NCBI GenBank assembly: GCA_965277675.1
Contig: OZ255839.1
Span: 1,260,543 to 1,324,542, forward strand
Direction: 5' to 3'
Origin: Candidatus Azotimanducaceae bacterium
Lineage (GTDB): Bacteria; Pseudomonadota; Gammaproteobacteria; Pseudomonadales; Azotimanducaceae
Length of the DNA stretch: 64,000 nt
Position numbers and translations under genes: made by a program. Of this stretch, positions 1 to 64,000 are shown one piece after another. The notes under the pieces were generated by a model, which saw only the letters and a program-made list of their open reading frames with translations, was not told the origin of the DNA and made no database searches. Position 1 is the first letter of the stretch. The number at the start of each line of letters is the position of its first letter.

Positions 1-1604
1 TGCGCATTTCTCCAGGGTTGCCAGGTTTCCTGTTCACCGCTTAATCCGGTACCTGGACTGCCGTTGTGCGCAAACGCAGTCCAGTAAGACATCATGGCGT
101 TAGACAGGAGTTCCACCGACTGAAAAGTAGAATCGGGGAACAGTACCCGTGAAGGTCTCGGGAAGTAACCGAAGACAAAAGGCAACTCCATGGCATGGGA
201 CGCGCCCAGTAGTTCCTTAAGATCAATGATGCCCAGGTTCCGCCAGTCATCTGCATCGAAACGGTAGCTATAAACCGGCTGATGCAGACTGACGTTCGCT
301 GCGATTGCGTCTACGCCGGAAGCCCGCCAGACATCCGTGCCGTATTTGGCATCTCGCTTGAACGCCATCGGATCCTTGATTTTTGTGGGCAGACTGCCCA
401 TAAACTCAACATAATCCGGTGAAAAGCCCATAAACAAGCGCATTTCGTCTCGCGTGGTGCCTGTCATCAGCGGTACCCGCGCATAGTTGCCGGGATCACT
501 GAAAATTTGTTCAGCGCTGAGGGCCGGTAACACATAGCCGTCGCCGATGATGAGCGGCATATCGATCAACCCGGCGAAACCTGAATCAAAAACGCTGAAC
601 AGATCGGTGACCGGCAAGCTTCGTAACAGGGCCAACAGTTCATCCGCGGGTAAGGTTTCCTGCAGGTCCAAACCAGCGGCTTCGTCCCTTGCGCGGCCCG
701 CTGCCACCAGCCAGTTGGCGACCAGTTTGCGTGACCCCCACATCGGCCGTCCGGCAGGCGTTTCCATCAGGTTACGGGACTCTTCAGGGGAATAAATCTG
801 TAGGCCGCCGCTCTGCGAAATCGCCTTGTGAAACAAGCCGCTCGCCAGGGGTGATGCCATCAGCGACATGACATTAAAACCGCCCGCCGATTCCCCGAAA
901 ATTGTGACATTACCGGGATCGCCACCAAACGCAGAAATGTTGTCGCGAACCCAGTGCAGCGCAGCAATCATGTCCAGGGTGGCGAAGTTGCCGGAGGCGT
1001 CCTCCAGAGTTGGCGCGGTTTCATCCAGCGCCGGATGTGACAACCAACCGAGCGGCCCCAGCCGGTAGTTCACAGTCACCACGATGACATCCTTTTCGGA
1101 TGCCAACAGCGACCCATCATAGACCCGGCTGTGCTCGGTGCCACCACTACCGACAGTGTTACCGCCGCCATGGAGCCAGACCATAACCGGCAGTCGCTTG
1201 TTCGCTTTAGGAATCGTGTCAGGATGAAATGGCGGCGCCCAGACATTGAGATAAAGGCAGGTTTCATTGCCGATATAGCCACGCCCTGCGTCGCTACCCT
1301 GCGCGGCCGCCAGTTGGGGACACTGCGACCCATAGTCCAGCGCTTCTTTTCTGCCTTCCCAGGGCAACACCGGTCTCGGCGCCCGCCAACGGGCGGCATC
1401 CGCATAACGTATGCCAAGCCATGCATGTGCCTGGTAGGCACCTTGAAAGCCAATAATCTGGCCGGTATTGAGCATTCTCACAGAGGATGGAGAAGTCAGC
1501 CTTGGTGGCTCCTCTTCAGGTGTGAGGTATTGATAGACACCAAACACCGCACCCGCAATACCCAAAACGATAAGCAGCAAAAGAACGCCGATAACTCTGA
1601 ACAT
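1..1604 (-). CDS. Carboxylesterase type B family (para-nitrobenzyl-esterase-like); 3' end lies outside the window
   Basis: Own translation of the minus strand. The frame stays open to the window edge, so it is absent from the ORF track. ATG at 1604-1602; N-terminal TM/signal MFRVIGVLLLLIVLGIAGAVFG; oxyanion-hole VMVWLHGGGNTVGSG; nucleophile elbow NVTIFGESAGG; reads ...ETWQPWRNA at position 3. Confidence 0.85.
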   Translation of the reverse strand, partial: MFRVIGVLLLLIVLGIAGAVFGVYQYLTPEEEPPRLTSPSSVRMLNTGQIIGFQGAYQAHAWLGIRYADAARWRAPRPVLPWEGRKEALDYGSQCPQLAAAQGSDAGRGYIGNETCLYLNVWAPPFHPDTIPKANKRLPVMVWLHGGGNTVGSGGTEHSRVYDGSLLASEKDVIVVTVNYRLGPLGWLSHPALDETAPTLEDASGNFATLDMIAALHWVRDNISAFGGDPGNVTIFGESAGGFNVMSLMASPLASGLFHKAISQSGGLQIYSPEESRNLMETPAGRPMWGSRKLVANWLVAAGRARDEAAGLDLQETLPADELLALLRSLPVTDLFSVFDSGFAGLIDMPLIIGDGYVLPALSAEQIFSDPGNYARVPLMTGTTRDEMRLFMGFSPDYVEFMGSLPTKIKDPMAFKRDAKYGTDVWRASGVDAIAANVSLHQPVYSYRFDADDWRNLGIIDLKELLGASHAMELPFVFGYFPRPSRVLFPDSTFQSVELLSNAMMSYWTAFAHNGSPGTGLSGEQETWQPWRNA

Positions 1605-1751
1605 GATATGCGCCTGTATACCCGTCGGTTACTTTCCATCTTATAACAGCGGGACCGACATGTTTTAGCCGGTTTGTCCGATCGTAAGCCGCTTTTACTT
1701 GCAGCGGTGATCTGGTTTAGCATCGGTACTTGTCAATTTGGAGTCGTACCT

Positions 1752-2099
1752 ATGATTATTGTTGTCGCAGCACTTAAATTTGAGAGTCAGGAAGCCAGAG
1801 ATAAAGCGGTTGAGCTGACACGGGAAGTACAACTGGCAACACGCGAAGAGGAGGATGGTTGCCATGACTACTGCTTCGCGCCAGATCCATCAATCCCAAC
1901 GCGCATCCAGGTCTACGAACTCTGGGAAGATGGCGATTCACTGGCAGCGCACTTTAAGCATCCCAACTACGACAAAATGGTTGAACTCCTGGGTAACGCG
2001 GGCGTTGTTGAAAGCATCAATCAGGCCTACCTCGTTGAAAAGGGTGAACCTGTTTATGGCCCGAACGGCGAGCGAAAGACCGCTTTCTTCCAGGACTAG
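1752..2099 (+). CDS. Antibiotic-biosynthesis-monooxygenase (ABM) domain protein
   Basis: Track ORF 1674..2099. Internal ATG at 1752 is preceded by GGAG (1739-1742). MIIVVAALKFESQEARDK...VYELWEDGDSLAAHFKHPNY is the typical ABM ferredoxin-like pattern. Confidence 0.7.
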   Translation: MIIVVAALKFESQEARDKAVELTREVQLATREEEDGCHDYCFAPDPSIPTRIQVYELWEDGDSLAAHFKHPNYDKMVELLGNAGVVESINQAYLVEKGEPVYGPNGERKTAFFQD

Positions 2100-2111
2100 A
2101 GGGATAGCCAC

Positions 2112-3092
2112 ATGGCGAAAGTCATTGATCTACACGCCCACGCGATCCTCGAAGCCGGCTTCGGGGTCGCAGGAAAACTTGGCCCGGAGCTCGCCAAAGA
2201 CGAACACGGTGTCTCTTTCTTCAGGGTTGGTGATTATCAGCTTAAACCCATCGAATACCGTGGCACGGTATTCATGGAACCTGAGCTGCGGCTGGAACGC
2301 ATGGCCCAGGATGGCATCGATCTGCAAATGCTTTCGCCTAACCCGCTAACGATGTTTCATCAGATACCGGCTGATGTTGCCATCCGGTACTGCCGAACCC
2401 AGAACGATGCCATGGCCAAACTGGTCAGCGAACATCCCGGTAAGTTCTTAGGTGCCGCCAGTCTGCCCATGCAGGATATCGACGCGGCCATGGCCGAGCT
2501 GCATCGCGCCGTCAAAGATCTTGGCCTGGTGGCTGCCTATACCGGGACGCATTATCCATTTGGACTCGACGACCCGCGTATGGATGACTTTTACCGCACC
2601 CTGGTTGAACTGGATGTACCGTTGTTTCTGCATCCTGCATCATCGGGCGGGGACAAGGGTCCGGAAGACGAACGCCTCGAACGGTTCAACCTGACAATTC
2701 TGTTGGGGTACCCTTATGAAGAAATGGTTGCCTGCGCCACGATCCTGTTTGGCGGCGTATTTGAACGGCATCCAGATGTTGATATTTGTATTTCACATGG
2801 TGGTGGTGGCCTGCCCTACCTGTTCGACCGATTTGTCGGGATGACCAAATTCGGCGCCTGGGTGCCAGAATCCATTCAGGAACATGGTTTCCAACCTATG
2901 CTTCAGAAGCTGTGGTTCGATGCCCATGTTGACGGCGAAACCGCTCACAACCGACTGGTTGAAGTAGTCGGTAAAGACAGACTGGTTTACGGCACCAATT
3001 TCGGGGGTTGGGATACACCATCAGCTGCCGACGAATTTGCCGCGAGCCTCACCCCCAACGCAGAGAAGTTATTGCGCCTAGTTGACAAGTAA
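2112..3092 (+). CDS. Amidohydrolase-2 family protein (ACMSD-like metal-dependent decarboxylase/hydrolase)
   Basis: N-terminal VIDLHAHA metal-binding motif, later ICISHGGG and a C-terminal GTNFGGWD segment. Length is 326 aa. Confidence 0.8.
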   Translation: MAKVIDLHAHAILEAGFGVAGKLGPELAKDEHGVSFFRVGDYQLKPIEYRGTVFMEPELRLERMAQDGIDLQMLSPNPLTMFHQIPADVAIRYCRTQNDAMAKLVSEHPGKFLGAASLPMQDIDAAMAELHRAVKDLGLVAAYTGTHYPFGLDDPRMDDFYRTLVELDVPLFLHPASSGGDKGPEDERLERFNLTILLGYPYEEMVACATILFGGVFERHPDVDICISHGGGGLPYLFDRFVGMTKFGAWVPESIQEHGFQPMLQKLWFDAHVDGETAHNRLVEVVGKDRLVYGTNFGGWDTPSAADEFAASLTPNAEKLLRLVDK

Positions 3093-3114
3093 GCGCGCCA
3101 GACCGGAGACAGCC

Positions 3115-4368
3115 ATGCATCAGATATTCACCAATGCCAAATTGTTTACTGCCACCACCCATGAGGCAATTTCAAACGCCGCTATCTGGGTGGATGGGAA
3201 CAAAATTCTCTACGCCGGCCCTGCAGACGGGCTGCCGGAAACACCACGAGATACGGTGCAGCAAGACCTGTCAGGTAAGTTCGTCATGCCGGGTATGACC
3301 GAAACCCATGCCCACCTGTCGTTCGCCGACGCCAGCCCGTTTGCCATTGGTGAAACGGGGGTTGAAGACGCGACCCTGACGGCAGTCCGAAATGCCCGCT
3401 TGATGGTTGCATCCGGATTTACGTCGGCGGTGAGTTTTGGGTCCACCTACAAAATCGATGTCGCTCTCAGAGGCGCCATAAACTCAAAAAGAATCATTGG
3501 CCCCCGTTTACTGGCTGCCGGACGTGATCTCGGCGCGACCGCAAGCAACGTTGACTCCGGCGGTGGCCTGAGTCAGATCGCAGACGGCCCCTGGGCGCTC
3601 CGAAAAGCCGTCAGAGAACAGCGCAAGCTGGGCGTCGATGTTGTCAAAATCTTTATCGATGGTGAGGCGATCAACCCACAGAACCCGCCTGGCGAACTCA
3701 GCTTTACCGACGAAGAAGTCAACGCCATCGTTGACGAAGCCCACCGTCGTAAACTCCGCGTTGCCTGCCATGCGAGATCTGCTGCTGCGGTTAAGCAGGC
3801 GGTAAGGGCTGGTGTGGACTATGTCGGTCACGCCAACTATCTCGACGATGAAGCCATTGATTTACTGGCAGAACGCAAAGACCGAATCTTTGTGGGTCCC
3901 GCCATCGCCTGGGAAGTGACCTACCTTGAGAAATGCGAGTCTATTGGTGTCTCCCGGGAGACCGTTATCCAACAGGGGTATCAGGCTGAAATTGACGCCA
4001 CCATAGCAACGGTTGAAAAACTCAAAGCCGCTGACATCAAGATGATAGTTGGCGGAGACTACGGTATTTCTATCGCGCCCCACGGCACCTATGCCAAGGA
4101 TCTCGAGTATTTCGTCAATCTCTTTGGAATGAGCAACGCCGAATCGCTGATCTGCGCAACCCGCAATGGCGGACTCGCTTTCGATCCGGCAGGTACTGTC
4201 GGTACTCTGGCACCAGACACTCTTGCTGACCTGGTTATCGTCGATGGCGATCCGCTGGAGGACATCACCGTACTGCAGGATCACGCTAAACTCAGCGTGA
4301 TGAAAGATGGCGTGTTGTACAAAGACCTCGGCAATTCAAACCCCTACCTCGCGACACCTGGAGAATAG
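3115..4368 (+). CDS. Amidohydrolase family metallo-hydrolase (imidazolonepropionase / Xaa-Pro dipeptidase-like)
   Basis: Track ORF 3082..4368 starts at TTG. ATG at 3115 has GGAG 8 nt upstream. PGMTETHAHLSF (HxH), VKIFIDGE and ACHARS are motifs typical of the amidohydrolase_1 superfamily. Confidence 0.8.
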   Translation: MHQIFTNAKLFTATTHEAISNAAIWVDGNKILYAGPADGLPETPRDTVQQDLSGKFVMPGMTETHAHLSFADASPFAIGETGVEDATLTAVRNARLMVASGFTSAVSFGSTYKIDVALRGAINSKRIIGPRLLAAGRDLGATASNVDSGGGLSQIADGPWALRKAVREQRKLGVDVVKIFIDGEAINPQNPPGELSFTDEEVNAIVDEAHRRKLRVACHARSAAAVKQAVRAGVDYVGHANYLDDEAIDLLAERKDRIFVGPAIAWEVTYLEKCESIGVSRETVIQQGYQAEIDATIATVEKLKAADIKMIVGGDYGISIAPHGTYAKDLEYFVNLFGMSNAESLICATRNGGLAFDPAGTVGTLAPDTLADLVIVDGDPLEDITVLQDHAKLSVMKDGVLYKDLGNSNPYLATPGE

Positions 4369-4373
4369 TAGCA

Positions 4374-5615
4374 ATGCAAATGGATATGCCAGGTACCGGT
4401 ACCGATTGGCAGGCACTGAAAAAAGAAATGCTTGCCAGAGGCGGCGATGACGCAAAATGGCGCGAAGGTAAAACGGCTGTTTATGTCTTTAATGCCGGCG
4501 AGGATGTTGCCCAGGTTCAGAAAGAAGCTTACACCATGTATATGTCAGAAAACGGCCTCGGCCCCCTGGCATTCCCCAGTCTGAAACAAATGGAAGACGA
4601 GGTGGTTGGCATGGGGTTATCCCTGTTGCACGGCCCCGCCGATGCCGCCGGGAATATCACGTCCGGCGGAACCGACTCCATTAATATGGCGGTTAAGGCA
4701 GCCAGAGACTACGCAATCGCAACCAGGGGCATCTCTGACGGCACACCGAACATTGTCGCCCCCTATTCAGTGCATCCCGCGTTCGATAAAGCGGTAAAAA
4801 TGATGCGCCTGGAACTGCGCCGGGTACCGGTTGCATCCGACCTGCTGGCAGATGTCGCCGCGATGGAAGCTGCAATGGATGACAACACGATCATGCTGGT
4901 TGGCTCTGCACCCAGCTTTCCTTATGGGCTGATTGATCCCATCGCCGCCATCGGCGAGCTTGCCGAGCGCAAACAGTGCTGGCTGCACGTGGATGCCTGC
5001 GTCGGCGGCTATATTGCCCCTTTTGTCAGAATGAATGGTGGCGACGTGCCAGCATTCGATTTCGAGGTTGCTGGCGTGCATTCCATGTCGGCTGATCTGC
5101 ATAAGTATGGTTACTGCGCCAAAGGCGCCTCAACCGTATTGTTCCGCTCTGAGGAATTACGCAACTACATGATCTTCGACTGTGACGACTGGCCCGGGGG
5201 ACGCATGATGACCCCCACCCTGGCTGGCACCAGACCTGGCGGCGCCATCTCTGCGGCCTGGGCAGTAATGAACTTCCTGGGAATCGACGGCTATCGCCGG
5301 AAACATAGGCTGGTCACGGATGCGCGGCAAGCGATTGAACAGGGTGTCACTGAGTTGGGGTTCGATGTTCTCGGTAAACCCCAACTCGGCATCGTCGCCT
5401 TCAGTCATCCGAATCTGGATGTGTTCGCGATCTACAAGCAACTCTATATGAAAGGCTGGTTTACCAGCCTGACGACCGCACCCAAAGCACTCCATCTGAT
5501 GCTGTCACCCTTCCACGCCGAGGTAACGGACACCTATTTAGCAGATCTGAAGGCTGCCATGGAAATTGTCGCTGCTGGCGGCAGTGAAACCATCACCGAG
5601 GCGCGCTACAGCTGA
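4374..5615 (+). CDS. PLP-dependent group II decarboxylase-fold enzyme, sphingosine-1-phosphate-lyase-like
   Basis: SGGTDSINMAVKAARD, HVDACVGG and SADLHKYGYCAKGASTVLFRS, where the HK lysine is the PLP Schiff-base site. The pattern matches soluble bacterial SPL homologs as I recall them. No N-terminal TM. Confidence 0.7.
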   Translation: MQMDMPGTGTDWQALKKEMLARGGDDAKWREGKTAVYVFNAGEDVAQVQKEAYTMYMSENGLGPLAFPSLKQMEDEVVGMGLSLLHGPADAAGNITSGGTDSINMAVKAARDYAIATRGISDGTPNIVAPYSVHPAFDKAVKMMRLELRRVPVASDLLADVAAMEAAMDDNTIMLVGSAPSFPYGLIDPIAAIGELAERKQCWLHVDACVGGYIAPFVRMNGGDVPAFDFEVAGVHSMSADLHKYGYCAKGASTVLFRSEELRNYMIFDCDDWPGGRMMTPTLAGTRPGGAISAAWAVMNFLGIDGYRRKHRLVTDARQAIEQGVTELGFDVLGKPQLGIVAFSHPNLDVFAIYKQLYMKGWFTSLTTAPKALHLMLSPFHAEVTDTYLADLKAAMEIVAAGGSETITEARYS

Positions 5616-5644
5616 ACGCATAACATCTGCAGCTGCGGCAGAAA

Positions 5645-5668
5645 AACAAGAACAAGAACAAGAACAGG
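5645..5668. repeat. (AACAAG)3-AACAGG hexanucleotide tract in the 5' leader, running into the Shine-Dalgarno
   Basis: Read directly: aacaag aacaag aacaag aacagg ag. AGGAG at 5666-5670, ATG at 5677. Confidence 0.9.
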
Positions 5669-5676
5669 AGTCATTC

Positions 5677-7278
5677 ATGAGTTATGCCTGGAGCTACGGC
5701 GAAATCCTTGAGGCCGTCGAAAAGATCACGGATCCGGATCAACCAGCACTGATTCACGGTGACCGGGTTATCGACTGGCGCAATTTTGTCAGACGCACCA
5801 ACAATCTGGCGCGCAACCTGCTTGATAGCGGCGTCAAACCGGGCGACAAGATCGCTTTTTATCTCCGTAACTGCCCGGAATACCCTGAGGGTATCGCCGC
5901 AGCATTTAAAGCAGGCCTGGTGCACGTCAACGTAAACTATCGTTACATCGAACACGAACTGATCTACCTGCTGGATAACTCAGACGCCACCGTGGTCGTC
6001 TATCAGTCTGAATTTCAACACTATGTCGATGACATCAGAGACAAGCTGCCGGGCGTTATTCATTGGCTCGCTGTTGATCACGGCAAACCTTGCCGCTACG
6101 AGGATATGGCCAACGAGGGTGATGGCCGTGCGCCAGCAAGACAACCGGACCCGAATGACCTGCTGTTCTTGTATACCGGCGGCACCACTGGCATGCCAAA
6201 AGGCGTGATGTGGCGGCACGATGACCTGTTCCAGGTACTGGGCGCCGGCGGCAATCCACGCATCGGAGTACCCCCTTGCGAGGATCTTGACGAATTTCTT
6301 ACGCGCCTGCAAAGCAATCCCAGAACCGTTAACCTGCCCCTGCCGCCAATCATGCATGGCACGGGTTTGCTATCTGCTATTGGTGCGATGGCAAACGGCG
6401 GCACCTGTGTGACACTGCCATCCCGCAGTTTCGAACCCGATCTTGCGTTGAGCGCCATCGAACGCCACAAGGTGACTACCGTCACGATTGTTGGCGATGC
6501 TTTTGCTCGCCCCATGGTCGAGGCCCTGGATGCCAATCCCGGCAAGTACGATATTTCCTCGGTCAACCTGATTTCCTCCTCAGGTGTCATGTGGACGCGT
6601 GAGGTGAAAGCGGGCCTGCTCAGACACAACGAAAACCTGTTGTTATCTGATGGATTTTCATCTTCTGAGGCTATTGGTCTCGGCACATCGCTGATGACCC
6701 GGGATGAGGAAATAGAAGTCGCCAGTTTTACGCTCGGACCGCGCTGCAAGGTCTTCACCGAAGCCCTGGAAGAAGTGGCACCGGGCTCCGGTGAATCAGG
6801 GATGGTGGCAGTTTGTGGTTTTCTGCCGGTTGGCTACTACAAGGATCAGGAAAAAACGGACAAGACCTTCAAGGTCATTGATGGTATCCGGTATTCCATT
6901 CCCGGCGACTGGGTGCGTGTCGAAAGTGATGGCAGCCTGACCCTGCTGGGCCGTGGTAGCAACTGTATCAACACAGCTGGTGAAAAGGTTTACCCGGAAG
7001 AAGTCGAAGAAGCCCTGAAATACCACGATGGTGTTGCCGACGCATTGGTTGTCGGCGTCAAGGATGACAAATGGGGGCAATCGATTACCGCCGTGGTGCA
7101 ACTCAATGACGGGGAAACGTTTGACGAACTGGCACTTCGTGAGTTCTCGCGGCAACATCTCGCCGCCTACAAAATCCCCAAGCGTATTCTGTTGAAAGAC
7201 AACCTCAACCGGGCACCCAACGGTAAAGCAGACTACAAGTCGATTCAGACCTTTGCCGAGGATGCCCTCGGGCTGTAA
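5677..7278 (+). CDS. AMP-dependent acyl-CoA synthetase/ligase
   Basis: Track ORF 5566..7278. The upstream part overlaps the previous gene, and the ATG at 5677 has AGGAG. AMP-binding core LFLYTGGTTGMPKGV and C-terminal PNGKADY. Confidence 0.85.
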   Translation: MSYAWSYGEILEAVEKITDPDQPALIHGDRVIDWRNFVRRTNNLARNLLDSGVKPGDKIAFYLRNCPEYPEGIAAAFKAGLVHVNVNYRYIEHELIYLLDNSDATVVVYQSEFQHYVDDIRDKLPGVIHWLAVDHGKPCRYEDMANEGDGRAPARQPDPNDLLFLYTGGTTGMPKGVMWRHDDLFQVLGAGGNPRIGVPPCEDLDEFLTRLQSNPRTVNLPLPPIMHGTGLLSAIGAMANGGTCVTLPSRSFEPDLALSAIERHKVTTVTIVGDAFARPMVEALDANPGKYDISSVNLISSSGVMWTREVKAGLLRHNENLLLSDGFSSSEAIGLGTSLMTRDEEIEVASFTLGPRCKVFTEALEEVAPGSGESGMVAVCGFLPVGYYKDQEKTDKTFKVIDGIRYSIPGDWVRVESDGSLTLLGRGSNCINTAGEKVYPEEVEEALKYHDGVADALVVGVKDDKWGQSITAVVQLNDGETFDELALREFSRQHLAAYKIPKRILLKDNLNRAPNGKADYKSIQTFAEDALGL

Positions 7279-7291
7279 ACCGGGTCAGGCC

Positions 7292-7675
7292 TTATGATGG
7301 ATCAGGGTCGGAGGCAACGTCGGCGTCGTCAGCACCTGGCGCCTTCGATTGATAGCCAGAACGTTCAACCCCGAATCGGGCTGCACCCGCAGTCAGATAA
7401 AGCAGCAGAAACAGGGTTAAGATGATCACAGTACTGCACAGCAGCACATAGGGGCTGTCAGTCTGCAGGCCATAACCAATCAACATACCCGCCGGGACGC
7501 CGATACCCGCGCTGATAATACCGCCAACAGCCGTGGCGCTGACGCCCCTGACACCGCGCCGATAGAAGGTCCCGCATTGCGGACAGCCAAAAGATTTGTC
7601 CGGGTCGCGCCAGTCCTCGCACAGACAGTTCCGTGGGGTAATTTCAAACCCACACTCATCACAGACTACAGTCAT
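7292..7675 (-). CDS. Zinc-ribbon membrane protein (CxxC...CxxC N-terminus followed by 2-3 TM helices)
   Basis: MTVVCDECGF...FGCPQCGTFY followed by hydrophobic segments. Lies 18 nt downstream of arfB on the same strand. Confidence 0.5.
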   Translation of the reverse strand: MTVVCDECGFEITPRNCLCEDWRDPDKSFGCPQCGTFYRRGVRGVSATAVGGIISAGIGVPAGMLIGYGLQTDSPYVLLCSTVIILTLFLLLYLTAGAARFGVERSGYQSKAPGADDADVASDPDPS

Positions 7676-7693
7676 TCTTTCTCCTGAAACACG

Positions 7694-8098
7694 CTAGTAA
7701 TCAACTTTACCGCGCGTCTTTTTCCGATCACCCTGCTTCCGCTTACCATCAAGTCGTTTCCTGACCGAGGAGCGGGTGGGTTTGGTTTTTCTTCGTGATT
7801 TAGGTACATGCTGCGCCTGTTGCAGCAGTTCATCCAGACGCCCGAGGGCCGCTTCCCGGTTCTTTTCCTGACTTCGAAAATTGGCAGCCTTGATAACAAC
7901 CATGCCATCCCGTGTGATTCGCGCATCCCGGAGCGCGGTAATTTTATGTTTCAGCGCGTCAGGCAGACTGGAACTCATCACATCGAACTTCAGGTGAATT
8001 GCGGAGGATACCTTGTTCACATGTTGCCCACCGGGACCACTGGCCCTTATCGCCGACAGTTCGATCTCATGCTCGGGAATATCAGAGACCCTGATCAT
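7694..8098 (-). CDS. arfB: Alternative ribosome-rescue factor ArfB (YaeJ), peptidyl-tRNA hydrolase
   Basis: IRASGPGGQHVNKVSSAIHLKFD (GGQ motif) plus a basic C-terminal tail KSRRKTKPTRSSVRKRL. Collinear with E. coli ArfB from memory. Confidence 0.9.
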   Translation of the reverse strand: MIRVSDIPEHEIELSAIRASGPGGQHVNKVSSAIHLKFDVMSSSLPDALKHKITALRDARITRDGMVVIKAANFRSQEKNREAALGRLDELLQQAQHVPKSRRKTKPTRSSVRKRLDGKRKQGDRKKTRGKVDY

Positions 8099-8664
8099 CA
8101 GGCACGCGACATAAACTTGGCGTTGGTGGTATTCACTTTGATCGTCTCACCCTGCTCAATATATTCGGGTACCTGGACCACCAGTCCCGTCGACACCGTC
8201 GCCGGTTTACTTCGCGCGTTCGCCGAAGCGCCCTTGATGGCGGGCGCGGTTTCCGTGATCTCCAGAGTCACCGATTGCGGCATATCAATAGCCACGATAT
8301 TACCTTCAACCAGAAGTGCCGTAATACCATCAAGACCGTCCGTGAGATAGTCGAGTTGCCCCTCCATCGCCGAAGCGCCCAACATGTACTGGGAGTAGTC
8401 TGTGGTGTTCATAAAGACATATTGAGCCCCGTCCATATAGGAGAACTGGACCTGGACCCGCTCACAGTCGGCTTCAGCAAAGAAATCATCACCTTTCAGT
8501 GATTCATCTCGCTTCTGTCCGGTCACCAGATTGTCAAAACGGATCTTATACAGGGTTGATGCTCCCCGGGCAGATGGGCTCTTCGCCTCCAGTTGCTTGA
8601 CCACATGGGGGGTGTCATCAATCTGAATGACATCACCGCGTTTCAACTCACTTGCCTTCGGCAT
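8098..8664 (-). CDS. yeiP: Elongation factor P-like protein YeiP/EfpL
   Basis: MPKASELKRGDVI...SPSARGASTLYKIRF...ETAPAIKGASANARSKPATVSTGLVVQVPEYI aligns by eye with E. coli YeiP. Confidence 0.9.
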   Translation of the reverse strand: MPKASELKRGDVIQIDDTPHVVKQLEAKSPSARGASTLYKIRFDNLVTGQKRDESLKGDDFFAEADCERVQVQFSYMDGAQYVFMNTTDYSQYMLGASAMEGQLDYLTDGLDGITALLVEGNIVAIDMPQSVTLEITETAPAIKGASANARSKPATVSTGLVVQVPEYIEQGETIKVNTTNAKFMSRA

Positions 8665-8730
8665 ATTTCTCTTCGTCCCCTATAATGAGCAGGCTATTGT
8701 ACAGCGACACAGTTGTGGATCACATCCAGG

Positions 8731-10128
8731 ATGACATTTCCCGTTACAGCAAATCTCGAAATCCCAGTGAAGGTCGATATTCACCTGCACAGTTTTTACC
8801 TGGGTGACCGTGATCGACACTGCTGGACCTATGTGACCCGGGGTATGGATGCGTTTGACCAGCATGAAATGTGCCTGTCATTGCTCATCGAAGATGGGGA
8901 TAAACCCGAGGACTTCCCCAAAACGCCCGTCAAAATGTTCGAACTTCTGGCGGGCCGCGCCAGGGATGGCAAGCAAGTTCAGTCCGGCGATGCCATTAAA
9001 CTGGGGCAACGGGGTATCTTTGATTTTCCGTGTCTGTTCTTTGTCCCCGCGATCCAGTTCCCGAATCTACCTGAACTCGATGAACACCTCGGTCTCATTC
9101 TTGTCCATGACAACGAATACGCCTACGCCCGGCAATACGGCCTGACGCGCTTTCTTTCAAGGCTAGGTAAGTTCTGCTCTTCCTTTCCTTATCCCACCTG
9201 GAATACCCAGATCCGGCCCTCACTGTTTCAGGATCAATGGCAGGAAGAAAGTCTGCTCGCGGCTGATAATGCCCTCATGGCCGCTCATTCCAACGTGCAT
9301 ATGAAGGCGCTGACGACCAGCGAGCGTGTCCTGCAACTACAACTCCACAAGAAGGACGCTGAACAGGTTGCTGATCTTCTCGCCGCATTGAAAACAGACG
9401 ACCGGGGGTTGATCACAACCGCGTTTTCACCGCGCTGTGATGCCAGCTTGTACTGGCAGATCGGGCAGACCACGCCGGGCGCCTACGCGGCCTCAGAACC
9501 CGGCAGTGGGCTGGTCGGTGGCAGCTTTGTTGAGATCAGGTTCGGAAGAAAGGAAACATTTGAATTACTGGAAGACGGTTTCGGCCTGACGTTGCCAGTC
9601 ACCTGCCAGCCAACGCTGGTGGACGCCCTGCGAACCGGACAGGCGTTCGAACATCAAACCGAGGACCTGCGTTTCATTGTCGACGCGTTAGACACCACGG
9701 CGCGCATGCGGGCTAGAGACTATTCACCCGCCGCACGCTGGCGCACTTTTGATTCACCAACAGCTGCGATGCAGGATCAGACCGTCGAACCCGAAAGAAA
9801 GACATTGCTCCAGAGAAGCCCGATTAAACGCAACCGGGTCGCATCGACCGGCAACATCAGCGATCAGGTACTTGAACAGTACCTGATCGAACTGACGGAA
9901 ACACTCGCAGTATCGCTCGAAGAGGAAACCGACACCTTCAGTTTTGAAGTCGCCATAAAGATCCGGGCTAATCGGGCCGAAGTGAAAGTCAGTGAACTGG
10001 ATATGACGCTAAATCCAGAATTTATCGCCTTCATTGAGGAGCTGATTGGGGCCAAAACACCCCCGGCTGCCCACGGTCAGGTGATCTTCAGCCTGTCTTT
10101 TCTAGTCAACCACCCGCTGATGTCATAA
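8731..10128 (+). CDS. Hypothetical protein, possible N-terminal SUFU-like domain
   Basis: Track ORF 8713..10128 starts at TTG; the first ATG is at 8731. HCWTYVTRGMDAFDQHEMCLSLL resembles the core of bacterial suppressor-of-fused-like domains. This is recognition by memory only. Confidence 0.45.
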   Translation: MTFPVTANLEIPVKVDIHLHSFYLGDRDRHCWTYVTRGMDAFDQHEMCLSLLIEDGDKPEDFPKTPVKMFELLAGRARDGKQVQSGDAIKLGQRGIFDFPCLFFVPAIQFPNLPELDEHLGLILVHDNEYAYARQYGLTRFLSRLGKFCSSFPYPTWNTQIRPSLFQDQWQEESLLAADNALMAAHSNVHMKALTTSERVLQLQLHKKDAEQVADLLAALKTDDRGLITTAFSPRCDASLYWQIGQTTPGAYAASEPGSGLVGGSFVEIRFGRKETFELLEDGFGLTLPVTCQPTLVDALRTGQAFEHQTEDLRFIVDALDTTARMRARDYSPAARWRTFDSPTAAMQDQTVEPERKTLLQRSPIKRNRVASTGNISDQVLEQYLIELTETLAVSLEEETDTFSFEVAIKIRANRAEVKVSELDMTLNPEFIAFIEELIGAKTPPAAHGQVIFSLSFLVNHPLMS

Positions 10129-10161
10129 TTCACACCAACGTCAATCCAAAGCAGCTTTGTC

Positions 10162-10839
10162 ATGAACCAGCCAGGCGATAGCACCATCGAACTGATCCAT
10201 TCCGTTCACGAACAGGGGGCATCGCACATCGTCATGCTGATGCGACATTCAGCAAGGGAGTTTGCCCCGGACAAGCATGACCTGCTGAACCCGCTGACCG
10301 ATGAGGGTCGCGACCTGGCGACCACAATGGGCACCAGACTGCCAAAACACCTGACGGTCAGAGGTTACTCCAGTCCCGCAGACCGCTGCATAGAAACAGC
10401 AGACCTTGTCATGTCAGGCCATTCAGCGGCGGGCGGCAGCGTCATGCGCAACCGCGTGGTCGAAGCCCTTGGGGTTTTCTATGTGCTCGATCAAATGAAA
10501 ATGTTCATGGCCATGCGGGCTGCAGGCGGGATCGTCAATTTCCTGCAAACCTGGTTCCGTGGCGATATCGCTGAAGATATTCTGATACCGGCAGATCTTG
10601 CGGCGGCGATCCTTGGACGTTTGATCGCAGAGAAACTCAGCACCGGCGCTGAACAACCGCAACTGGACCTGCTGGTTTCTCATGACTTTACGTTGTTCAC
10701 CGTCAAGGACCGGCTACTCAAGCAGCACACCGAGGTTCATCCGGAAGTTAACTTCCTGGATGGCATTGCGTTTTTTCTAAAGGACGGCGCCCTGTTTGCG
10801 CAGAGCCATCATGGTCCTGCCATTGCCGTGAACCTGTGA
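10162..10839 (+). CDS. Histidine phosphatase (phosphoglycerate-mutase-like) family protein
   Basis: VMLMRHSAREF (catalytic RHS/G motif) and a distal LLVSHDFTL histidine. Confidence 0.7.
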   Translation: MNQPGDSTIELIHSVHEQGASHIVMLMRHSAREFAPDKHDLLNPLTDEGRDLATTMGTRLPKHLTVRGYSSPADRCIETADLVMSGHSAAGGSVMRNRVVEALGVFYVLDQMKMFMAMRAAGGIVNFLQTWFRGDIAEDILIPADLAAAILGRLIAEKLSTGAEQPQLDLLVSHDFTLFTVKDRLLKQHTEVHPEVNFLDGIAFFLKDGALFAQSHHGPAIAVNL

Positions 10840-10879
10840 TACGTCCTGTGAGTCAGCTCCCGGATAAGGCGCGCCCGGC

Positions 10880-11821
10880 CTAAAACTTTGGCTTCATCCT
10901 GCGGTCCAGCCATTCGAGCAAGATACGGTTGGTTTCCTCAGGTTGCTCCTGCTGAATCCAGTGGCCACATTCCAATGTATGAGACTCCAGATCATCAACA
11001 TAACCCGTCATATCCGTGGGCGGCACCATGTCATGTTTTCCATAAATCATCAGTGCCGGCTGGGTCACCTTCTGCACGACATCTGCTGTGGTCTCCCAGT
11101 TACGGGTGAAGTTCCGATACCAGTTACAGGGTGCAAAAAAACCACTGGTCTTGAAGGCATTAACGAACACATCAAGTTCCTGTTCGCTCATCATCAACCT
11201 GCCCGCGGTAATCTCATGCTCTGCGAGGTGGATGATAGACAGGCCACCACCCATACTGTCTTCAGCCGACAGCCACTGCTCCGTCCGATACAGGTTGGAT
11301 AAGAACTGCCGCGGGTTGCTGTCAAATGCCTTCGCGGCAACACCGGGTTGGCGGTTGAAATGTACGATGTAAAATTCATCGCCCAGCATCTGCTCCCAGA
11401 AAGCCACCGGGTCTGCTTCCTCTCGCGGCCGGAAGGGGACCGAAAGATTCGCCACACCGACGACACGTTCTGGATTAAGCAGGCAATGGTGCCAGACCAG
11501 AATTGCACCCCAGTCGTGACCAACGAACACCGCCTTCTCGATACCCAGGGCATCCAGCAAAGCATTGTAGTCGCCCGTCAGATGGTGACAGTCATAGGCA
11601 TTAACATCTTCGGGCTGGCTGGAGAGGCCATAACCGCGCTGGTTAGGGGCAATAACGTGATAACCCGCTGCAACCAGGGCCGGTATCTGATGGCGCCAGC
11701 TGTAAGCATGCTCGGGCCAGCCATGGGCAAGTACAACCGGGATACCTCCCTGCCCTGCCTGGAAAACCTCCAGCGACACATCGCCAAGGTCAATCATCTC
11801 TGCTTCAGGAAAATCGATCAT
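10880..11821 (-). CDS. Alpha/beta hydrolase, epoxide-hydrolase-like
   Basis: VVLAHGWPEHAYSWRHQIPALVAAGYHVIAPNQRGYG and VGHDWG nucleophile elbow. This pattern is typical of epoxide hydrolase / haloalkane dehalogenase relatives. Confidence 0.8.
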   Translation of the reverse strand: MIDFPEAEMIDLGDVSLEVFQAGQGGIPVVLAHGWPEHAYSWRHQIPALVAAGYHVIAPNQRGYGLSSQPEDVNAYDCHHLTGDYNALLDALGIEKAVFVGHDWGAILVWHHCLLNPERVVGVANLSVPFRPREEADPVAFWEQMLGDEFYIVHFNRQPGVAAKAFDSNPRQFLSNLYRTEQWLSAEDSMGGGLSIIHLAEHEITAGRLMMSEQELDVFVNAFKTSGFFAPCNWYRNFTRNWETTADVVQKVTQPALMIYGKHDMVPPTDMTGYVDDLESHTLECGHWIQQEQPEETNRILLEWLDRRMKPKF

Positions 11822-11824
11822 CGG

Positions 11825-12202
11825 TTACTCCTCAATCCAGCGGTAGGCCTCATCCAGCGAACGACACAGTCGAAATCTGATATTGCTGCCGATAAGTTTC
11901 AGTATGGTCAGGTAGATCCGCATTAACTGATAGTCTGTGGATCTCGTCAAGACAAGTGCGGCCTTGTACTCACCGCGACGCTCCATGTATTTGCGTAGCT
12001 CACGCGGTAACTGCCGGACCTCACTGAGGGGAACCGCCGTCAGGTTAAGCGTCGACAAATCCCAGACGGCATGCATGCCTGAATGAAATTCAACATGATC
12101 GAAGATTTTGTCATAGCCACCGACCACTTCTTCGACGTTTGTGCTACCGGCGATCTTCATGACGTACAAATTTCGTTCAGGGTGGAACGCCGTAGAGATC
12201 AA
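11825..12202 (-). CDS. Hypothetical STAS/SpoIIAA-like small protein
   Basis: 125 aa, 4 nt upstream of the hydrolase gene. Shares a C-terminal LDEAYRWI-type ending with ORF 61949..62326. Confidence 0.5.
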   Translation of the reverse strand: MISTAFHPERNLYVMKIAGSTNVEEVVGGYDKIFDHVEFHSGMHAVWDLSTLNLTAVPLSEVRQLPRELRKYMERRGEYKAALVLTRSTDYQLMRIYLTILKLIGSNIRFRLCRSLDEAYRWIEE

Positions 12203-12274
12203 TGCTGCTACCAGTAAGGGTGAATGGAAGCGAAGAATATCATGCCGGCTAATCGCCGGTCACCGGACAAATCA

Positions 12275-13015
12275 TCAGGCACTGTCCTGCGGAGAGTAAC
12301 CCAACACACGTTTGGCGAGCGCAAGATCACGATAGCCGCGGGCATTGTCCGAAGTGATAAAAAAGACTGAAAACCGCTCTGGCAGCACAGCATGCATTGC
12401 CAGCGTAATAGCCTGAACAACATCCCGCTGGCTGTTCCAGACAGACTTCTGCCGATCGCTTACCGGTCGATCCGCCGCATTCGCAAAACCAATTCTGAGA
12501 CACACAATCTCCAGATCATGATTGTCTGAATAGTGCCTCGCCACAGCCTCTCCCCAGACCTTTGATGCCGCGTAAAGGTTGGCAGGCCGTGTTGGCATCG
12601 ATTCATCAATCAGCTGCAGGCCAGGCGGCACAGCCCCTTCACCTCGAACCAGTGCGCGATAGGGTTCAACCTTCTCCCAACCAGCAACGGTCGCGCCACT
12701 ACTGGCGAACACAACCCGACGCACACCCGCGCGGACGGCAGCTTCAAATACATGCCGGGTACCAATGACGTTGGTGTTAAGCAGCGCATCCCAGCCAACG
12801 CCATCGTGAATCTCCGCTGCCAGATGAACCACCGTGTCCTGATCGACAAAGGCTGGCAAGATCGCCTCCAGGTCAGCGAGATCGGCCCGGGTGGTTGGTA
12901 CACCCTCCACCGGCCGACGATTAAGTGCCGATAGTTCATAGTCCGCCGCCAGTGATTCACGTAGCGCCGAGCCAATCAACCCTGACATACCAGTCACTAA
13001 TACCTTTGCATTCAT
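12275..13015 (-). CDS. NAD-dependent epimerase/dehydratase family (extended SDR)
   Basis: N-terminal Rossmann motif VLVTGMSGLIGSAL and YAASK catalytic Yxxx K. Confidence 0.8.
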   Translation of the reverse strand: MNAKVLVTGMSGLIGSALRESLAADYELSALNRRPVEGVPTTRADLADLEAILPAFVDQDTVVHLAAEIHDGVGWDALLNTNVIGTRHVFEAAVRAGVRRVVFASSGATVAGWEKVEPYRALVRGEGAVPPGLQLIDESMPTRPANLYAASKVWGEAVARHYSDNHDLEIVCLRIGFANAADRPVSDRQKSVWNSQRDVVQAITLAMHAVLPERFSVFFITSDNARGYRDLALAKRVLGYSPQDSA

Positions 13016-13097
13016 CCTGCCGCTCCTTTTGTCGTCGGTTGACTTTGATCACGGCCAGTTACGACAATGGGCCATCACTCACGCGAAGGAGCATCAC

Positions 13098-13388
13098 ATG
13101 CCAGTAGGTATTGTCGCAACACTGAACGTTAAACCAGAAAAAGCAGAAGAGTTTGAAACCAACTTTAAGAAACTGATGGCGATCGTGGCCGAAAAGGAAC
13201 CGGGCAATAACTACTATGATCTGCATCGTTCACGCGATGAAGAAGGCAGCTATGTGGTCATGGAACAATATGTAGACCAGGCCGCGCTGGACCTGCATGG
13301 CAAGTCGGACGAGTTTAAGGCAGTAAGCGCCCAACTCGGTGACTGTCTCGCCGGCGCACCAACCATCAAGATTCTTGACGCTGTCTAG
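13098..13388 (+). CDS. ABM-domain monooxygenase
   Basis: Track ORF 13029..13388. ATG at 13098 is preceded by AAGGAG (13086-13091). IVATLNVKPEKAEEFE...VVMEQYVDQAALDLHGKS. Confidence 0.75.
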   Translation: MPVGIVATLNVKPEKAEEFETNFKKLMAIVAEKEPGNNYYDLHRSRDEEGSYVVMEQYVDQAALDLHGKSDEFKAVSAQLGDCLAGAPTIKILDAV

Positions 13389-13394
13389 GAACAC

Positions 13395-13420
13395 AACAGG
13401 CCGGTGATAACCGGCCTGTT
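13395..13420. terminator. Bidirectional stem-loop between convergent genes
   Basis: aacaggccgg-tgataa-ccggcctgtt, a 10-bp perfect stem between the stop at 13388 (+) and the stop at 13432 (-). Confidence 0.6.
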
Positions 13421-13431
13421 AACCAGCGTGT

Positions 13432-14391
13432 CTACTGCACCCGGCGGTGGGTCAGGCTCATATAGGCGCGATTAATGAATCCTGTATTATCGCCCATCTT
13501 TTCATCGTAGTCGGCCGTTGGCTTGGCTGCATAAACTTCTTCCAGCGTCTTGCCTTCGTCAATCAGCCCAACCAATCGAGTGCGAATCACCGACAACATC
13601 TCAACATAGTCCGTCATGGCCTGATAATCCGTCACCGGACCATGGCCCGGAATGACCACGGTATCCTCGTTGATGCGCTTCAGGGTTTCAGTGCAAAATT
13701 TGATCACACCGTCCAGGGTGCCGCCGTTACCTGCATCAATAAAAGGGTAGCCAGCATTGTTAAAAACATCACCCATGTGCACGGCATTTGATCCCTTGAA
13801 AAATACCACTGTGTCACCTGTGGTATGAGCCGGGCCGAAGTGCATCAACTCGATGCTCTGACCGTTCAGGTGAAACTGCATATCGTCATCAAAGGTAATA
13901 TCAGGCCAGGCACTCTCGGGATAGGCCTTCTGTTCATAAGCCGCGATGACCAGGTTGATGATCCGGTCTTCTTTCATCATTTCCCTGGAGTTTTCATGAG
14001 CAACCAGCCAGGTACCTTCCGGGCCGAGCACGAGGTTGCCTTCCGCATGGTCAAAATGCCAGTGGGTGGTGACAGCAAAATCCACGTTTTCGCCGCCTAG
14101 CTCACCAATCGCTGCCAGAATCTTCGGCATAAGCTGGGGAAACTGATCGTCGACGATAAAGACACCGTCATCACCAACATTAACCCCGATGTTTCCGCCG
14201 GCGCCGAACAACACATACAAATCGTCAGTCACCTTTTCAGTGGTGATATCCGTTTCATCGAAATTCCAACCGAAAGCCGTTGTCAGCTGATCGAGATTCA
14301 TGGGATCGGGGACCGCGGGTCCGCTGTGGGCAAATACCTGCGCAGAAAGCAGCAGCAAAATCGCAGTCGATATCTTGTAAACATTAACCAT
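13432..14391 (-). CDS. Secreted MBL-fold metallo-hydrolase
   Basis: Track ORF extends to 14472, but the ATG at 14391 follows GGAG and gives the signal peptide MVNVYKISTAILLLLSAQVFAHS. HWHFDHAEG (HxHxDH) zinc motif. Confidence 0.8.
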   Translation of the reverse strand: MVNVYKISTAILLLLSAQVFAHSGPAVPDPMNLDQLTTAFGWNFDETDITTEKVTDDLYVLFGAGGNIGVNVGDDGVFIVDDQFPQLMPKILAAIGELGGENVDFAVTTHWHFDHAEGNLVLGPEGTWLVAHENSREMMKEDRIINLVIAAYEQKAYPESAWPDITFDDDMQFHLNGQSIELMHFGPAHTTGDTVVFFKGSNAVHMGDVFNNAGYPFIDAGNGGTLDGVIKFCTETLKRINEDTVVIPGHGPVTDYQAMTDYVEMLSVIRTRLVGLIDEGKTLEEVYAAKPTADYDEKMGDNTGFINRAYMSLTHRRVQ

Positions 14392-14487
14392 GGTGAACTC
14401 CTTCACTTTTATTAGTTTATTCTTGTTCTTGATCTTTATTTGTTTTCGCTGGTTATTAAACGCGCCAGGCATGATCGAACTGTTGGG

Positions 14488-15513
14488 TTATTGAATCGCG
14501 TTGTAAAGATATGGCAGCGAAACATCCATCCTGTAATCAATCGTTGAATGGGTATCCGGGAACTCTTCATATCGATGCGCAATGCCAAGCGCGTCCAATT
14601 TCGAGGTCAGCTGACGCGCGCCGAACACCAGATTGTATTGGTCCCTGGAACCGCAATCGATAAACATCGCTTTCAACTGCTTCAGCTGCGTCTGGGCAGC
14701 TTCCTGATCAACCAGTTGCACCGGATCCCAAGCGAGCCACTTTTCCCACCGTGCTTCGATCAGCTCGCAGGTGTCGTGGGTTACTGGCAGTTGAATACCG
14801 TAGGGGGCCTGGGGGTCAGGATCATAGCTCGCCGCCATCGCAAGAATCATCAGATGGTGGAAATCACCACCCAGTACCTTGCGCCCGGCGTGCACCTTGT
14901 CGACAAAGGCACGAAAGTTGAAATCGTAATTTGACAGCGCGCGCAGTAGACCGGGGAATTCACCCCGGTAGCAAAGGTCGAAATCCATATCGCCGGAATG
15001 ACAGGCAATGGCACCCCAGGTATCTGCATGGCGCATACCGTGAACTATCGCCCCATAACCGCCCGAGGACTTACCAAATAACGCACGATGCTCAGGTCCT
15101 GTCTTCAAACGAAACGCGTTCTCAAGCGCAGGTACCATCTCATCGCAGAGATAGTCTTCCCAGTTACCCATTGCGGCAGAATTCACATACTGATTACCGC
15201 CGAGAGATGTAAAACAATCAGGGAAAGCCACCACCACAGGACCCATGGCATTGTTTTCAATCAATCGATCTATCTGCTGCGGAACATTCTCGTTGAACGC
15301 TTTCCAGCCGATATGCCCAAAGCCGCTGCCAGTAAAGCCGACGATATCAACCATCAGCGGATAGGATTCGCTGCTGTCATCGTAGCCTTCCGGCAGGTAA
15401 ACCGGGACAGTCCGTTCTGTGGGGTCGCCGAGAATATTGTTTTTAAGCGCCTCTGACTGAATCGTGATGACTTCGATACGGCCTCTGGGGCGTTGAAAAG
15501 GATGCTTGGGCAC
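14488..15513 (-). CDS. Esterase family protein (enterochelin-esterase / esterase-D-like alpha/beta hydrolase)
   Basis: FGKSSGGYGA nucleophile elbow. The most plausible start is GTG at 15513 with AGGAGG at 15523-15518. The track start at 15552 and the ATG at 15531 are alternatives. Confidence 0.75.
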   Translation of the reverse strand: MPKHPFQRPRGRIEVITIQSEALKNNILGDPTERTVPVYLPEGYDDSSESYPLMVDIVGFTGSGFGHIGWKAFNENVPQQIDRLIENNAMGPVVVAFPDCFTSLGGNQYVNSAAMGNWEDYLCDEMVPALENAFRLKTGPEHRALFGKSSGGYGAIVHGMRHADTWGAIACHSGDMDFDLCYRGEFPGLLRALSNYDFNFRAFVDKVHAGRKVLGGDFHHLMILAMAASYDPDPQAPYGIQLPVTHDTCELIEARWEKWLAWDPVQLVDQEAAQTQLKQLKAMFIDCGSRDQYNLVFGARQLTSKLDALGIAHRYEEFPDTHSTIDYRMDVSLPYLYNAIQ

Positions 15514-15622
15514 GTTGCCTCCTGATGGCATAGCGAGCCAAGCATACACCAACGCGGCGAGTTGATTGCGAAACCGAAATCAGAAAACTAAAGACCGGGC
15601 TTTAGTGACGACCAACCATAAA

Positions 15623-15652
15623 AATGCCCGGGCCATCATGGCGCCGGGCATT
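15623..15652 (-). terminator. Intrinsic terminator downstream of the 15689..16012 gene
   Basis: aatgcccgg...ccgggcatt stem, followed on the minus strand by TTTTAT. Confidence 0.6.
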
Positions 15653-15688
15653 CAATGGGTAGTAAGCGTGAATGGGCAACTTTAGGGC

Positions 15689-16012
15689 TCAGGCTATCAG
15701 GCGACGGACACCTGCAAACGCTTTGGCCAGACCCAGCGTGGTTGCCTGAACGGAAACAAGCAGCGTCACCTGCACTTTCTGCAGGATCGACACGGCATCA
15801 AACTGATCCATGCGGGCCTGCAGCCCTTGCAGCCTGGGATGCTCGTCGGCAATACGTTTAACCCGTTGCGAACCACGCGACAGCATGTACAACGCGCCCG
15901 CGAGAAACAACACACCGGGCAAGATTGGCACAATCAGCCCTACAACCCCCAACACCAGAAACATGATACCCAGCGTGAGATAAACCAGTTTTTCTGCACC
16001 ACTAACCTTCAT
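15689..16012 (-). CDS. Small inner-membrane protein (YbaN/DUF454-like)
   Basis: 107 aa with two N-terminal TM helices containing IVPILPGVLFLAGALYMLSRGS. Family call is from memory. Confidence 0.5.
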   Translation of the reverse strand: MKVSGAEKLVYLTLGIMFLVLGVVGLIVPILPGVLFLAGALYMLSRGSQRVKRIADEHPRLQGLQARMDQFDAVSILQKVQVTLLVSVQATTLGLAKAFAGVRRLIA

Positions 16013-16136
16013 TGCATTTTTCCCCTATGAATTCCTATCTTGGGGGGAACGAAGCAGCATCCGTGCCAGTATCAGCAACCCATTGTTTTATATGCTCTTT
16101 CTAAGAAAAGCACCGGCCACGATGGCAAAGATATTA

Positions 16137-16167
16137 GGCGAATGCACCAATCAGTGGTGAATTCGCC
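16137..16167 (-). terminator. Stem-loop downstream of the fadB-like gene
   Basis: ggcgaat...attcgcc inverted repeat, 19 nt beyond the stop at 16186. Confidence 0.45.
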
Positions 16168-16185
16168 CAATCCCTGACGCGGATA

Positions 16186-18288
16186 TCAGCCATCCAGTGA
16201 TGCAAAGTTGTTGCCATCAGCGACCAGTTTCTTCAGCAGTTCAGCTGGTTTCCAGACATCATCCCCGGTCTCCTCATAGAACCTTTCTATGTCAGCGAGA
16301 ACACTGGCCAGCCCCTGGGTGTCCGCGAACCACATGGGCCCACCGATGTAAGTTGGAAAACCATAGCCGTTCACATACACCGTATCGATGTCACCGGCAC
16401 GCAGCGCGTGTCCTTCCTCAAGTAGCTTAGCGCCGATGTTCACCAGCGGGTACATGCAGCGTTTAAGGATTTCCTCATCGGAAAAGTCTTTCTGCGGATA
16501 ACCAAGTTCCTCAGCGACGCGCTTGATTACCGCATCCGACTCAGGATCGGCTTGTGGCGTTCTGTCACCTTCTTCATAACGGTAATAACCCTTGCCGTTT
16601 TTCTGCCCAAAACGCCCCAATTCACAAAGTTCGTCAGGAATACGCGCTGTGACCTCATTGGTGCCACCCATCATCTTGCGCGCCCGCCAACCCAAATCCA
16701 GACCCACCATATCGTTCATGGCAAACGGACCCATCGCCAACCCGAAGCCATAGATGACCTTGTCGACCTGCGCGGGGGTTGCCCCTTCCAGGATCATCAT
16801 CTGCGCCTGCCGGGTGTAACCGCCAAGCATACGGTTGCCGATAAACCCGGGACAGTTGCCGGCCATCACGGAAACCTTGCCTAACCGCTTACCCAGTGCC
16901 ATCGCGGTGCCGAGCACCAGGGGCGAAGATTTTTCACCGCGGACCACTTCAAGCAGTCGCATAACGTTTGCAGGACTGAAGAAGTGCATACCACAGACAT
17001 CCTCAGGTCGCGAGGTTGTTGCTGCAATGGCATCAACATCCAGACCTGACGTGTTAGTTGCCAGAATCGCACCTGGCTTCATCACCTTGTCCAGCCGTGT
17101 AAAGATCTCTTTTTTGAGGTCCAGGTTTTCATAGACAGCTTCGATCACCACATCCGCATCACCAAGGTCGTCAAAGTTCTCAGTGGGGATTATCAAAGAC
17201 ATGCGCTTGTCCATATCTTCCTGAGACAGTCGGCCCTTGGAGACGGTGCGCGCATAATTGCCTTCAATGACCTTGACCCCTCTCGCCAGGTTTTCCGGGT
17301 CATTGTCATGAATACGAACGGGAATACCGGCATTGGCAAAACACATGGCGATGCCACCACCCATCGTGCCTGCACCAATCACAGATCCCTGGTTAATCTC
17401 TTTGAGTGGCACGTCTTTTGGCAGATCCGGAATCTTGTTAGCGGCGCGTTCGGCAAAAAACACATGAATCAACGCTTCACGTTGTGGATGCTTCAAACAT
17501 TCACTGAAGCGCTGTTGCTCAACGGCCATGCCGTCGTCAAAACTCTCAGCGTTGACTGCGGCTTCGATACACTTAAGTATTTGTGCCGGTGCAAACTGAC
17601 CGCGATGCGTGCGATCAAGGTTAGCCGCAAAATGTTCAAACAGCGCAGTGTTACCGCGGTCAGCAGCCACCTTGTCATCAAGGTCCCGTACCTTGCGGGT
17701 AGCCGCGCCGGCATCAACAATCTCATTGGCATACGCGATCGCATCTTCAACGATATCGCCGCTGGCGACGCGATCAACGATCCCCATAGTGAGCGCGTCA
17801 GGTGCCATGATCGGGTCACCAGAAATAATGGCTTTGACTGCCGCTTCAGCACCGACCAGTCTCGGTAGTCGCTGCGTGCCTCCGGCACCCGGCAACAATC
17901 CCAGCTTAACTTCGGGCAAACCCACTGGTGCGGACGCGGCAGCAATTCTGTAATCACAGCAAAGAGCAACTTCCAAACCACCGCCAAAGGCGGTGCCGTT
18001 GATCGCGGCAATAATGGGCTTGTCACTTTGCTCCATTTTATCGAGCGCTTCATTCAGGCTGACACCCGCGGTTGCCGCAGCACCAAATTCACTGATATCT
18101 GCACCCGCAATAAAGGCCCGATTCAAACCCGTAACCACAATCGCGGCAATGGCATCATCTGCCAGCGCTTTATCCACGCCATCGTAAAGCCCCTGCCTGA
18201 CGCCTGACGATAATGGGTTAACCGGTGGATTATCGATGCTCAGCAGCGCGATTCGATCACGCACTTCGTAGTGAACGGTACCCTTCAT
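16186..18288 (-). CDS. Multifunctional fatty-acid oxidation protein: enoyl-CoA hydratase + 3-hydroxyacyl-CoA dehydrogenase (FadB/FadJ type)
   Basis: N-terminal crotonase fold (FIAGADISEF, AINGTAFGGGLEVALCCDYRIA) and central NAD Rossmann motif VIGAGTMGGGIA. 700 aa. No adjacent thiolase gene. Confidence 0.9.
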   Translation of the reverse strand: MKGTVHYEVRDRIALLSIDNPPVNPLSSGVRQGLYDGVDKALADDAIAAIVVTGLNRAFIAGADISEFGAAATAGVSLNEALDKMEQSDKPIIAAINGTAFGGGLEVALCCDYRIAAASAPVGLPEVKLGLLPGAGGTQRLPRLVGAEAAVKAIISGDPIMAPDALTMGIVDRVASGDIVEDAIAYANEIVDAGAATRKVRDLDDKVAADRGNTALFEHFAANLDRTHRGQFAPAQILKCIEAAVNAESFDDGMAVEQQRFSECLKHPQREALIHVFFAERAANKIPDLPKDVPLKEINQGSVIGAGTMGGGIAMCFANAGIPVRIHDNDPENLARGVKVIEGNYARTVSKGRLSQEDMDKRMSLIIPTENFDDLGDADVVIEAVYENLDLKKEIFTRLDKVMKPGAILATNTSGLDVDAIAATTSRPEDVCGMHFFSPANVMRLLEVVRGEKSSPLVLGTAMALGKRLGKVSVMAGNCPGFIGNRMLGGYTRQAQMMILEGATPAQVDKVIYGFGLAMGPFAMNDMVGLDLGWRARKMMGGTNEVTARIPDELCELGRFGQKNGKGYYRYEEGDRTPQADPESDAVIKRVAEELGYPQKDFSDEEILKRCMYPLVNIGAKLLEEGHALRAGDIDTVYVNGYGFPTYIGGPMWFADTQGLASVLADIERFYEETGDDVWKPAELLKKLVADGNNFASLDG

Positions 18289-18411
18289 GACTCTCTCCTG
18301 AATTTAAAAGCGCGCGCAGTATAGCCCATCGGACCAAGCGATGGACCAATGGCACTCCCTTGGGTCCGGGTTTTGGTAGTATTGGCCTCCCGGCGAAAAA
18401 AAGCAGCCTAA

Positions 18412-20217
18412 GTGACTGATAAGACACCAGCTCTGCCTCCTACAGAGAAGATCCTGCCAGCGTTAGTCTTGCACTACTCGCCGGACGCGCCTGGCCCAAA
18501 CGTTTCTGACGATCAGACACTGATCGAGCTATTGCAAAAGCTGCCGGCCCTGGCGGTTGATGACCATATTGATCCAGTGACCGTGCTGCTAAAGCGACAT
18601 GAACCGGAGCGCCATTTCAGTAAAACCTCTCAGGCACAGGTCGCATTTGTCGACGATGCCATTACAGAATTTCTCAAGCAGACCGATCTGGATTTTCGAA
18701 TCGAAGCCTTTGTTCGAGATATCGCGCCACGAATCACTGCACTGACCCTGAAGGAAGACTTCAGTGCTTTAACCAAACCCGACCCATTGTATGACCTGGT
18801 GGAACTGGTGGTTGGTGAATGTATCGGCTGGAGCGAGGACCTCGGCATTCTGGGCGAGCAGTTCATCGAAAAAGTCGCCGCCGTCATGTCTGCTTTTTCT
18901 TCAGGAAGAATCAGCGTTGAGACCTGCATCACTGATCTCGAAGCCGTGTTCAAGAAAGAAGAACCGCTCTTTGAAAAGCTGGAGCAACGTCTCTGCGATA
19001 GAGAGCTCAAGGTGCTTGGCGGCAAAAAAGGCCAGTACTTTTCTGCCGAATTCCTGAACAAACAAATGAGCGGCAAATCAATGCCACTGTTTGTGATTTT
19101 CATGTTTCAGGGTCCCTGGTACGACCTGATGCAACAGGTCTTTGTCCGCTATGGAGAGAAATCCAGGGAATGGGAGAACGTTAAAAAACTGACGGAGGCC
19201 ATGATCTGGTCGCTGCAGCCAGGTAAAGACAAAGCAAAACAAACCGATCTGATTAACAACCTGCCGAAGCAAATTCGCGCATTCTGCACCGCGATGGATT
19301 TCAACACGACCCAGGTCACTGAAAGTCTGGCGGATCTGGACGGCGAGTATCAGGCGATCCTTGCCGGTCAGGCATCTGACCCCTGTGATTTTGAGTTACT
19401 TGAAGTTGATGAGTCCATGGCGATCTCCATGCAGGAAGCTGCCAAAGAGGCAGTTGCACGCGTCAGGGCAGTGCCGGTTGGGCAGTGGTTTCTGTATGAC
19501 GATCCAACAGAGCCCGACGAAAAGGTTGCCCGGATCAAACTGATTCTGAATTGGGAAGATACAGAACAGCTTCTGCTGACTAACCACAACCGCAGGAAAG
19601 TGGTCCATTTGAGTTACGGTGAAATGGTTAATCACCTGGAATCCGGCGTACTGCGGACTTTGAACCCGAGCAAGTCTTTGATCGAAACCTTCAGGTCACA
19701 CCTGTTTGCGGTGCTCAAGGCCGTCAGCGACCAGAACAAGAAAGAGAAACAAATTGAGATCCGACAGCAACGCCAGGTGGTTTCCCAGCAATACGTTAAG
19801 GCACGAAAAGAAGATCTCGAGCTACAACTCGCTGAACTTGAAGCGAAGGCGGAGAAAAAGAAACAGCGTGCTCTCGTCCTCCGGCACAAGTCCAAGAAAA
19901 AACAGCATGCCGCTCAAGCCACCGTTGCCAGACTGAAGCAGGATGCCTGGGTAAAACTACCTATCATGGAAGGCACACTGACACCCTGCAAACTGGTCGC
20001 GATTATTCCTGCCAATCACACCTATATCTTTGCCAACCGCGCCGGCATAAAGGTCGCCGAGTTTACGGGCAGCCAGCTCGCCCATATGATCGTCACTGAA
20101 AACAGCGAAATCCTGGATACGGGCGCCGAATTTGAAAGCGCCCTGGCAACCGTAGTTTCGGGGCTGCGCGAAGACAAAAACAAAAGCTACGACGAGCTCA
20201 CCGGGGATACGGATTGA
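18412..20217 (+). CDS. Hypothetical protein, DUF1631-like
   Basis: 601 aa with a GTG start and no clear SD. Overall layout and the C-terminal KLVAIIPANHTYIFANRAGIKVAEF segment resemble gammaproteobacterial DUF1631 proteins, from memory and unverified. Confidence 0.5.
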   Translation: MTDKTPALPPTEKILPALVLHYSPDAPGPNVSDDQTLIELLQKLPALAVDDHIDPVTVLLKRHEPERHFSKTSQAQVAFVDDAITEFLKQTDLDFRIEAFVRDIAPRITALTLKEDFSALTKPDPLYDLVELVVGECIGWSEDLGILGEQFIEKVAAVMSAFSSGRISVETCITDLEAVFKKEEPLFEKLEQRLCDRELKVLGGKKGQYFSAEFLNKQMSGKSMPLFVIFMFQGPWYDLMQQVFVRYGEKSREWENVKKLTEAMIWSLQPGKDKAKQTDLINNLPKQIRAFCTAMDFNTTQVTESLADLDGEYQAILAGQASDPCDFELLEVDESMAISMQEAAKEAVARVRAVPVGQWFLYDDPTEPDEKVARIKLILNWEDTEQLLLTNHNRRKVVHLSYGEMVNHLESGVLRTLNPSKSLIETFRSHLFAVLKAVSDQNKKEKQIEIRQQRQVVSQQYVKARKEDLELQLAELEAKAEKKKQRALVLRHKSKKKQHAAQATVARLKQDAWVKLPIMEGTLTPCKLVAIIPANHTYIFANRAGIKVAEFTGSQLAHMIVTENSEILDTGAEFESALATVVSGLREDKNKSYDELTGDTD

Positions 20218-20260
20218 ACAATGCCGCTGCAATGACAAACGACGGCCACGGGCTAAACCT

Positions 20261-20497
20261 GTGATCAGTGGAAATATTGCGCTGGATAAGCTGATATCCG
20301 ATATCGACCAGCAACTCGAGATACTCCAGGTGATTGCCGCCGACAGTGCCGTACTGAATGAGCAATTGCGTTTGTTAAACGAATCCAGAGACCTGCTGTT
20401 GTCGATGGATCTGGAAATGCACCGACTGACCGAGTTTATCGACCCGGATTTTCAGGGAGAGCAACTTACCCTGATGCAGCAACGCGAAGACGACTGA
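20261..20497 (+). CDS. Small acidic coiled-coil hypothetical protein
   Basis: 78-aa ORF with a GTG start and no SD. Its position just after the DUF1631-like gene is the only support. Confidence 0.3.
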   Translation: MISGNIALDKLISDIDQQLEILQVIAADSAVLNEQLRLLNESRDLLLSMDLEMHRLTEFIDPDFQGEQLTLMQQREDD

Positions 20498-20583
20498 AGC
20501 CACCACCTGCGTTAACCGCTGGACACGCCTCGGTGCTTGCCATATGTTCCTGAATTCAGACTCCTTAAATCGACAAACACATC

Positions 20584-23214
20584 ATGACTGAAACACTGAA
20601 CGTTGGCGCAAACGAGTACACGATCTTTCCGTTTACTGAACTCGATCAGCAAAAAGTAGCCAGACTCCCATTTGCTCTCAAGATTCTTCTTGAAAACCTG
20701 CTGCGTCATCGCGGCCAGATCCATGTCCAGGAATCCGATATCGATGCCCTGGTGAACTGGGACAGCCAGGCAGCACCTGATACCGAGATAGCCTTCGTAC
20801 CCTCGAGGGTATTGCTTCAGGATTTTACCGGTGTGCCGGCTATCGTTGATCTTGCCGCGATGCGCGACGCCATGTCCGATCTCGGCGGCGATGTGGCCCT
20901 TATTAACCCACAGGTACCCGTAGAACTGGTTATCGATCACAGCGTGATGGTCGATATCTACGGCAAGGCATCTGCCCTTGAGGAAAACACCCAGATCGAA
21001 ATCGAACGCAACATCGAACGCTACCGATTCCTGCGCTGGGGGCAGGAGGCGTTTGATAACTTTAAAGTTGTACCACCAGGCACGGGGATTGTGCATCAGG
21101 TGAACCTTGAGTATCTCGCCCGGGGCGTGATGACCAACAATGCAGGTATGGCCTATCCGGATACGCTGGTTGGAACAGATTCGCATACCACTATGATCAA
21201 CGGCCTGGGAGTCCTGGGTTGGGGCGTTGGTGGTATCGAGGCTGAAGCTGCCATGCTGGGACAGCCGATCAGCATGCTGATACCCCAGGTTGTCGGCTTC
21301 GAACTGACTGGACAACTACCAGAGGGCGCCACCGCCACTGACCTTGTGCTGATCGTCACGCAGATGCTGCGAGAACATGGTGTGGTTGGGAAGTTCGTTG
21401 AATTTTTTGGCGCCGGCATGCAGTCCCTGACCCTGGCTGATCGGGCCACCATCGCTAACATGGCGCCAGAGTATGGCGCTACCTGCGGTATTTTCCCGGT
21501 TGATCAGAAGACACTGGACTACCTGGGTCTTACTGGCAGAAGTGATGAACAGCTGCAGCTGATCGAGGCTTATATGAAAGCCATGGATCTCTGGCACGAC
21601 CCGTCACGAAGCAAGGCTGATTACTCCTCTGAATTACACCTCGACCTGAACACCGTTGCCGCCTGCATCTCAGGACCCAAGCGACCACAGGATCGAATCG
21701 AGCTGCCTGATGCCAGCGTCTCGTTTGCCAATACCCTCAAGGAATTCCGCGATTTACGTCTGGCTCAGAGCAAACCTGATGTCACCGGCCCGACAATGAA
21801 TGACCTCAAAGATGGTGCCGTTGTTATCGCAGCAATCACCAGCTGCACCAACACTTCTAACCCTGCGGTCCTGGTGGCTGCGGGTCTGATGGCAAGAAAA
21901 GCCAGACAGCTTGGCCTGAACACTCAACCCTGGGTTAAAACCAGTCTCGCGCCAGGTTCAAAAGCAGTGACCGACTATCTCGAAAAGGCCGGTCTGCTGG
22001 ACGACCTGGAAGCACTGGGCTTTTACGTGGTTGGCTACGGCTGCACCACCTGCATCGGCAATTCAGGCCCACTGTCCGAAGAAATTGAGAACACCATTGA
22101 AGCGAACGATTTGCTGGTCACCTCGGTGCTCTCAGGCAATCGAAACTTTGAGGGCCGGATTCACGCCCAGGTGCGCGCCAATTACCTGGCTTCACCTCCT
22201 CTGGTCGTTGCCTACGCGCTGGCGGGTAATATGAATGTTGACCTGACCAGCGAATCACTGGGCAACAGCATCGATGGCGATCCCGTCTACCTGAAAGATC
22301 TCTGGCCGGATAGCATAGAGATTGATGCGATCATCGGAGAATTTGTGACCCCGGCGCTGTTCCGGGAGAAGTACGCGGATGTCTATAACGGTAACGCCGT
22401 CTGGAACGATCTTGAGGTGACTACCGAAAAACGATTCGATTGGCCGACGTCAACCTACGTCAAGAAACCCACGTTCTTTGATGGACTTAGCCACGAGGTT
22501 ATTGATCCGGCGCCAGTGCAAAATGCCCGCTGCCTGATCAAGGTTGCTGACAGTATTACCACCGACCATATCTCCCCGGCCGGCAGTATTGAAGATGACA
22601 GTCCCGCGGGCGAGTATCTGCAGGCCCACCAGATTTCACCGAAAGACTTTAATTCCTACGGGTCTCGTCGCGGCAATCACGAAGTCATGATGCGCGGTAC
22701 CTTTGCCAATGTCCGTTTCAAGAATCAGCTGGCGCCCGGAACAGAAGGCAGCTGGACAACCCACTTCCCCAGCGGCGAGCGGATGAGTGTGTTTGCTGCC
22801 GCAGAGCGCTATCGCGCCGAGTCGGTGCCACTGATTGTCCTGGCGGGTGCAGAGTACGGCACAGGTTCCTCACGTGACTGGGCCGCGAAAGGTCCGTCAC
22901 TGCTCGGCGTACGGGCCGTTATCGCTAAAGGTTTTGAACGAATCCATCGCTCTAATCTGATTGGCATGGGTATTTTGCCACTGCAGTTTTCAGCCGGTGA
23001 TGGCGCCGAGGAATTGGGGTTCGACGGGACCGAAACCTTCAGCATTGCCCCCGTAGAAAGCGGTCAGAAATCGACCATGGTGACGGCCACGGCAACCAGC
23101 GGCAAGCAAACAAGTTTCTCTGCCGATGTCAGAATCGATACCCCGAACGAGTTCTTGTACTACCAGAACGGCGGCATTCTGCAATTCGTCCTTCGTAATC
23201 TGGCAGCGTCATGA
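20584..23214 (+). CDS. acnA: Aconitate hydratase A
   Basis: 876 aa. ARLPFALKILLENLLRH, VLLQDFTGVPAIVDLAAMRD, GTDSHTTMINGLGVLGWGVGGIEAEA, and cluster cysteines in ITSCTNTSNP and GYGCTTCIGNSG. Confidence 0.95.
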   Translation: MTETLNVGANEYTIFPFTELDQQKVARLPFALKILLENLLRHRGQIHVQESDIDALVNWDSQAAPDTEIAFVPSRVLLQDFTGVPAIVDLAAMRDAMSDLGGDVALINPQVPVELVIDHSVMVDIYGKASALEENTQIEIERNIERYRFLRWGQEAFDNFKVVPPGTGIVHQVNLEYLARGVMTNNAGMAYPDTLVGTDSHTTMINGLGVLGWGVGGIEAEAAMLGQPISMLIPQVVGFELTGQLPEGATATDLVLIVTQMLREHGVVGKFVEFFGAGMQSLTLADRATIANMAPEYGATCGIFPVDQKTLDYLGLTGRSDEQLQLIEAYMKAMDLWHDPSRSKADYSSELHLDLNTVAACISGPKRPQDRIELPDASVSFANTLKEFRDLRLAQSKPDVTGPTMNDLKDGAVVIAAITSCTNTSNPAVLVAAGLMARKARQLGLNTQPWVKTSLAPGSKAVTDYLEKAGLLDDLEALGFYVVGYGCTTCIGNSGPLSEEIENTIEANDLLVTSVLSGNRNFEGRIHAQVRANYLASPPLVVAYALAGNMNVDLTSESLGNSIDGDPVYLKDLWPDSIEIDAIIGEFVTPALFREKYADVYNGNAVWNDLEVTTEKRFDWPTSTYVKKPTFFDGLSHEVIDPAPVQNARCLIKVADSITTDHISPAGSIEDDSPAGEYLQAHQISPKDFNSYGSRRGNHEVMMRGTFANVRFKNQLAPGTEGSWTTHFPSGERMSVFAAAERYRAESVPLIVLAGAEYGTGSSRDWAAKGPSLLGVRAVIAKGFERIHRSNLIGMGILPLQFSAGDGAEELGFDGTETFSIAPVESGQKSTMVTATATSGKQTSFSADVRIDTPNEFLYYQNGGILQFVLRNLAAS

Positions 23215-24284
23215 ACTTAACCGCTATCAGCAACTTCCTCACGTCAGCGTCACAGGACGTACCCGGCGTTGTCGCGCTGGCCGTTTCACCGGACCGCGTC
23301 ATCTACGAGGGTGCTTTTGGGTATGCCAATACAGGCACGGGCGCCCGGCTCGACGTTGCGACGCCGCACGCCATCATGTCCATGACCAAACCCATCACGT
23401 CGCTTGCGATCATGCAGCTTATTGAACGTGGCCAACTTGAACTGGATTCACCGGTTGCGGCACTAACGGATAAAGCCGTGCTTTCGAACGTTGATATCAT
23501 CGGCAAAACCTATGATCTGGTCACGCAGAATACGCCGGTAACCGTCCGTCATCTGTTGACCCATACCGCAGGTATTGGTTATCGATTCTGCAATGAGGTC
23601 CTGCAAGCATTTAAACCAGATCAGGATTTGGACTTCCCGTTGTTACACCAACCGGGCAGCCACTGGACCTACGGCGTGAGCACCGCGGTACTTGGCAACC
23701 TACTGGAGGAAATTTACGACCAACCGCTGAGCGAAGTTTTTGAAGCCCAGATATTTACCCCACTCGGATTGACCAGCACAACCTTCCGTCCGCAAACAGA
23801 CCAGGTCCACCCACACAGCTGGGACGGCAACAGCTGGCAGGCAGGCAAGCATTATCCCGAGATGCCCTATGGTGACGGCGGCCTGATTTCGACCGCCGCA
23901 GACTACGGCAAACTGCTGCAGTGCCTGCTAAATCAAGGTGCGCCACTCATTTCAGCCGATACTCTGGCCCTGATGACCAGCAACCAGATTGGTGACCTCA
24001 CGATTCACACTCAACCTGCTGCCAATCCCCGGATGACGGAACCTTTTCCGACCGGCGACGGCATCGATAAATTTGGCCTGGGCTTTCAGATACACATGCA
24101 GTCCGTCCCCGGAGGCCGGAACGCTGGCAGTTACAGTTGGTGCGGATTGCTCAACACCTATTTCTGGGTCGACCCCAGGGCCCAGATCGCCGCCGTTTTA
24201 CTGATGCAGGTATTGCCTTTGTATGAGGCAAGATGTCGGGCAACGCTCGACGGTTTTGAACGGGCCCTCTATCAGAGCCTTTAA
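23211..24284 (+). CDS. Serine hydrolase, beta-lactamase/transpeptidase-like (class C/esterase EstB-like)
   Basis: SMTKPITSLAIMQL (SxxK) and a later YSWCGLLNTYFWVDP segment. ATGA overlap with the acnA stop. Confidence 0.85.
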   Translation: MNLTAISNFLTSASQDVPGVVALAVSPDRVIYEGAFGYANTGTGARLDVATPHAIMSMTKPITSLAIMQLIERGQLELDSPVAALTDKAVLSNVDIIGKTYDLVTQNTPVTVRHLLTHTAGIGYRFCNEVLQAFKPDQDLDFPLLHQPGSHWTYGVSTAVLGNLLEEIYDQPLSEVFEAQIFTPLGLTSTTFRPQTDQVHPHSWDGNSWQAGKHYPEMPYGDGGLISTAADYGKLLQCLLNQGAPLISADTLALMTSNQIGDLTIHTQPAANPRMTEPFPTGDGIDKFGLGFQIHMQSVPGGRNAGSYSWCGLLNTYFWVDPRAQIAAVLLMQVLPLYEARCRATLDGFERALYQSL

Positions 24285-24991
24285 GTGGCGCGCAAATGAT
24301 CAACCCAGAACCGGGTGCCGCCGGCAACCCCAACGGGCATCAGAATCAAATTGATGACAGGCACTGTCAGCAACAGATAAGCGGGCAAACCAAAAGTAAT
24401 CGCCGCGAGCCTCGCATTGCCTAATCTCGCTTTTAAGTCGGAAAACGACACATCATTGTTATCGGCTGCATAGTCCGCATATTGAATCGCCATCATCCAG
24501 GCACCAAACAGGACCCACAAGAAAGGTGATACGACGTTCACAACCGGAATCAGCGTCAAGATAATCAGGCCAACCAGTCGCGGCAGCACATAAAGCAACT
24601 TCGCCAGTTCCCGGGCTACGGTACGCGGCAGAATCATCCAGATTGACACCGACGAGACTGGCGGACTGCCCGTCAACAATTCCTCGACCTTGATAGACAA
24701 AATCGCGTTAAAGGGCGAGGCGATGATGTTGGCCACAAACGTAAAAACAAACAGGACCAGGACCAGCACAACCAGCAAGGCAATCACCCAGATCAGCCAG
24801 TACAAGGCTGACATCCAGCCAGGAAACCAGCCCATAATCTGATCAACCCAGCCGTTAAAGGACCCGTAAGAAACAGCGACCAATACCGCCAGCACCAGGG
24901 TGTTAATAAGCACCGGCACAATAAAGTAGCGTCTGAGCCCTGGTTTTCGGATCAGGGAGAAACCGTTTAAGAAGCAATCAAAGCCGTTCAT
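24281..24991 (-). CDS. cysZ: Sulfate transporter CysZ
   Basis: FSLIRKPGLRRYFIVPVLINTLV and FGAWMMAIQYADYAADNN closely parallel E. coli CysZ (FSAWMLAIQYCDYPFDNH). Confidence 0.85.
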   Translation of the reverse strand: MNGFDCFLNGFSLIRKPGLRRYFIVPVLINTLVLAVLVAVSYGSFNGWVDQIMGWFPGWMSALYWLIWVIALLVVLVLVLFVFTFVANIIASPFNAILSIKVEELLTGSPPVSSVSIWMILPRTVARELAKLLYVLPRLVGLIILTLIPVVNVVSPFLWVLFGAWMMAIQYADYAADNNDVSFSDLKARLGNARLAAITFGLPAYLLLTVPVINLILMPVGVAGGTRFWVDHLRAT

Positions 24992-27147
24992 TGGATCTGT
25001 AAGTAGTAGTCTCTGATCGGCAGGCTGCGTAATCTGCGGCCGGTGATCTTAAACAGGGCATTACAGACTGCAGGTGCTATCACCGGCGTTGCCGGCTCAC
25101 CCAGCCCACCCCAGTGATCGCCACCAGACAGCGCCCAGTGAACAATCACCTCAGGGGCTTCATCGATCTGCAGGATCTCATAGGTATCCAGGTTGTCTTC
25201 CAGGATTCTTCCCGCTTCGACCGTCAACTTGCCGTAGAGCGCGGCCGACAGACCGAAGACGATGCCACCCTCGACCTGTGCCTCCGCCGATAACGGGTTA
25301 ACCAGATTGCCACAATCAACTACCGCCGTGACTTTATTGACGCGCATGCCGCCATCAGGGGTCACTGTCACTTCGGTCGCCAACCCACAGACTGTGCCGT
25401 AGCTTTCATGAATCGCCAGGCCCAAAGCCGTGCCTCGTGGCAGTCTCGCTTTTCGATAACCGGCGTGCCGCTCCAATTGCTCCAACACTTCCAAGTGACG
25501 AGGTTTATCCCGGAGTAAATACCGACGGTAATCCAGTGGATCCTGTTCGGCCGCCGTCGCCATTTCATCGACAAAACATTCCATGGCAAAGGCATTGATA
25601 GAGTGACCACCGGAACGCCAATACCAGCTGCTCATATGCGTGTTCTTACGGGTGTGGGAAAAGCGGTAGGCAGGAAAGTTGTAAGGGTGGTCGCGCAAAC
25701 CCAGGACTGAGTCCGGATCAATACCGCGAGCTGACTCGTCCTGATCAAAGGCAATGGAGTGCGTCACGGAATGATTGGTTATCGCAACCAGCGACTTATC
25801 CAGGTCAAAACCGGCTTTGAATCGCATTGCCGCCATTGGCCGATAAGCACCGGCACGCATGTCTTCTTCCCGGGTCCAGATGACCTGCACAGGTTTATCG
25901 ACCTGCATCGCAATTCGGGTCGCTTCAACCACAAAATCGGTATGACTGCGCCGTCCAAAACTGCCTCCGATATAACAGCTATGGATATAAATGTTGTGTT
26001 TCGCCCTGCCCGTTAACTGTGACACCGCACTCACCACAGCTTCCGGGTCCTGGTGACCTACCCAGATATCTACGCGCTCCGCCTGCACGTGCACCGTACA
26101 ATTCAACGGTTCTATCGGCACCTGGGCAAGATAGGGTACGTAGTAATCGGACTCGATGGTTCTTTCTGCATCATCCATCAGGGTCACCATGTCGCCCTTT
26201 TGCAACATGACCTCTCCGTCCCGATCAAACTCATCGAAGAACTGTTTCCGAATCGTGTCTCCGAATTCCTTATTCGCCGGGGTTGATCGCCAGAACACGG
26301 GCAAGGCATCTGCAGCTTTCTTCGCCTGCCAGAAGGTCGTCGCAACAATGGCGACCGCGTTCTCAAGCCGCACAGCCTTAATGACACCAGGCATATGACG
26401 GATTGCATTGAAACGCATACTCTGCAATCCACCGCCAAGCACGGGGTTGTGGATCGGCGTGGCATAAACCATATCCGGCAGCCGCACATCCATGCTGTAA
26501 ACCGCCGAGCCATCGACTTTGGCGGGGGCATCCAGCCGTGGCGTAGGTAAACCCAGCGTGCCGTAAAACTCCGGGGTCTTGATTTTAACATTGGCTACGC
26601 TGATTTCGGCCGCGAGGCCTGCGAGTTCACCATAGCCCAGAGCATCCGGCGCATCATTTCGGTATACCTGACCATAATCCGCATAGCATTCCTCGGGACG
26701 GATGCCCCAGGTTTCCGCAGCGGCCTTGATCAAACGCTCGCGGGCTTCAGCACCCGCAAGCTGCAGCGGCAGCCTGGACTCGTTCACGGCACTACTGTCA
26801 CGGGTTAATACCCGGCCATACATACCAGATCGCATCAGGTGCCTGTTCAGGTCGATATACTCAACCTGAATCTTGCGCCAGTCAGCCTCTAATTCTTCTG
26901 CAATAAACATGGGCAAGGCTGTCATCACCCCCTGCCCCATTTCTGCCTGAGCAACACGAATAATCAAGGTGCCATCGGGCTCGATCAGCAGCCAGGCATT
27001 CAGTTCCGGTGCCGTCGTTGGATGCTGCTCAAAGGGTCTTGCCCGCCCAAATGCTGGCAGAGTCATGCCAATCATCAGGCCGCCGGCAGCGGAACTGGTA
27101 ACCTTCAGAAATTCACGGCGGGAGAGTGACGTTGGTTGTGACTTCAC
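24988..27147 (-). CDS. Molybdopterin-binding oxidoreductase large subunit (IorB / aldehyde-oxidase family) with Tat signal
   Basis: Twin-arginine leader [19 protein letters not shown]. 719 aa. Immediately downstream of, and overlapping (GTGA), a 2Fe-2S subunit gene. Confidence 0.9.
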
Positions 27148-27599
27148 GTTTCACCACGCGCGACCGCTACCTTGCGGATCGCCTTTCTGATTCTCGAATA
27201 GGTGCCGCAGCGGCAAATGTTGGTCATAGCCTTGTTAATCTCTTCGTCCGTTGGATTGGACTTATCATCCAGCAACGCGACGGCGCTCATGATTTGCCCC
27301 GACTGACAATAGCCACATTGGGGCACATCTTCTTCGACCCAGGCCTTTTGCACCGGATGATCGGCGTTCTCCGACAAACCTTCGATCGTCACAACGCTGT
27401 AGCCCTTCGACTCTGCGGCCGTTGTGCTGCAGGATCGGATGGGATGCCCGCTCATCAAAACGGTACAAGCCCCACACTGTCCAATGCCGCATCCGTATTT
27501 GGTACCCGTCAGGTTCAGATGGTCACGCAGTACCCAGAGCAGCGGTGTGTCAGGATCGACATCGACATCAACTTCCTGGTTATTCACATTTAGTCGCAT
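27144..27599 (-). CDS. (2Fe-2S)-binding small subunit (IorA-like)
   Basis: Two cysteine clusters, [12 protein letters not shown] and [10 protein letters not shown]...CRCGTY, typical of xanthine-dehydrogenase-family iron-sulfur subunits. Confidence 0.9.
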
Positions 27600-27808
27600 G
27601 CACTCGATCCTTTTTCTGTTTCAGTTTGCTGCGGCGGCTTCCGCGATTGCGCGCCTGACTCATTTTCCACACGGAGCTGTGGTTAGCAAAACGGTTACGC
27701 GATTCTGGACTTGCTTCGCTGCGGCCTCAGTTTACGGTATTGTGAACGTCAGAATGTGAACCTAGGCTAACCGTGTTGTTTAAGCGCTATTCAGAGCGGT
27801 GCAGATAA

Positions 27809-28747
27809 ATGCAGCAAGAACTACCCCGCGTAAACTACCAGGACTTGCAAAGTAACGATGCCAGTGCAATTTCGTCACTGGACCACGCCTGCCGGGACTG
27901 GGGGTTCTTTAGACTCGAGCAACATGGTATCTCCGCCGAGAAGGAAGCCGCGTTTGTGTCAGGCGTTGCGGATTTTTTCGCCATGCCAAAGACCGCGAAG
28001 GAAACACTGTATCGAACAGAAGACAATCCCTGGGGCTACTACGACAAGGAGCTCACCAAGAACCGCCAGGACTGGAAAGAAATTTTTGATCTCGGCATAG
28101 ACGTGGCTGAAAGTGGCTACAATAGCCGCACGCCCTGGCCCGAGCGGCTGCCCGCTTTCAAGGCGCTAATGCTTGACTGGTTCGCCGAATGCGAGGCTAT
28201 CAGTCTTGAACTGTTGTCAGCCATCAGCAAGTCGCTCGGCCAGCCGCGCAGCAAGTTAACGCCCTATTTTTCGCCGCTTAACACCAGTTTTCTGAGGCTT
28301 AACCACTACCCAACCTGCCATAACCCCGCTGATCCGCTTGAAGCCTATCCTGAATCCGGTCACCTCGGCATTTCACACCACACCGATGCGGGTGCGCTCA
28401 CGGTCCTTTGGCAAGATCAGATCCCTGGCCTGCAGGTCAGGCATCAGGAGAATTGGATTACCGTCGCGCCAGAACCTGGCACCCTCATCATTAATGTTGG
28501 CGACCTCGTTCAGGTCTGGTCTAACGACAGGTATCAGGCGCCACTGCACCGGGTATTGGCAAACAGCAGGGATGAACGCTTGAGCGCGGCGTTTTTTATG
28601 AATCCTGCCTTCAGCACAGATTGTGAACCACTGGTGGATATGCCCAGATACCGGCCCGTTAATTGGGGGCAATTCAGAGCGTCGCGAGCAGCAGGCGACT
28701 ACGCCAATCTCGGGGAAGAAGTGCAGATCAGCCACTACAGGATCTGA
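27809..28747 (+). CDS. 2-oxoglutarate/Fe(II)-dependent oxygenase (isopenicillin-N-synthase family)
   Basis: GFFRLEQHGI N-terminal region, the HxD...H facial triad within GISHHTDAGALTVLWQD ... APLHRV, and RLSAAFF. Confidence 0.85.
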   Translation: MQQELPRVNYQDLQSNDASAISSLDHACRDWGFFRLEQHGISAEKEAAFVSGVADFFAMPKTAKETLYRTEDNPWGYYDKELTKNRQDWKEIFDLGIDVAESGYNSRTPWPERLPAFKALMLDWFAECEAISLELLSAISKSLGQPRSKLTPYFSPLNTSFLRLNHYPTCHNPADPLEAYPESGHLGISHHTDAGALTVLWQDQIPGLQVRHQENWITVAPEPGTLIINVGDLVQVWSNDRYQAPLHRVLANSRDERLSAAFFMNPAFSTDCEPLVDMPRYRPVNWGQFRASRAAGDYANLGEEVQISHYRI

Positions 28748-28767
28748 ACCCCCGAATCTCAACACCA

Positions 28768-29718
28768 CTAGAGCATGTTGCGGAGCATCAGTTCAGGTGG
28801 GTGAGGCTCGAGATAGGTCTGACCATCAATATAGCTATTGGGATACTTCTTTCGGAAATAGTTAATAAGGGTAATAGGGACGATCACTGGCACCAGTCCC
28901 GCCCTGTGCGCTTCAATCAGTCTGAGCAACTCAGCTTTATCGCCCGCGTCCAAAGATTCCTTGAAGAACCCCAACATATGCATCAGCACATTGGCGTGCT
29001 TCTTAGGGGTTGCAAGTACCTTCATACCCCGCATTAACAGACTGATGTACTCCTCACAGACAAGCGCAACCTCACCCTCACCCGCGCGCGCAACGATACG
29101 ACCCAGCGCTCGATAGACTGTTTCATCATGAGCGAGCACGGCAAATTTCTGGGCCGTATGGAATGCAACCAGCCCTTTGCTGGAATAGCCGTCCCGTTTA
29201 AAGGTGAGCCACCGGTCATACAGGAACACACGCTCCAGAAAGTTTTCCCGCAGCGCCGGATCCTGCAGTCTGCCCTCTTCCTCTACCGGCAGATTCGGAT
29301 TCTCCTGCATGATTTCCTGGGCGTAGATACCCACGCCATTTCGGTCTGGCGGCAGGTTCTCTGCCTTGTAAATCTTTACCCGGGTCATCCCGCAACTGGG
29401 TGAGTCTTTCTTGAGGATATAACCACTCATATCAACCAGTTGCGGTGCAATCCGACGCCCGTAGGCGCGGAGTTCGTCGGTATAACGCAGCGATGTATCA
29501 GCGTTACTGACCGCCTCGACCGTTGCGGCGGACGTTTCCACCAGACGGATGGTAGGTCTGGGAATGCCCAAACCGATGGCGACCTCAGGACAGAAAGGGA
29601 CGAACTCGAAATATTCGGCCAGTGTGGTTGATACGTAACGACTGTTTTTGTGCCCACCATCAAACCTGACCTCATGGCCCAGTAAGCAACTCGAAACACC
29701 AATCTTTGGTCTAGTCAG
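28768..29718 (-). CDS. DUF523 + DUF1722 fusion protein (YbgA-like)
   Basis: The track gives only 28768..29571. My own translation of 29712-29572 continues in frame as RPKIGVSSCLLGHEVRFDGGHKNSRYVSTTLAEYFEFVPFCPEVAIGLGIPRP, the conserved DUF523 N-terminus. The only start-like codon is CTG at 29718-29716, 7 nt after GGAG. Confidence 0.7.
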   Translation of the reverse strand: MTRPKIGVSSCLLGHEVRFDGGHKNSRYVSTTLAEYFEFVPFCPEVAIGLGIPRPTIRLVETSAATVEAVSNADTSLRYTDELRAYGRRIAPQLVDMSGYILKKDSPSCGMTRVKIYKAENLPPDRNGVGIYAQEIMQENPNLPVEEEGRLQDPALRENFLERVFLYDRWLTFKRDGYSSKGLVAFHTAQKFAVLAHDETVYRALGRIVARAGEGEVALVCEEYISLLMRGMKVLATPKKHANVLMHMLGFFKESLDAGDKAELLRLIEAHRAGLVPVIVPITLINYFRKKYPNSYIDGQTYLEPHPPELMLRNML

Positions 29719-31333
29719 AAATCCTCTCCCTAACGTCGATCACTGAGCCATCGAGATCTGAAGGTGCCTCAATATTCAGCAGTTCTGCGATGGTTGGCGC
29801 AATGTCGATACTGTGTCGTGCTGCGGTATCTACCTGCGATGCAATACCGTCGCCGAAAAAGATCAGAGGCACCCGCCGGTCATAGTCATAGACGCTACCG
29901 TGGCTAGTACCTTCATCGAAAAAGGCGAGACAGGTCTCATGCATCTGCAGCATGAGATGCCCCGATTTACCTGGTACATAGGACTGCCGAAATAGCCGGC
30001 CCGTGGCGTCGGTGGCCGCTTCTATTTCCGCCCCCGTCCAGGCATTCACAACATAGGGTTGGGATTCAAAATAAGCTTCCAGGAACGTCACAATTTCATC
30101 GACCTCATACCCTAACGATTCTGCGTAGGCTGCATTCACAGTAAGCCCCGCTGGAGAGGAGCCCACGAGGTCCATGGGATTGCCAAATGGCAGTGTAAAG
30201 TTCCAGTAGAGATGCCAGGCCATCCACAAGCGCATGCCAGTCAGGTCCAGCCTGCCACCCTCGACAGGGCATTGCATGGCATCTGTTTCAACCAGCCATT
30301 CCGGTAACGGCTGCACGCCATGATCGGAAGACAGCGCCACCAAATAATTCCCATCCAGAGTTTCATCGAGATAGTCGAGCAGTTCACCCACCAACTGGTC
30401 CAGGACATCCAGGGCATGCTCGGATTCTGCACTGAAAGGACCGTACAAATGCCCAACCAGATCTGTTGAAGAAAACGAGATCGACAGATAATCAGTCACC
30501 CCGCGTTGCCCCAGTTCTTCCTCATCCATGACACGGCGCGCCAATGCCAGCGTGGCGATATCAAGATAAGGAGAAAAATAGTACTGACTCGCGCGCGCGG
30601 CCAGTTCGCCCTGATTCAATGGATGTCCCGACACCCGCAGGTGTTGTCGGGATTCGCCCACATAGTCATCCGCACGCAGGCTGCCGGTGTTGTGCTCCCA
30701 GATGTCAGGGACGCTGCCAGCATAACCATCGTCAAAGAACTGCTGGCCGTTAAACGCAGCGACGTAGTCCGGCAGGGGCCCATAATACCCAGAGGACGTA
30801 AAGTTGCCTGTACCGCGGCTATACCAGTAAGCACCATCAGCGTCTCGCCCGCCAAGGGTAATCGCTGCCCTGTCCTTTCCGGAAACAGAAAACACGCGGG
30901 TCGCCGGCGCCGCCGCTTTCATCCAACTGCCCAGGGTGGTTGCTGTAATGGCGTTGGGTGACCGAATCTCTTGCGCGCCATACACCTGAAACGCCGGGTT
31001 GCTATCGTCAACACAATAGCGGTCCGCCATGGTTTCATGATCGATATAGCTATTGCCGGGGATGCCGGCTTTTGTCGGATTCACCCCCGTAGACATCACC
31101 ACATGACCGGGACAGGTATTGGTGAGGCCATGATCCAGCGTCGCGTTAGTGGCGACATACCCCTCGCGCATCAAACGCCCCAGACCGCCGGCCATCTCGT
31201 TGTGAAGCCTATCCGGCCTCAGTTGATCGACCGCAATCAGCACGACCAGACGAGGCTGCTCGGCCTGAATAGCCATGCTGATGCCAAGCAGACAAAGCGG
31301 CGCCCAGACAAGTTTATTTAACAAAGCACTCAT
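29711..31333 (-). CDS. Secreted alkaline-phosphatase-superfamily protein (nucleotide pyrophosphatase/phosphodiesterase type)
   Basis: Signal peptide, VVLIAVDQLRPDRL metal/nucleophile region, TCPGHVVMSTG and ALSSDHGVQP. Confidence 0.8.
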   Translation of the reverse strand: MSALLNKLVWAPLCLLGISMAIQAEQPRLVVLIAVDQLRPDRLHNEMAGGLGRLMREGYVATNATLDHGLTNTCPGHVVMSTGVNPTKAGIPGNSYIDHETMADRYCVDDSNPAFQVYGAQEIRSPNAITATTLGSWMKAAAPATRVFSVSGKDRAAITLGGRDADGAYWYSRGTGNFTSSGYYGPLPDYVAAFNGQQFFDDGYAGSVPDIWEHNTGSLRADDYVGESRQHLRVSGHPLNQGELAARASQYYFSPYLDIATLALARRVMDEEELGQRGVTDYLSISFSSTDLVGHLYGPFSAESEHALDVLDQLVGELLDYLDETLDGNYLVALSSDHGVQPLPEWLVETDAMQCPVEGGRLDLTGMRLWMAWHLYWNFTLPFGNPMDLVGSSPAGLTVNAAYAESLGYEVDEIVTFLEAYFESQPYVVNAWTGAEIEAATDATGRLFRQSYVPGKSGHLMLQMHETCLAFFDEGTSHGSVYDYDRRVPLIFFGDGIASQVDTAARHSIDIAPTIAELLNIEAPSDLDGSVIDVRERISD

Positions 31334-32034
31334 CGACGCGTCACGCTGGAAATCACAACCGGGGAAACAGGCACATCATCAAAACCGGCCATAGACCGGG
31401 TTTTACTACGCTCGATCTGATCAACAACATCCATGCCCTCTATCACCCGCGCGAACACGGCATAACCAAAGTTTTTGCAACGCTGGGGTCTAAACATCCC
31501 TTTCGCACGCGCAGCTGCAGCGGTCGCTTCGTCTTCCCGGGTGCAGCTTTTTTTAGGATTGTGGTTGAGATGATTATTGTCTTCAACGTTGATAAAAAAC
31601 TGGCGCGATGCCGAGTCGATTTCATTCATCCGCGCCATCGCGACGGAACCTCTGATATTTTTGAGGCCATTATCCGCTTCATTGCGGATAGGCGGTGCTT
31701 CCCCGGCTTCGGCAAGATCAGGGTCATAGCCACCTGCCTGCACCATAAAGCCCTCAATCACGCGATGAAAAATTGTATTGTCGTAGGCACCAGATTCAAC
31801 CAGGCCAAGAAAGTTTGCGACGGTCACTGGCGCTTTGTTGGGATTTAGTTCAAAGATAATGTCGCCAAGGTTTGTTTTGATAACAACCTGAGGCTGCTCG
31901 CTTGCCGCGCCGGATTCCTCAACCGCGCCTGCCAGCGAGCCACCCGTAAGCCATAAACAACAAACCAGCAGCAGACGTATCGCGCTGATTTTAGTGTAAC
32001 TGACTCTCTGCCCAGAGCGTAAACTCACCGGCAT
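31330..32034 (-). CDS. Periplasmic cyclophilin-type peptidyl-prolyl isomerase
   Basis: VTVANFLGLVESGAYDNTIFHRVIEGFMVQAGGYD. The track start at 32148 would overlap the upstream gene by 158 nt. ATG at 32034 gives a signal-like ISAIRLLLVCCLWLTGGSLAGA. The start remains uncertain. Confidence 0.8.
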   Translation of the reverse strand: MPVSLRSGQRVSYTKISAIRLLLVCCLWLTGGSLAGAVEESGAASEQPQVVIKTNLGDIIFELNPNKAPVTVANFLGLVESGAYDNTIFHRVIEGFMVQAGGYDPDLAEAGEAPPIRNEADNGLKNIRGSVAMARMNEIDSASRQFFINVEDNNHLNHNPKKSCTREDEATAAAARAKGMFRPQRCKNFGYAVFARVIEGMDVVDQIERSKTRSMAGFDDVPVSPVVISSVTRR

Positions 32035-32326
32035 CAAAAAACTTTCCGTGCTCATCACATTCCTCAAACTGCAACTGACTTTCTGAAAGATCAAAGAAAC
32101 GGCGCATTGGCTGGCTGCACCTTGGACATTTGATCGCTTCGATTTCATCCATCGCCTCGCCTACCTCGGGATCACCGGTATCAATATAGTCAGCCACCAG
32201 GCGATCAGACAATTGTTCCGCTTCACCTCGATCAAACCAAAGCCCCTGACATTCAAGGCACCGGTCGATGGTAACCCCCTTTGACTCTACTTCTTCCATA
32301 CCAGCGTGACACTTTGGACATTGCAT
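31991..32326 (-). CDS. Double zinc-ribbon protein (zf-TFIIB-like repeats)
   Basis: Two modules: CPKCHAGM...CLECQGLWFDRGE and CPRCSQPM...CDEHGKFFDAGE. Confidence 0.65.
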   Translation of the reverse strand: MQCPKCHAGMEEVESKGVTIDRCLECQGLWFDRGEAEQLSDRLVADYIDTGDPEVGEAMDEIEAIKCPRCSQPMRRFFDLSESQLQFEECDEHGKFFDAGEFTLWAESQLH

Positions 32327-32335
32327 ATGCGCTCC

Positions 32336-33826
32336 TCAATCCTGAAATGCGGGTGCGGGAACAAACCCGCCCAGTTCTTTATGCACCATTCTGGCGAACG
32401 CAACCGTCTTCAGATCCTGCATTTCGCCACCGATAATCTGGACGCCGATAGGCAGACCGGCATCGTCGGGCCCTGTCGGCACAACTGTGGAAGGTAACAT
32501 CGAAACACCTGAGAGCCCTGCCCAGAAAAGCTGTTCCATATAGGGTCGCTGCTCATTGTTAACGGGCACCGTGCGTTCGGACAACTTCGGGTTGTGGTCA
32601 TGGGGAAACGCGCTGGTAGAACACATAGGCGTCAGCAACAGATCATAGTCCTTGAAGAAGCGGTGCCATGCCCAGCGGAGATGGGTGCGTTTTTCATTTT
32701 CCTGATGCCAGTCACGATAGAACTGGGTGCTCGCCCGTGTGAGTCTGGCGACATCTGACATATCATCTTCGGCAAGTGTCTGGCGTTTGTTCCACATCAT
32801 CTCAAACGCCGCTTCAGGCTGACGTGCTGACATTGCCGCATGTAACAATTTTTCGTAGATATGGTGGGTTTCCCGGGCACTGAAATCGGGACGGGCATCA
32901 AAATCAACCTGGGCACCCTGGGATTTGGCAAGTTCAGCGATACGTTCGACACGCCGCTGCATCGTCCGGTCAACCGGTGCCATTTCATCATCCAGCCAAA
33001 CCGCAATTCGATAATCTGATAAAGGTTTAGCGCCGGGGTCAGGCAAGTCGAGCGTCCAGCCGGGATTCTGGAGATCGTCAGCCCCGCCAACAATCTGCAT
33101 GACCATGGCCAGATCCTCGGCACTACGGGCCAGCGGACCTATGACAGAGATATCGCTGGGCGTCAGTACGCCGGGCATGGCATGGCCGCGCATGGGCAGT
33201 ACGTTCCAGGTCGGCTTCAAGCCAAACACGCCACAATAATGTGCCGGGTTTCGAATGGAGCCACCGATATCACTCCCCATCTCAAGTCCTGACAAGCCTG
33301 CTGCCATCGCGGCTGCAGAACCGCCGCTGGAACCGCCGGGCGTCCGGCCTACATCATGCGGATTACCGGTGACGCCATAAACCTCGTTGTAACTCTGGAA
33401 GTCGGACAGGTGAATTGGCACATTGGTCTTTCCAAATATCACCGCGCCAGCATTTTGCAATCGCTGGCAGGCCACCGCGTCCTCAGATGCAATGTTATCT
33501 TTTAGTTCAGGTACTCCCCAGGTCGTCGGTAATCCTTCAATGTTGTAGGACTCTTTGACGGTCATGGGTACGCCATGTAACGGCCCCCAATCCTCGCCCC
33601 TGGCGAGTGCTGCATCTGCGGCCGCCGCCCGGGTCGTGGCTTTTTCCACTTGCGTACAAACGACGGCATTGATTTCAGGATTGTAACGCTCAACCCGCTG
33701 GACGTAATGTGCCAGCAGTTCTGCGGCACTGATTTCTTTGGCCTTTATTTTTTTTGCCAACGTGGTCGCATCAGCAAACGCCAGTTCATCCATTATACTC
33801 TCCCCGTAAACCGTACTTGCGCTCAA
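32336..33826 (-). CDS. Amidase (amidase-signature family)
   Basis: Signature GGSSGGSAAAMAAGL with a downstream GSDIGGSIRNPA. Confidence 0.9.
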   Translation of the reverse strand: MSASTVYGESIMDELAFADATTLAKKIKAKEISAAELLAHYVQRVERYNPEINAVVCTQVEKATTRAAAADAALARGEDWGPLHGVPMTVKESYNIEGLPTTWGVPELKDNIASEDAVACQRLQNAGAVIFGKTNVPIHLSDFQSYNEVYGVTGNPHDVGRTPGGSSGGSAAAMAAGLSGLEMGSDIGGSIRNPAHYCGVFGLKPTWNVLPMRGHAMPGVLTPSDISVIGPLARSAEDLAMVMQIVGGADDLQNPGWTLDLPDPGAKPLSDYRIAVWLDDEMAPVDRTMQRRVERIAELAKSQGAQVDFDARPDFSARETHHIYEKLLHAAMSARQPEAAFEMMWNKRQTLAEDDMSDVARLTRASTQFYRDWHQENEKRTHLRWAWHRFFKDYDLLLTPMCSTSAFPHDHNPKLSERTVPVNNEQRPYMEQLFWAGLSGVSMLPSTVVPTGPDDAGLPIGVQIIGGEMQDLKTVAFARMVHKELGGFVPAPAFQD

Positions 33827-33892
33827 TAACAGCAGAGCATAGCATGCGCGGCTGCGTTGCAGATGACCCTTAAACCCGACCGGCAGCCAACC

Positions 33893-34477
33893 ATGTCACT
33901 GACAGAAATCATCAGTACAACCACGATCTTTTTCCTGATTATGGACCCTCTGGGCAACGTACCGCTGTTCATGTCGGTACTGAAAAACGTACCTGCAGAG
34001 CGACGCCTGAAGATCACGTTTCGGGAACTACTGATCGCCTATGTTGCACTACTTGTGTATCTATTCTGCGGTCGCTACGTTCTGGACATTCTGAACCTGA
34101 CCAACGAAGCCATTGCTATTTCCGGCGGCATTATTCTGTTTCTGATCGCCATCAAGATGATCTTCCCCCCTCAGCACGGCATCTTTGGCGACAGCGGCGA
34201 TAGTGAGCCGCTGATTGTGCCGCTGGCCATACCGGCCGTGGCGGGACCTTCTATTATGGCAGTACTGATGCTGATGGCGACGACCCAGCCAGTGATGCAG
34301 CTACTGCTTTGTATCAGCATTGCCTGGTTTTTATCCGCATCGCTTTTGATGGCCGCGACCCCGCTGGACAGGATCCTCGGACCGCGTGGTCTCACTGCCG
34401 TTGAACGATTGATGGGTATGCTGCTGGTAATGATGGCGGTTCAGATGATGCTCGACGCCTATCAGTCACTGGCCTGA
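33893..34477 (+). CDS. MarC/UPF0056 family inner-membrane protein
   Basis: ATG at 33893 gives MSLTEIISTTTIFFLIMDPLGNVPLF, the conserved N-terminus of the family. Six hydrophobic segments. Confidence 0.8.
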   Translation: MSLTEIISTTTIFFLIMDPLGNVPLFMSVLKNVPAERRLKITFRELLIAYVALLVYLFCGRYVLDILNLTNEAIAISGGIILFLIAIKMIFPPQHGIFGDSGDSEPLIVPLAIPAVAGPSIMAVLMLMATTQPVMQLLLCISIAWFLSASLLMAATPLDRILGPRGLTAVERLMGMLLVMMAVQMMLDAYQSLA

Positions 34478-34548
34478 TGCACTGGACGAAACCAGGTACC
34501 TACCGCATGATGGTGCCGGTTTTACATTTAACGTCTTAAGGAAAAGCT

Positions 34549-35265
34549 ATGGGTTCGTTGGATCAACAAAAAGTTGTGGTTATTGGTGGTACTTCAGGCA
34601 TCGGCCTGGCCACAGCGGTTATGGCAGCAGCTGCAGGTGCCGACGTCTGGGCAGTCAGTCGATCACAGGACAAGGTTGACCAGTGCCAGGCCAGTCATCC
34701 TGAAATCAAATTCGGTACGCTGGACGTTCACGACGTGCCCGGTCTGGAAGCATTGTTCGCCGAGGTTGGTGAGATTGATCACATTGTTGCCAACGCGACC
34801 GGTGCCAACAGAACCAACGCCCCTTTTATGGAGCAGACCGACGAGCAGTTCCGCGAAGCGTTCAACAAGTTCTGGGGCTATACGAACATCGCCAGGACGG
34901 GGGTGCCGCACCTCAAAGAAACGGGTTCACTGACTTTTATCAGTGGCTTCCCCGCCAGGAAGTGTAACGTCGGCATGTCCTCGATCTCCTGCACGGGTTG
35001 CGCAGTTGAAGGGCTCACTCGTGCCCTGGCAATAGAGCTGGCACCGAAACGGGTTAACGTTGTCGCACCGGGCATGATTGATACGGATGCTTTTTCAGCC
35101 CTGGGCGCTAACCGCGAGGCTGTCCTGGAAAACATGGGTAAAGCCATTCCACTGGGGCGTGTGGGTCATTCCGACGAAGTTGCCAAGGCCATACTGCACG
35201 CCATGGATAACGCCTATATGACAGGCGCGACATTAGATGTCGATGGCGGCGTGTTGCTTCCCTAG
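34549..35265 (+). CDS. SDR family oxidoreductase
   Basis: VVVIGGTSGIGLA cofactor motif, 238 aa. Confidence 0.85.
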   Translation: MGSLDQQKVVVIGGTSGIGLATAVMAAAAGADVWAVSRSQDKVDQCQASHPEIKFGTLDVHDVPGLEALFAEVGEIDHIVANATGANRTNAPFMEQTDEQFREAFNKFWGYTNIARTGVPHLKETGSLTFISGFPARKCNVGMSSISCTGCAVEGLTRALAIELAPKRVNVVAPGMIDTDAFSALGANREAVLENMGKAIPLGRVGHSDEVAKAILHAMDNAYMTGATLDVDGGVLLP

Positions 35266-35422
35266 CGACGGGTAAGCGATGGAGAAAAACTGAGAAGGGA
35301 AATTAAAGACCACCTTAGCCACATCCCGGCACATAAATTTATTGCTACCGTTGCTCCCTTCCAGGCCTGGCGGAGTTCACAACTATTCATTGCGGGAGGA
35401 CCAAGGTGGAATCCCCAGTATA

Positions 35423-36037
35423 CTACTGGGCAGCCAGCGCATCTACCCAACATCGTTCGGAAATAATCTTGAGGTTGCTTCCCTGTTCACGCAGTTCAAT
35501 CGCCCGCTCGATAGATCGGCCAAACGTGGTGTGTATCCAGTCCGGTGAACAAAATTCGCCGATGACAAGATAATCCGTATCTTTCGTCGGCTGACTGACC
35601 ACGGTACCGCCAATCTCCATAATGGTGCCTTCACAGTCCCCGGTGGGGCCAAAAACAAACTTACCGGTAAGGCAAAACTCCCGATCGCTAAACTCAACGT
35701 CGGGTTCTGGCTTATCCAGCGGCAGCGTCGTCGCCTGATTAGGTTCCTGCAGTGGTGAGCCTTCACCGGTCAGGTCTCGCAGAGTTTCCAGCAGATCAGA
35801 CTGCTCATCGCTCGTCAGCACGCCATCCATCAGCATTTCTGTGACTCTGGCGTAGACCACATTAGCTGGCCACTTATCCGCCAGTTCCCGATGGTTCTCA
35901 ATCCACTGACCAAGAAAAATTGCTTCTGATTCATCAATTACACCATCAGCGATCACACCGCGACAGATGCCAATCAGTTCATCAATCAATCGGTCCTGAA
36001 TGCGGGAGGCATTTTTTGAACGTGCAGTCTTACTCAT
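35423..36037 (-). CDS. BRCT-domain protein with TerB/DjlA-N-like N-terminal helical domain
   Basis: ATG at 36037 follows AAGGAAGAGA. C-terminal FCLTGKFVFGPTGDCEGTIMEIGGTVVSQPTKDTDYLVIGE...LKIISE follows the BRCT pattern of ligase C-termini. The N-terminus GVIADGVIDESEAIFL is TerB-like. Confidence 0.6.
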   Translation of the reverse strand: MSKTARSKNASRIQDRLIDELIGICRGVIADGVIDESEAIFLGQWIENHRELADKWPANVVYARVTEMLMDGVLTSDEQSDLLETLRDLTGEGSPLQEPNQATTLPLDKPEPDVEFSDREFCLTGKFVFGPTGDCEGTIMEIGGTVVSQPTKDTDYLVIGEFCSPDWIHTTFGRSIERAIELREQGSNLKIISERCWVDALAAQ

Positions 36038-36050
36038 CTTTCTCTTCCTT

Positions 36051-36068
36051 AAACAGCGATAGCTGTTT
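36051..36068. promoter_or_regulatory. Inverted repeat aaacagc-gata-gctgttt just upstream of the BRCT gene SD
   Basis: 7-bp perfect arms with a 4-nt spacer, 14-31 nt upstream of the start codon at 36037. Confidence 0.35.
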
Positions 36069-36225
36069 TGCTTCGTCAGAAGGGTATATCTCCTGAACAA
36101 CGTATTCCCAATCACATCGAGACAATAACACCCGGGTAAATACTGAACCCGGCTCAAAGGCCAGTGGTCCCCGGAAGCCTTCAAGTGTCTGTCGTCAACA
36201 CTTAAGACTTGCTAATCGAATCAGG

Positions 36226-36777
36226 CTACCAGCGAACTACAAAATCAGCGGGGTTGAGTTCCGGTAGAGATTTACGACGCCCCTCTACCTCACCGATGTA
36301 GAGGAAACCGATCATTTTGTCGTTCTCCTCAAAGCCAAGGCCCTTTCTGACCACATCGTTGTAAGTCATGCTGCCAGTCCTCCACATCGCCCCGAAACCC
36401 AGCGCATGCGCTGCATTCAGCATGTTTTGCACCAACGCACCGGCGGACAGAACCTGCTCTATTTCAGGTACCTTGGCATGTTCAGTGATGCGCGCAGCCA
36501 CAACAAGAATCAGTGGCGCCCGCAGCGGCTTTTTACGCAACTTATCGAGCGCCTCTCTGGATTGATTCGGATCTGATGTGAGTTTGGCCTGAGCAAATAA
36601 CGCGCCCAGGCGCTCCCGCGCCGCACCTTCGATGGCGACCATACGCCATGGCCGAAGCTGTGCATGATCCGGCGCACGCAGACCCGCCTTGATAATTTCG
36701 TCTAGTACTGCTTCCGGCACATCTCCGGTGAGCCGCGGCGCTGAATTGCGGGACTGGATGGCTTCCAGTGCTTCCAC
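36226..36777 (-). CDS. ydjA: NAD(P)H nitroreductase YdjA-like
   Basis: SRNSAPRLTGDVP...GLRAPDHAQLRPWRMVAIEG...APLILVVAAR...GFGAMWRTG...KMIGFLYIG is collinear with E. coli YdjA. Confidence 0.8.
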   Translation of the reverse strand: MEALEAIQSRNSAPRLTGDVPEAVLDEIIKAGLRAPDHAQLRPWRMVAIEGAARERLGALFAQAKLTSDPNQSREALDKLRKKPLRAPLILVVAARITEHAKVPEIEQVLSAGALVQNMLNAAHALGFGAMWRTGSMTYNDVVRKGLGFEENDKMIGFLYIGEVEGRRKSLPELNPADFVVRW

Positions 36778-36900
36778 TTGATGGTCACTCTCTATAATTC
36801 GTCAAGCGGGAAGATACTCTATTCGATCAAACTCTGAAACCGTGTCACCGGGATGTGTGAGGTTTGCTACACTCTGCGCTCCTGTAGATGTCCGACGCAC

Positions 36901-37623
36901 ATGATTAATGATCATCGCCCATACTGGCTGAAACAGTGCTACCTGAAATTTGAGCACTGGTACGCAAATTACTTTGTTGCGCCCGGCCTGGAATCTATGG
37001 GTCCGGGACACACCCTGATGAAACCCTGGAACATTCGTATCTATGGTCGGCACATTAACGTCGGCAGGCATCTGCATGTGATTTCTGACAGCCACCGCAA
37101 GGTGTCCTTTTCAAGCTGGACCTTCGGTGAGCACCAGGGACACATCACGCTTGGCGATCACGTACTGGTCTGCCCGGGCTGCCGATTTGATTCGGCCAGC
37201 AGCATTACCATCGGGGACAACTGCATGTTCGCCGCTGGCGCGTACATTACCGACGCGGACTGGCACGACGTTTACGACCGCACCGAAACGGTAGGCGTTA
37301 CCAAACCCGTGGTCTTAGGAAAAAACGTCTGGATCGGTGACGGCGCAATAGTCTGCAAAGGTGTCACCATCGGCGACAACGCCGTGATTGGCGCCGGCAG
37401 TGTTGTGGCATCCGATATCCCGGCCAATGTCATTGCGGCGGGCAACCCCGCAGCCGTTATCAAACCGCTCGATCCAGAACGAGACCTGATCAAGCGAGAC
37501 ACCATTTTTGAGGATTTTGGCGCCCTTGAGAAAAAGATCGATGACATCGACCGTTACGTCCTTGGTGGCAATTCTCTGATTGGCTGGTTACGCGCAAAAG
37601 TGTTCCCGAAGCGCGGCGATTGA
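36901..37623 (+). CDS. Hexapeptide-repeat (LbH) acyl/acetyltransferase
   Basis: ATG at 36901. Left-handed beta-helix repeats VWIGDGAIVCKGVTIGDNAVIGAGSVVASDIPANVIAAGNPA. Confidence 0.8.
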   Translation: MINDHRPYWLKQCYLKFEHWYANYFVAPGLESMGPGHTLMKPWNIRIYGRHINVGRHLHVISDSHRKVSFSSWTFGEHQGHITLGDHVLVCPGCRFDSASSITIGDNCMFAAGAYITDADWHDVYDRTETVGVTKPVVLGKNVWIGDGAIVCKGVTIGDNAVIGAGSVVASDIPANVIAAGNPAAVIKPLDPERDLIKRDTIFEDFGALEKKIDDIDRYVLGGNSLIGWLRAKVFPKRGD

Positions 37624-37625
37624 AA

Positions 37626-38711
37626 TCAGTTCTTTTTAACCGCGTGCCAATGCTCCGCGATACCAAATCCTGGCCTGCCTTCCCAATCAAACTCAAACAG
37701 CCCCTCATTAATGAAGGTCGCGCCACCGGGCATCGGCACTTTCGTGGGACACATATTACGAGCCCGTCCGGTGATCACGACCGGCTCCTTACCTTCAATG
37801 GAACCGGTTAATCTGACAGCATCATGCAGTATCGAGTTATCCCGATAGTCTGTCGTAATGACGACGTCTTTTAAGTTCAAGGACTCCCCATCGCGCTGTA
37901 TCCATCCTGCGCCTTTCATCTCACCCGACGGCTGACGGAAACAGGCACCGCCCAACGCGGCTGCTTCACCAAAGTTCATCGAGAACCAGTTAACAAAGGG
38001 ATAAGGTGCTTGCGGCGTGGAGAATCGCTGACTGGGCTTTGACGGCGCTTGTTCACCATCTTTAGAGCGCTGGCTTGCGCCCCAGTCCCGGGGACCCCAG
38101 GATTTATCCCTGACGCCAAAACCGCTAACCTCAAAAACCTCACCATCAACCTCAATGCTGCCAGCGACACGCCCGCTCTGCTCAAAGTGCCCAAAGGCAC
38201 CCGTAGAACCGTCCTCGGAGGACGTGAAGTGCGGTTCAGTTGTACAGTCGAAAGACAGTGACATCTTAAGATGCGCATCCCGATACCAACCCGCTGGCCG
38301 GAGCTTACTACGCTCCAACAACACAGCCGCATCCGACATATCCTGGCCCCGCCCGTCATAATCGATACGCCATTGCTGGTGCGGTTCCACCAGAGAAATG
38401 GTCAGACCGCCGGCCGAAAGGTCACCATCATAAACCGACAGATCATGGCCGATATCACGTCGGCCATAGGTGAAAATGACACGGCTGCCCGGCAGATAAA
38501 TCGCATGCAGTGCATCCGCCCATTGATCACCCGGACGAAATCCCATACGCGTGAACATGCCAATACCCGACTGCGGATCAACAAAGTTAAAGTAGTAGCT
38601 TTCGCTCCAGGCGGGCGCATCACCCACCGGATGCATGAGTTCATGGTTAGTTGCAGAATCTACCAATTGAATTTCCTCCAGGGGCGATACAGATCTGAAT
38701 ATAGCGGGCAT
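37626..38711 (-). CDS. Conserved hypothetical soluble protein
   Basis: 361-aa ORF with no TM and no recognisable catalytic motif. Contains the WSESYYFNFVD segment. Last gene of the 41754-37626 minus-strand cluster. Confidence 0.55.
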   Translation of the reverse strand: MPAIFRSVSPLEEIQLVDSATNHELMHPVGDAPAWSESYYFNFVDPQSGIGMFTRMGFRPGDQWADALHAIYLPGSRVIFTYGRRDIGHDLSVYDGDLSAGGLTISLVEPHQQWRIDYDGRGQDMSDAAVLLERSKLRPAGWYRDAHLKMSLSFDCTTEPHFTSSEDGSTGAFGHFEQSGRVAGSIEVDGEVFEVSGFGVRDKSWGPRDWGASQRSKDGEQAPSKPSQRFSTPQAPYPFVNWFSMNFGEAAALGGACFRQPSGEMKGAGWIQRDGESLNLKDVVITTDYRDNSILHDAVRLTGSIEGKEPVVITGRARNMCPTKVPMPGGATFINEGLFEFDWEGRPGFGIAEHWHAVKKN

Positions 38712-38842
38712 GTTATCGAATCTGCTGCGGTCCGGCCATCCGGGCAGCCAAACCTGAAACAGAAATCGTTGAGCTGCACGTAGAAACGAATTTCGCTTTT
38801 GTTGCTTTGGCCACGAATGTCGTGACGCTGCTCTGTTATCAA

Positions 38843-39634
38843 CTAATCACTTTGCTGCACAGGCGCCGCCACTGACCCGGCCAGGAGGCCGCCGTCGATA
38901 GTCAGTTCCGCACCTGTCATGTAGGCAGCCTCATCAGACGCCAACAACACAGCGATGGCGGCAACTTCCTCTGGGTCGCCGAAACGTTTGACCGGCGTAT
39001 CTTTTAGGAACGCCGCCATCTGCGCTTCCCGGTCCGGACCATTACCAAGCATCGGTTCCCACATAGGCGTGAGAATGGCAGCAGGGTGAATAGAGTTACA
39101 TCGAATATTCAGCTGCTGTTCTGCGCAATACAAAGCGACGGTTTTAGTGTGATTACGCACCGCAGCTTTCGACGACGCATAGGCACTTGCGGCGGGTATC
39201 CCAACCAGGCCGGATCTCGACGAGATATTGATAATCGAACCGGACCCACCCTGCCGCATTGCTTTAATAGCGTGTTTGCAGCCAAGGAACACCCCGTCAA
39301 GATTCGTCCGATGCACGGCATGCCAATCCTCAAGCGACGCGTGCTCGGGGTCGTGGGCGACCCATTGATCTTCGAATCCCGTAATGCCGGCATTGTTCAC
39401 AAGAATATCGAGACGCCCGAGTCCTCCCAGCACCCGCAACCAGTCTGCTTCTTCCCTGACATCAAGCGATTGATAGGTTGCGCCCAGTTCTGAGGCGGCT
39501 TGCTGGCCCAGTGCATCGTCAATGTCCGTAATGACCACCGCAGCACCTTCGGCTATGAATGCCCTGGCGATCGCTTCACCAATGCCACGGGCCGCACCGG
39601 TTACCAGTGCTGTTTTGTCTGCCAATCTATCCAT
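38843..39634 (-). CDS. SDR family oxidoreductase (classical, hydroxysteroid/3-oxoacyl reductase-like)
   Basis: [18 protein letters not shown], and the catalytic S...YASSK. Confidence 0.9.
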
Positions 39635-39661
39635 CTTTTCGTTCCCAACCCAACTGAATCA

Positions 39662-41260
39662 CTAGGCTTCAATTGCCGGCAATCGGGCGCGCAACTCGGC
39701 TTTCGCAATCTTCTCGAGCGTTGAACGCGGCAGTTCGTCTACAACAACAACCTGCCGCGGTACTTTGAAATCTGCCAGGTTTTCCTCGCAGTGGGCGATA
39801 ATTTGGTCCGGTAGATCGACGTGGTCACCCGGCGCTGGTATCACAAACACGACCGGCACCTCGTCCAGCATATAGTGCTTTTGGGCGACCACAGCACATT
39901 CACTGACCAGCCCGGTCTGGTTAATGACGCTTTCAATCTCGGATGCCGCAACATTCTCTGCACCCACCTTCAACATATCCTTGTCCCGGTCACTGAAGAA
40001 CAAATCACCATGTTCGCCCATGTAGACGATATCGCCCGTGTCAAACCAGCCACGGTCATCAAACGCCGACTCATTGGCCTCGGGGTTGCGGTAGTATTCC
40101 TTAAAGAGTGAAACACCCCGAACACCTCTGATATGCAAAATACCGCGCTCTCCGGGTGCTGCTGGCGAGCCGTCCTTACGCCGAATTTCAATGTCGTATT
40201 CCGGCGCCACTCTACCCATACTGCCTGGCGCACCGCGATGGTGAAGATCTGAAATGATTCCCTGGGTCAGGACCTCCGTCATGCCCCACCAGCCGATGAT
40301 ATCCACGTTAAACGCCTGCTCCAGCATCGGCAGATGCGCACCTACCCCCCAGATTCTGTAATGGTGATCCGGCACAGGCTGATCCATCACAGCTTTAAGC
40401 GTAAACGGAATGGTCGACAGCCAGGTCAGGGCATATTTCATGGAGAGTTCCCAGAACCGGGAGGCCGAGAATTTTGGCTGGAGCACAAAGGTACCGCCGC
40501 TCCAAACGGTCGGCAACATACACCACCCCTGGGCATTTGTATGAAACATCGGTAGAAACACGAGCGTGCTGTCATCACGGCGCAGACCTAAATGATCTGA
40601 ACCTGCTCTGGCAGCCCAGAGCCCATTGGCATGGGTCCACAGAACGGCCTTGGGCCGCGAAGTGGTGCCACTGGTAAACTGAACAGACAAATTCAGCCTG
40701 GGCTCAGGCGGGCGCAGTGCGATGGCCTGGTCTGCATAGATGTCATCGAATGGCAAATATGTATGTTCCCCGGGCAGGCTTGCCGCTTCGCCCGCATCGT
40801 TGTGCGTACCGATGACAAATCGTAATTCCTTGCACGCGGAACTGATCATCCCTGCATACAGTGGTTGGGTGATCGCACAGACCGCAGCGGTATGTTCGGA
40901 AAAGTACTCAAGGTCACGTGCGACACAGCGCGTGTTGGTTGATACGGCGACAGCGCCCAGATAGGCGCAGGCAAACCAGGCCGTCATAAACTCAGGGCTG
41001 TTATCCAGATGAATGATGACAAAGTCGCCTTTACCGATACCCCGGTCCGATAAACCCTGGGCAAAACAGCGCGCTTGCTGGGCAAATGACTGATAGGTCC
41101 AGGAAACTGCCTCGCCGGTGAAGGGTTCCCACACCATCATGGTCTTGTCGGGGGTGTTGGTTGCCCATTGCTCGAGCATCCAGGGGATATCCTGGCCTGC
41201 AAACCCTGCGATCTTACTTCTTGATATTTCCTCGCTCAGTGTCAAATCAACGTGACTCAC
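39662..41260 (-). CDS. AMP-dependent acyl-CoA ligase (CaiC-like)
   Basis: VQFTSGTTSRPKAV core motif, GWFDTGD and a C-terminal LEKIAK. GTG start overlapping the upstream stop (GTGA). Confidence 0.9.
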   Translation of the reverse strand: MSHVDLTLSEEISRSKIAGFAGQDIPWMLEQWATNTPDKTMMVWEPFTGEAVSWTYQSFAQQARCFAQGLSDRGIGKGDFVIIHLDNSPEFMTAWFACAYLGAVAVSTNTRCVARDLEYFSEHTAAVCAITQPLYAGMISSACKELRFVIGTHNDAGEAASLPGEHTYLPFDDIYADQAIALRPPEPRLNLSVQFTSGTTSRPKAVLWTHANGLWAARAGSDHLGLRRDDSTLVFLPMFHTNAQGWCMLPTVWSGGTFVLQPKFSASRFWELSMKYALTWLSTIPFTLKAVMDQPVPDHHYRIWGVGAHLPMLEQAFNVDIIGWWGMTEVLTQGIISDLHHRGAPGSMGRVAPEYDIEIRRKDGSPAAPGERGILHIRGVRGVSLFKEYYRNPEANESAFDDRGWFDTGDIVYMGEHGDLFFSDRDKDMLKVGAENVAASEIESVINQTGLVSECAVVAQKHYMLDEVPVVFVIPAPGDHVDLPDQIIAHCEENLADFKVPRQVVVVDELPRSTLEKIAKAELRARLPAIEA

Positions 41261-41754
41261 TCGTCGTTACCCTCCTGTCCGGACTGAAAGTCCCGATCCG
41301 CCTTCTTGCCACGGTAGACACGCATATCTATCGCACGCCACACCGACGGTTTGATGCGGAATAAAAGACGCGGTTCAGTCCGCATATTGTCAAAGAATTT
41401 ATCAACGGCAGCAGCATTGGCAGGATCTTTTTTACCCACATACTTTTCCGCGAGCCTGCGTGACATCGGCCAGATATCGAAGTTCGGCAGGGTCAGGGAT
41501 TCAGCATGACCATCAACGGCAATAAATCCGGGCACTGGCGCCAGTGCTTCAATACAAAGCGAGCAGCGATTATCGTTTTTGAGTTGCTTGCACCAGACTC
41601 GATTTGAGGTTCCTGTAATCCAGAAATATTCCTCGTCATACAGCCACCACACAGGAACCGAGTAGGGCATACCATCACGCCTTAGCGAGGCGATAACGCC
41701 GATATGAGGTTGTTCCAGGAATTCTTCGACCGTGTCCTGTTTCATTCTGGGCAT
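41257..41754 (-). CDS. Pyridoxamine-5'-phosphate-oxidase-like (split-barrel flavin/deazaflavin) protein
   Basis: ATG at 41754. HIGVIASLRRDGMPYSVPVWWLYD is the typical PPOX-class N-terminal strand pair. Confidence 0.65.
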   Translation of the reverse strand: MPRMKQDTVEEFLEQPHIGVIASLRRDGMPYSVPVWWLYDEEYFWITGTSNRVWCKQLKNDNRCSLCIEALAPVPGFIAVDGHAESLTLPNFDIWPMSRRLAEKYVGKKDPANAAAVDKFFDNMRTEPRLLFRIKPSVWRAIDMRVYRGKKADRDFQSGQEGNDE

Positions 41755-41901
41755 GCTGGTTTCCGTTCGATAGCTAACACCGTGACAGGGCAAAGGATAC
41801 CAAATCGGGGAGTGAAATCCGGTGCGGACACTCGGAATCGAGATCAAATCGATCTGATGGGAGGCTGACCTGGAAGTGGCGAGAAAAAAGTTACTTCCTG
41901 G

Positions 41902-42705
41902 CTATTGCCGCCACAGTCTGACTTCGGGCGGCAGATCTTCATTATGGGTACGGTGAGCATTGATATCGATGCCACCTCGCCTGGTATAGCGCGCTGAAAC
42001 CGCGAGTCTTTCAGGCGCGCAGCGATTCATAATGTCGACAAAAATTCGCTCGGTGACCTGTTCTGCAAACTCGGCATGTTCACGATAAGACACCAGATAC
42101 TTGAGCAATCCTTCATGACTGATGCTGTTACCGTTGTACTGAATCAGAATGCTGGCAAAGTCCGGCTGCCCGGTCATTGGGCAAAGTGATTTAAACAGAT
42201 GCGAGTAAACGGACTCACGCACAACCGTCGAGCTTTCGAGCTTCAGGAACTCAGGATTCCAGTAGTACTCGTTAATATCGACATCCAGCAGGTCCAGGTT
42301 GGTACCAATAAACTGGCCCATACCTTCATGTTGCACCTGTTCCGGTGTCAGCAGAGCCACGCCAACGGCCGCCTGTACCGCCAGGGTCAGGTCGGATTCC
42401 AACGTTGATACGACCTCATTTCGATGACCGAAAGGCGTATTGCTGTAGGAACCAAGGTAAAACTTGAGAGACTTGGATTCGATCAGATGAGAGGACTTAC
42501 CCGGCACCTGCAACTGCGCGACGGCCACTTCAGGCTTACCCTTGGCATTGAGCCAGGAAAACTCGTACGCATTCCAGATATCCAACCCCTTAAATGGCAA
42601 CGCGCCTGCTGCAATGCCCAGCGTTTGCCGTTGATTCTGTCGGGGAATAGATTCCAATAGTGACGGCGTATACATCGTCACGTATTCCTGTTTATCGTTC
42701 GCCAT
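41902..42705 (-). CDS. queF: NADPH-dependent 7-cyano-7-deazaguanine reductase, two-domain type
   Basis: DIWNAYEFSWLNAKGKPEVAV, LIESKSLKFYLGSY, CPMTGQPDFASILIQY and ARYTRRGGIDINAHR are collinear with E. coli QueF. Confidence 0.9.
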   Translation of the reverse strand: MANDKQEYVTMYTPSLLESIPRQNQRQTLGIAAGALPFKGLDIWNAYEFSWLNAKGKPEVAVAQLQVPGKSSHLIESKSLKFYLGSYSNTPFGHRNEVVSTLESDLTLAVQAAVGVALLTPEQVQHEGMGQFIGTNLDLLDVDINEYYWNPEFLKLESSTVVRESVYSHLFKSLCPMTGQPDFASILIQYNGNSISHEGLLKYLVSYREHAEFAEQVTERIFVDIMNRCAPERLAVSARYTRRGGIDINAHRTHNEDLPPEVRLWRQ

Positions 42706-42881
42706 GTAACTGAGCCCAAAAAAAAGCTGGTCGGTAACCTGCTGCGCAGTTCACGCTAGACCGTTCGGTTTGTCAATATTTTGTGATCACTGGGCGATGA
42801 ATCGGGATGACCGGTCGTATACCGTAAGGTTGCACTTGGCGAAAATTGCGATACAGTCACCCGCTTTTACGCGGAAGCAGC

Positions 42882-44906
42882 ATGGCAGCCAAACTTCTAA
42901 GGGCACTGATCATCGCATGGGTTATCACCCCTGCTTTTGCTGCCGACATCAACGAGATTGTCGTTGTGGCAACCAAGAGTGAGCAACGCCTCAGGGATAC
43001 GACCAACAGCATAGGCATTGTTGATCAGCAAGCGCTCGCCAGGATCAGCCATACGCACATCAACGAGGCGCTGCAGCGGGTCCCTGGCGTTTGGATTTCT
43101 CGCGGCAACGGTCAGGAACATCTGACGGCCATCCGCTCGCCCGTACTCACCGGCGCTGGCAGCTGTGGCGCTTTTGTTATGGCACAGGACGGCATATCGC
43201 TGCGCTCCCCGGGTTTCTGTAACGTCAACGAACTGTTTGAGTCCGCGTCCGAAATGGCAGATCGTGTTGAGGTCAGCCGCGGACCCGCTTCGTCCATCTA
43301 CGGCAGCAACGCACTGCACGGGGTGGTTAACGTCCGCACCGCCGGACCTGTCCCCGACCTGAAGCGCATCTCTGTTGAAGCGGGGCCCTACCAGTATTAT
43401 CGCGGCAAAGCCTCCTACTCCACGGAAACGGTGAGAGTCGACATTTCTGGCACAACAGATGGCGGCTACAAGGATGATTCCGGCTTTGATCAGCAGAAGC
43501 TGATCATCAAGCACAAGGCAAAGACGCAACACCGCGATATCGTTACCACTTTCAGCTACACCAACCTGAATCAGGAAACAGCAGGTTTCATCCGCGGAGA
43601 TGAGGTCTACAAGGATAGCGGCCAAAAACGCGACAATCCCAACCCGGAAGCTTATCGCGATGCCAGAAGTTTCAGGCTGATGTCAGAGATCGCCCAGGAC
43701 TTCCAGAATGGCACACTGATCGCTAAGCCCTATCTGCGGTCTGTCGACATGGCATTCCTGCAACATTTTTTACCCGGCCAACCACTCGAGGAAAACGGTC
43801 ACGACAGTCTTGGTTTGTCACTGCTCTGGGAAAGCGAAATCGGGTGGCAATTCGGTTTCGAGGTCGAGTATACCGAGGGGTTCCTTGAGGAGACTCAGGA
43901 TAATCCCACCGAAGGTAGCGCCTTTCTGATGGCAACAATCCCCGCAGGCAAACACTACGACTATGATGTGAACGCAACCATGGCCGGCATGTTCATGGCG
44001 TTTGATCAGGCTGTAACCGAGCGCCTCAGTCTCCTTGGCAGCCTGCGATATCAATACACTGCCTATGACTACAACAATCAAATGCTTGATGGCAGGACCA
44101 GAGATGATGGCACGCCATGCGGGTTTGGCGGCTGTCGCTTTAGTCGGCCTGCGGACAGAGAAGACAGCTTTAACAATTGGTCCCCACGACTCGGATTCAT
44201 CTATGATCTGACAACCGACCATCAGTTTTTCGGTTCCGCAAGCCAGGGCTTTCGTGCCCCACAAACCACCGAGCTATATCGCCTGCAAAACACACAGACC
44301 GTCGCTGACATCGACCCTGTACAGCTGGATGCTCTGGAGCTGGGTTTCCGTGGCAATGGAGAACGTGTCAACTACGTCGTCAGCCTGTTCTCCATGGACA
44401 AGGACAACTTCATCTTTCGCGACACAACGCGCAGTAACATCGACAACGGTGAAACCAGCCATCGCGGGATAGAACTCGATGTGACCTGGGCATTGCTGGA
44501 CACACTGACAGCAAATCTGGCATTCACTTACGCTGAGCACCAATACGAAAACAATCCAGCGCTCAGTGTTACCCCGGTTAAAGGGAATACCATTGACACC
44601 GCCCCGGAGACCCTCGGTTCAGCAACGCTGGTCTGGCAACCTTCTGACGCGCACACCCTGGAAGTCGAATGGGTGCATATCGGTGAATATTTTGAAGATC
44701 CGCAAAATCTAAACACTTACGAAGGACACGACCTGTTTCATTTGCGCGGCGAATGGCTTGTGAGCGACAACACGCGCCTATTTTATCGCCTGATGAACCT
44801 GACGGACCGAGACTACGCCGAACGGGCTGACTTCGCCTTTGGTTCTGATCGCTACTTTGTGGGTATGCCCCGGAGCTTCTTTTTCGGCGTATCGGTCACG
44901 CTTTGA
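42882..44906 (+). CDS. TonB-dependent outer-membrane receptor
   Basis: ATG at 42882 gives the signal peptide MAAKLLRALIIAWVITPAFA. Plug-domain IVVVATKSEQRLRDTTNSIGIVD and SRGPASSIYGSNALHGVVNV. Barrel-like C-terminus. Confidence 0.9.
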   Translation: MAAKLLRALIIAWVITPAFAADINEIVVVATKSEQRLRDTTNSIGIVDQQALARISHTHINEALQRVPGVWISRGNGQEHLTAIRSPVLTGAGSCGAFVMAQDGISLRSPGFCNVNELFESASEMADRVEVSRGPASSIYGSNALHGVVNVRTAGPVPDLKRISVEAGPYQYYRGKASYSTETVRVDISGTTDGGYKDDSGFDQQKLIIKHKAKTQHRDIVTTFSYTNLNQETAGFIRGDEVYKDSGQKRDNPNPEAYRDARSFRLMSEIAQDFQNGTLIAKPYLRSVDMAFLQHFLPGQPLEENGHDSLGLSLLWESEIGWQFGFEVEYTEGFLEETQDNPTEGSAFLMATIPAGKHYDYDVNATMAGMFMAFDQAVTERLSLLGSLRYQYTAYDYNNQMLDGRTRDDGTPCGFGGCRFSRPADREDSFNNWSPRLGFIYDLTTDHQFFGSASQGFRAPQTTELYRLQNTQTVADIDPVQLDALELGFRGNGERVNYVVSLFSMDKDNFIFRDTTRSNIDNGETSHRGIELDVTWALLDTLTANLAFTYAEHQYENNPALSVTPVKGNTIDTAPETLGSATLVWQPSDAHTLEVEWVHIGEYFEDPQNLNTYEGHDLFHLRGEWLVSDNTRLFYRLMNLTDRDYAERADFAFGSDRYFVGMPRSFFFGVSVTL

Positions 44907-46085
<1,179 letters not shown>

Positions 46086-46090
46086 AGCCA

Positions 46091-46660
46091 ATGTGTCGCC
46101 TGACATCTTTATTGATACTCGCCGCGATGGCCTTTGGGACACAGGCTGATACTGTGACCTACCGTGTGTTTGGCAGTTTCATGAAAGCCGACAACGCCCA
46201 TGGATTTGCAGAGCAATTGCAGCAGGAAGGTGTTGAGGCCGCTGTGCGCTTCAGTGAACCCCATGGCGTGTTTCGGGTTATTGCCAATGCCCATGGCATC
46301 CCGGAAACAGCACTGGCAGCGCACGAAAGCTGGCTGCTATCGTTGTCAGAAACACGGCCATCGACAATAACGCCCGCCATCACCGAAATAGCGCCGACAT
46401 CAATCGATCCTGCAACAATCATCATCGAAGCGCCACCATCAGCCCCGCTGTTTCCAGCACTTGAGCCCGAAGAGTCTCTCAGCGCCTATTGCCAGCGGCT
46501 GCCTGCCTCAGAACTTTGCCAACACCCGAGAATCCAGCATGCGCTGGAGACGGACAAAAAGCTCGCACCAACCCGGGAGCTACTGCAGGGCGTCTGTGAA
46601 CGAATCACTCACCCGCAGTGGCACCAGACCTGTCTTGAGCTACATGCCGATGCCGGATAG
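46091..46660 (+). CDS. Secreted protein with N-terminal SPOR-like domain
   Basis: Signal peptide MCRLTSLLILAAMAFGTQA, then YRVFGSFMKADNAHGFAEQLQQEGVEAAVRF...GVFRVIA, which fits the SPOR beta-alpha-beta pattern. Confidence 0.5.
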   Translation: MCRLTSLLILAAMAFGTQADTVTYRVFGSFMKADNAHGFAEQLQQEGVEAAVRFSEPHGVFRVIANAHGIPETALAAHESWLLSLSETRPSTITPAITEIAPTSIDPATIIIEAPPSAPLFPALEPEESLSAYCQRLPASELCQHPRIQHALETDKKLAPTRELLQGVCERITHPQWHQTCLELHADAG

Positions 46661-46711
46661 CGCGGTTTAAACGCGCCTGACATAGAATTTAAAGTAAAGG
46701 CGCCGTTAAGC

Positions 46712-46747
46712 TTGACGAATCTACGGCAGCCCCCTAGAATTCGCGCC
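46712..46747 (+). promoter_or_regulatory. Sigma-70 stable-RNA promoter for tRNA-Glu
   Basis: TTGACG (46712-46717), a 17-nt spacer, TAGAAT (46735-46740), then the GC-rich discriminator tcgcgcc. tRNA 5' end at 46759. Confidence 0.6.
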
Positions 46748-46758
46748 TTCATTGCAGT

Positions 46759-46834
<76 letters not shown>

Positions 46835-46936
46835 CAATGATTCACAAAACCACTAAAGACGGCGTAAACTCTGTTTTTAGCGTGACAAGCGATATCAATC
46901 TGTCCAACGAGATCGCAAGCACTGTCAGACGCGTCT

Positions 46937-47185
<249 letters not shown>

Positions 47186-47204
47186 ATAGATGACGTCAGT
47201 TATC

Positions 47205-47280
47205 GCGGGTATAGCTCAGTTGGTAGAGCGCGACCTTGCCAAGGTCGAGGCCACCGGTTCGAACCCGGTTACCCGCTCCA
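47205..47280 (+). tRNA. tRNA-Gly (anticodon GCC), CCA encoded
   Basis: gcgggtatagctcagttggtagagcgcgaccttgccaaggtcgaggccaccggttcgaacccggttacccgctcca. Acceptor gcgggta/tacccgc and anticodon loop ttGCCaa. Confidence 0.95.
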
Positions 47281-47284
47281 ACTC

Positions 47285-47318
47285 AATCGAGACTCAATCT
47301 ACGTTCGATTTTTGAGTC
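47285..47318 (+). terminator. Weak stem-loop plus T-run after tRNA-Gly
   Basis: aatcga...tcgatt followed by ttttt; alternative pairing gactcaa...ttgagtc. Confidence 0.35.
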
Positions 47319-47414
47319 AGCACGCTTTCAACCGGTTACAAAACTCCGCAAGCTTCCAGGTCAACCGAAGTGCATTTGCAGCACTGTGAGCTGGATTTCG
47401 ATGATAAGTGCCTC

Positions 47415-47723
47415 CTAGTCTGAATCTCCGTAGCACTTAAGCGGCAGAAACCTGACGATGATTTGATCGAAAAACGCAGCGTAGATAACCAGAAGCACTG
47501 TGCACCCGTAGCCGATAACGTCGAAATCAGCGCCAAACGCGAGCGTTAAAGACAGGGCCAACAACAGCGGAATGCCAATCCACCAGACAATGTCTATTTC
47601 GATCAAACGGTGACAATAGCTACAACGCGAGCCTTTACCAAGTTCAGCAATCTGAACCTTTCCATGTTCACATAACGGACAGCGTCTTTGTTTTTGTCTT
47701 TGTTTTTGTTTTTGTTCAAGCAT
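47415..47723 (-). CDS. Zinc-ribbon two-TM membrane protein, candidate immunity protein
   Basis: MLEQKQKQRQKQRR, then CPLCEH...CSYCH, then two hydrophobic helices. Lies 42 nt downstream of the double-glycine peptide gene on the same strand. Confidence 0.5.
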   Translation of the reverse strand: MLEQKQKQRQKQRRCPLCEHGKVQIAELGKGSRCSYCHRLIEIDIVWWIGIPLLLALSLTLAFGADFDVIGYGCTVLLVIYAAFFDQIIVRFLPLKCYGDSD

Positions 47724-47735
47724 GGCTAAAACGAC

Positions 47736-47752
47736 CGGGCCTTACGGGCCCG
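47736..47752 (-). terminator. GC stem-loop between the peptide gene and the downstream membrane-protein gene (possible attenuator)
   Basis: cgggcc-ttacg-ggcccg. On the minus strand it is followed by gtcgTTTT, 4 nt after the stem. Confidence 0.4.
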
Positions 47753-47765
47753 ATCATAAAACAAT

Positions 47766-47957
47766 TTAGTTACTTTTGAAGGACGCGGCAGCAGAATAAA
47801 CCCCATAGGCAGACATTGAGCGCGTAAACAGATACCCACCAACGCTTCTTACGCCGGCATGGCCCGCGAACGAACCAATAGCAGCCAAAACTGGCAATAT
47901 TCCACCGCTTGCGGCATGCATTTCATCTTCAGATAATTCCCTGATTGTTGTTTGCAT
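47766..47957 (-). CDS. Double-glycine-leader peptide precursor (class II microcin/bacteriocin-like)
   Basis: MQTTIRELSEDEMHAASGG | ILPVLAAIGSFAGHAGVRSVGGYLFTRSMSAYGVYSAAASFKSN. The leader fits LSxxELxxIxGG, with hydrophobics at -4, -7, -12 and -15, E at -8 and S at -11. AGGAG sits 6 nt before the ATG. The 44-aa core is Gly/Ala/Ser-rich and has no cysteine. Confidence 0.65.
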   Translation of the reverse strand: MQTTIRELSEDEMHAASGGILPVLAAIGSFAGHAGVRSVGGYLFTRSMSAYGVYSAAASFKSN

Positions 47958-48166
47958 AACTGTCTCCTTAGTTTTTAGTTGACCGATTGACTAACCGGTA
48001 ATCGATTAGATACCTCGATGCAACGGCTCAGAAAGCGTTAGTGTCTCTATTGACCGAAGGATAAGCAGGCAACGTCACGTGAGATCTCACTGGCATGGGC
48101 CCAAGGAGCCATCAATTTCGGTCGGAAAACTTCGAGCATCGTATGGCGCTTATGGAAATCGCCCTT

Positions 48167-48460
48167 TTACGATGTTTTTTGCTTTTTCACCCAGCCAACA
48201 TGATGTGCCACTCGCGGATCGCCTTTCAGCTGTTCCAGTGAATGGTAGTGCTTTGCCAGTGACATCTCGTCATGGAGTTTATGAACGCCGCGATGGCATA
48301 GCCGACAGAGATAAACACCACGATTAAGCGCTTCTCTGGCGTAGTGTTTCCTGAAGTGCACACGGCGATGTACCTTGCGTGGAATTAAATGGTGGAACTG
48401 CAGGGGCACACGACGTTCGCAAAGTGCACAAGCTGCATCGGCTGGCGGTTTAGCCGGCAT
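48167..48460 (-). CDS. Small HNH-nuclease-family protein
   Basis: ATG at 48460 sits 1 nt after the upstream stop (TGAAATG). CALCERR...FHHLIPRKVH...CRLCHRGVH gives the CxxC / HH / CxxCH zinc-finger HNH layout. 97 aa. Confidence 0.7.
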   Translation of the reverse strand: MPAKPPADAACALCERRVPLQFHHLIPRKVHRRVHFRKHYAREALNRGVYLCRLCHRGVHKLHDEMSLAKHYHSLEQLKGDPRVAHHVGWVKKQKTS

Positions 48461-48461
48461 T

Positions 48462-49148
48462 TCAGGCTGCCAGGCGGTCCGCAATAATCCTGAAAACGTC
48501 GGCTGAATAGCCAAGACCAATATGGCTGGCAGTGACTTCCACGTGGTCAACCCCGTCGGAAACTTCGTCAATGCAGGCTTCCCAGGCGACGACACCGTCT
48601 CGTTTGGAATAGATCGCGGTCACAGGGACTTTTAGCGGCGTGGCGTAACGTGCATCCACCTCCCGCTCGATCTCATCCAGATCCATGCCCCTGGCCCGAA
48701 AAACCTCAGCCACGCGAGTGTATTTGGGGCCACCCACGACCGGGCTTCCCATGGTAATCACAGAATTCACAAATTCAGGCAGTTCGCGGGCTACCTCGCG
48801 GGCGATATAGCCCCCCAGGCTCCAGCCAATAAGATCCACCTTGGCGGCCACGGTGGCTGATTCGCGCATCGTCAGGCTCTTCATTTCTTCCAGTAAAGCC
48901 ATGACCTCGCCATCATTGGCCCCACGATTCCAACCGCGAACGTTATAGCCGAGCGACCCAAGATACTGTCGAAGCGGTAACGTCGAAAGATCACCTGCGC
49001 CAAAACCCGGCATCACAATCACAGTTCTGCCATCGCCCCTGGCGCCTCGCATTAACAAGGGCGCAGACAACAACAGCCTGGGGAACTCTGCCCAGCTGAA
49101 CAGCTCGGCAACCACCTTCTCATTTGACGGAATCCGGTAATTTCGCAT
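48462..49148 (-). CDS. Alpha/beta hydrolase (lipase/esterase-like)
   Basis: VIVMPGFG and the nucleophile elbow DLIGWSLGGYIA. Confidence 0.8.
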   Translation of the reverse strand: MRNYRIPSNEKVVAELFSWAEFPRLLLSAPLLMRGARGDGRTVIVMPGFGAGDLSTLPLRQYLGSLGYNVRGWNRGANDGEVMALLEEMKSLTMRESATVAAKVDLIGWSLGGYIAREVARELPEFVNSVITMGSPVVGGPKYTRVAEVFRARGMDLDEIEREVDARYATPLKVPVTAIYSKRDGVVAWEACIDEVSDGVDHVEVTASHIGLGYSADVFRIIADRLAA

Positions 49149-49269
49149 GATGACCTCTAAGATACCCCTATATTACGTGATTGGCGCGTCCTTGGATTGC
49201 CTGTCGAGGCATCCGCGGGGTGATTCTCAACGTAGAACCCTGGACCTGTAAAAAACTGGTACAAAAGTC

Positions 49270-50283
49270 ATGCGATATCTCACTCTGGCTACCCTGCTGC
49301 TGATTGCCGGCTGTGTCGCGGCACCTGCCTTCAAAGGTGCCGATGTGGCCAATTTTGACGGTGAACAGTTTATCAATCGCACGCCCATGACCAAGACCAT
49401 CACCGATATGATGTCACTGGGCTGGGGCATGGTCACCGAGGCAAGTCCGTGGCCAACGTGGATCGAGATCGAACCACAATCCATACCGGAGATCAGCGCT
49501 GACATCGGAGTCACCTTCGTCAATCACTCTACCCTGCTGATCCAGATTGACGGCCTCAATATCCTCACAGATCCCATCTGGGCTGACCGGGCGAGCCCCT
49601 TCCAGTGGGCAGGACCAAAACGCGTACACGCACCCGGGGTCAAGCTGCAAGATCTGCCACACATCGATATTGTTCTGATCAGCCACAACCACTACGACCA
49701 CCTGGACGAAGCCACATTGATCGCCCTTGCGGACCAGCAGGAAACAGCCCCGCTCGTGATAACCGGACTCGGCAATGGTTTGCTACTGGAGGAACTGGGT
49801 CTGCCCCGATACCAGGAACTTAACTGGAACGAAAACATCGACGTGGGCGAACTGACCGTGACTTTCACCGAATGCCGACACAGAAGCGGACGAGGATTGA
49901 CTGATCAGATGAAGACCCTGTGGGGTTCCTTTGTCATTGAGTCACCCTCAGGCAACCTATACTTCGCTGGCGACACTGGTTTTGATCGGCATTTCGCCGA
50001 CGCGGGCGAGACTTTCGGCGAATTTGAACTGGCCCTGTTACCCATCGGCGCTTATGAGCCTCGCTGGTTCATGGCCGATGTGCACTTAAACCCGCTGGAA
50101 GCGGTTGTTGCACACAAACAATTAAACGCAAAGCAGAGTGTCGGCATTCATTTCGGCACCTTCCAGCTAACCTATGAGGCCATCGACACCCCGATGACTG
50201 AACTGGCGCAGGCCCTCAGCGATGAAGGCGTTGCGACCGAGGACTTCATCATCATGCAGGTAGGCGAGACCCGCGCCTTCTAG
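49270..50283 (+). CDS. MBL-fold metallo-hydrolase lipoprotein (NAPE-PLD-like)
   Basis: Lipobox LLLIAGC and the zinc motif VLISHNHYDHLD. Confidence 0.8.
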   Translation: MRYLTLATLLLIAGCVAAPAFKGADVANFDGEQFINRTPMTKTITDMMSLGWGMVTEASPWPTWIEIEPQSIPEISADIGVTFVNHSTLLIQIDGLNILTDPIWADRASPFQWAGPKRVHAPGVKLQDLPHIDIVLISHNHYDHLDEATLIALADQQETAPLVITGLGNGLLLEELGLPRYQELNWNENIDVGELTVTFTECRHRSGRGLTDQMKTLWGSFVIESPSGNLYFAGDTGFDRHFADAGETFGEFELALLPIGAYEPRWFMADVHLNPLEAVVAHKQLNAKQSVGIHFGTFQLTYEAIDTPMTELAQALSDEGVATEDFIIMQVGETRAF

Positions 50284-50363
50284 CCGGATTCCTGGCATCC
50301 CTGCAAAAGTTGCACTTCTGAGCGCGTCCTCGTATAACGAAAAGAAAAAAGAGGGTTAGCGGC

Positions 50364-50828
50364 ATGACACAACAAACGGATACCGAGTTTGCAGCGGAGC
50401 TTAACCGAAAGGGCCATCTGGCGTTTTCATGGGACGATCTGGACAAGGTGGAACTGCCGACAGGTGTTGTCACCAGCATGTATCGTGTCGGTGACCCGGC
50501 CGATGAATCTTCACCAACCGTTTTCAAAGTTTATTTCCCGCCGGAATGTTATGTCGAAGCGCATACCCACGAGTGCGACTACACCGAAATCATTGTAGAG
50601 GGCTCCCAGAAAGTCGGCGCTACCTGGCACAAGGCCGGTGACGTGCGTATTGGCCTCGCTAACCGTGGCTACGGCCCACTGGTAGCGGGTCCTGAGGGCG
50701 CCACCGTGTTATTCATGTTCAAAGACGGTCGATGGCCGGCACTCAAGCTGGGTAACAACGATGGCTCGACACTGGGCAGCGAGGTGATCGCAGATCATCT
50801 CGATAAGATCAACACGGCAAGCCAATGA
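50364..50828 (+). CDS. Cupin-like small protein
   Basis: VEAHTHECDYTEIIVEG metal-site-like motif. Its stop overlaps the Rieske gene start (ATGA). Confidence 0.5.
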   Translation: MTQQTDTEFAAELNRKGHLAFSWDDLDKVELPTGVVTSMYRVGDPADESSPTVFKVYFPPECYVEAHTHECDYTEIIVEGSQKVGATWHKAGDVRIGLANRGYGPLVAGPEGATVLFMFKDGRWPALKLGNNDGSTLGSEVIADHLDKINTASQ

Positions 50829-52006
50829 ACGGAGATGCCCGAGAAAACGACCTGATGCAGCTTGCGCGTCGGGCGCTGCAACATCAGCAGCATCGCACTA
50901 CGGATACAACCGATGAGGTGATGTCGATGCCGATAACTGCCTATACCGATGTAGAACGGTATCAGGCTGAAAGGACCCGAATCTTCAAAACACTCCCCCT
51001 GGCCATGGCTTTAACCATCGAGCTACCCGAACCAGGTGACTACAAAACCATCTACGCCATGGATACCCCACTACTGCTGGTTCGGGGTGATGACGGTCAG
51101 GTCCGTGCTTTCCTTAACGTCTGCCGTCATCGCGGTGCGCGAGTCTGCGAGACGGAGACCGGCAACGTGCGCACCTTTTCCTGCCCCTATCACGCCTGGG
51201 TCTATGATCGGCAAGGCACTCTGGTGAGCCGCTATGGTTCAAAAACCTTTGGTGAAGTTGACGAGCAAAACCTGGGACTTAGCCAGCTTGGCTGTGCTGA
51301 AGCGGCGGGCATTATCTGGGTAACGCTGGGGGCTAACGAGCCCTTTGATGTGCATGCATGGCTTGGGGATATGGAAGCACACCTCAAATCCCTGGAACTC
51401 GATTCCTGGCATCTCTTTGAAAAACGAGAGCTCATCGGACCTGGCTGGAAGGTCACCATGGACGGCTACCTTGAGATTTACCACCACAATTCCGTGCATG
51501 GTGCGACCGTTGGGCAACACACCATCGGTAACCTGTTAGTCCTCGATACCTATGGTCCCCATCAGCGTCTGACCCTGGGCAGAAAGACACTCGGTTCATT
51601 GGCTGAGACGCCAGAATCGCAGTGGCAACCGCTGGAACACATTCGACTCGTCCACAACTGCTTCCCGAACCTGTCCATCTCAGGCATTCTTGGCGATCAC
51701 TGCCTGGTCAGTCAGATTTTTCCGGGTGAAACGCCGGACACCACTCGCACGATCCAGATGGTACTGGCCGCAAAGAAACCTGAAACAGAGGCCGACCTGG
51801 CGAGCACGCAACAGTTTAGCGATATGGTACGACAGGCCGTTCAAGACGAAGACTATCGACTGGGTATGCTCATTCAGCAGGGCATAGACAGTGGCGCCAA
51901 CACGGAATTTTTGTACGGCAAGAACGAACCGGCTGTACAGAATTATCACCGCTGGATCGAACGTTTCATGCACCAGCAAGCAGATATCAACTGGTCTGAC
52001 AGCTAG
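50825..52006 (+). CDS. Rieske (2Fe-2S) non-heme-iron oxygenase alpha subunit
   Basis: CRHRGARVCE...FSCPYHAWVY Rieske motif and a downstream EIYHHNSVH iron site. Confidence 0.9.
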   Translation: MNGDARENDLMQLARRALQHQQHRTTDTTDEVMSMPITAYTDVERYQAERTRIFKTLPLAMALTIELPEPGDYKTIYAMDTPLLLVRGDDGQVRAFLNVCRHRGARVCETETGNVRTFSCPYHAWVYDRQGTLVSRYGSKTFGEVDEQNLGLSQLGCAEAAGIIWVTLGANEPFDVHAWLGDMEAHLKSLELDSWHLFEKRELIGPGWKVTMDGYLEIYHHNSVHGATVGQHTIGNLLVLDTYGPHQRLTLGRKTLGSLAETPESQWQPLEHIRLVHNCFPNLSISGILGDHCLVSQIFPGETPDTTRTIQMVLAAKKPETEADLASTQQFSDMVRQAVQDEDYRLGMLIQQGIDSGANTEFLYGKNEPAVQNYHRWIERFMHQQADINWSDS

Positions 52007-52016
52007 CATTGAAGCA

Positions 52017-53369
52017 CTAGGGCAGGGTTTCGACATAAGCCGCCCTGCCCTGATTAAGCAGCCAGATCGCAATAGGTCCAACCACCAGAGAAACCAGGGC
52101 CAGCGATTTTGCAACCGCAAGTGGATCAGCGAAGACATAATCTGTTGTTGCCGCCACCAACGTTGGACCGAGCGCTAAACCAAGTACGTTAGTGGTGACC
52201 ACATACAAACCGTTGACGACACCTCGCATATTATTGGGCGTCACTTCCTGCATCACTGTGGTAATCAGCGCCAGAGGCAGGGTGACCGAGAAACTCGCCA
52301 GACCAATACTCACAAGTGCCAACTCCCCGGTCGGTTGAAACGGCAGAGAGGCAAGCGACAACGTTGCCATCAAGGCGCCGAAGACAGCAACTTTCAACGG
52401 TGCATCCAGATGTCCGCGACGCGCCAGAAATCGCGCAACAAAAGGCCCTGTGAGCACACCTGACGAGCCGGCAACCAAAGCCACCACGCCATAGGTTCGC
52501 CCGGCATCCGCCAGATCCCATTCATAAACACGCAGCAATATGGTGGGCGTCCAGCCCTGCAGCCCATATAACATGACGACAATGAACGGTACGCCAAGAT
52601 GTAACGCGGCATAGACTCGCTTGTTCGCCATCAAATAACGCCAGACTTCTGACCAGGGCGGCACTTCGGATTGTGTCGCCTGCCTGCCTTTGCGGGCTGG
52701 CTCCCGAATAGTCGCCAGCAACGCCACCACAAGCACACCGGGCAAGCCAACGGCGATAAAAGTTGCCTGCCAGGGGGCGACCACGCCAATAAGCGGCAGG
52801 ACCACCTGATCAACACTACGACTCCAGTCCAGCACCTCTGCACCTGCAATCATTGCAATCCCGGCGCCCAGGTAGGGCCCCATTAGGTAAACGCTAATGG
52901 GCCGGGACAACCGCGCCGGTCGAAAATAGTCCGCCAGGACCGACCAGGCTGCGGGGGTCAATGCCGCCTCCCCTGCCCCAACGCCAAACCGGGCAAACAG
53001 CAGCTGGGTGTAATTTTTAGAAAGCCCGCAGGCAATGGTTGTCGCACTCCAGACAAGCACGCCACCAATCATGATATGCACCCGGTTAAACCGGTCTACC
53101 ATGCGGCCTATGGGAACACTCATCAGAATATAGGTCAGCGCAAACGCGAGGCCTTGCAGGAAGCTGATCTGGGTATCGGAGACCTGCAGATCCTGGCGTA
53201 TCGGCTCTACCAAAAGGTTCAGGACCTGACGATCTACAAAGGAAAACGTAAAGGCAATCAGCAGAATAAACGTGACCAACCAGCCTCGCGCCTCACTGGG
53301 CCAGTCGTTCTCTTGACTTTCGTTCTCTTGACTTTCGTTCCCTGAACTTTCGTTATCTGACGCTTGCAT
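52017..53369 (-). CDS. MFS transporter
   Basis: About 12 hydrophobic segments, VPIGRMVDRFNR loop 2-3 motif, and an acidic repetitive N-terminus. Confidence 0.9.
   Translation of the reverse strand: MQASDNESSGNESQENESQENDWPSEARGWLVTFILLIAFTFSFVDRQVLNLLVEPIRQDLQVSDTQISFLQGLAFALTYILMSVPIGRMVDRFNRVHIMIGGVLVWSATTIACGLSKNYTQLLFARFGVGAGEAALTPAAWSVLADYFRPARLSRPISVYLMGPYLGAGIAMIAGAEVLDWSRSVDQVVLPLIGVVAPWQATFIAVGLPGVLVVALLATIREPARKGRQATQSEVPPWSEVWRYLMANKRVYAALHLGVPFIVVMLYGLQGWTPTILLRVYEWDLADAGRTYGVVALVAGSSGVLTGPFVARFLARRGHLDAPLKVAVFGALMATLSLASLPFQPTGELALVSIGLASFSVTLPLALITTVMQEVTPNNMRGVVNGLYVVTTNVLGLALGPTLVAATTDYVFADPLAVAKSLALVSLVVGPIAIWLLNQGRAAYVETLP
53306..53365. repeat. Four tandem 15-bp units (two identical, two diverged) inside the 5' end of the MFS gene
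   Basis: cgttctcttgacttt x2, then cgttccctgaacttt and cgttatctgacgctt. These encode DNESS-GNESQ-ENESQ-EN. Confidence 0.85.
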
Positions 53370-53900
53370 CTAAGACAGGTCGCCCAGCATGCGATGTTCT
53401 GCGCTGGTATGTTCGAGTGTCATGTCGTAGATCTGCCAGCCAACCCCTGCAACAAAGCGAACCTGGTCGCGATAGGTCCCCAGGACTATACGGACCTTAC
53501 GATCGGGCCAGGCGTGCCAGGCCTGCAGATAACTCGATAGCCCGGCGTTGCCGGCCACCAGTTCGCCGTCTTCAAACCGGGCGTCCTGAAACTCAACCAG
53601 TTGAGTACCGATCAAGTGCTGAGTCGTTTCATAAGGCGCCAGAGCCCCGGCAACAACGTCTGCCCAGCTATCGGGCCCTGTCCCCGACAGCGGCCGCGAG
53701 GAACCCGTCACCCTGACGGCAACATCCGGCGTGAAAATCCGGTGAAATATCTCGCGCCCCCAATGCCGGGCTGAGTCATCAGCCGTGTTGCCCAGCGCGT
53801 CTGTGGCCTGACCGTAAAGGCGGCGTAAATATTCGATCTCCTGCCGCGCTACCGCCAACTGATAACGTTCTTCCCGTGTGAGTGCTTGCTCATTGAACAT
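53370..53900 (-). CDS. SnoaL-like / NTF2-fold protein
   Basis: 176 aa. N-terminal ARQEIEYLRRLYGQATD helix and a size typical of SnoaL_4-type proteins. Abuts the MFS gene with no gap. Confidence 0.6.
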   Translation of the reverse strand: MFNEQALTREERYQLAVARQEIEYLRRLYGQATDALGNTADDSARHWGREIFHRIFTPDVAVRVTGSSRPLSGTGPDSWADVVAGALAPYETTQHLIGTQLVEFQDARFEDGELVAGNAGLSSYLQAWHAWPDRKVRIVLGTYRDQVRFVAGVGWQIYDMTLEHTSAEHRMLGDLS

Positions 53901-54005
53901 CTGTCCGAGTCCCTCATGCCGTTGTTTTATTCTTGTTTATGGCGCCTGTTCATAGCGACAGGTGAGTGTTAGATTCAGGGCATATCGGTTCGAGGTCAAG
54001 CTACC

Positions 54006-54866
54006 ATGTTTAAAGTGTTCGCTTTTCTGAAACGCAATACGGCGTTGCTGACGCACGATGAATATCGCATGGGGCACGTTGGTTACCACTGTGGACAGAG
54101 TCGGCGGCTCAAGGATATCCGCGGCTATCTGGTCAACGTGTGGGCGAATCAAGCCTTCCAGCAACAGGTGGGTGATGAGCGCTACCAGGCGCTGACGATC
54201 AATGAACCCGATGGTTTCCTTGACTGGTGGGATGGTTTTCCACAGGTCTATTTCGACGATCAGGAAGCCTGGGTTAACGCCCTGACGCTGGAACCAACAA
54301 GAGCTACCGCTGAAGGCCTGGTTATCGATCCGGACTGGTCACTTGATGACGGTCCGTTTCTGTTTGATCCGGTACCGGACAGACCCGGCGAATTCAAACC
54401 CTGCCACATCCTGATGCATGAAGAGATTATCAAGCCGGTTGAACGTCAGGAGGCGCGGGTTTACAAACTGATGCAGTTCTTCAAATTCAAACCCGGTATC
54501 GATCAGGCCGAGGTTACCCAGACCTACGCGCCGTTGCTCAACCGCATGACCCGGAACCAGGGATGCATCATCAACTATCGGGATGCCGATGAGGCCGCCG
54601 CAATGCGGGGGTTTTACCCCGATGACTCCTGGGGACATAGCGATGAGGGTGTCGGCCATCGACAGGAATTCTGTGCAATGTGGGATGGCGCCATCGAACA
54701 CTACTTCGCCGATCTTGACAGCTTTTTGAACGAACGGCAGGTACTGGGCGAAGCGATAGCAAACGCTGAGCAGACTCTGTTTGCCGCCAACTGGTACATC
54801 GCCATTGACGAAAACCTGGTCGTGATGCCCAACCGCAACCCACCCCCCAGCTTTTACTTTCGGTGA
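54006..54866 (+). CDS. Double EthD-domain protein (paralog 1)
   Basis: MFKVFAFLKRNTALLTHDEYRMGHVGYH, plus a second EthD-like start at YKLMQFFKFKPGIDQAEV. Confidence 0.6.
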   Translation: MFKVFAFLKRNTALLTHDEYRMGHVGYHCGQSRRLKDIRGYLVNVWANQAFQQQVGDERYQALTINEPDGFLDWWDGFPQVYFDDQEAWVNALTLEPTRATAEGLVIDPDWSLDDGPFLFDPVPDRPGEFKPCHILMHEEIIKPVERQEARVYKLMQFFKFKPGIDQAEVTQTYAPLLNRMTRNQGCIINYRDADEAAAMRGFYPDDSWGHSDEGVGHRQEFCAMWDGAIEHYFADLDSFLNERQVLGEAIANAEQTLFAANWYIAIDENLVVMPNRNPPPSFYFR

Positions 54867-54873
54867 ACCACAC

Positions 54874-55722
54874 ATGCTAAAGGTCTTTGGTTTTGTTACC
54901 CGCAACCCACGTTTAACGCACGATGAATACCGTGCTGGCCATGTTGGATATCACAATTCGTTCGGACGGCGCCTGAACAACATTCGCGGTTATCTGCTGA
55001 ATGTGGCCGCCAATAGCCCCATCAGGGAGACACTGGGCGCTGAACTCGTCGAGACACTTTCGATGCAGGAACCAATGGATTTTGATGAGCAGTGGGATGG
55101 CTGGGGTCAATTGATGTTTGACCGGCTTGAGGACTATCTCGCCGCACGGACACCTGCCCGCGACCGACCGAGCCCAGATGGGCTGGTATCAGACGATATG
55201 GTGGGTAAAGTTGGCGATGACTTTGATGAACTCTATGCGGGCTCACCGTTTCAGTTCCACATTGATGAGCATGTCGCCAGACCAGTGACACGCCCGGAGC
55301 AAAAGCTCTTCAAAATGGTGCAGTTCGGCCGGCGTCTTCCTGAGCTGCCCGCACCGCTGTACCGGGCCTACTACACCGGTCGTTATGCGGCACTCGCAAA
55401 GACCATACCGGGGTTGCGCGGCCTGGTGATCAACTTCAGAACTGACCTGGATGTCATGAGCGGCTTTTTTGCGCCGGATTCTGAAGGCTTCACACCTGAG
55501 GGTATCGCCCGACGGAACCGTTTTTATCAGAGCTGGGACAGCATGGCTGAGTATTGGTTTGATGCACCCGAAAACTTCATCGACGCCCGAAACGACAGTG
55601 CTTACAACGACCTGAAGACAATGGAGTCTGAGCTGTTCTCCAGCGTGTTCTACAGGGAAGTTGACGAAACCGTCGCTGTTCTGCCTAAACGGGACCCGGC
55701 ACCTGACTTCTATCATCGCTGA
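54874..55722 (+). CDS. Double EthD-domain protein (paralog 2)
   Basis: MLKVFGFVTRNPRLTHDEYRAGHVGYH...IRGYLLNV is collinear with the preceding gene. The second half starts at FKMVQFGRRLPELP. Confidence 0.6.
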   Translation: MLKVFGFVTRNPRLTHDEYRAGHVGYHNSFGRRLNNIRGYLLNVAANSPIRETLGAELVETLSMQEPMDFDEQWDGWGQLMFDRLEDYLAARTPARDRPSPDGLVSDDMVGKVGDDFDELYAGSPFQFHIDEHVARPVTRPEQKLFKMVQFGRRLPELPAPLYRAYYTGRYAALAKTIPGLRGLVINFRTDLDVMSGFFAPDSEGFTPEGIARRNRFYQSWDSMAEYWFDAPENFIDARNDSAYNDLKTMESELFSSVFYREVDETVAVLPKRDPAPDFYHR

Positions 55723-55782
55723 CCAAAAACGGACCCGTCGTCACCACTCGACAACAAATCATAATAAAAAAAGAGCCGACCT

Positions 55783-56238
55783 ATGCTGTCTCCCGATCTT
55801 GTATTTACCATTGCCAACGCGGCGGTGCTGCCATTCTGGTTACTCCTGGTCTTCGTGCCGCATGCAAGCGTCACCAATACCCTGGTTCACTCCGGGCTGA
55901 TTCCTGTTCTGTATGGTGTGCTCTACACCACTTACATTGGCATCACCATGGTTAACGGCGGGCCGGAAGGCGGTGGCATGGGTTCACTAGGCGCGCTTCA
56001 GATCGCTTTGTCTGCCCCCGACGCGCTGGTTGCAGCCTGGGTGCACTATCTGGTGTTCGATCTCTTCGTCGGTGCCTGGATGACAAGAGATGCCAAAAGA
56101 CACGGCATCATGCATGTCGCCATCGTCATTCCACTAATACTCACCTTGATGGCCGGTCCGCTGGGCCTGCTGCTTTACATCGCACTACGTGCCGGCTGGA
56201 AACAGCGTTTCACGTTGAACGAGGCTGAGCCTGTCTGA
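55783..56238 (+). CDS. ABA4-like (DUF4281) membrane protein
   Basis: LVFTIANAAVLPFWLLLVFVPH and WVHYLVFDLFVG resemble the ABA4-like family, from memory. Confidence 0.6.
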   Translation: MLSPDLVFTIANAAVLPFWLLLVFVPHASVTNTLVHSGLIPVLYGVLYTTYIGITMVNGGPEGGGMGSLGALQIALSAPDALVAAWVHYLVFDLFVGAWMTRDAKRHGIMHVAIVIPLILTLMAGPLGLLLYIALRAGWKQRFTLNEAEPV

Positions 56239-56889
56239 ATGGGTCTGAAGTACCGGTATCAAACCTATCAGATAGGCGCCCACCGAATTCGGCTGCGAAC
56301 CCTGAGGGATCTTGACCAGTACGTCGATACCGGGGGCTTGACCGAAGCTGCGGGTATCAGCCGCGAAGCCTTCCCACTTTTCGGCGTGGTCTGGGCCTCG
56401 GCTGAGGTCCTCGCGAATCTGCTGGTAAGGCGCGACCTCAGCGATAAACGCGTCCTTGAGGTCGGTTGCGGCATGGCGCTGGTGAGTCATACCCTTAATG
56501 CAATGGCGGTCGACGTGACTGCGATGGATATTCACCCGATTGCCGGACAACTGCTGGCCGACAATACCACGTTGAATCGCGGGCGCCCTATTCCGTTTAG
56601 CTGCGCATCCTGGGGTGCCCCTGATCTCGCACCAGGGGAATACAACCTGATCGTCGCCAGCGATGTGTTGTACGAACCTAAACATGTCCGCACCCTGCCG
56701 GCTTTTATCGACCGGCACCTTGCAACGGCCGGTGAAGTAATCATCGTCGACCCGGATCGCGGTCAGTCCGATGGTTTTCTTGCGGAGATGCAGGAAAGAG
56801 GTTTTGAGTGTAGAACCTCAACACCTGACTTTATTGACCACTTGAACGTTCGCTATGACGGCGCTATCCATGAACTAACGCGAAAGTAA
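56239..56889 (+). CDS. Class I SAM-dependent methyltransferase (Methyltransf_16/lysine-MTase-like)
   Basis: VLEVGCGMALVS motif I and VASDVLYE post-II motif. The ATG directly abuts the preceding TGA. Confidence 0.8.
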   Translation: MGLKYRYQTYQIGAHRIRLRTLRDLDQYVDTGGLTEAAGISREAFPLFGVVWASAEVLANLLVRRDLSDKRVLEVGCGMALVSHTLNAMAVDVTAMDIHPIAGQLLADNTTLNRGRPIPFSCASWGAPDLAPGEYNLIVASDVLYEPKHVRTLPAFIDRHLATAGEVIIVDPDRGQSDGFLAEMQERGFECRTSTPDFIDHLNVRYDGAIHELTRK

Positions 56890-56900
56890 TGAACGCCTCA

Positions 56901-58583
56901 CTAAAACCGGTCTGCCAGCCGCACCGACACCAGCGATGAATCCACGTCCGGATCATTTCTATTCGTCAGCGGAAAGGCGACATCGATATGCAGAAATCGG
57001 CCCGCATCCGATTTGCTCGATGCCAGGCGTAGACCAAAGCCAACGTTTGCGAGGTAGTCATCCTCAAAGTTTGTATCAACGTCCGGGTCCCAGGCGCGCC
57101 CAATATCAACAAAAAATGCCCAGCCTACCCTGACCAGATTAAACAAATGGATATCCGTATAGGTACGGCGTTCCAGGTTAAGTGCGAATGATCGATCACC
57201 TACCTGAAATCGATTATCAAATGCTCTGAGATAGTTTTCTCCTCCCATAAAAATCTGCTGATTGGTATTCAGATTCTTCGTGTAGGTTGTCCTGAAATCG
57301 GCCAGATAGGATCGATACTTAGAGGGAGAAACGATATACCTGAGGCGGTAGTTCATCACCAGATCTTCCGCTCTATCAGTATCAAAATTGTGTAAACCCG
57401 AAAATGTCAGGCTGTGAACAAACAGGTGTCGCGCACTGTGAAGCAGTGTATCCCGATAGGCACCTTCGAAGACAAATCTATCCGCGTTACCACCAAAAGC
57501 CGCATCTGAGTAGCCCAGTCTCGTGTAAAACTGGCGCCCAACATGCAAATCTTCTATGCGCTCAAACTGATAAAGGTTGACCCGCTCTTCATACTTATCC
57601 TCGATGGAGGAGAACTCGACATAGGGAAAAGACAGCTCACGATCTTCCGGAAACGGATCAGGTGGGGGCAAGTCCTCTCCTGGCGAGAACCTGTCATTTC
57701 TGTGCCACCAACCCAGATACCAGCGCCGGGTCACGCCATCCTGGAGACCATTCGAGAGACCGTAGGCAACACGGTAATCCTCATGGTCATGACGCACCTC
57801 CGTCACCTCGTCTCCCCTGAAAAACTGCTCGTCGATCTTTTCGTTCTCACGAAAAGACAACGTCCAGGCCCGCGTCGCATCGAGGGAGTAAAACGGCAGC
57901 TCCAGTAATGCAAACGCATCGGAACCATCATCGTTATCCGCATAACGAAGCCGTGTTTTCAGGCGGCTGCCGCGCAGGTTGTCGTTCTTGTAGGAAAGTT
58001 CAGTAGAATCCCGATCGATATCCTGCTTCGTCTTCAGTGAGAGCTCCGTACCGGTGCCCATGAGATTCGTGTCACGAATACCAAGGCCAAAATTGTTCTC
58101 GCCGCCGGAACGATCAAAGGACGCATCGATGGTCAAAGACCAGACATCCCGGGTAATGACTTCTACCGCAACATCGTCACCACACCGGCTGACTGGTCTG
58201 ATATCAGCATCATAAAGATATTGCCGGCTGCGCAGCAGTCGGGCTGACTCATCAATAAGACGGGGCTCGTAGGCATCCCCTTCCTGGAACAACAGGACAT
58301 TCTTGATCAATCCGGCCCGCGTATTGACGTGAATGCGATTGAGGAACCGATAAACGGGATTACTTTCCCGGGGGTTAGCTTCATCAAAAACATCAAGGTT
58401 CGTGACATGAACCTTGGATATCCTGGGCTCGCCCGATAACTCAAACTGGCGGTTTGCCTGTTCTGTGAAGCCATAACTGCCGGACGCTGGCGCGAACAAT
58501 TGCTCACAACCGATCTCGTCTGCCCGGGCCTTTAGCGCAACAACAACCAGCAACAAGACAAGCACCGTTTTAACGTGCCACAT
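56901..58583 (-). CDS. Omp85/surface-antigen (D15) family outer-membrane beta-barrel with N-terminal POTRA-like region
   Basis: Signal peptide MWHVKTVLVLLLVVVALKARA, alternating beta-strand pattern, and a terminal ...SVRLADRF ending in Phe. Confidence 0.7.
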   Translation of the reverse strand: MWHVKTVLVLLLVVVALKARADEIGCEQLFAPASGSYGFTEQANRQFELSGEPRISKVHVTNLDVFDEANPRESNPVYRFLNRIHVNTRAGLIKNVLLFQEGDAYEPRLIDESARLLRSRQYLYDADIRPVSRCGDDVAVEVITRDVWSLTIDASFDRSGGENNFGLGIRDTNLMGTGTELSLKTKQDIDRDSTELSYKNDNLRGSRLKTRLRYADNDDGSDAFALLELPFYSLDATRAWTLSFRENEKIDEQFFRGDEVTEVRHDHEDYRVAYGLSNGLQDGVTRRWYLGWWHRNDRFSPGEDLPPPDPFPEDRELSFPYVEFSSIEDKYEERVNLYQFERIEDLHVGRQFYTRLGYSDAAFGGNADRFVFEGAYRDTLLHSARHLFVHSLTFSGLHNFDTDRAEDLVMNYRLRYIVSPSKYRSYLADFRTTYTKNLNTNQQIFMGGENYLRAFDNRFQVGDRSFALNLERRTYTDIHLFNLVRVGWAFFVDIGRAWDPDVDTNFEDDYLANVGFGLRLASSKSDAGRFLHIDVAFPLTNRNDPDVDSSLVSVRLADRF

Positions 58584-59235
58584 ACCTCACCTCAAAGCCG
58601 CGCCAGGTCACCACGGTTACCAGAAAGTAAAGGTGCACTAGCAAAGCAATGATCCATTCGAACGCATCTTCGTAGTCATCATAGTTATCCAGGATCTGGT
58701 CAAGCAACAGTGTACTGATCCCAATTGCCAATGTCGTTATACACAGGCCAAGCAGCAGTTTACGGGTCTCTTCGTAAATCTGAAGTTTGCTCATTCGCCA
58801 GACCATCAGTAACTGAGATAAATAGGTGAATGTGAAATAGAAAATAATGCCAATGCGGCGCTGCAACCTGAAGTGATCACCGGCGGCCCCCAACGCCACC
58901 GTATAGATAATAAGAAACAATCCACCCAGGGCGCCCAGCACAAAAATCGTTCGCGGCACTACGCCGGTATCGCCCAGAGATCTGAGCCATTGATAGGCCA
59001 GATACCAGTAAAGCGCCAACAACATCGCCGACGGGATCATGGTGCCCTTAAATACGAAATACGCCGCCCCGTGGCGCCCGGTGGCAGAAATTGAGGTACA
59101 GCTTTCCAGATAGGGAAAGCACCAGGGTACGTGTCCCTGGGTGGCAGACACAAGATAGGTTGTGTGAATCGCCAGAATCGGCAGCAGGCCGTTAATAGCG
59201 GCGACAACACTGGGTATGTTTCGCTGCTTGATCAT
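58570..59235 (-). CDS. Six-TM membrane protein, Frag1/DRAM/Sfk1-like
   Basis: CFPYLESCTSISATG after TM1 resembles the P-Y-I-S-x-x-G signature of the Frag1/DRAM/Sfk1 family, from memory. The 3' end overlaps the Omp85 gene start by 14 nt. Confidence 0.45.
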   Translation of the reverse strand: MIKQRNIPSVVAAINGLLPILAIHTTYLVSATQGHVPWCFPYLESCTSISATGRHGAAYFVFKGTMIPSAMLLALYWYLAYQWLRSLGDTGVVPRTIFVLGALGGLFLIIYTVALGAAGDHFRLQRRIGIIFYFTFTYLSQLLMVWRMSKLQIYEETRKLLLGLCITTLAIGISTLLLDQILDNYDDYEDAFEWIIALLVHLYFLVTVVTWRGFEVRYVAR

Positions 59236-59347
59236 CGATTTGTGTTGGACCTATCTGCCAGGTCAACGGGTAAATTGACCAACATCATTGAAACCATGAA
59301 CACGAGCCCCTATCCTGCGTTCGTCATAACAGAGTGCGGCAAACAAC

Positions 59348-59506
59348 ATGTCAGACGAGAAAGAAAAGGACGAGAAAGAAAGAGTCGAGCGTCGCAAAGG
59401 GCCTTCTGATCGCCGGGTTTCCACCGACCGACGCGGCAACGATCGCGTGGTTGAAGAAGCTGACCCTCGCAGGAAAGGTCCTGATCGACGCCGCAACCCC
59501 TCATAA
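59348..59506 (+). CDS. Possible 52-aa Arg/Asp-rich small protein
   Basis: Own translation: MSDEKEKDEKERVERRKGPSDRRVSTDRRGNDRVVEEADPRRKGPDRRRNPS. It falls below the track length cutoff. The internal repeat RRKGP(S)DRR is conserved at the peptide level but not the nucleotide level. No clear SD. Confidence 0.3.
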   Translation: MSDEKEKDEKERVERRKGPSDRRVSTDRRGNDRVVEEADPRRKGPDRRRNPS

Positions 59507-59602
59507 CCGGGGTGTGACTGAACCACTGACTCTTCAACACGCCTGACATCCTGTCGCACACGTCTATAGGTTCCAGATGTCTATGCCCTGGTTCAATCCT
59601 CT

Positions 59603-61861
59603 CTATTTGACACCATAAAACTCCAGTCGCTGTTTAACCTGGGGTTCATCTGGCGCTAACCGCGCCAGCGCGGTCAATGGTCTTCGAATGCCCACCAGCA
59701 AGCCAGTTTTTTCCCGGTATGCGACCTCGAGCATCAATAGATCGATCTGATTTGGCCACAGGACCGAGGCTGCTTTAAGGACCTCCACTGCTTCCATCGT
59801 TCGCGCTACTGAATCCAAGGCGATGGCATAGACATAGCTAAATCTGGGTGTCCGGTCATCTTGTTCGGTAGCTGCTGCAAGATAGCGTATCGCCGGCACC
59901 ATTTTACCAGCGCGAACAAGGTACAAACCGTAGCTGTGATTAGCCGCACCACTATCTGGCGCAAGACGGACTGCCTCTTTAAGCAATTCACCGGCGGCGG
60001 CCGCATCACCGAGTTCACGTTTCACATCCGCGAGATTCAACCGCGCAGGAATAAAATGTGGTTCAATTCTTAGCGCATCCTCCAAATAGGCAACCGCCCG
60101 CTGGTTATCACCGGACTGCAGCGCAAGCATGCCGAGCGAGGTTCTGGTTGAAGGCAGATCATTGCTGGGACCCAGCGAGTCGCGGTAGACATCAATCAGG
60201 GGCGCATAGTCGAGGCTATCTTCCGCACTAAAACTCGTCAGCACACTGGCCAGGCCACGCCCGGCTTCTCGTCTGACAACTCGTGACGGATCGTTGATCA
60301 GTGAGGGCAGCGTTAACTGCCTCACGGCCGGGGGCGCCTCTCCAACTTTACGTGCTGCCGCCATTCTGACCAGGGCAGCCTCATCATCGATAAGCCCCAT
60401 CGCAATTCTTAGTGCGTCGTCGGTTAAAGGCAGTGCTGCGATCAGTGTCGCCCGCTTGATCGCCGGATACGCCGGATCAAGGATGTACCTGGCCGCTTCA
60501 GGAATCCCCAGTGGATCACCGCTACGTAACTGAAGATGGTTTTGAGTATAGACATCGACAATCTGCCGATCCTTCAGTTGCGTAATCGCCCAATCAACCG
60601 TTTTATCCTGGTGACAATCGTTACAAGCATTCGGTATGCCATGCGAGGCGGTCATTAAAGGGTTGGGTGAACCAAAGCGGTGATCGCGACGATCATCCAC
60701 CTGCATGTAAGTCGTGGCTGGCATATGGCAGTCCACGCAGGCAGCCCCGGTACTGCCGGGTTCATGCATCAGATGGCTGACCCGCTCATATTCCGCCGGG
60801 CTGTGGCACTGGGCGCAGAGACGATTGTCATCAAAGAAAACCTTGCCGGTGTGCGCATTGTGACAGTTCATACACGTCACACCCTGCTGATGCATTTTGC
60901 TCTGCATGAAGGAACCGAGGACAAACACTTCATCCAGAATCTGACCGTCGGCATGATACAAACCGGCCTCCAGCAAACTCAGCTCATACTGATCATGGTA
61001 GTCAGCCCCCGGTGAGATACCATCAATCACATGCCGCCTGGAGTGACAGCCGCCACACATATCAATATGGGCGGCACTGGCTTCACCAGAACTCGATGCA
61101 ATTGGGGCTTCTCCGTATTTCCAGGTCAGTGTTTGGGGCGCGCTGAACAATCGGACCTCTTCACCCGCCTGCGCCGAGCGCACATGCTCACTGCCAGGTC
61201 CGTGACAGGATTCACAGCCGACATTGACCTCGGAAAAACTGGTCTCGTAGCTGACGTCAGCCGCGTTGAATTTTTTCTGAACATTGGTGCTGTGGCATTC
61301 CGCACAGCGTCCATTCCAGTTCTGTAAATGCCGATCCCAGGCGAACGGTGAATCAGGTTCAAGTGAGTCTCTAAGATGAAACCAGCGCTGCCCGCCCTGC
61401 GCTTCGGTGCGGGCATCCCAGGTCACGTTCAGGGCCTGAAGTTTGCCACCCTCAATCTCGACCAAATACTGCTGGAGCGGCGAAACGCCGAAGGTATATT
61501 TTATCGGTAGCACCCTTTCGAGATCACCGGTCCTGACAACGGCCGAATATTGTCCGTCGGCGGCCCGCATGCGCCAATCGGCACCGTGAAAGTTGAGCAG
61601 TTCACCATTAAACTCACCCCGGACACTCTCTGCCGTCGCCGGGCGCATGGCCTCAAAGTGATGCGATTCTCGCCAGGCCTCATACTCATCCTGGTGACAG
61701 GTCGCGCATTGGCTGGCACCCACGTACTCCGGTGTTCGGGTCTCAGCGAGCGCTGTCGCACTCAGATAAAACAGTAGCAAAATCAGGGGGGAAATCAGTC
61801 GATACACGTTTGAGCCAGCAACCACAAAACAGCAGTGTAACAACTGTTGCGCATAGCCCAC
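59603..61861 (-). CDS. Octaheme c-type cytochrome fused to a C-terminal TPR-repeat domain
   Basis: Eight CxxCH motifs: CATCH, CAECH, CESCH, CGGCH, CMNCH, CAQCH, CVDCH, CNDCH. Signal-like LISPLILLLFYLSATALA. The C-terminal ~330 aa carry TPR-like A/L/Y periodicity. GTG start; the exact start is uncertain. Confidence 0.85.
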   Translation of the reverse strand: MGYAQQLLHCCFVVAGSNVYRLISPLILLLFYLSATALAETRTPEYVGASQCATCHQDEYEAWRESHHFEAMRPATAESVRGEFNGELLNFHGADWRMRAADGQYSAVVRTGDLERVLPIKYTFGVSPLQQYLVEIEGGKLQALNVTWDARTEAQGGQRWFHLRDSLEPDSPFAWDRHLQNWNGRCAECHSTNVQKKFNAADVSYETSFSEVNVGCESCHGPGSEHVRSAQAGEEVRLFSAPQTLTWKYGEAPIASSSGEASAAHIDMCGGCHSRRHVIDGISPGADYHDQYELSLLEAGLYHADGQILDEVFVLGSFMQSKMHQQGVTCMNCHNAHTGKVFFDDNRLCAQCHSPAEYERVSHLMHEPGSTGAACVDCHMPATTYMQVDDRRDHRFGSPNPLMTASHGIPNACNDCHQDKTVDWAITQLKDRQIVDVYTQNHLQLRSGDPLGIPEAARYILDPAYPAIKRATLIAALPLTDDALRIAMGLIDDEAALVRMAAARKVGEAPPAVRQLTLPSLINDPSRVVRREAGRGLASVLTSFSAEDSLDYAPLIDVYRDSLGPSNDLPSTRTSLGMLALQSGDNQRAVAYLEDALRIEPHFIPARLNLADVKRELGDAAAAGELLKEAVRLAPDSGAANHSYGLYLVRAGKMVPAIRYLAAATEQDDRTPRFSYVYAIALDSVARTMEAVEVLKAASVLWPNQIDLLMLEVAYREKTGLLVGIRRPLTALARLAPDEPQVKQRLEFYGVK

Positions 61862-61948
61862 ATTCCCTTTACAAATTGTTTACCTCAGAATCGGAAAAAG
61901 CCCTAGAATACGCGGCCAGTTGAGAAACGATCACGTAAACCCAGAAAC

Positions 61949-62326
61949 ATGCCTGTCAGCACCACTAGCAATCACAACGAACCCTTTGATATTCAGATGG
62001 TCACGCGCGAACTCATCGCAACCGAAGTCATTGCCGCGCAAAGAGCGCTTTATCTTGCCCCCGATCATGATGCGACCCGCCCGGTGCTCTGGGATGCGCG
62101 CAAGGTTGATGTGAAATCCGGTTTTACTGAGATGCTCAACATGGTCGAAGGTTCAACAGACCTCTGGCGTAAAATGGCCGGTGGCCGCAGCGCAATTCTG
62201 GTGGCGGAACGTGCTCACGCCGCCTACGGGCGACTCTACGCGCAACTGGCAGCAGCCATGCCCAGAGAACTACAGGTCTTCACCGATTATGATGAAGCAG
62301 TATCCTGGATGACCCAGCGTCAGTGA
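61949..62326 (+). CDS. Hypothetical STAS/SpoIIAA-like small protein
   Basis: 125 aa. VLWDARKVDV, RSAILVAERAHAAYGRLY and FTDYDEAVSWM parallel VWDLSTLNL, KAALVLTRSTDYQLMRIY and CRSLDEAYRWI in ORF 11825..12202. Confidence 0.5.
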   Translation: MPVSTTSNHNEPFDIQMVTRELIATEVIAAQRALYLAPDHDATRPVLWDARKVDVKSGFTEMLNMVEGSTDLWRKMAGGRSAILVAERAHAAYGRLYAQLAAAMPRELQVFTDYDEAVSWMTQRQ

Positions 62327-62457
62327 ACGCCTGACACAGCAAGGACCTCCCAGTCACCCGACAACACCGCTATAATGCTCGCGCCCGGACCGCTCGTTGA
62401 GGGGCCGGACCTTTACGACAACTACGACAACCTAAATTCAAAAAGGCAGCGCATATT

Positions 62458-63063
62458 ATGTCCATAACCATCTACGGTGTATCAGGTAGCCGTGCCATTC
62501 GATCTCTCTGGGCTATCGAAGAAACAGGCGTTGAGTACGAACACGTACCCACGCATTTCTTCAAGGATTCCAAAACAGACGACTATATGGCCGTCAACCC
62601 TAACGGTCGAATCCCTGCACTGGTTGATGGCGACGTCACAATTTTTGAATCAATGGCGATCAATCTTTACTTAACCAAGAAGTACGCACCCGCGCTTTAC
62701 CCTGGCAACGAAGCTGACGAAGCACATGCCTTCCAGTGGAGCGTTTGGGCCATCAGCGAAATTGAGCCTCAGCAGATGCTCATCGTGGTGCAGAAGTTTT
62801 TTAATAAAGACAATATCGATGAAGCTGTTATTGAAGCTGCGACGGAAGCCCTGCAACGACCGCTAAAGGTTCTGGAAACGCACCTGGATGGCCAGGACTA
62901 CCTGCTGGGCGACAGCTTTACCGTGGCTGACCTGAATCTGGCAGGTGTGATGAATCTCATGCAGATGATCGCTTTTGATTTCAGCGCTTACCCCAACGTT
63001 GGCGACTGGCTGTCACGCTGCTACGCGCGGGACGCCCTGAAACGAGCACAAGCCCTGAAGTAA
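62458..63063 (+). CDS. Glutathione S-transferase
   Basis: N-terminal thioredoxin-like GSRAIRSLWAIEE...NPNGRIPALVDGDVTIFESMAINLYL and a helical C-domain. Confidence 0.9.
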   Translation: MSITIYGVSGSRAIRSLWAIEETGVEYEHVPTHFFKDSKTDDYMAVNPNGRIPALVDGDVTIFESMAINLYLTKKYAPALYPGNEADEAHAFQWSVWAISEIEPQQMLIVVQKFFNKDNIDEAVIEAATEALQRPLKVLETHLDGQDYLLGDSFTVADLNLAGVMNLMQMIAFDFSAYPNVGDWLSRCYARDALKRAQALK

Positions 63064-63073
63064 AAGGCTTGTT

Positions 63074-63098
63074 AATCCCGGACGCTGCGTCCGGGATT
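63074..63098. terminator. Bidirectional stem-loop between convergent genes
   Basis: aatcccggacg-ctg-cgtccgggatt, an 11-bp perfect stem. Confidence 0.6.
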
Positions 63099-63444
63099 AC
63101 CTGCCAACTTCTGGCGGTCGGTTCAGCTGGCGAACCAGCAAATCCGCGACCAAAGCAATACCCAGCACCAGACCACTCGCAATCCCAGCAAGCAGTATCA
63201 ATGAGATACTCAACGTCTGGTAGAAAAACAAAGATGCGCCTGCGCAGGCACTCCAATAGAGGGACACCATAGCGGTTCGCCATGCCCCCATCCACAAGGC
63301 CACCAATGCCAGTGGCACCGTCACCACATGAAAGACAGCCGCGCCTGAAAAAGGCCCGAAGGCCGCAACAAAGGAAAAGCCAGACACCAGCGCTGTAAAA
63401 CTACCGATCATCAATCCGGCTATTTTCGACGCGCTATTGAACAT
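63097..63444 (-). CDS. Small four-TM membrane protein
   Basis: 115 aa, almost entirely hydrophobic. Overlaps the upstream ORF by 11 nt. Confidence 0.5.
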   Translation of the reverse strand: MFNSASKIAGLMIGSFTALVSGFSFVAAFGPFSGAAVFHVVTVPLALVALWMGAWRTAMVSLYWSACAGASLFFYQTLSISLILLAGIASGLVLGIALVADLLVRQLNRPPEVGR

Positions 63445-63850
63445 GGGCTGCCAGGTCGTTGGATTTATTGGGGTTTCCTATGGGCAAACCATCGTAGCGC
63501 ATCGACTTATCTCTGCTCTCGATCATCTGCCGGATTTCCTCCATCGAAGGCTGATCCACGGATGCTGGTTCCTTCACATTTTTCAGTCGCCAGACAACCC
63601 AGGCATCGATAACAGAAATGAGTTCTGGCGTCGTCATGCTGAAGCTGGTGTTGTAGCGCCAATCATCATGGCGGTTTTTTAGCGTCGTCTTAGCGAAACC
63701 TGAAGCGTCAACAGGCAAGGGAAAATCAAAAGGAACCTCAAGGCTTATGCTCATGTCTTGAGCAGGTGCGGGTACGACCAGAAAAAACAAAAACCCGCTC
63801 AAGCCTGTCATCAAGGCCAGTTGGTAAAGCTGAACGGAAAATCGATCCAT
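63434..63850 (-). CDS. Secreted hypothetical protein
   Basis: 138 aa with an N-terminal hydrophobic signal LALMTGLSGFLFFLVVPAPAQD. No recognisable domain. Confidence 0.5.
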   Translation of the reverse strand: MDRFSVQLYQLALMTGLSGFLFFLVVPAPAQDMSISLEVPFDFPLPVDASGFAKTTLKNRHDDWRYNTSFSMTTPELISVIDAWVVWRLKNVKEPASVDQPSMEEIRQMIESRDKSMRYDGLPIGNPNKSNDLAAHVQ

Positions 63851-64000
63851 GAGGTTACCTCGTCAGCGTGTTTCCAGATTCTCTCTCAACAAGTTTACCC
63901 ATTCGCGCATGTCCCTGACCACCTCACACAGACCGTCCAGTGTTATCTCGGCCCAGGCAAGCCTTCAACTGGTGCGCCTTTCAGCATCCACCCAATCCTT

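Follow-up and report, generated by a model that had tools for sequence, protein, structure and literature searches.

The locus of interest lies in a 64,000-nucleotide stretch of DNA (the window, by which we mean the whole stretch that was analysed). It consists of two small open reading frames (ORFs) on the minus strand: a gene for a 63-aa peptide with a predicted double-glycine leader and, directly downstream, a gene for a 102-aa membrane protein with a predicted zinc ribbon, the partner. The features of the locus are:

47969-47964, minus strand: Shine-Dalgarno (SD) sequence AAGGAG of the peptide gene, read directly; spacing to the ATG of 6 nt
47957-47766, minus strand: peptide ORF, 63 aa, translated as MQTTIRELSEDEMHAASGG followed by ILPV...
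47901..47957, minus strand: predicted double-glycine leader, residues 1-19, MQTTIRELSEDEMHAASGG (from GG conservation, signal pattern and family models)
47766..47900, minus strand: predicted mature core, 44 aa plus stop, ILPVLAAIGSFAGHAGVRSVGGYLFTRSMSAYGVYSAAASFKSN (from sequence properties and conservation)
47731..47757, minus strand: intercistronic GC-rich stem-loop, centred on 47733-47755; stem GAUCGGGCC / GGCCCGGUC, loop CGUAA, then UUUUAG
47415..47723, minus strand: partner ORF, 102 aa, putative immunity protein, starting 42 nt past the peptide stop
47613..47681, minus strand: zinc-ribbon knuckles of the partner, C15-P-L-C18 ... C34-S-Y-C37 (from family conservation)
47448..47591, minus strand: two transmembrane helices of the partner, about residues 45-66 and 70-92 (from hydropathy and AF2)
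47205-47280, plus strand: tRNA-Gly(GCC), a neighbour outside the cassette, 135 nt from the partner stop

An earlier note on this DNA had claimed a 63-aa ORF with a strong SD at 6-nt spacing, and a two-helix CxxC...CxxC ORF of 102 aa in the position of an immunity gene. Both are present; the second carries CPLC...CSYC and is the constant downstream neighbour of the first.

The peptide gene is conserved and carries a predicted double-glycine leader

The same two-gene cassette was found in at least 12 distinct loci and in several genomic contexts. Its hosts are K189A/HTCC2089-type (Azotimanducaceae) marine gammaproteobacteria, together with metagenome contigs, and in every intact locus the partner lies directly downstream of the peptide. 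Purifying selection acts on both: pS is 0.69-0.87 (saturated) versus a pN of 0.23-0.37. The reading of the peptide gene as a chance ORF was dropped because its homologs are conserved and pN is far below pS. Most related loci have a strong SD-like sequence (AGGAG, GGAGA or AAGGAG) 5-8 nt upstream of the peptide start.

The leader of the window peptide ends in G18-G19 and carries A-4, M-7, E-8, L-12 and I-15. The fit to the leader consensus claimed earlier extends to the homologs: across 18 related peptides, GG (18/18) and E-8 are invariant, L-12 is nearly so (at least 90%), and hydrophobic residues are kept at the remaining positions (V-4, M/I/L-7 and I/M-15). The window peptide also fits the class II microcin signal pattern R-x-[IL]-x9-G-[GAS] (PMC12219008), as R6-E-L8-x9-G18-G19. 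Among 592 window sub-ORFs (ATG-started, 40-150 aa) this peptide is the single one to carry the pattern, and because of this uniqueness we do not regard the match as a product of chance.

Two curated family models bear on the leader. TIGR03949 (class IIb bacteriocin, lactobin A/cerein 7B family; cut-off 21.5 bits) matches 15 of the 18 family members. Its cut-off is passed by seven of ten individually scanned homologs (21.6-33.6 bits: P0002 29.4, P0004 33.6, P0005 23.5, P0006 21.6, P0009 24.5, L009 32.4 and L014 29.2); P0003 (21.3 bits) and P0007 (19.7 bits) fall below it, P0010 gives no match, and the window peptide itself reaches 17.4 bits (E = 0.0027), under the cut-off. The second model, TIGR01847 (bacteriocin_sig; cut-off 15.7 bits), is passed by P0009 (16.5 bits) and by the second L009 peptide (16.7 bits), with P0002 (15.1 bits) and P0004 (14.2 bits) just under; it does not match the window peptide even at E <= 10. 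In the scan with leader models that the earlier note had proposed, several homologs pass TIGR01847 or TIGR03949, and the window peptide passes neither. Its description of the peptide as an orphan has to be given up, since the peptide sits at the edge of NCBIfam TIGR03949 and several homologs score above the cut-off.

Similar leaders are joined to different cores. L009 encodes a tandem peptide (4694-4855) with the leader MRE[LF]-x3-E[LI]-x2-VSGG and an unrelated core, SCILIANHEV.... L014 encodes a third GG peptide (3083-2898) with a leader of the same form and yet another core, NMLFAGILSIAG..., beside a different multi-TM protein. Judged by sequence, the leader is a genuine double-glycine leader and a transferable module, reused on unrelated cores in these two loci, and the 63-aa ORF encodes a genuine, conserved peptide with such a leader, of the class II bacteriocin/microcin type.

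The predicted core is cationic (pI about 10) and cysteine-free, with a GRAVY of 0.64 and a mass of about 4.45 kDa. Core identity among homologs is 63-75%, and many core positions do not vary across ten of them. An AF2 model of the peptide places core helices at 20-37 and 46-62; its confidence is low (pLDDT 59), and it was left out of the fold search. A search of PDB sequence profiles with the peptide brought up no meaningful match.

The partner belongs to a small family of predicted zinc-ribbon membrane proteins

A single-sequence homology search with the partner returned no relatives, so a profile of partners from related loci was needed. The partner family amounts to 71 clusters among 1.84 billion representatives, and Pfam and NCBIfam contain no family for it; on these searches, it is a small, undescribed family. 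The exact partner sequence is absent from a 15-billion-protein collection, and the gene is therefore probably unannotated in its source genome. Some called partners carry long N-terminal extensions (MIRSCGLI...). We rejected these as artefacts that read through the hairpin; the true start of such proteins is probably the inner Met directly past it.

Conservation in the partner is highest in the zinc ribbon: in 22 diverse family members R13, C15, P16, C18 and C34 are invariant, and C37 is nearly so. The two helices are joined by a short acidic loop (GADFDV), the N-terminus is basic (10 K/R within residues 1-44), and the tail LPLK-x-YGDSD is conserved. From the positive-inside rule we infer that both termini are cytoplasmic—the zinc ribbon at the N-terminal end, the LPLKxYGDSD tail at the C-terminal end—with about six residues only exposed to the periplasm. 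The AF2 model has a pLDDT of 78, with helices 35-64 and 68-92 at pLDDT 84-94. Foldseek found no match to it in the PDB at E <= 0.001, nothing about the fold is enzyme-like, and a search of PDB sequence profiles gave a marginal match to the TFIIB zinc ribbon (E = 0.23).

Microcin immunity proteins are described as immediately adjacent, small and located in the inner membrane (PMC12219008). The partner fits this usual description, being an adjoining, small, predicted inner-membrane protein with a putative protective role, and is probably the immunity factor of the peptide. We found no earlier example in the literature of an immunity protein whose zinc ribbon lies in the cytoplasm.

A hairpin of conserved structure separates the two genes

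The intercistronic stem-loop has a stem of 9-11 pairs and a predicted folding energy of -19.8 kcal/mol (z = -2.9 versus 200 shuffles). A consensus terminator scan did not call it: the criterion for an intrinsic terminator was a GC-rich stem-loop followed by at least 5 U in 8 nt, and the scan was silent because just four U stand behind the stem. What is kept across relatives is structure and not sequence, with hairpins in 8 of 11 cassettes and of at least five unrelated sequence types. Hairpins of unrelated sequence occupy the same position in L001, L007, L008, L011, L013, L014 and L015 (z -2.3 to -4.7); L005, L009 and the second L014 cassette have none. The U-runs behind related hairpins are weak or missing, and the U-tract is not conserved.

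A canonical intrinsic terminator was rejected on account of this short and unconserved U-run, and the hairpin probably serves as a leaky terminator or as an element in mRNA stabilisation or processing. Of the hairpin with a U-run that had been described earlier, the stable stem-loop stands, its structure being kept in most cassettes; the U-run does not. Intercistronic hairpins after nisA and mccA (microcin C) raise the precursor transcript over the downstream genes. Like these, the hairpin of the cassette is a stable stem-loop of conserved structure between the peptide stop codon and the next gene; unlike canonical intrinsic terminators, its U-tract is short or absent, and its regulatory role is putative. 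The peptide gene has a strong SD, whereas the partner start is in most loci not preceded by an apparent one.

The cassette occurs in unrelated contexts and without a linked exporter

Characterised class II microcins are normally encoded beside their exporter. The earlier claim that the 64 kb contain no exporter agrees with our scans: no ORF with a Walker A motif and an ABC signature occurs in the window or in 17 related loci (together about 210 kb, partly redundant), and a scan of ten mid-sized window ORFs revealed no membrane fusion protein of the HlyD type. Among the genes called in the related loci, none matched an ABC or HlyD family in Pfam.

The tRNA-Gly gene does lie 135 nt away, as had been noted, and an Rfam scan of 46500-48700 found two tRNAs and nothing else. 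Its proposed role as an insertion hotspot fared less well. None of 14 related loci scanned has a tRNA beside the cassette, so the adjacency is unique to the window. Neither att-like direct repeats flanking the cassette nor an integrase signal was found. In the absence of att-like repeats, and with no tRNA at the other loci, tRNA-targeted integration was rejected as a feature of the family.

GC content is 46-49% in the cassette region versus 54-58% in the flanks. This low GC and the unrelated contexts are what one would expect if the cassette is an accessory competition module that moves horizontally. Searches of viral contigs did not find it, and neither the partner nor the peptide was found on plasmids. 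One peptide gene is present in the window and in most loci, two tandem peptides only in L009. L014 combines several peptide/membrane-protein pairs with a third zinc-ribbon paralog that has no peptide, and L016 contains a decayed relic of the partner, with the peptide missing. Orphan immunity genes are common in bacteriocin loci, and by analogy the peptide-less L014 paralog resembles them. Cores of the type LLPV...GH..R are always followed by the zinc-ribbon protein, and the other L014 core has a different membrane partner; as far as these sequences go, partner type tracks core type, not leader type. Taken as a whole, the locus is, by its conservation, a real two-gene cassette of oligotrophic marine gammaproteobacteria.

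The two genes as a putative toxin-immunity cassette

The reading that we favour, and hold to be reasonably probable, is that the two genes form an exporter-less class II (unmodified, double-glycine-leader) bacteriocin/microcin-type toxin-immunity cassette, with putative activity, export and immunity. In such a cassette, the strong SD would drive efficient translation of the 63-aa prepeptide, and a C39 peptidase-domain ABC exporter, presumably encoded elsewhere in the genome, would cut the 19-residue leader after G18-G19. The released 44-residue peptide—cationic, hydrophobic, cysteine-free and predicted to be helical—would then act on the cytoplasmic membrane of related bacteria and may kill them. 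The 102-aa partner, anchored in the inner membrane with its N- and C-terminus both cytoplasmic, would protect the producer by neutralising the peptide, either inside the membrane or at the membrane target of the peptide, on the cytoplasmic face. Finally, the stem-loop and the lack of an SD before the partner would keep peptide output well above partner output.

Several observations count against this reading: (i) the conservation of the core (63-75%) is unusual for a toxin, which would be expected to be under diversifying selection, (ii) no exporter lies near any cassette, (iii) the window peptide scores below the TIGR03949 cut-off and does not match TIGR01847, and (iv) the partner, a zinc-ribbon immunity protein without precedent, would expose only some six residues to the periplasm.

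Comparison with known systems places the cassette beside several of them. It is like class II microcins (such as microcin V, with cvaC, the immunity gene cvi and CvaAB/TolC export) in that an unmodified peptide of <10 kDa with a 15-19-residue double-glycine signal, R-x-[IL]-x9-G-G, adjoins a small inner-membrane protein in a Gram-negative host. Unlike class II microcins, it has no adjoining PCAT or MFP genes, in the window or in any locus found; its window peptide lacks cysteines and a Ser-rich C-terminus for siderophore attachment; its core has no sequence similarity to any annotated microcin; its partner has a predicted cytoplasmic zinc ribbon; and its hosts are oligotrophic marine gammaproteobacteria rather than Enterobacterales. 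TIGR03949, a mostly Firmicutes family, is matched in the leader and in the small-residue-rich start of the core, with seven homologs above the cut-off, although the match is limited to the leader and the first 10-25 core residues. Class IIb bacteriocins have two complementary peptide genes side by side, whereas the window and most related loci have a single peptide and no such pair. In streptococcal blp-type loci, peptide/immunity pairs and orphan immunity genes share one ABC exporter. L014 is similar in repeating pairs of a GG peptide and a small membrane protein alongside a peptide-less paralog, and in that export would occur in trans; it differs in its Gram-negative hosts, its unrelated partner family, and in that no linked exporter or quorum-sensing genes were seen.

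Alternative explanations

The strong conservation of the core is ligand-like rather than that of an arms-race toxin, and so speaks for an alternative that we judge unlikely: a secreted double-glycine peptide with a non-killing role, as a signal/pheromone or a self-assembling matrix/biofilm factor, for which the zinc-ribbon protein would serve as sensor, receptor or handling factor. The zinc ribbon, being the partner's most conserved part, could bind a cytoplasmic protein or nucleic acid, and a biofilm role for microcins has been reported in Acinetobacter (PMC13188072). Leader-level matches to the peptide pheromone model NF033772 (E = 0.01-0.08) point the same way, but they are weak, at 13-14 bits versus a cut-off of 85, and lie in the leader region. 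By pheromone standards, moreover, a hydrophobic, cationic core of 44 residues is long. Neither a histidine kinase nor a response regulator is linked to the cassette: such genes were seen only in L001, about 7-9 kb downstream, and in L005, at a distance of about 6 kb, and in no other context. The layout of L014, with multiple pairs and an orphan partner paralog, is that of a bacteriocin-immunity island.

The remaining alternatives dispense with export or with an unmodified product. The two genes might encode a non-exported membrane toxin and its antidote, or a small-membrane-protein complex (an addiction/stress module), in which the peptide would enter the producer's inner membrane with GG unprocessed and the zinc-ribbon protein would neutralise or regulate it in cis. 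Such a module would suit the lack of an exporter near any cassette found, the movement of exactly two genes between unrelated contexts, the partner relic without a peptide in L016, the cytoplasmic position of both partner ends (apt for an intracellular interaction), and a hairpin and weak partner translation start that could give tight control of the ratio. We nevertheless think it improbable. The N-terminal 15-19 residues behave like a transferable GG leader, matched by curated bacteriocin-leader models and reused on unrelated cores, which is difficult to account for unless processing depends on the leader. In the prepeptide no 19-residue hydropathy window exceeds 1.6, and it is therefore not obvious that it would insert spontaneously in the manner of a classical TM toxin. 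Pre-microcins whose leader is intact are typically not toxic while in the cytoplasm (PMC12219008). Less probable still is a RiPP precursor with modification enzymes encoded elsewhere and a partner that helps maturation. The first L009 peptide has two cysteines and Thr/Ser, and there are weak leader-level matches to lanthipeptide and other RiPP models (NF038153, TIGR03893, NF033456, TIGR04149; E = 0.001-0.09). Yet all of these matches are under cut-off and confined to the GG leader, the window core is cysteine-free, no modification enzyme adjoins any cassette, and the partner fold is not enzyme-like.

A bolder proposal, which we regard as doubtful though worth stating, has two parts. The zinc-ribbon two-TM proteins (R-x-CPxC...CxxC, two helices, [FYL]-PLK-x-Y tail) would be a new class of bacteriocin immunity/handling proteins, acting from the side of the cytoplasm through a metal-binding domain, and peptide and partner would form an exporter-independent module, the peptide being either released or activated without a linked PCAT, or an intracellular membrane toxin restrained by its partner.

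Significance

GG-leader microcin-like peptides have already been reported as widespread well beyond Enterobacteriaceae (PMC12219008), so the peptide itself is no surprise; it is a fairly ordinary kind of gene, and it is the partner family that is undescribed. If the toxin-immunity reading holds, class II bacteriocin/microcin-type competition would extend to oligotrophic marine gammaproteobacteria (K189A/HTCC2089, Azotimanducaceae and relatives), which are usually regarded as streamlined and non-combative. It would also add a new, rare, putative immunity family in which the cytoplasmic zinc ribbon is more conserved than any other feature, and would raise the question of how a protein with a metal-binding domain in the cytoplasm and a periplasmic loop of some six residues could protect against a membrane peptide arriving from outside. 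As a strictly two-gene, exporter-less unit, the cassette offers a compact test case for export in trans.

Peptide gene and leader

The cassette consists of a gene for a 63-aa peptide with a double-glycine (GG) leader, followed by a gene for a 102-aa zinc-ribbon partner. The sequence features listed for it in the earlier note (peptide ORF, Shine–Dalgarno sequence, stem-loop, partner ORF and nearby tRNA-Gly) are all present in the window:

47969–47964, minus strand: Shine–Dalgarno sequence AAGGAG of the peptide gene, 6-nt spacer to the start
47957–47766, minus strand: peptide ORF, 63 aa; leader MQTTIRELSEDEMHAASGG, predicted core ILPVLAAIGSFAGHAGVRSVGGYLFTRSMSAYGVYSAAASFKSN, predicted cleavage after GG
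47757–47731, minus strand: GC-rich stem-loop after the peptide stop codon; stem GAUCGGGCC/GGCCCGGUC, loop CGUAA
47723 (ATG) to 47415, minus strand: partner ORF, 102 aa, starting 8 nt past the stem-loop
47205–47280, plus strand (opposite to the cassette): tRNA-Gly(GCC), 135 nt from the partner ORF
46759–46834: tRNA-Glu

Among 592 ATG-started sub-ORFs of 40–150 aa in the window, the peptide is the only match to the microcin signal pattern R-x-[IL]-x9-G-[GAS] (PMC12219008). Nine homologs (63–75% identity) were found in a collection of 5.8 billion clusters; GG, E12, L8 and a large part of the core do not vary among them. The window peptide has no Pfam match and a single NCBIfam match, to TIGR03949 (class IIb bacteriocins, lactobin A/cerein 7B family), at 17.4 bits (E = 0.0027) against a curated cut-off of 21.5. 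Across the family, TIGR03949 is matched by 15 of 18 peptides, and its cut-off is passed by seven of the ten scanned singly (21.6–33.6 bits); two of ten (16.5 and 16.7 bits) also pass the cut-off of 15.7 for TIGR01847, the generic GG bacteriocin signal model. In this leader-model scan, which the earlier note had proposed as a check, the peptide family passes, with homologs inside TIGR03949 but the window peptide marginal, just outside it.

Independent support comes from the modularity of the leader, which recurs on unrelated cores: at related locus L009, a second peptide ahead of the cassette joins the same leader (MRELNSTELSRVSGG) to an unrelated core (SCILIANHEV...), while at L014 a peptide with leader MREFSEVEIKAVSGG and core NMLFAGILSIAG... 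adjoins a different, 109-aa multi-TM protein. Together with the invariant GG and the curated models, this bears out the proposed leader as a true double-glycine leader. The extra L009 peptide (4694–4855), in tandem ahead of the cassette, has a proline-rich core with two cysteines (SCILIANHEVSLWTCTPQLLNPPPV...), and could act as another bacteriocin or as a partner in a two-peptide system.

Distribution and genomic context of the cassette

Intact cassettes, in which the GG peptide is followed by the zinc-ribbon partner, occur in the window and at related loci L001, L005, L007, L008, L009, L011, L013, L014, L015, L018 and L019 (L002, L003, L004 and L006 are near-identical copies of L001; L010 was grouped with L009, and L012 with L011). 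The named sources, a K189A-clade MAG and a Candidatus Azotimanducaceae MAG, belong to the same oligotrophic marine gammaproteobacterial group, and the cassette is also found in the complete 4.13-Mb genome CP121333.1 (L008); searches of viral and plasmid collections did not find it. Between the window and other loci, synonymous sites are saturated (pS 0.69–0.87) with pN of 0.23–0.37 for both genes, so that peptide and partner are real protein-coding genes under purifying selection. The flanks vary between loci:

L001: bacterioferritin, BFD
L005: sodium:alanine symporter, glucose/sorbosone dehydrogenase
L008: lapAB; HU/IHF-type DNA-binding gene with rpsA
L009: methylamine dehydrogenase gene
L011: HIT and 2TM genes
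L015 and L018 (common to both): Rieske and glyoxalase upstream, SnoaL downstream

GC content is 46–49% in the cassette region and 54–58% in the flanks. The cassette acts like a small accessory element, at times inherited in place and at times relocated. L016 (10001–10273) and L017 carry a decayed relic of the partner gene (33% identity, stop codon just upstream), in which the CPxC motif is lost (CPNFEFG) and ahead of which no peptide gene lies; the cassette can evidently be lost by decay.

The earlier suggestion of a tRNA-Gly insertion hotspot was not upheld: in the 14 related loci scanned, no tRNA adjoins the cassette, making this adjacency peculiar to the window, and no att-like repeats were found. 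Most of the tRNA-Glu/tRNA-Gly spacer is filled by a near-perfect (GATA)64 microsatellite (46937–47191; 99% matches, GC down to 32%), very long for a bacterial chromosome; the repeat may be hypervariable or may stem from misassembly. A 142-aa ORF immediately upstream of the cassette (48167–48595, minus strand) shows a weak HNH nuclease-like match (NCBIfam HlpB, 44 bits against a cut-off of 130; Pfam HNH, E = 0.086); it is not beside the cassette in other loci. As listed, it shares 134 nt with a 228-aa alpha/beta-hydrolase ORF (48462–49148), and its true start therefore probably lies downstream of the listed one.

The intercistronic hairpin

The window stem-loop folds at -19.8 kcal/mol (z = -2.9, 200 shuffles). 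A strong stem-loop (z = -2.3 to -4.7) follows immediately on the peptide stop codon in the window and in L001, L007, L008, L011, L013, L014 (first cassette) and L015; L005, L009 and the second L014 cassette lack one. The stems found at this site include at least five unrelated sequences, and differences within the L001/L007/L013/L014 group are compensatory or wobble-compatible. The attenuator hairpin of the earlier note thus stands as a stem-loop, but not as regards its terminator-type U-run: U-runs after the hairpins are weak or missing, and a consensus terminator scan did not call the window stem-loop, which only four U follow. The hairpin is a conserved structure, and no textbook terminator.

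In most loci, the peptide start has a strong Shine–Dalgarno sequence, and the partner start, with none apparent, comes directly past the hairpin, ahead of A-rich Lys/Gln codons. A high ratio of peptide to partner output is a reasonable reading of these signals. Several partners among L001, L002, L007, L013 and L014 were called with an N-terminal extension of 11–12 residues (MIRSCGLITFHM...), an in-frame translation of the hairpin; their true start is more likely the inner Met past it.

The partner family

The partner has (i) a basic N-terminus (10 K/R in 44 residues), (ii) the cysteine motif CPLC...CSYC, (iii) hydrophobic helices at residues ~45–66 and ~70–92, and (iv) the C-terminal tail LPLKCYGDSD. 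As a single query it found no homologs in the protein collection; a profile built from ORFs downstream of peptide homologs found 17 proteins, and a full HMMER scan of 1.84 billion representatives only 71 at E <= 0.001 (35 at E <= 1e-10), nearly all of 90–110 aa. Across 22 diverse partners, R13, C15, P16, C18, C34, C37, E42 and P94 are invariant or nearly so; these residues lie in the zinc ribbon, in the PLK tail and in the [IV]E that leads into the first helix. An AlphaFold2 model (pLDDT 78) shows two long helices after a small beta ribbon; it matched no PDB fold, and the sequence matched nothing in the PDB beyond a marginal TFIIB zinc ribbon. Judged by charge distribution, both termini would be cytoplasmic, and the zinc ribbon with them, while a loop of about six residues would lie outside. 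The partner thus forms a small undescribed family, belonging to no described one.

The exact partner sequence is absent from a collection of 15 billion proteins, where the profile search also gave no 100% match; the peptide is on record (P0001, from an NCBI contig). The deposited source genome therefore probably lacks an annotation for the partner gene. A 12-nt tandem repeat at 47684–47716 (2.8 copies of GTCTTTGTTTTT, plus strand) encodes the partner's N-terminal KQKQRQKQR; related partners aligned lack this stretch, which looks like a lineage-specific expansion.

The partner as a putative immunity protein

Cores of the LLPV...GH..R type always have the zinc-ribbon protein next downstream, including in the divergent L014 pair (3494–3688 with 3709–4008); beside the NMLFAG... 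core of L014 lies another membrane protein. The partner type tracks the core type, not the leader type. Bacteriocin–immunity islands typically hold several peptide/membrane-protein pairs plus an orphan paralog, and L014 (Ga0222634_1003110, 1–4515) is a small contig resembling such an island:

429–620, 3083–2898 and 3494–3688: GG-leader peptides
632–952, 3709–4008 and 4149–4436: zinc-ribbon partner paralogs, the third with no peptide ahead
2848–2519: unrelated 109-aa multi-TM protein, beside the odd peptide (3083–2898)

Because the partner tracks the core, L014 is laid out like an island, and the partner is adjacent, small and inner-membrane, as in the working definition for picking and validating microcin immunity genes (PMC12219008), putative immunity is the best reading of this protein. 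No description of a bacteriocin immunity protein with a zinc ribbon was found in a literature search.

Exporter-less loci and overall reading

As the earlier note had claimed for the window, no exporter gene accompanies the cassette. No ORF with Walker A and an ABC signature was found in the window and 17 related loci (~210 kb in total, partly redundant), no HlyD-type protein among the window ORFs scanned, and no ABC or HlyD Pfam match among called genes of the related loci; the cassette is exporter-less wherever examined. Compared with class II microcins, the peptide has the expected leader, but a linked exporter is missing. This, with a C39 exporter elsewhere only conjectural, is what counts most against the bacteriocin reading, and makes room for other explanations: a non-killing secreted peptide, a non-exported membrane toxin–antidote pair, or a RiPP precursor. 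We nonetheless consider a putative toxin–immunity pair the probable identity of the cassette, with moderate confidence, and leave these three to share what remains.

In function, the cassette resembles a class II microcin or bacteriocin paired with its immunity gene. Microcin-like GG peptides reportedly occur widely, far outside the Enterobacteriaceae (PMC12219008), so the peptide belongs to a known kind of gene; the system is new in its zinc-ribbon partner and in being strictly confined to two genes, without a linked exporter.
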